Shown here in pieces: positions 1-11,277 of a stretch of DNA of 11,277 nucleotides. The DNA comes from an uncultured bacterium. Lineage in GTDB: Bacteria > Cyanobacteriota > Cyanobacteriia > Leptolyngbyales > Leptolyngbyaceae. How positions within the stretch are numbered: position 1 is the first letter of the stretch; the number at the start of each line of letters is the position of its first letter. Location: assembly GCA_964524315.1 (NCBI GenBank), contig CAZGDE010000232.1, positions 1 to 11,277 of the forward strand, written 5' to 3'. A program made the position numbers and the translations under genes. The notes under the pieces are model-generated. The model ran no database searches, was not told the origin of the DNA, and worked only from the letters and a program-made list of their open reading frames with translations.

Positions 1-54
1 CGTTATGGGCAGCCACGTCCCGCGTCCCTTTGCCAACAGGAAACGGAAAGCCAG

Positions 55-378
55 ATGGCCGCACTGGCAGGCAACACAGATACACGGGGATGTGTATTGC
101 GGCTATTTGTCGCCGGGCCCAGCGCCGCGACGGAACGTACCCTATTGAACCTACACCAGTTGCTAGAACAGGCATTGGGACAACCCTATACCCTGAAAGT
201 CATTGACGTGACTCAACACCCAGAGCAGGCAGAACTGGATCAGGTCGCCGCAACCCCAACCCTGGTACGCGTATGGCCCCACCCTGTACGACGATTGGTA
301 GGAAGTTTAGACCAGGTAGAGCAGTTGCTATGGCTTCTGGGCGTGGGTGAAGCCAGCGATTATTCGGCTGCCGTTTGA
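55..378 (+). CDS. kaiB: KaiB-family circadian-clock-like protein (thioredoxin-like fold), 107 aa
   Basis: The translation aligns with KaiB along its length: [15 protein letters not shown] matches KaiB YxLKLYVAGNTPNS, [15 protein letters not shown] matches ALKVIDVLKNPQLAE, and [20 protein letters not shown] matches ATPTLxKxLPxPVRRIIGDL. A purine-rich GGAAACGGAAAG run lies upstream of the ATG. The reading frame is open back to base 1, so an N-terminal extension beyond the window cannot be excluded. The 3' end overlaps the convergent rph gene by 19 nt. Confidence 0.7.
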
Positions 379-1088
379 AAGGCTTGACGTTGCAGTTTGA
401 GTAGCTCCTGAATGCCACTTTCCGCCAGGTCAAGCATCTGATTCAATTGACTGCGACTAAAGCTGCCCGCTTCGGCAGTACCCTGAACTTCAATCAGGTC
501 AAGCTTTTCATTCATCACCACATTGAAGTCAATTTCTGCGGCCACGTCTTCTACATAATTCAAGTCCAGAAGGGGAACGCCCTCCAGTAGGCCGACAGAA
601 ATTGCTGCTACCTGGTGGCGCAGTGGCGATCGCTCCAGTTCCCCACTCTGTAGCAGTTTATTAATTGCCTCCTGAAGGGCAACAAACCCTCCAGTGATGG
701 CAGTTGTCCGGGTGCCTGCATCCGCCTGGAGAACATCGGCATCCACAATAATTGTACGTTCACCCAGAGCTGCCATATCCAGGGTTGAACGCAGACTGCG
801 CCCAATCAGACGTTGAATTTCCTGCGTCCGGCCCGACAGCCGCATAAACTCCCTTTCCTGACGTTCGGGGGTTGCTCCTGGCAACATCCGGTACTCGGCA
901 GTTAACCAACCCTGTCCTTTCCCTTCCAAAAATCGTGGCACTTTAGGCTGAATCGATACCGTACAGAGAACCTGCGTATCGCCAGACTTTGCCAGTACCG
1001 ATCCAGCCGCAAAGCGAGTGAACTGACGCTCAAAGCTAATCAGACGAAGTTGATCGGACTGCCGACCGTCAGGACGTTGCCAAGCCAT
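360..1088 (-). CDS. rph: Ribonuclease PH, 242 aa
   Basis: The translation is full-length RNase PH-like: GSVLxxxGDTxVLCT, [21 protein letters not shown], [27 protein letters not shown] and VEDxAAExDxNVVM are all present. The ATG overlaps the adk stop by one base (TAATG), which suggests translational coupling. Confidence 0.9.
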
Positions 1089-1666
1089 TAATTGCGTCTC
1101 CCCAGTTTTTGCAAGATTTCCTGTTGTACCTGATCGATCGCCTGATTCGCGTTGATCCGCAGCAAGCGATCGCGAAATTCATAATATTCCAACAGTGGCA
1201 GAGTACATTCTTGATACAGGTCAATCCGCCGTTGAATTGTCTCCGGGGTGTCATCGGCGCGGGCCCGCCCCAGCGATCGTTCCACCAGCACCGCCGGGGG
1301 AACATCCAACAGAATGGCATAGTCTAACTGCTGCTTCAGGTCGTCCAGCAAAAAATCTAGTTCCTCTGCCTGAAATGCCGTGCGTGGGTAGCCCTCCAGT
1401 AACCACCCCTGGCTGACATCGGGTCGCAGCAAGCGCTGGCGAATGAACTCAATCATAATTTCGTCTGGAACCAACTCGCCCCGAGCGACATATTGCTGCG
1501 CCTGTCGCCCCAGTTCCGTTTGGCTTTCCCCATCTGAATCCTGGACGGCGATCGCAGCCCGCAAAATATCGCCCGTTGAGATCCAAACAGTACCCAAGTC
1601 ATGGCGCAATCGCTCAGCCTGGGTTCCCTTCCCTGCACCTGGCCCGCCCAGAATTACCAATCTCAC
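1088..1666 (-). CDS. adk: Adenylate kinase, ~193 aa from a GTG start (the ORF-track ATG at 1753 would add 29 aa)
   Basis: The P-loop [16 protein letters not shown] sits at the canonical N-terminal position, followed by adenylate kinase core and lid features (LLDGYPRT-like [10 protein letters not shown]; RxDD as [10 protein letters not shown]). On the minus strand an AGGAGA motif lies 4 nt upstream of an in-frame GTG. Starting there gives [14 protein letters not shown], the usual adenylate kinase N-terminus. The ATG at 1753 would add an unconserved 29-aa leader. Confidence 0.85.
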
Positions 1667-1753
1667 AACCTGTTCTCCTGCTTTCTGGCTCAAGGCTATT
1701 CTGCCATCAAGTGAGGATCGTGCAGCGCCAGAGATCAAAGCGCTAGAAATCAC

Positions 1754-1884
1754 AAAGTATATGTAGTGTTCTTATATCTAGCGTTTTATTTAGCAGCATT
1801 TTCAAAAAATACGCTATATTTTGCCTATTCTAAGAATTCCGGCGTTTGCTGATTCTGTTGCCGTTTATTGAATAGGCAGTTGTC
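1754..1884. promoter_or_regulatory. AT-rich divergent intergenic region between adk-rph (-) and the cobO-like/dcd genes (+); presumed divergent promoters
   Basis: This is a 131-bp AT-rich spacer between divergently oriented start codons. It contains TATATT/TATATC-like hexamers (for example aaaaatacgcTATATTttgcc). No coding potential is apparent. Confidence 0.3.
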
Positions 1885-2421
1885 ATGGTTTCACAAGTCG
1901 AAATGCCTGCACTCAGTTCCAGTCAGCCATTGACGCATCGTATTGAGGGGTTAGTACAAGTTTTTACCTGTACCCATCGCAGTTTTTTTACCAGTGTCAT
2001 GGCGCAGGCGTTACGAATTGCTGGACAGGGTACACCCGTGCTGGTGGTGCAATTTCTCAAGGGAGGAATTGAGCAGGGGTATGAGCATCCCGTCCAACTG
2101 GGACAAAACTTAGATTGGGTGCGCTGCAACTTGCCTCGTTGTATTGATACACCCCATTTAGACCAAGAAGAAGCACAATCGCTGGTCGACCTCTGGCACC
2201 ATACGCGTCAGGTAGTCATGCAGGGGAAATATGACCTGGTCGTGCTGGACGAGCTCAGTCTAGCCATCAATTTTGGGTTAATTTCTGAAACGGAAGTGTT
2301 AGCATTTTTGCGCGATCGCCCCAGTCGCATTGATATCATTCTCACCGGGCCAGAGATGCCCACGGCCTTGCTAGACGTTGCTGATCAAATTACGGAACTT
2401 CGTCGTAGTCACCAACCGTAA
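1885..2421 (+). CDS. CobA/CobO/BtuR-family (corrinoid adenosyltransferase-like) protein with the Walker-A loop replaced, 178 aa
   Basis: The translation aligns with Salmonella CobA: GLVQVFTCTHRSFFTSVMAQALRIAGQGTPVLVVQFLKG matches [39 protein letters not shown], and DLVVLDELSLAINFGLISETEVLAFLRDRPxxIDIILTG matches DMVLLDELTYMVAYDYLPLEEVVQALNERPxxQTVIITG. The P-loop GNGKGKTT is replaced by CTHRSFFT. The gene lies 36 bp upstream of dcd on the same strand. Confidence 0.75.
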   Translation: MVSQVEMPALSSSQPLTHRIEGLVQVFTCTHRSFFTSVMAQALRIAGQGTPVLVVQFLKGGIEQGYEHPVQLGQNLDWVRCNLPRCIDTPHLDQEEAQSLVDLWHHTRQVVMQGKYDLVVLDELSLAINFGLISETEVLAFLRDRPSRIDIILTGPEMPTALLDVADQITELRRSHQP

Positions 2422-2457
2422 CCACACGATTACAGGAACATACTGAAGGAACATACC

Positions 2458-3039
2458 ATGATTAAAAACGATACCTGGATTACTGACATAGCGGCACAGG
2501 GAATGATTACCCCCTTTGAACCACGCCTAGTACGTCAGGTAGACGGTGTACCCGTCATATCCTACGGGCTGAGTAGTTACGGGTATGACCTGCGCCTGTC
2601 CCCCGCAGAGTTTCGCATTTTCCGCCATATTCCCGGTACCGTGGTTGATCCCAAACACTTCAATCCCGCCAATCTGGAACCGGCTGCACTTCATACAGAT
2701 GAAAATGGTAGCTATTTCATCCTCCCGGCCCATTCCTATGGTCTGGGAGTCGCCTTAGAACGACTGGAAGTGCCAGAAAACGTCACTGTCATTTGCATTG
2801 GTAAAAGTACCTATGCCCGGACGGGTTTGATTGCCAATTTGACTCCGGCTGAGGCTGGTTGGCGAGGTTATTTAACCCTCGAATTTTCCAATTCGTCCAG
2901 TGCCGACTGTCGTATTTACGCCAACGAGGGAGTCGTGCAATTACTCTTCCTGGAAGGTGCCCCCTGTGCTGTAAGCTATGAAACCCGTCGAGGCAAATAC
3001 CAGGATCAACCAGAGAAAGTCACACTGGCCAGAGTTTGA
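2458..3039 (+). CDS. dcd: dCTP deaminase, 193 aa
   Basis: The translation shows dCTP deaminase / dUTPase-superfamily features: SSYGYDLRL, FILPAHSYGLGVALERLEVPENV, GKSTYARTGL and GWRGYLTLEFSN. A GAAGGA motif lies 7 nt upstream of the ATG. Confidence 0.9.
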   Translation: MIKNDTWITDIAAQGMITPFEPRLVRQVDGVPVISYGLSSYGYDLRLSPAEFRIFRHIPGTVVDPKHFNPANLEPAALHTDENGSYFILPAHSYGLGVALERLEVPENVTVICIGKSTYARTGLIANLTPAEAGWRGYLTLEFSNSSSADCRIYANEGVVQLLFLEGAPCAVSYETRRGKYQDQPEKVTLARV

Positions 3040-3049
3040 GGTTGACCAG

Positions 3050-4516
3050 TCAAGACCACGATCGCACCACATCAAACCACCATGCCAATAGGTCTTCCCG
3101 CCGAGGGCTGCTATTCCGTTTGAGGCGGTACCATTCTGTTGCTGCCTCCCGAATGATAGTGGCAAAGGTGGTCGAGGGCATGGCCAGATTTGCCAGGCTA
3201 GAAATTTTGAGCTGGCGCTGCATGGCCAGGGCGATCGTGCCAATGATCTCGCTGGCCTGGGGTGACATCAGATGGGCTCCCAGAATCGTGCCGTTACGGT
3301 GCGCGATCAGCTTACACAACCCGGTCATATTGCCAGTAATCTGTGCCTGATCGAGATGGCTCAGGGGCGATCGCAGCACCCACACATTTTTACCGTAGGT
3401 CTGTAAAGCCTGAGTTTCCGTCATTCCCACCTGGGCAACTTCTGGATTGGTATAGGTCACCAGGGGAAGGTTTGTCCGGGAAAATTTAGCGATGGGAAAG
3501 AATAAGGCATTATTGACCGCAACATGCGCCCGTTGGATTTCTATCTGTGTTTGGGCATAGGTGTCAGGACTGGTGCAGGTGTAGATCTCGGTGGTCGCCG
3601 TATCATTAAAAAAGTTACAGGTAACGCCCATTGCAACTGGTTCTATATCTACCGCCGCCAAATTCAAAGCATCAACATCTGCTTCCCAGCCTGTAGCAAC
3701 AACAATGGCATCCGTTTCAATGGCCCGTCTACCTGCCTGTACCCATTTTTTTCCCTCAATCTGTCGAATTTGTGTTGGCACGATACCCGTTAACACCTCA
3801 ATACCCGCCGCTTCCAACTGCGCCTGTAGGAGTTGGGAAATTTCTGCATCTGCCGTTGGCAGAACGCTGTCCTCCGTACTAATAACCGTCACCTGTGCCC
3901 CTAACTGAGCGAATGCCTGGGCGATTTCAATGCCGGGTGCCTGTGTCCCTAGCACAACTAGTTTTTCTACCGCATGAAGGACATGGGGTTGCTCCAAAAC
4001 CTGGTTCACCGTGAAATAACCGCTGGGTTGCCCCCCGTCAATCGTTGGCATTGCTGGACGACAGCCCATCGCCAACAGATATGCCCGCGATCGCAACCGT
4101 CGCCCATCGACCACAAAACCAACCGTTGGCTTGCGGTAAAACTCCCCGACTCCAGAAATTACCTCAATTCCTAAAGAGGATAGGGTTGCAGGGGATTGGG
4201 CGATCGCTAAACTGGCGTTGACCGTCTTTGCCCATCTGCTTGCCTGTTGCCACAACTGACCTTGGGAAGAGGCGTTCAGCCATGCCGATGCTTGCCCAAT
4301 CCCCAACTGTTCCAACTGCTGTACCTGTTGCACAGCCCGTCCCAGTTCTTGCAATACTCGACTATTGACCTGGTCAGGGGCAGCAGTGCCAGATACAGTG
4401 CCAGATAATCTCTGCTCAACCAGGGCAACACGGGCTTGCAAGGTAGCTGCCCTGATAGCAGCATAAACACCTGCTGGCGTGTTACCAATTACAACAAGAT
4501 CGTAATCAACGGTCAT
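3050..4516 (-). CDS. Pyridine-nucleotide-disulfide oxidoreductase family protein (lipoamide dehydrogenase-like) with degenerate cofactor and redox motifs, ~489 aa
   Basis: The N-terminal Rossmann region is DYDLVVIGNTPAGVYAA. A second dinucleotide-binding region is LVVLGTQAPGIEIAQAFAQLGAQVTVI. The C-terminal interface segment GAHLMSPQASEIIGTIALAM matches the lipoamide dehydrogenase GAHIxGPxAGELIxEAALAM. The likely start is the internal ATG at 4516 (MTVDYD...); the ORF-track start at 4582 adds 22 unconserved residues. Confidence 0.75.
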   Translation of the reverse strand: MTVDYDLVVIGNTPAGVYAAIRAATLQARVALVEQRLSGTVSGTAAPDQVNSRVLQELGRAVQQVQQLEQLGIGQASAWLNASSQGQLWQQASRWAKTVNASLAIAQSPATLSSLGIEVISGVGEFYRKPTVGFVVDGRRLRSRAYLLAMGCRPAMPTIDGGQPSGYFTVNQVLEQPHVLHAVEKLVVLGTQAPGIEIAQAFAQLGAQVTVISTEDSVLPTADAEISQLLQAQLEAAGIEVLTGIVPTQIRQIEGKKWVQAGRRAIETDAIVVATGWEADVDALNLAAVDIEPVAMGVTCNFFNDTATTEIYTCTSPDTYAQTQIEIQRAHVAVNNALFFPIAKFSRTNLPLVTYTNPEVAQVGMTETQALQTYGKNVWVLRSPLSHLDQAQITGNMTGLCKLIAHRNGTILGAHLMSPQASEIIGTIALAMQRQLKISSLANLAMPSTTFATIIREAATEWYRLKRNSSPRREDLLAWWFDVVRSWS

Positions 4517-4748
4517 AACTTCGTATATGGCTGACCAAATCTTAGTTAAAGATTTAGCTTCACCCGTAAAATGCACCCGCACAGTAGCATGTAATTATTG
4601 CCGGGGGATCCCTTGAGGATCACAAAAGTACATACTACGCAGATCAGTTCAGCCCTGTGCAGGATTTTTTAACGCTGGAACAATTCATCATTAAAGTAAA
4701 GGCTTCCAGCATCACTAAGTTTTATTGCATCTCATAAGACTGAATCCT

Positions 4749-5174
4749 ATGGCATCCGAACAACAAGTCAGACAGTACCTTGCCTATTGGTTTCAGTTGG
4801 GTAAGCAAGTGCTAATTCAGGGTGGGGAAACAGCATTGTTGCCCCGTCCTGTGATCCAGGGCGATCGCTACAGTCAGGAATTTGAGGTCTGCTGGCAAAC
4901 GGTTATTGCCTCCCAATCAGGCGATTGTTACCTGGAAGGTACGACCCAAACGATAGCAGAACTGCTCACACCATCCTGGGAAATTAATCCATGCTGCCGT
5001 TGCTCCATGCCAGTACCACAAAAAGTTGTAGGTCATCCTGGGAATCCAGACTGTACCTGTGCTGATATGCCCGGCTGGCCCAATACTGAAATCCCTTCGC
5101 CCCGTGCTCCAATTGATAGCACTGTATTACTCCTCCGCATTCGCGATCGCCTGCGTCAAGCCGGCGGACAGTAA
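4749..5174 (+). CDS. Cys-rich hypothetical protein, ~141 aa
   Basis: The ORF is clean and long, with an ATG at 4749. The track start at 4725 is a TTG. There are 7 Cys residues, including the clusters NPCCRCSMP and DCTCAD. I do not recognise the family. Confidence 0.5.
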   Translation: MASEQQVRQYLAYWFQLGKQVLIQGGETALLPRPVIQGDRYSQEFEVCWQTVIASQSGDCYLEGTTQTIAELLTPSWEINPCCRCSMPVPQKVVGHPGNPDCTCADMPGWPNTEIPSPRAPIDSTVLLLRIRDRLRQAGGQ

Positions 5175-5239
5175 CCATCGGTGCGTGTTCGACCGAACCT
5201 CTAACGCAAATCATGCAACGGATCAGGTTAGATAAACCA

Positions 5240-5276
5240 GAAGCGGTAGGATGATGTATTTTCACCCTACCGCTTC
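5240..5276. terminator. Candidate bidirectional intrinsic terminator hairpin between convergent genes
   Basis: The hairpin has a 14-bp stem (gaagcggtaggatg / caccctaccgcttc) with one A-C mismatch and a 9-nt loop (atgtatttt). The flanks are moderately T-rich on both strands (cacttgattgat on +, tggtttatct on -). It lies 66 nt after the 4749..5174 stop. Confidence 0.4.
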
Positions 5277-5292
5277 ACTTGATTGATCATGG

Positions 5293-5338
5293 AGCAGTTC
5301 GCTCCGTCAACTATTCGCGGTAGCCGGAGCGAACTGCT
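5293..5338. other. Perfect 14-bp inverted repeat with an 18-nt loop overlapping the stop codon of the 5311..5592 gene
   Basis: The arms agcagttcgctccg (5293..5306) and cggagcgaactgct (5325..5338) are exact reverse complements. The right arm encodes the last 9 codons of the minus-strand small protein, and the loop contains its TAG stop. Confidence 0.35.
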
Positions 5339-5592
5339 GGATCGGGACTGCGATACGTCGTCTGGGTAGTTTTGGGTTTGCGGAATAGATTGGCCAAACC
5401 AATTAAACCGATTAACCCCAACCAACCTAAATTGTTATTATCATCCCGTGTTTCTTGAAAAGGCGTGGTATCCAAGGTAGGCGAATTGGGCGAGCTTTGC
5501 GCATGAACTGGCAGCGTTGCTGACAGCATGGTCAAACTCAGGGCCAATACCCCAGCCCCCAAGATTTTCTGAGAAGCATGACGTAACTGCAT
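5311..5592 (-). CDS. Small secreted or membrane-anchored protein with a Gly-zipper hydrophobic segment (paralogue 1), 93 aa
   Basis: The N-terminal Sec-type signal peptide is MQLRHASQKILGAGVLALSLTMLSATLPVHAQ. A Ser/Thr/Asp/Asn-rich linker follows, then NLGWLGLIGLIGLANLF and a basic stretch RKPK with a polar tail ending GYRE. A GAGGA motif lies 7 nt upstream of the ATG. It is a paralogue of the 5728..6003 gene. Confidence 0.6.
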   Translation of the reverse strand: MQLRHASQKILGAGVLALSLTMLSATLPVHAQSSPNSPTLDTTPFQETRDDNNNLGWLGLIGLIGLANLFRKPKTTQTTYRSPDPAVRSGYRE

Positions 5593-5727
5593 TATTTTTC
5601 CTCGTTAGATATTAATAATCGCGAATTGGCCCTAAAAAGGAACCTCTGTCAGTCAATGGGTCTATGTTGAAGGTCGTCGTAGTCAGTTACTTCGCTAATC
5701 GCCAACATCACAATCAGGGCGAGATGA

Positions 5728-6003
5728 TTAGTAGCGAGAACTGGGATTCGTCACTTCATCACGATCGCGGTAGTGTACCGCCGGTGCCTCATTCTTCTTC
5801 GCCAAACCAGCCAGGCCAGCGAGACCCAACAAACCTAACCAGCCCCAATCAAAGTCCCGATCGCCAGCATCACGAGTGTCAGTCGTCGTATTAACATCCG
5901 GTGGTGCCGAGGTTTGGGCAGAAACAGACAGTGAGGGCAGCATCGCCACACTGAGCGCGATCGCGGCAGTAGCAAGCACTTGAGGTAAAGAATTAATTTT
6001 CAT
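5728..6003 (-). CDS. Small secreted or membrane-anchored protein with a Gly-zipper hydrophobic segment (paralogue 2), ~92 aa
   Basis: The start is taken at the ATG at 6003: a GGAG motif lies 9 nt upstream, and this start gives the signal peptide MKINSLPQVLATAAIALSVAMLPSLSVSAQ. After a TTTDTRDAGDRD linker come DFDWGWLGLLGLAGLAGLA, KKNE and a polar tail ending SSRY. The ORF-track start at 6063 adds 20 unconserved residues. Confidence 0.6.
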   Translation of the reverse strand: MKINSLPQVLATAAIALSVAMLPSLSVSAQTSAPPDVNTTTDTRDAGDRDFDWGWLGLLGLAGLAGLAKKNEAPAVHYRDRDEVTNPSSRY

Positions 6004-6197
6004 CGGGTTCATCTCCTGCAAGGGAATGTGCATGGTGGCTTTGCCAACAACCAACCATGACAACGTGATGCCCTAACATTAATTTGACCTGACTGACGGT
6101 TTAATCGCCCCTCAGCTAGAAAAGGGAGATACGAAGGACTGTGACTAAAGAATGAGAGGTTTTCTATCGTCACCGTAGCCACTATATCCAGTTCGTC

Positions 6198-7157
6198 CTA
6201 TGTGAGCGTACCCGTTAGCGTTGCTGCCTGCCGTCGAGGAATTTCTACCGTCAAAAAATCTGATGCCAATTCGGTGTTGGGAAAAATCGCCCGTGCTTCC
6301 AGGAGCAAATCTTTGATCTCCAACTGATTTCCAGGAGCATAGCGGGGACTAAAGTGCGTCATGATCAACTGTTGCACCTGAGCTGCCAGAGCCACTTGGG
6401 CTGCCATTGTGGAAGTGGAATGGAGCCTTTGATAAGCCAACTCGGCATCTTGATGGGCAAAGGTGGCTTCATGCACGAGAACATCTGCACCCTGTGCCAG
6501 TTCAACCGCACTGTCACAAAAAATCGTATCCGTGCAATAGACAAACTTACGGCCAACCTGAATCGGGCCACACAGATCAGCACCGTTGATTTGTCGCCCA
6601 TCCGGGAGAGTAATCACCTCGCCACGCTTCAATTTTCCGTAGATCGGCCCCGAAGGAATCCCCAGAGCAATCGCCTGTTCCACATCAAAATGTCCAGGGC
6701 GATCCTTTTCGGTCACCCGGTAACCAAAGGCAGGTACCCGATGCTTCAATAACCCACAACTAACAATGAATTGCTCATCCTCAAACACGACACCGGGACG
6801 AACGGTGTGAACTTTAACGGGATAGGAGAAGTGCGTCTGGGAATACCGCCGACAGGCTTTCAAGTACTCATCCAGATCAGGGGGGCCATAAATGTCAATC
6901 CGCTGTGCATTACCCGCCAAACCACAACTCGCCAGTAACCCCAACAAGCCAAAAATATGATCGCCATGCATATGGGTTACAAAGATGCGGCTGAGTTGGC
7001 TCACCCTTAAATCACTCCGCAAAATTTGGTGCTGGGTACCTTCGCCACAGTCAAACAGCCAAAACTCCGCCCGTTGCGGCAGGCGTAGAGCAATGCTAGA
7101 CACATTACGTGCCCGCGTCGGGACCCCCGAACTAGTTCCTAGAAAGGTGATTTGCAA
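6198..7157 (-). CDS. rnz: Ribonuclease Z (tRNA 3'-processing endonuclease), 319 aa
   Basis: The N-terminus is [26 protein letters not shown]. The metallo-beta-lactamase motif [10 protein letters not shown] (HxHxDH) is present, and the length is typical of the short form of tRNase Z. Confidence 0.9.
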
Positions 7158-7376
7158 AACTGAGTCGCCCGATTCGTCAATGGTGCTGCAACTATACTGA
7201 CACAGAGAACAAGATTTCTAGCGGTTTGTGTTGGGGAACCTGCGATCGCCAACCACGTCAAGATTAATCGTTAGTGTTAATAAATTTAATGGAATTGTTA
7301 AGGCACTATATAGACGGTTCATGACCCAGATTCTTGTCCCTCGCTGGATATATGTAGTGTAACTGGGTGGAGGGGT

Positions 7377-7396
7377 AGACAATTGTAAAATTGTCT
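7377..7396. promoter_or_regulatory. Palindromic candidate operator (aGACAATTgtaaAATTGTCt) in the rnz / SpoIID divergent intergenic region
   Basis: This is an 8-bp perfect inverted repeat with a 4-nt spacer. It includes the self-complementary octamer ACAATTGT at 7379..7386. It lies about 160 bp upstream of the SpoIID-like start and about 220 bp upstream of the rnz start. Confidence 0.25.
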
Positions 7397-7551
7397 GGCC
7401 GCTCCACTACAAAAGAATTGACTTATATTAAGCAACGGTGATGATCCGGATGGGTGATTTTTCCTAGCGGATTGATCGCGGTGTGAGTGGGTGAGAGTTG
7501 ATTGGCTGTGTGATTCGGTTTACTGTTGTGCGTGATTGACTTTGTCAGGAG

Positions 7552-8748
7552 ATGTCGGAGATGCCCCAGCAACGCTTCCCCGCTTTTTTTGGATCTCTAC
7601 TTACACTGCTTATCCGCTTAGGAGGGCGTGGTTGGTGGATGTCAATGCTTATCTGGTTAGCAGCGATCGCGCCTGCCCATGCCAGTTCGGTCGAATTGCG
7701 GGTAGCCATTGAAGATGGTGTCAGCCAGGTAACTGTAGGTAGTTCAACCCGTGCTGTAGTTCGAGATGGGGCCTATCGTCAGGTCGGTGAAATTGCACCG
7801 ATGAACGCCTTTGTGGCCCAACCCAAACAAGGCAGGATTGCCGTTGACCGTTGGCAGTCCGGCCAACTCTGGATCGAACCGACTGATGGTGGCTATGTGT
7901 TCATTGGCGATCGCTGGTATCGGGGACGAACGCTGCTGGTTCCCAAATCGAAGGGGCTAACGGCTGTTAACTATGTGGATTTAGAGCAATACCTCTATAG
8001 CGTTCTTGGTGGCGAGATGAATGGTAACTGGCCCCAGGAAGCCCTCAAGGCCCAGGCCGTTGCTGCCCGTTCCTACGCCCTCTACCAGAGGCAAAAGGGA
8101 GCCAATGGGATATATGATCTGGGTGATACCCCCGCCTGGCAGGTATACGACGGGATCGAGGATGAATCAGCAGGTACCCAGGCTGCGGTCAACGCCACAA
8201 CAGGGCAGGTATTGACCTATCGGGGACAAATTATTGAAGCCGTATTCCATTCCTCGGCGGGCGGTTGCACAGAAAATGTCGAGGATGTTTGGACACAGGC
8301 GCTCCCCTATCTGCGATCGGTACAAGATTTTGATAACAGTTCACCCGTTGCCCAATGGACGAAAAACTTTTCGCGCAGTGATTTAAGCAAACGCATTACC
8401 GGCGTAGGTAACATTATTTCGTTACAACCTGCAAAACTCAGTCAGTGTGGCCGTATTATTACCATGCAAGTGATTGGTGATGCGGGTAGACGCTCGATTG
8501 ATGGTGATGTCCTCCGGACTGCTCTTGGCCTCAGAAGCACCTTATTTGAGGTCATCCCTCAAGGCAGCGGCGCTAAAGGCAAGTCTCAATTACCCGGTTC
8601 GTTTCAAATTAATGGGCGGGGATTTGGGCATGGCTTGGGTCTAAGTCAATGGGGTGCTTACAACCTGGCACAACGGGGTACAAATTATCAGCAAATTTTG
8701 TTGCACTATTACCAGGGAACGACATTGGCAAAGATTCAGGTTAAATAA
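7552..8748 (+). CDS. SpoIID/LytB-domain protein (cell-wall amidase enhancer-like), 398 aa
   Basis: The translation shows the SpoIID/LytB domain: VNYVDLEQYLYSVLGGEMNGNWPQEALKAQAVAARSYALY, AVFHSSAGGCTEN and GHGLGLSQWGA. The N-terminal hydrophobic signal or anchor is MSMLIWLAAIAPAHASS. An alternative start at ATG 7561 has a GGAG motif 9 nt upstream. Confidence 0.85.
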   Translation: MSEMPQQRFPAFFGSLLTLLIRLGGRGWWMSMLIWLAAIAPAHASSVELRVAIEDGVSQVTVGSSTRAVVRDGAYRQVGEIAPMNAFVAQPKQGRIAVDRWQSGQLWIEPTDGGYVFIGDRWYRGRTLLVPKSKGLTAVNYVDLEQYLYSVLGGEMNGNWPQEALKAQAVAARSYALYQRQKGANGIYDLGDTPAWQVYDGIEDESAGTQAAVNATTGQVLTYRGQIIEAVFHSSAGGCTENVEDVWTQALPYLRSVQDFDNSSPVAQWTKNFSRSDLSKRITGVGNIISLQPAKLSQCGRIITMQVIGDAGRRSIDGDVLRTALGLRSTLFEVIPQGSGAKGKSQLPGSFQINGRGFGHGLGLSQWGAYNLAQRGTNYQQILLHYYQGTTLAKIQVK

Positions 8749-8779
8749 TTCGAGTTAAATAATTCGGGTTAAATAAGGG
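8740..8779. repeat. Tandem 14-nt repeat (GTTAAATAATTCGR, 2 full copies plus 1 partial) overlapping the SpoIID-like stop codon
   Basis: The copies are gttaaataattcga (8740..8753), gttaaataattcgg (8754..8767) and gttaaataaggg (8768..8779). Each carries TAAATAA, which contains two TAA triplets. Confidence 0.4.
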
Positions 8780-8836
8780 TGCTAGTCTGGGGTGCGAGCA
8801 AGCATGGTTAGGCTGGTTGAAAAGTAGGGTTTTCGC

Positions 8837-9115
8837 GTGGACGTTCAAAGTCGATTGGAAGCGTTAGAAACGGTTGTACAACAGATTGGTGAGGCAGTTT
8901 TAGCGACGACGGAAACGGTCGATCGCCTGTCTAACCGCATTGATAATCTGGTCAATCATGTCCAACAACAGGGTTACCAGGTATTCGCCCTGAGTGAAGA
9001 CATCCAGAGTCTGGCCGATGTCCAGGGCGAAACACTCCAACGATTGGATCGCATGACAGATGCTCTGGAGCGACTCGTCGATGCGATCGCCCAACCCGAT
9101 TCGCCTGCCAATTAA
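8837..9115 (+). CDS. Small coiled-coil hypothetical protein, 92 aa, GTG start
   Basis: The translation is heptad-like and Q/E/L/V-rich (LEALETVVQQIGEAVLATTETVDRLSNRIDNLVNHVQQ). The codon usage is protein-like. A hairpin plus T-tract follows the stop. There is no ATG start, so the call is tentative. Confidence 0.4.
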   Translation: MDVQSRLEALETVVQQIGEAVLATTETVDRLSNRIDNLVNHVQQQGYQVFALSEDIQSLADVQGETLQRLDRMTDALERLVDAIAQPDSPAN

Positions 9116-9151
9116 GGATCGCGGCTTAATTAGGCGGTTTCCAAGAAAAAT

Positions 9152-9180
9152 GTACCTGGTGTTAGGGCAGGTATTTTGTT
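9152..9180. terminator. Candidate bidirectional intrinsic terminator between the small coiled-coil gene (+) and the flotillin gene (-)
   Basis: The stem is tacctg / caggta (6 bp) with loop gtgttaggg. The plus strand continues ttttgtttcc. The minus-strand transcript reads catttttcttgg after the same hairpin. Confidence 0.35.
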
Positions 9181-9290
9181 TCCTAGAACGCTCCTTAAAA
9201 CTTAGACATTTAGTCTTCCGTAGGGGCAGGTTTGTTAGTCATATCAGAACAGTACCGATACCACCAAACCCACCCTTACGATTCACTGAA

Positions 9291-10571
9291 TTAACTCCGA
9301 TCAACCGTATCGTCGGTGCGATCGCCCGGTAAGCGGTTTTGCTGCGAGGTCGTCCAACTCTGGACTGCCTGAGCGATATCCATACCAGTAGTCTGTTTTA
9401 GCTGTTCCAGAAAACTGGCAGCTTTGACGGCATTACTCCCTTTGTTGGCATCAACGACTGTGACATTCTGCACCTTAATATCGGGTACCGCATTGGTCAG
9501 GGTCTTCAGCAAGGTTTCCAGCCGTTGCAGTAAGAAGATATCGCGGGCATTAGAACCAGCAGTCTTCCAAGATTCCGCCAAACGCAAGGTACCTTCCGCC
9601 CTGGCTTTGCCATCTTCGATGATGCTGGCAGCATTCCCCTGGGCGCGGGCGATCGACTGTTTACAGTCAGCTTCGGCAGGTGCCACCACATCCGCCTGCA
9701 GTTGTTGCTCAACCTGCTTAATGCGCTCCTGTTGAACAGGGATTTCAGCCTGAATCCGGGCCAGTTCGGAAGCGATTTCGGCCTCGGCCTCAGCCACGAC
9801 GGCACTCCGCATAGTGGTCGCGTCTTTGATACGGCGTTCGGCATCGGCCCGGGCAATACCAGTGTCGCGATCGAGGCGGCTCAGTTCCGTCACTTTCTGA
9901 TTTTCTGCCGTTTGAATGACAGACTCGGCTCTCGCCTGTGCCTCAGCAATCCGAGCATCCCGGAGCAAATCTGCCCGCTGTTTGCGCCCGATTGAATCCA
10001 GATACCGCACATCATCAGAAATGTTCTGAATCTGGAGCGTGTCCAATACTAAACCCAGCTTTTCCAGATCATCCTCGGCTTCATCCAGCAGACTGCGAGC
10101 AAAAGCGATTTTGTCCTCATTGACCTGTTCTGGAGTGAGACTGGCAAGTACCCCCCGCAAGTTACCTTCTAGAGTTTCCTTCGCCATCTGTTCAATTTCC
10201 TGGCGACTCTTACCCAGTAGCCGTTCGATCGCATTATGGATAGCAGGTTCTTCGCCGGCAATTTTGATGTTTGCCACCCCTTCTACCGTCAGCGGAATAC
10301 CACCCTTTGAGTAAGCATTGGACACTCGCAGGTTGATGATCATGTTGCTCAAGTCCATCCGCAGGGTGCGTTCCAGCAGGGGCACCCGAATGCTACTGCC
10401 GCCTTTTACCAGGCGATAGCCGACGCTGCGCCCATTTTCTAACTCGTGGGTACTACCCGCAAAGATCAGAATTTCATTGGGTTGGCAAATGTAATACAGG
10501 TTGCGAATGACAAACACCCCTGCCCCAGTGCCCAGGCCAAAAATGGCTAGTAGTGCAAATATCGCCTCCAT
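9291..10571 (-). CDS. Flotillin-family (SPFH / band-7) protein, 426 aa
   Basis: The N-terminal membrane hairpin is MEAIFALLAIFGLGTGAGVFVI. An SPFH-like core follows, then a long Ala/Glu/Gln/Arg-rich coiled-coil (RIAEAQARAESVIQTAENQK ... AEAEAEIASELARIQAE) typical of flotillin repeats. Confidence 0.85.
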   Translation of the reverse strand: MEAIFALLAIFGLGTGAGVFVIRNLYYICQPNEILIFAGSTHELENGRSVGYRLVKGGSSIRVPLLERTLRMDLSNMIINLRVSNAYSKGGIPLTVEGVANIKIAGEEPAIHNAIERLLGKSRQEIEQMAKETLEGNLRGVLASLTPEQVNEDKIAFARSLLDEAEDDLEKLGLVLDTLQIQNISDDVRYLDSIGRKQRADLLRDARIAEAQARAESVIQTAENQKVTELSRLDRDTGIARADAERRIKDATTMRSAVVAEAEAEIASELARIQAEIPVQQERIKQVEQQLQADVVAPAEADCKQSIARAQGNAASIIEDGKARAEGTLRLAESWKTAGSNARDIFLLQRLETLLKTLTNAVPDIKVQNVTVVDANKGSNAVKAASFLEQLKQTTGMDIAQAVQSWTTSQQNRLPGDRTDDTVDRS

Positions 10572-10573
10572 AC

Positions 10574-11277
10574 TTAACTCTCCTTATGACCATTACGGCG
10601 ATTCAGGGTTGCCCCCACATCAATACCCAGCGTGTCATCTACATGTAGCAAGAACTGGCGCACAATTTCGGGATAGACACTCACCAACCCCGTTAATGAC
10701 TTGCCATCCCCGTTGTCAATCACATTGACCTGATCGAGGTGAACCCGTTTGGGAATCTTGGCGGCTTCTTGCAGCACCATTTCAATTTGTTGCATCAGGA
10801 ACAGTTCCGATGCATCCACGCCCGTCTTCTGCCAAACCTTCGACAACATATCGTTGACCATTGCAGCAGCCTTGGCATTTTCAGCTAATTCAGCAGCAGA
10901 TCCCTTAGCATGGAGGGTTTTCGCCTGACGTTCGGCTTCTGCGGGTAAAACCTCATCGGCTTCCAGTCGTAACCGTTCCAGTTCCGCCCGCATCGTTTGC
11001 ATCTGTTGTTCAGCACGGGCACGGGCCTCCCGTTCCGCCGCTTTGGTACGTTCTTCTTCAGAACGAGCTTCCTGTTCGAGTTCCGCCTTAATTTTGCGGA
11101 GTTCGTTCTGGCGCTGCTGGATAACTGCCATTGCTTGGGATTTGGCCACTTCAGACTGCTGCTGACAGTTGGCCTCGATCCGTTCTGCCTGACTGAGAGC
11201 CTCAGCTTCGGCAATTTCGGCATCCCGGACAATTTGCGCGATCCGTTTACGTCCAATCGATCGCAGATAATCCACGT
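10574..11277 (-). CDS. Second flotillin-family protein (paralogue), 5'-partial because the N-terminus lies beyond the window end
   Basis: DYLRSIGRKRIAQIVRDAEIAEAEA parallels VRYLDSIGRKQRADLLRDARIAEAQA of the downstream flotillin. EA/EAR-rich coiled-coil repeats follow. The TAA stop lies 2 nt before the next flotillin ATG (TAAGTATG), so the two are probably co-transcribed. Confidence 0.8.
   Translation of the reverse strand, partial: VDYLRSIGRKRIAQIVRDAEIAEAEALSQAERIEANCQQQSEVAKSQAMAVIQQRQNELRKIKAELEQEARSEEERTKAAEREARARAEQQMQTMRAELERLRLEADEVLPAEAERQAKTLHAKGSAAELAENAKAAAMVNDMLSKVWQKTGVDASELFLMQQIEMVLQEAAKIPKRVHLDQVNVIDNGDGKSLTGLVSVYPEIVRQFLLHVDDTLGIDVGATLNRRNGHKES

Follow-up and report, generated by a model that had tools for sequence, protein, structure and literature searches.

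A CobA-fold paralogue without the P-loop is conserved upstream of dCTP deaminase genes in cyanobacteria

The open reading frame (ORF) at positions 1885-2421 of a single contig of 11,277 nt (the whole stretch of DNA analysed, hereafter the window) encodes a paralogue of the ATP:corrinoid adenosyltransferase CobA, of the type named cobO2, in which the ATP-binding P-loop of the family has been replaced. Judged by its sequence, this protein cannot be a conventional ATP:corrinoid adenosyltransferase, and its role is probably a new one. The P-loop-less proteins form a monophyletic clade that has been seen in cyanobacteria only, including Prochlorococcus, and in 76 of the 110 loci examined their genes are followed directly by the dCTP deaminase gene dcd in the same orientation. 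We tentatively favour, at somewhat less than an even chance, the reading that cobO2 encodes a neofunctionalised, non-adenosylating CobA paralogue, which most likely serves the supply of DNA precursors, in its dUMP/dTMP branch, as a non-catalytic accessory factor or regulator; the functional part of this proposal is based on synteny. In the window, rph and adk lie on the reverse strand and cobO2 is followed by dcd on the forward strand, with the following features.

360..1088, reverse strand: rph (RNase PH), the divergent neighbour (TIGR01966, 358 bits)
1088..1753, reverse strand: second adenylate-kinase paralogue (PF00406; NF001381, 194 bits vs 187)
1754-1884: 131-bp intergenic region, the divergent origin of adenylate kinase and cobO2 transcription
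1885..2421, forward strand: cobO2-type CobA-fold paralogue (NCBIfam NF005648/PRK07414), an intact ORF with an ATG start, 178 aa
1885..1941, forward strand: N-terminal tail, residues 1-19, a conserved M-V-[AS]-Q-[LIV]-E followed by a variable linker; predicted to be disordered
1969..1992, forward strand: former Walker-A site, CTHRSFFT (vs GNGKGKTT), with K39 replaced by R32, K41 by F34, T42 by F35 and T43 by T36
2116..2148, forward strand: clade-specific motif W78-x-R80-C81-x-L-P-R85-C86-I-D88, which occupies the place of the F91/W93 corrinoid-lid loop of CobA
2194..2196, forward strand: W104, a clade-specific invariant Trp in helix 94-112, 100% in the P-loop-less group
2236..2256, forward strand: Walker-B-like strand LVVLDEL (D122, E123), kept, by alignment
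2422..2457, forward strand: 36-nt spacer between cobO2 and dcd, containing the ribosome-binding site GAAGGAA and no terminator
2458..3039, forward strand: dcd, dCTP deaminase, 193 aa (PF22769; TIGR02274, 111 bits vs cut-off 92.8)

An initial annotation of this DNA had described the ORF as a homologue of CobA/CobO/BtuR along its length, with GNGKGKTT replaced by CTHRSFFT and the flanking conserved blocks retained, and this description is borne out. The Pfam family PF02572 (CobA_CobO_BtuR) matches residues 21-175 of the window protein (E 3e-30; 106 bits vs cut-off 25.7), and homology and fold are thus common to cobO2 and the characterised enzymes CobA, CobO and BtuR (EC 2.5.1.17; structures 1g5r, 1g64 and 4hut). 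In a phmmer alignment with Salmonella CobA (1g5r/4hut; E ~1e-13), a 15-residue segment at the P-loop position aligns with VFTCTHRSFFTSVMA, such that G36, N37, G38, K39, G40, K41, T42 and T43 of CobA correspond to C29, T30, H31, R32, S33, F34, F35 and T36 of the window protein, while the VVQFLKG, LVVLDEL and ILTG blocks are kept. No G-x-G-K-G-K-[ST] loop was found elsewhere in the window protein, which confirms the loss of Walker A; the Walker A motif of generic P-loop NTPases, GxxxxGK[ST], is absent from it as well, and the generic Walker B (acidic residues ending a hydrophobic strand) is present as LVVLDEL. The protein's own family is NF005648 (PRK07414, 'P-loop NTPase family protein'), whose model it matches at 312.2 bits against a cut-off of 248 over residues 1-178 of 178. 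The curated CobA models are missed (TIGR00708, 90.8 vs 167.75 bits; NF004637, 101.6 vs 185). The loss of the P-loop is shared clade-wide, down to ~33-38% identity, and the substitute motif FT[SC]xHR[SN]FFT is near-invariant in 80 orthologues from separate genomes, with R32, F34, F35 and T36 at 100%.

The remodelling is wider than had been thought at first, extending beyond Walker A to all the catalytic invariants of CobA. We compared, residue by residue, 41 diverse P-loop-less proteins with 62 canonical CobA representatives. G36, G38, K39, G40 and K41, each at 100% in the canonical proteins, are lost in the P-loop-less group, and so are T42/T43 (92-95%), K181 (89% in canonical CobA), E73, R161 and H182 (97-100%) and the C-terminal G[IL][ED][YF] tail. 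In the window protein E73 is replaced by Y66, R161 by P156 and K181/H182 by H176/Q177, the latter being variable across the clade, and the tail-less C-terminus reads ...ELRRSHQP. What the P-loop-less group has gained is W78 (100%), R80 (98%), W104 (100%), G60-G61 (93-95%) and Q64 (86%); W78 and R80 are not conserved in the 62 canonical proteins, and the position of W104 is Leu in 40% of them. GGxxQG, together with R32 at the old K39 position, adds further invariants of the clade's own, and the signature of the NF005648 clade (no P-loop, R at K39, W78-x-R80, W104 and GGxxQG) is complete in the window protein.

The WxRC..RCID motif replaces the F91/W93 loop of CobA, two residues that are critical for cob(II)alamin handling according to the title of a CobA structural paper. 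F91 and W93 align approximately with C86 and D88 in NLPRCID, both non-aromatic; the alignment of this loop is itself approximate, and the loop varies between subclades. In the main clade C81 is found at 100% and C86 at 94%. R32, R44 and R80 are conserved. The acidic pair D122 and E123, at 100% in canonical CobA, is also at 100% in the main clade (81 sequences), with 83% D and 69% E across the whole clade, some members of which have no DE pair at all (VISEAG and LIVEDLG are examples). At the N-terminus of the orthologues, M1 and Q4 are at 100% and E6 at 96%, and some orthologues carry 40-60 aa inserted past this conserved N-terminus. Eukaryotic or plastid orthologues, suspected from matches of 222-353 aa, were rejected: no transit peptide accounts for their greater length, which comes from a linker inserted behind the conserved MxxQ N-terminus or from a C-terminal extension of low complexity.

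Our search of 5.8 billion proteins returned 1813 homologues, the best 120 of which share 74-100% identity; the organism names given are all cyanobacterial except for two metagenome bins, which are probably mis-assigned. Among 1.84 billion cluster representatives searched exhaustively with HMMER there were 2563 matches. All those above ~95 bits are without the P-loop, down to ~38% identity, and the canonical G[ND]GKGKT[TS] appears only below that score. In a neighbour-joining (NJ) tree all the P-loop-less proteins form one clade on a long branch. The idea of an independent P-loop loss outside cyanobacteria was rejected, since the weaker metagenome matches that had escaped the motif pattern all keep GK[ST] and a GIEY-type tail. 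The gene is under strong purifying selection, with dN/dS of 0.03-0.11 in the seven pairs for which dS could be estimated (synonymous sites being saturated in most comparisons), similar to the values for dcd and rph. Together with the invariant substitute motif, these values agree with the initial annotation, which did not regard the gene as decayed but proposed a conserved pseudo-enzyme, or else a family member with another function. cobO2 is vertically inherited: in a mirror-tree analysis its distances track those of rph with r = 0.94. The gene is also present on a 33%-GC, Prochlorococcus-like contig; the picocyanobacterial orthologues, which are still annotated as adenosyltransferase, score 153 bits against the NF005648 cut-off of 248. 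No phage-borne copies were found in INPHARED, where only the canonical two-domain cobO of cyanophage P-SS2 appeared, or in IMG/VR, and PADLOC gave no defence-system match.

It has been shown for picocyanobacterial genomes that cobO2 coexists with an intact CobO. According to the Cyanorak table (supplement of PMC9361551), cobO2 (CK_00000469) adjoins dcd (CK_00000470) between ntcA and txlA, cobO1 (CK_00000663) lies between pyrH and hemH, and nearly every picocyanobacterial genome column marks both genes as present. Prochlorococcus MIT 1341 and Synechococcus ROS8604 have the identical cobO2/dcd order in the ntcA-txlA interval. Cyanorak cobO2 belongs to the window protein's own family and has the same place by dcd. 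cobO1 is the two-domain CobO of the NF005647/PRK07413 type, also carried by P-SS2, and picocyanobacteria have many close relatives of the P-SS2 protein, 383-400 aa long. Two-domain CobO has its Pfam family, phylum and genomes in common with cobO2, but differs from it in its length of ~345-400 aa, its two tandem CobA domains with both P-loops intact, its GIDY tail and its location at the pyrH-hemH site rather than beside dcd; in the P-SS2 protein the two intact loops read GTGKGKTQ and GPGKGKST, and the protein ends in GIDY. In Synechocystis the annotated CobO, slr0260, is taken as canonical because it is 42% identical to E. coli BtuR.

The initial annotation had also noted a canonical dcd 36 bp downstream on the same strand and had placed this pairing outside any cobalamin pathway. 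The window Dcd does score above the TIGR02274 cut-off; it is closest to 4dhk/3km3 and belongs to the Burkholderia/Anaplasma type rather than to the bifunctional DCD-DUT type that has been characterised. Unbiased clustering of the neighbouring ORFs at 90 loci found neither cob genes nor nrdJ among the recurrent neighbours, and no cobalamin riboswitch or other upstream Rfam element was found in 12 loci (the window and 11 others). The window's spacer, in which no terminator was found, is consistent with co-transcription of cobO2 and dcd. The 110 P-loop-less loci comprise 83 (the window, 80 genome loci and 2 picocyanobacterial genomes), 10 divergent members looked up one by one and 17 metagenome loci, with dcd directly downstream on the same strand in 62, 3 and 11 of them, respectively. 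Both the substitution and the dcd linkage are shared by cyanobacterial orthologues from Nostocales to Prochlorococcus. The gap between the two genes has a median of 67 nt. The junction is TAATG in Prochlorococcus and Synechococcus and ATGA in loci L086 and L022, and elsewhere there are gaps of 4-6 nt, all of which are usual signatures of translational coupling.

The linkage reaches further than this single gene pair, taking in thyX, a cassette of dCMP-deaminase and ThyA-like genes and, in the case of a few divergent copies, replication genes. thyX lies 0.6-3.6 kb away in at least 24 loci, and in L087, L024, L037, L065 and L077 it forms a tight cobO2-dcd-thyX operon, the order being on one strand in L024, L037, L065 and L077; on the 33%-GC Prochlorococcus-like contig the gaps in cobO2-dcd-thyX are 4 and 2 nt. 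In 12 of the loci that lack dcd, the gene immediately downstream codes for a dCMP deaminase and is convergent with cobO2; it is usually accompanied by a gene for a 498-aa ThyA-like/pterin-binding DUF4346 protein. At the position of dcd, this cassette represents a non-homologous path to dUMP/dTMP. About 20% of the loci have no deoxypyrimidine gene nearby. On the other side of cobO2, rph is divergent in 57 of the 80 genome loci, and also in Prochlorococcus, Synechococcus and 13 metagenome loci, and the second adenylate kinase is upstream in 53 of the 80 genome loci but missing from the picocyanobacterial arrangement.

The AF2 model of the window protein is confident and keeps the CobA fold, with pLDDT below 50 for residues 1-19. 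When the model was compared with known structures, the nearest folds beyond CobA were FlaH, KaiC, RecA, T7 gp4 and the Rad51 paralogues. The CobA/RecA-like scaffold has been kept, while the triphosphate loop, the catalytic invariants and the C-terminal tail were lost and W78, R80, W104, GGxxQG and R32 were gained. We envisage that the protein would be made with dCTP deaminase, and in many lineages also with ThyX, from one transcript and often with translational coupling. Its former active site, now remodelled and rich in Arg and Trp, would offer a place for an anionic ligand, most obviously a nucleotide, and/or for a partner protein. SulA, Elp4/5/6 and Rad51 paralogues such as XRCC2 are binding or regulatory modules that have a RecA fold without the ATPase motifs; they may serve as an analogy of principle only, having no specific sequence relationship to cobO2.

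Several observations weigh against this accessory or regulatory reading. The dCMP-deaminase cassette is convergent with cobO2 and hence not co-transcribed with it, which counts against a deoxypyrimidine role, and the retained Asp-Glu pair could indicate residual catalysis, which would count against a non-catalytic one. Furthermore, mirror-tree comparison of cobO2 with Dcd gave no specific co-evolution (partial r = 0.09, p = 0.17), and an obligate Dcd subunit is therefore not supported. On the other hand, a core gene that is vertically inherited, kept in streamlined genomes and fixed before dcd (thyX) points to an unrecognised thymidylate or DNA-precursor factor in oxygenic phototrophs. The stronger proposal, that cobO2 is a phylum-wide core component of thymidylate and DNA-precursor supply in which the disabled scaffold is a physical partner or a regulator of dCTP deaminase, of ThyX or of both, or a link between them and the replisome, we regard as possible though on the unlikely side. 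If true, such a component would fill a pathway gap in cyanobacteria, among them Prochlorococcus, the most abundant of phototrophs. The thymidylate/DNA-precursor pathway in cyanobacteria has been described as experimentally undetermined in a review of Synechocystis metabolism.

An alternative with a limited chance of being right is that the synteny is incidental, and that cobO2 has an unrelated housekeeping role at an ancient, stable chromosomal place shared with rph and dcd. Since rph is conserved as a neighbour as often as dcd, without an obvious shared function, a conserved position need not by itself imply a common function; the missing mirror-tree signal with Dcd and the ~10 of 83 genome loci that have neither dcd nor its substitutes point the same way. 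However, operon conservation is poor in cyanobacteria, and nevertheless the same-strand, overlapping or nearly overlapping junction has been held from Prochlorococcus to Nostocales. That two non-homologous deaminase routes occupy one position, and that thyX has joined the same operon in separate lineages, also argues against mere coincidence.

Another explanation, which we likewise consider rather unlikely, is that the protein is a DNA-replication accessory, its ATPase-motif-less RecA fold binding a replication protein or ssDNA, and that the dcd/thyX linkage reflects co-regulation with precursor supply. This possibility is raised by five divergent members found in settings like those of mobile elements, with the following neighbours.

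P0152 (L092): a 1068-aa DUF3854 'replication/origin-binding/helicase' protein, with a second CobA-family gene 4 kb off
P0157 (L088): a zinc-ribbon protein with a weak DUF3854 match
P0137 (L093): a UvrD/REP helicase, 22 bp upstream
P0139 (L091): an HNH endonuclease and small ORFs
P0131 (L085): ssb

The pairing with DUF3854 is repeated in two metagenome loci, and the zinc-ribbon/DUF3854 protein is also found at L094 and L095. Going by these settings of the divergent copies, a replication-accessory role would fit as well as a role in dNTP supply; the nearest non-CobA folds listed above are in line with it, and a protein that binds nucleic acid could make use of the invariant Arg and Trp residues. 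Nevertheless, such a setting is seen in only ~7 of the 110 loci, among the most divergent members, which may be paralogues borne on mobile elements and have a separate function, whereas the recurrent neighbours of the chromosomal form include no replication gene, and the family was found on no phage or viral contig in INPHARED or IMG/VR.

We consider it improbable that cobO2 has kept a link with cobalamin as a non-adenosylating corrinoid carrier, chaperone or sensor, for instance one that hands (pseudo)cobalamin to a B12-dependent ribonucleotide reductase (RNR), which would account for the dNTP genes. The CobA fold speaks for such a link, as does cyanophage P-SS2, which carries its genuine cobO with RNR, dcd and thy1, a combination that ties B12 adenosylation to dNTP synthesis in these hosts. 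Against it stand the non-aromatic residues at the positions aligned with F91/W93, in a loop that differs among subclades, the predicted disorder of the N-terminal segment, the lack of any cob gene, nrdJ or cobalamin riboswitch near the loci surveyed, and the loss of all the ATP-site residues that define the family. As far as can be told from sequence and gene context, nothing in either would favour a corrinoid-binding role.

The chances also appear slim that the protein is a new enzyme of the pathway, for example a dUTP/dNTP pyrophosphatase giving ThyX its dUMP, in which an Asp-Glu metal site and the new Arg residues would replace the P-loop. The full conservation of D122-E123 in the main clade and the conservation of R32, R44 and R80 would be in keeping with catalysis, and as the window Dcd is not of the known bifunctional type, a dUTPase step may be needed. 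On the other side, with E123 at merely 69% clade-wide and the DE pair gone in some members, the presumed metal site is not general, and we know of no precedent for P-loop-fold hydrolases that work without Walker A. A dUTPase is not listed for this pathway in the Synechocystis metabolism review, which would leave room for such an enzyme.

Finally, gene decay can be dismissed, and so can a sequencing error or frameshift affecting the P-loop codons. Only the run of seven T at nt 1983-1989 within these codons could be cited in favour. Against it, the FF residues encoded there are at 100% in 80 independent genomes, as are R32 and T36, dN/dS is low, the match to the curated equivalog model is full-length and the AF2 model is confident.

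To sum the differences from the characterised enzymes, cobO2 is without G-x-G-K-G-K-T-[TS], E73, R161, K181/H182 and the C-terminal tail, falls under the curated cut-offs, has no cobalamin gene context and occurs alongside an intact CobO. It is a clean example of a P-loop enzyme turned to another use, with the catalytic residues erased and W78, R80 and W104 installed on the same fold. Our full-text search of the literature found no paper on PRK07414/cobO2, a P-loop-less CobO, the dcd/thyX operon or any function of the protein. The fold and the database family were already known, and what is new is probably the role. NCBI curators have renamed the family 'P-loop NTPase family protein' and dropped the enzyme name, which means that its separateness from CobA has been recognised at the database level, whereas in Cyanorak cobO2 is still called an adenosyltransferase. 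The gene is widely mis-annotated as a B12 enzyme, and genomic or metagenomic surveys of B12 biosynthesis that count matches to PF02572 or to 'cobO' will double-count cyanobacteria with cobO2.

The gene that converges on dcd, the dCTP deaminase gene downstream of the P-loop-less paralogue cobO2, encodes a homologue of the pyridine-nucleotide-disulfide oxidoreductases, and the stop codons of the two genes are 10 nt apart.

3050-4582, reverse strand: pyridine-nucleotide-disulfide oxidoreductase homologue, convergent with dcd

Alignment to MerA revealed that the redox-active cysteine pair of the family is missing from this protein, GTVSGTAAP-DQVNSR occupying the position of GTVGGTCVNIGCVPSK in MerA. 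Furthermore, its first GxGxxG is degenerate (IGNTPAG), and its score falls far below all NCBIfam cut-offs. Since an oxidoreductase homologue of this type adjoins dcd in 13 loci, the protein may be a second disabled enzyme of the cobO2 neighbourhood. In addition, a protein of thioredoxin-like or AhpC-TSA type, named txlA in Cyanorak, is encoded just past dcd/thyX in the picocyanobacterial loci L081 and L082 and in 22 Nostocales-type loci. A txlA-type protein is thus recurrent near the cobO2 cluster in both picocyanobacteria and filamentous cyanobacteria, so the cluster is accompanied by a redox protein as well.

On the upstream side of cobO2, the window carries the following genes.

55-378, forward strand: KaiB-domain protein
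360-1088, reverse strand: rph
1088-1753, reverse strand: second adenylate-kinase paralogue

The adenylate-kinase paralogue, which has a GTG start and ~30 additional N-terminal residues, overlaps rph by 1 nt; at 51-72% identity, it shows the lowest conservation in the cobO2 cluster, and the picocyanobacterial arrangement lacks it. The KaiB-domain protein stays under the cut-off scores of the models for true circadian KaiB, and the 3' end of its gene is overlapped by 19 nt by the convergent rph.

In L030, L023, L040, L036, L046, L056, L067, L072, L002 and L098, cobO2 is followed by a cassette instead of dcd, and some filamentous cyanobacteria encode thyX products of 600-690 aa near cobO2.

L030 6662-9386, reverse strand: cassette in place of dcd
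L068 7393-9474, reverse strand: long-form thyX
L024 5479-7287, forward strand: long-form thyX

The cassette contains a dCMP deaminase, fused in L023 to a nucleoside 2-deoxyribosyltransferase domain, and a 498-aa protein in which ThyA-like and PterinBD-DUF4346 domains are combined, joined in some cases by a DCD-like protein of 233-305 aa and in L030 by an HNH/AP2 endonuclease. The cassette could represent an alternative route to thymidylate, or a module for nucleotide modification. A domain scan, run on L068 alone of the two long thyX genes, showed that an intein with an HNH endonuclease splits the Thy1 domain.

As for cobO2 itself, M-[VI]-[AS]-Q is a conserved sequence at the very N-terminus (window 1885-1941; proteins P0122-P0134), and the linker behind it varies from 0 to ~60 residues among orthologues. 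P0126-P0128 and P0133 carry long low-complexity C-terminal extensions with IPG[IL][ED]-like final residues, which recall the GI[ED][YF] tail of canonical CobA. Two orthologues with 78-80% identity to the window protein, P0012 and P0023, carry the labels 'Verrucomicrobia bacterium' and 'Candidatus Sericytochromatia bacterium'. At the P0023 locus (L010), the flanking rph and dcd are of typical cyanobacterial type; both cases are probably mis-binned contigs rather than a sign of the family beyond Cyanobacteria.

Highly divergent P-loop-less copies were found in mobile-element-like surroundings, next to genes for DUF3854 replication proteins, a UvrD-type helicase or HNH proteins.

L092 1-345 and 4001-4621: two CobA-family genes, separated by 4 kb
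L088 188-724: divergent copy
L094/L095: divergent copies
L093 1640-2167: divergent copy
L091 4001-4534: divergent copy

In some of these copies, the Walker-B DE pair has been lost as well.

Lastly, two adjacent small proteins in the window had no match in Pfam.

5311-5592, reverse strand: small protein
5728-6063, reverse strand: small protein

Each has a signal-peptide-like N-terminus, and both share the hydrophobic motif G-W-L-G-L-[IL]-G-L-x-G-L near the C-terminus.

Follow-up and report, generated by a model that had tools for sequence, protein, structure and literature searches.

Two small WGxxGxxG family proteins with a conserved polar tail, encoded as a recurrent tandem pair in Cyanobacteria

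Two small open reading frames (ORFs) lie next to each other on a contig of an uncultured bacterium of the Leptolyngbyaceae (assembly GCA_964524315.1, contig CAZGDE010000232.1), within a stretch of 11,277 nucleotides that was analysed as a whole and is referred to below as the window. This raises the questions of what kind of proteins they encode, whether the two belong together, and whether the hydrophobic segment near their C-terminus is a sorting signal or part of a protein that stays in the membrane. Both ORFs were found where the initial annotation had placed them, at 5311..5592 (gene A) and 5728..6003 (gene B) of the minus strand, and all peptide strings quoted at that time are present in their translations. 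The features of the locus are as follows:

5240..5276, minus strand: 15-bp terminator-like stem-loop, then UGGUUUAUCU, between convergent genes (from folding)
5293..5338, minus strand: 14-bp perfect stem-loop across the stop codon of A (from folding)
5311..5592, minus strand: gene A, ORF of 93 aa, WGxxGxxG family protein, A-type subfamily
5314..5382, minus strand: basic stop (RK) and 21-aa polar tail of A, PKTTQTTYRSPDPAVRSGYRE
5383..5430, minus strand: hydrophobic core of A, LGWLGLIGLIGLANLF, aa 55-70 (from hydropathy and alignment)
5500..5592, minus strand: predicted signal peptide of A, aa 1-31, ending in PVHA before Q (from hydropathy)
5600..5603, minus strand: Shine-Dalgarno-like GAGG, 7 nt before the ATG of A (read from the sequence)
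5728..6003, minus strand: gene B, ORF of 91 aa, WGxxGxxG family protein, B-type subfamily
5731..5799, minus strand: basic stop (KK) and 21-aa polar tail of B, NEAPAVHYRDRDEVTNPSSRY, outside both HMMs
5800..5847, minus strand: hydrophobic core of B, WGWLGLLGLAGLAGLA, aa 53-68, with a Gly period of 3 (from hydropathy)
5917..6003, minus strand: predicted signal peptide of B, aa 1-29, ending in SVSA before Q (from hydropathy; cleavage site from the -3/-1 rule)
6013..6017, minus strand: Shine-Dalgarno-like AGGAG, 9 nt before the ATG of B (read from the sequence)

The start of B at ATG 6003 is backed by the AGGAG at 6013-6017 and by the N-termini of its homologues (MKxNSLP). Hydropathy reveals two hydrophobic segments in each protein, an N-terminal one that resembles a signal peptide (VHA or VSA before the Gln) and the core; the linkers are rich in Thr, Asn and Asp and net acidic, and Lys or Arg directly follows the helix. 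At the predicted cleavage site of B, A29 and Q30 are invariant in an alignment of 60 homologues, and the A-type alignment has an invariant Q32 and keeps A31 in at least 90% of its sequences. The architecture that had been described for the two proteins (signal peptide, acidic linker, hydrophobic segment, dibasic stop and Tyr/Arg tail) is kept across the family, and the type-I bitopic topology proposed with it seems plausible. An AlphaFold model of the B monomer contains helices at residues 6-21 and 54-70 only, the latter with the highest pLDDT (about 80), while the remainder has a low pLDDT and the tail appears disordered.

It had been concluded earlier that the proteins could be placed in no named family. 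This does not hold, since both score above the curated cut-offs of the whole-protein model NF041742 (WGxxGxxG family protein; cut-off 35 bits; A 53.5 bits, B 67.8 bits) and of the domain model NF038039 (WGxxGxxG-CTERM domain; cut-off 24 bits; A 31 bits, B 34.4 bits). The initial annotation was to be refuted by a match to a characterised family, and this has come true in part, the family being named but itself uncharacterised: the WGxxGxxG-CTERM domain has been described as “a possible orphan sorting signal” of which the sorting enzyme is not identified, and partial phylogenetic profiling by its curator yielded no such enzyme (Haft myxosortase preprint, bioRxiv 10.1101/2023.06.07.544157). Judged by these scores, and with the NCBI names of homologues in support, A and B are ordinary members of the already curated but uncharacterised cyanobacterial NF041742 family, which comprises 4078 clusters at 50% identity, the named ones being nearly all cyanobacterial. 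B carries the literal WGxxGxxG motif (WGWLGLLG) and A a variant with Leu in place of the first Trp (LGWLGLIG), a replacement shared by 11% of 240 family sequences, while all 240 keep the three Gly and the inner Trp. Searches elsewhere were negative: Pfam gave no match for A or B, its only row being DUF7261 at E = 0.1 and under its cut-off; a PDB sequence profile search returned no relative at E<=1; tblastn against a plasmid collection returned no match; and the LPXTG model gave 13.3 bits for A, below its cut-off of 15.9, and no match for B, the LPXTG motif being present in neither.

The homology of A and B extends over their full length, the tail included (hhalign 99.9%). The initial annotation had regarded them as tandem-duplicated, which overstates how recent the event was, as A and B are only 38% identical to each other, whereas orthologues of either one in other genera reach 66-74% identity. 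This comparison makes them two distinct paralogue subfamilies of long standing and not the outcome of a recent duplication. Each has its own signature, PTxDTTPFQETxDDNNN[WL]GWLGLxGLIGLANLFRKPK ... YRE for the A-type and GDRDFDWGWLGLLGLxGLAGLA-[KR][KR] ... YRDxDEV ... RY for the B-type, in which ANLF and the DTTPFQE box mark the former and DRDFDW and AGLA the latter. The suggestion that such tandem pairs recur in Cyanobacteria was borne out in many genera: at 13 of the 36 genome loci centred on A, B is followed by A on the same strand, and 2 further loci have the two genes in divergent orientation. Of the 28 small A genes that have 1 kb or more of sequence upstream, 15 are thus paired with a B gene. 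The B-then-A pair was also encountered at L058, L082 and L085, and B-B and B-B-B arrays at L083 and L084. Against orthologues in seven other genomes, and with dS saturated, dN/dS is 0.10-0.18 for A and 0.18-0.22 for B. Because of these low ratios (0.10-0.22) and of the 742 homologues of B and 149 of A in the database, we consider both genes to be real and under purifying selection.

The hydrophobic core is the most striking part of the family. A stretch of 14 residues is almost invariant among 240 homologues, all of which (240/240) have Gly at positions +1, +4, +7 and +10, Trp at +2 and Leu at +3, +8 and +14, and in the B-type alignment F51-L67 is almost wholly invariant. Position +13 separates the subfamilies, with 120 Gly and 120 Asn among the 240 sequences and 245 Gly and 124 Asn among 369; in A it is Asn68 that takes the place of the fifth Gly of the B-type. 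The glycines recur every three residues, as three GxxG units in A and four in B. The core had previously been read as a small-xxx-small or GxxxG-like Gly-zipper face, a reading that we abandon: GxxxG is absent from both A and B, the sole small-xxx-small pair is A62/G66 of B, and neither protein has a Pfam Gly-zipper match at E<=10. With a period of three, the glycines on an alpha-helix would spiral (0, 300, 240, 180 and 120 degrees) rather than line one face.

The HMM matches stop at residue 72 of 93 in A and at residue 70 of 91 in B, which leaves 21 residues in each. Among 369 sequences, the tail after the core has a median length of 24 aa (interquartile range 23-25). A motif resembling YR(D/E)P(D/N)E occurs once in 190 of these, twice in one (P0194) and four times in another (P0255), while the strict motif is absent in 177; 117 of the 369 end in the dipeptide RY. 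Y78, R79 and R90 of the B-type tail and Y80 and R92 of the A-type tail each reach a conservation of 90% or more. Such constraint is more in keeping with a cytoplasmic tail that stays on the protein than with a canonical C-terminal sorting signal.

On either side of the pair the genes are as first described, with rnz upstream (confirmed by NF000801, 385 bits) and a Cys-rich ORF downstream (149 aa, 7 Cys), for which no Pfam or NCBIfam match was obtained. The idea that the pair is bracketed by hairpins stands for the 3' side of A, where the two strong stem-loops jointly reach -59.8 kcal/mol (z = -7.9), but not for the side of rnz, since the 197-nt gap between rnz and B folds no better than shuffled sequences (z = -1.1). 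The same applies to the spacer between B and A (z = -0.15). Because the spacer lacks significant structure and a strong terminator-like hairpin follows A, B and A may form an operon, and the stem-loop at 5240..5276 is the probable end of the B-A transcript; terminator-like stem-loops follow many orthologous A genes as well. The hairpin at the stop codon was considered as a family feature and as a repeat element, and both were rejected: it shows no conservation at orthologous loci, and no further copies of its arms are present in the window.

It had been proposed to look for a sortase, exosortase, protease or transporter that accompanies the family, and across more than 80 loci none was found; no enzyme gene recurs within about 10 kb of the family genes at these loci. 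The genes that surround the pair in the window (rph, adk, dcd, FAD oxidoreductase, the Cys-rich ORF, rnz, SpoIID, a 92-aa coiled-coil-like ORF and flotillins) do not recur beside the family at the 36 loci, and de-novo clustering of ORFs from about 80 loci brought out only generic response regulators and kinases, next to synteny at the level of lineages. A block of genes, Rhomboid - SmpB - gene - Wzy_C - HisK - DegT - CrtB, was rejected as a functional link and is taken as synteny because it is confined to a single clade of close relatives, in which neighbours are 58-92% identical. Likewise, the GTPase (MMR_HSR1/DUF697) and the Peptidase_M50 that lie near some loci are not a general feature. 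The module also terminates larger proteins of 147-340 aa, and in some other small members the tail has only 6-14 aa; none of the larger carriers (L017, L024, L030, L034 and L037) has a Pfam domain that could hint at the function of its “cargo”.

We hold it to be somewhat probable that A and B are Sec-exported type-I micro-membrane proteins in which the helix is a recognition element and the tail is retained, and which would act as adaptors or regulators and not as discarded cargo. The precursors would be exported via Sec, and signal peptidase I would cleave them behind AxA so that Gln becomes residue +1. The product would be a single-pass type-I membrane protein of about 60 aa; following the positive-inside rule, its acidic linker would lie outside and its Arg/Tyr tail would face the cytoplasm. 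The helix would most likely be a specific intramembrane recognition element, because a plain membrane anchor needs no invariance of sequence over the whole helix, and it could either serve the self-association of A and B or allow a conserved membrane enzyme that is not genetically linked to recognise them. The tail would be retained and act as a short cytoplasmic docking motif, which is suggested by its conserved length and by the YR(D/E)P(D/N)E-like motif that some members repeat. Several points count against this proposal: a very Gly-rich core of only 16-17 residues is marginal for a stable helix and is equally what intramembrane proteases or sortase-like enzymes prefer, a module that ends larger proteins and sometimes has tails of only 6-14 aa behaves like a sorting signal, and the strict motif is missing from nearly half of the tails (177 of 369).

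In an alternative explanation, A and B are genuine sorting substrates. An exosortase-, rhombosortase- or myxosortase-like intramembrane enzyme would recognise the DFDW/GWLGL signature, the helix and the basic cluster, cleave, and link the Thr/Asp-rich N-terminal peptide to an envelope component (e.g., a polysaccharide), after which the tail would be released or degraded. This would account for the tripartite layout, for the scores above the NF038039 cut-off and Haft's designation of the domain, and for the portability of the module, with the PExPT-CTERM family as a precedent for tiny sorted proteins. In a Nostocales-like clade, moreover, the gene adjoins the Wzy gene of a crtB (cyanoexosortase B)/hormogonium-polysaccharide locus and in Stanieria it adjoins capsule-type and glycosyltransferase genes, but the former adjacency is lineage synteny that is absent elsewhere. 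The module of A and B and of most cyanobacterial members is not C-terminal, as 21-24 conserved residues follow the basic cluster, and constraint on the length and motif of a tail is unexpected for a fragment that is thrown away. The “cargo” would consist of only about 25 low-complexity residues, and neither the survey of more than 80 loci nor the curator's profiling points to an enzyme. We consider sorting a real possibility, albeit a rather unlikely one.

Another explanation is regulated intramembrane proteolysis, in which a rhomboid or site-2 protease would cut within the Gly-rich helix and set the YRDPxE tail free in the cytoplasm to act as a signalling peptide. Gly at every third residue should destabilise a helix, and rhomboid substrates require such instability; the conserved and disordered tail, the rhomboid genes at 1-2.5 kb from the family gene at L039, L040 and L076 and the Peptidase_M50 genes at 3-6 kb at L042 and L084 agree with this as well. 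However, the rhomboid genes are adjacent in one closely related clade only and the M50 genes at two loci only, neither occurs in the window or at the A-centred loci, and no regulatory target is known; we consider this explanation very unlikely. A last one, that the ORFs exist by chance or stem from a recent duplication at the locus and have no function, has in its favour that the genes are small, rich in low-complexity sequence and devoid of Pfam domains, but it was already refuted by their conservation and is left with virtually no probability: homologues with invariant motifs number in the hundreds, dN/dS is 0.1-0.2, both genes have ribosome-binding sites, the pair is kept across genera, and the identity between A and B is only 38%.

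A more speculative and doubtful reading is that the small WGxxGxxG proteins are no sorted cargo but a widespread class of paired micro-membrane proteins centred on the Cyanobacteria, in which invariant (G-L-x)5 helices with a period of three, the Asn of the A-type facing the Gly of the B-type, would form an A/B hetero-oligomer in the membrane and the cytoplasmic YR(D/E)P(D/N)E tail would recruit a soluble partner, or else that they are dedicated co-factors or primers of the WGxxGxxG sorting machinery. If the latter were true, study of the pair would reveal the sorting enzyme. The family matters somewhat beyond the window, being very large and strongly constrained, with a module that its curator flagged as a possible sorting signal. 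To this we add the conserved tail that the HMMs do not model, the invariance of glycines with a period of three and the recurrent heterotypic B-then-A pair, and on the basis of these three observations we argue that the small cyanobacterial members may be retained in the membrane rather than being classical C-terminal sorting substrates.

Among known systems, the PEP-CTERM/exosortase system (including the cyanoexosortase CrtB) has, like A and B, a signal peptide and a Gly/Leu helix in the C-terminal region with a basic cluster, but the tail of A and B is long and there is no exosortase in the window or at most loci; the resemblance had rightly been called superficial, as there is no P-E-P and no PEP-CTERM HMM match at E<=10. 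The C-terminal-region domain of the MYXO-CTERM/myxosortase system is alike in length and design to the module of A and B. It has an invariant Cys, however, whereas A and B lack any Cys and none occurs in the linkers of about 370 homologues, and unlike MYXO-CTERM the WGxxGxxG domain is found outside the Myxococcota. Several homologues are nevertheless labelled MYXO-CTERM by JGI, and such matches are, in the curator's view, false positives of TIGR03901 (bioRxiv 10.1101/2023.06.07.544157). With helices of the Gly-zipper/GxxxG type A and B share a Gly-rich single transmembrane helix, for which helix-helix association is a plausible role, but the period of these helices is four and that of A and B three. 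The GxxxG packing motif is known from glycophorin A. The layout of NF038039 (WGxxGxxG-CTERM), a signature motif, a hydrophobic helix and a basic cluster without Cys, is the same as that of A and B, although in these the module is not at the C-terminus, being followed by 21 conserved residues, and the “cargo” is a low-complexity linker. The HMM of NF041742 has 69 positions and ends at the basic cluster, leaving the conserved tail of A and B unmodelled; from the family itself the two proteins show no difference in kind, and they agree with it in size (85-110 aa), signal peptide, Thr-rich linker and WGxxGxxG helix with its basic cluster.

Both minus-strand ORFs of the initial annotation were recovered at exactly its coordinates, every peptide string it quoted is present in their products, and the neighbours are as it claimed, i.e., rnz upstream (NF000801, 385 bits) and a Cys-rich ORF. 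The features concerned are:

4725-5174, plus strand: ORF of 149 aa with 7 Cys (CCRC and CTC clusters), convergent with gene A
5240-5276, 3' of gene A: 15-bp terminator-like stem-loop, then a U-rich stretch
5293-5338, minus strand: 14-bp perfect stem-loop straddling the stop codon of A
5311-5592, minus strand: gene A, ORF of 93 aa
5600-5603: GAGG of A
5728-6003, minus strand: gene B, ORF of 91 aa
6013-6017: Shine-Dalgarno-like AGGAG of B, 9 nt upstream of the ATG at 6003
7552-8748: SpoIID/LytB-domain gene, between rnz and the flotillin-type genes
9291-10571, minus strand: flotillin/Band_7-type gene (FloT-like)
10574-11275, minus strand: second flotillin/Band_7-type gene (FloT-like), adjacent to the first and truncated by the window edge

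Read mechanically, the ORF of B continues as far as a TTG at 6063, but the AGGAG and the homologue N-termini (MKxNSLP...) make the ATG at 6003 the likely start. The Cys-rich ORF, for which the sister contig L001 has a called gene of 141 aa, has no Pfam or NCBIfam match and was not found adjoining this family in other genomes. A 92-aa coiled-coil-like ORF also lies between rnz and the flotillin-type genes. The window has a GC content of 51% and carries the HIP1 octamer GCGATCGC 15 times in 11.3 kb (e.g., 5958-5970) against ~0.2 expected by chance, a density that is a cyanobacterial genome signature and marks the window as cyanobacterial.

Hydropathy largely bears out the anatomy proposed earlier (signal peptide, linker, hydrophobic segment, dibasic stop, polar tail). 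Each protein has two hydrophobic stretches separated by a net acidic linker: an N-terminal one ending PVHA|Q in A and SVSA|Q in B, and a second one, the Gly-rich core, at aa 55-70 in A and 53-68 in B, which is followed by RK (A) or KK (B) and 21 polar residues. AlphaFold, given a 60-sequence alignment, predicts helices only for the signal peptide (6-21) and the core (54-70, pLDDT ~80), the remainder being of low confidence. The proposed Gly zipper with GxxxG-like packing faces, however, has to be abandoned: the core glycines recur every 3 residues (GxxG three times in A, four times in B), GxxxG is absent from both proteins, and their sole small-xxx-small pair is A62/G66 of B. On an alpha-helix the glycines fall at 0, 300, 240, 180, and 120 degrees, a spiral with no single packing face.

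Nor is it correct that the proteins cannot be assigned to a named family, since both score above the curated cut-offs set for two NCBIfam models, NF041742 “WGxxGxxG family protein” (A 53.5 bits, B 67.8 bits; cut-off 35 bits) and NF038039 “WGxxGxxG-CTERM domain-containing protein” (A 31 bits, B 34.4 bits; cut-off 24 bits), and since the motif has been mentioned before. Homologue names in NCBI and UniRef agree with this assignment, while JGI often mislabels homologues “MYXO-CTERM”; Pfam yielded nothing for A or B and the PDB no relative. In the searchable literature the motif is mentioned only in two bioRxiv postings by D. Haft on myxosortase, the later of which describes WGxxGxxG-CTERM as “a possible orphan sorting signal” without the Cys of MYXO-CTERM (Haft, bioRxiv 10.1101/2023.06.07.544157). 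The finding is real but already catalogued, and the family is named, not characterised.

The family is large. Homologues numbered 742 with B as query and 149 with A, most of them 85-110 aa long and, where an organism name was available, nearly all cyanobacterial. When 1.84 billion cluster representatives were searched with a profile, 4078 clusters matched at E<=1e-3 and 825 of them at E<=1e-10; every one of the best 150 is 84-161 aa long. In 240 sequences taken from both subfamilies, the core G-W-L-G-L-(L/I)-G-L-x-G-L-A-(G/N)-L shows essentially no variation, with G at +1, +4, +7, and +10, W at +2, and L at +3, +8, and +14 conserved at 100%, far above the remainder of the protein (mean column identity 49-55% in the A-type and B-type alignments, A1 and A2). 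The B-type signature is GDRDFDW-GWLGLLGLxGLAGLA-[KR][KR]-xEEPxxRYR(D/E)P(D/N)EV...RY and that of the A-type, in which the fifth core Gly is Asn, PTxDTTPFQETxDDNNN[WL]-GWLGLxGLIGLANLF-RKPK...Y...YRE; the two types are homologous end to end, tail included (hhalign 99.9%). The linker (median 28 aa) is net acidic, 25% Thr, and never contains Cys. The A|Q signal-peptidase site is nearly invariant, Ala at -1 being invariant in the B-type and at least 90% conserved in the A-type, and Gln at +1 100% conserved in A1 and A2. Signal peptidase does not require Gln at +1; as the first residue of the predicted mature protein it may form an N-terminal pyroglutamate.

The tail is constrained although neither HMM covers it, the matches ending at aa 72 (A) and 70 (B). 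Its length after the core is narrowly distributed (median 24 aa, interquartile range 23-25), it is enriched in Arg, Thr, Pro, Asp, Glu, and Tyr, its last two residues are RY in 117 of 369 sequences, and in 190 of the 369 it holds a single copy of the motif Y[RK..][DE][PR][DNE]. Three homologues (P0255, P0326, P0194) have long tails in which Y-(R/K/I/T)-(D/E)-P-(D/N)-E/A is repeated 2-4 times in tandem: four copies in P0255, two in P0194 (the A-type gene of L006, 9923-10342), and several visible YxxP(D/N/S)-type copies in P0326. Such repetition is typical of a short linear binding motif.

With dN/dS of 0.10-0.22 against seven orthologous loci, dS being saturated, A and B are real genes under purifying selection. 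They are not a recent tandem duplication, since they share only 38% identity, whereas the identity of each to its orthologues in Planktothrix, Pantanalinema, and other genera is 66-74%. Scanning a single genome of each species with the A-type alignment gave 36 loci, in 13 of which B lies directly upstream of A on the same strand (Crinalium, a Thermosynechococcaceae MAG, two Pantanalinema, two Planktothrix, a Microcoleaceae MAG, Trichocoleus, Leptolyngbya FACHB-36, Allocoleopsis, Oculatella, Cyanobacteria bacterium FACHB-471, and one uncultured MAG). At a further two loci B neighbours A in divergent orientation, so that 15 of the 28 small A genes with at least 1 kb of upstream sequence adjoin a B gene; at the remaining loci, mostly Chroococcidiopsidales-like and Argonema/Aerosakkonema, A has no companion within 10 kb. 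Loci centred on B comprise singles, B-then-A (L058, L082, L085), B-B (L083), and B-B-B (L084). Tandem arrangements are thus frequent, the heterotypic B-then-A pair being an old one.

The pair was said to be bracketed by hairpins, which holds for one side: the two stem-loops 3' of A are jointly strong (-59.8 kcal/mol, z = -7.9), but the rnz-B spacer folds no better than shuffled sequence (z = -1.1), as does the B-A spacer (z = -0.15). This pattern fits a putative bicistronic B-A transcript ending after A, and most orthologous A genes also have a 3' stem-loop. The very stable stem at 5293-5338, which pairs the final codons of A (PAVRSGYRE-stop) with the adjacent 3' UTR, occurs only once in the window and lacks conservation at orthologous loci; effects on termination, on translation of these codons, or on mRNA stability are conceivable.

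None of the window's neighbour genes lies near the family elsewhere, and de-novo ORF clustering of ~80 loci gave only generic regulators and lineage synteny; no recurrent partner gene and no linked enzyme emerged from these loci. One Nostocales-like clade (L039 8001-8288, Mastigocladopsis repens JH992901.1; L040, L044, L047, L059, L072, L076, L080) has a single B-type gene flanked by smpB and the Wzy_C gene, at the margin of the crtB (cyanoexosortase B) locus, in the conserved block Rhomboid - SmpB - gene - Wzy_C - HisK - DegT - exosortase, which in Nostoc punctiforme is the crtB/hormogonium-polysaccharide locus. Loci L039, L040, and L076 have one or two rhomboid genes just past smpB. We rejected this block as a functional link, as the neighbours are 58-92% identical and other lineages lack the arrangement; it is suggestive, a lead rather than evidence.

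The precursors would be exported by Sec and cleaved after AxA, leaving single-pass proteins of ~60 aa, N-out/C-in, with the acidic side outside and K/R inside. A plain membrane anchor needs only hydrophobicity, not an invariant sequence, and the core helix is therefore most likely a specific intramembrane recognition surface. There are two competing readings. The family could comprise true sorting substrates of a hypothetical enzyme, given its tripartite layout, its occurrence among polysaccharide-locus genes in two lineages, and the portability of the module. Larger proteins of 147-340 aa without any Pfam domain end in it (L034 9074-10096, an Actinomycetota MAG; L024 9329-10174; L037 7889-8572; L030 20-463; L017 8551-9057), in A-like form (...GLIGLANLFR...) except for the more divergent WGxxGxxG-type L017 (...GLAGLLGLAGLNKR...). 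Small proteins on metagenome contigs (L051, L052, L054, L057, L061-L063, L067, L070), probably from non-cyanobacterial phyla, join a signal peptide and a linker to (F/H/M)DWGWLGLIGLAGLAGL, have short tails (6-14 aa) lacking the YRDP motif, and look like the “true CTERM” form. In the small cyanobacterial members, however, the module is not C-terminal, and we consider sorting rather unlikely for them. A variant, regulated intramembrane proteolysis releasing the tail, is in keeping with the helix-destabilising glycines and with scattered rhomboid or M50 neighbour genes; we rate it as improbable.

We lean, with modest confidence, towards regarding the small cyanobacterial members as retained micro-membrane proteins, because the module is not C-terminal, because both the length and the motif of the tail are under constraint and the motif can be multiplied, and because the “cargo” of a sorted protein would be only ~25 low-complexity residues. 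In such retained proteins the helix would serve pairing of A with B, self-association, or docking to a membrane complex, while a cytoplasmic short linear motif would be provided by the tail. The remaining interest lies in the WGxxGxxG family overall, a large, invariant, and unstudied one, and in three features for which the searchable literature holds no description: the conserved tail outside both HMMs, the period-3 glycine core, and the recurrent heterotypic B-then-A pair.

Compared with known systems, A and B lack the PEP motif and any PEP-CTERM HMM match, the defining Cys of MYXO-CTERM, and the LPXTG motif, for which they score below cut-off. They differ from GxxxG glycine zippers in their Gly period of 3, and from the NF038039 domain, whose HMM they match, in that their module is not C-terminal; they are members of NF041742.
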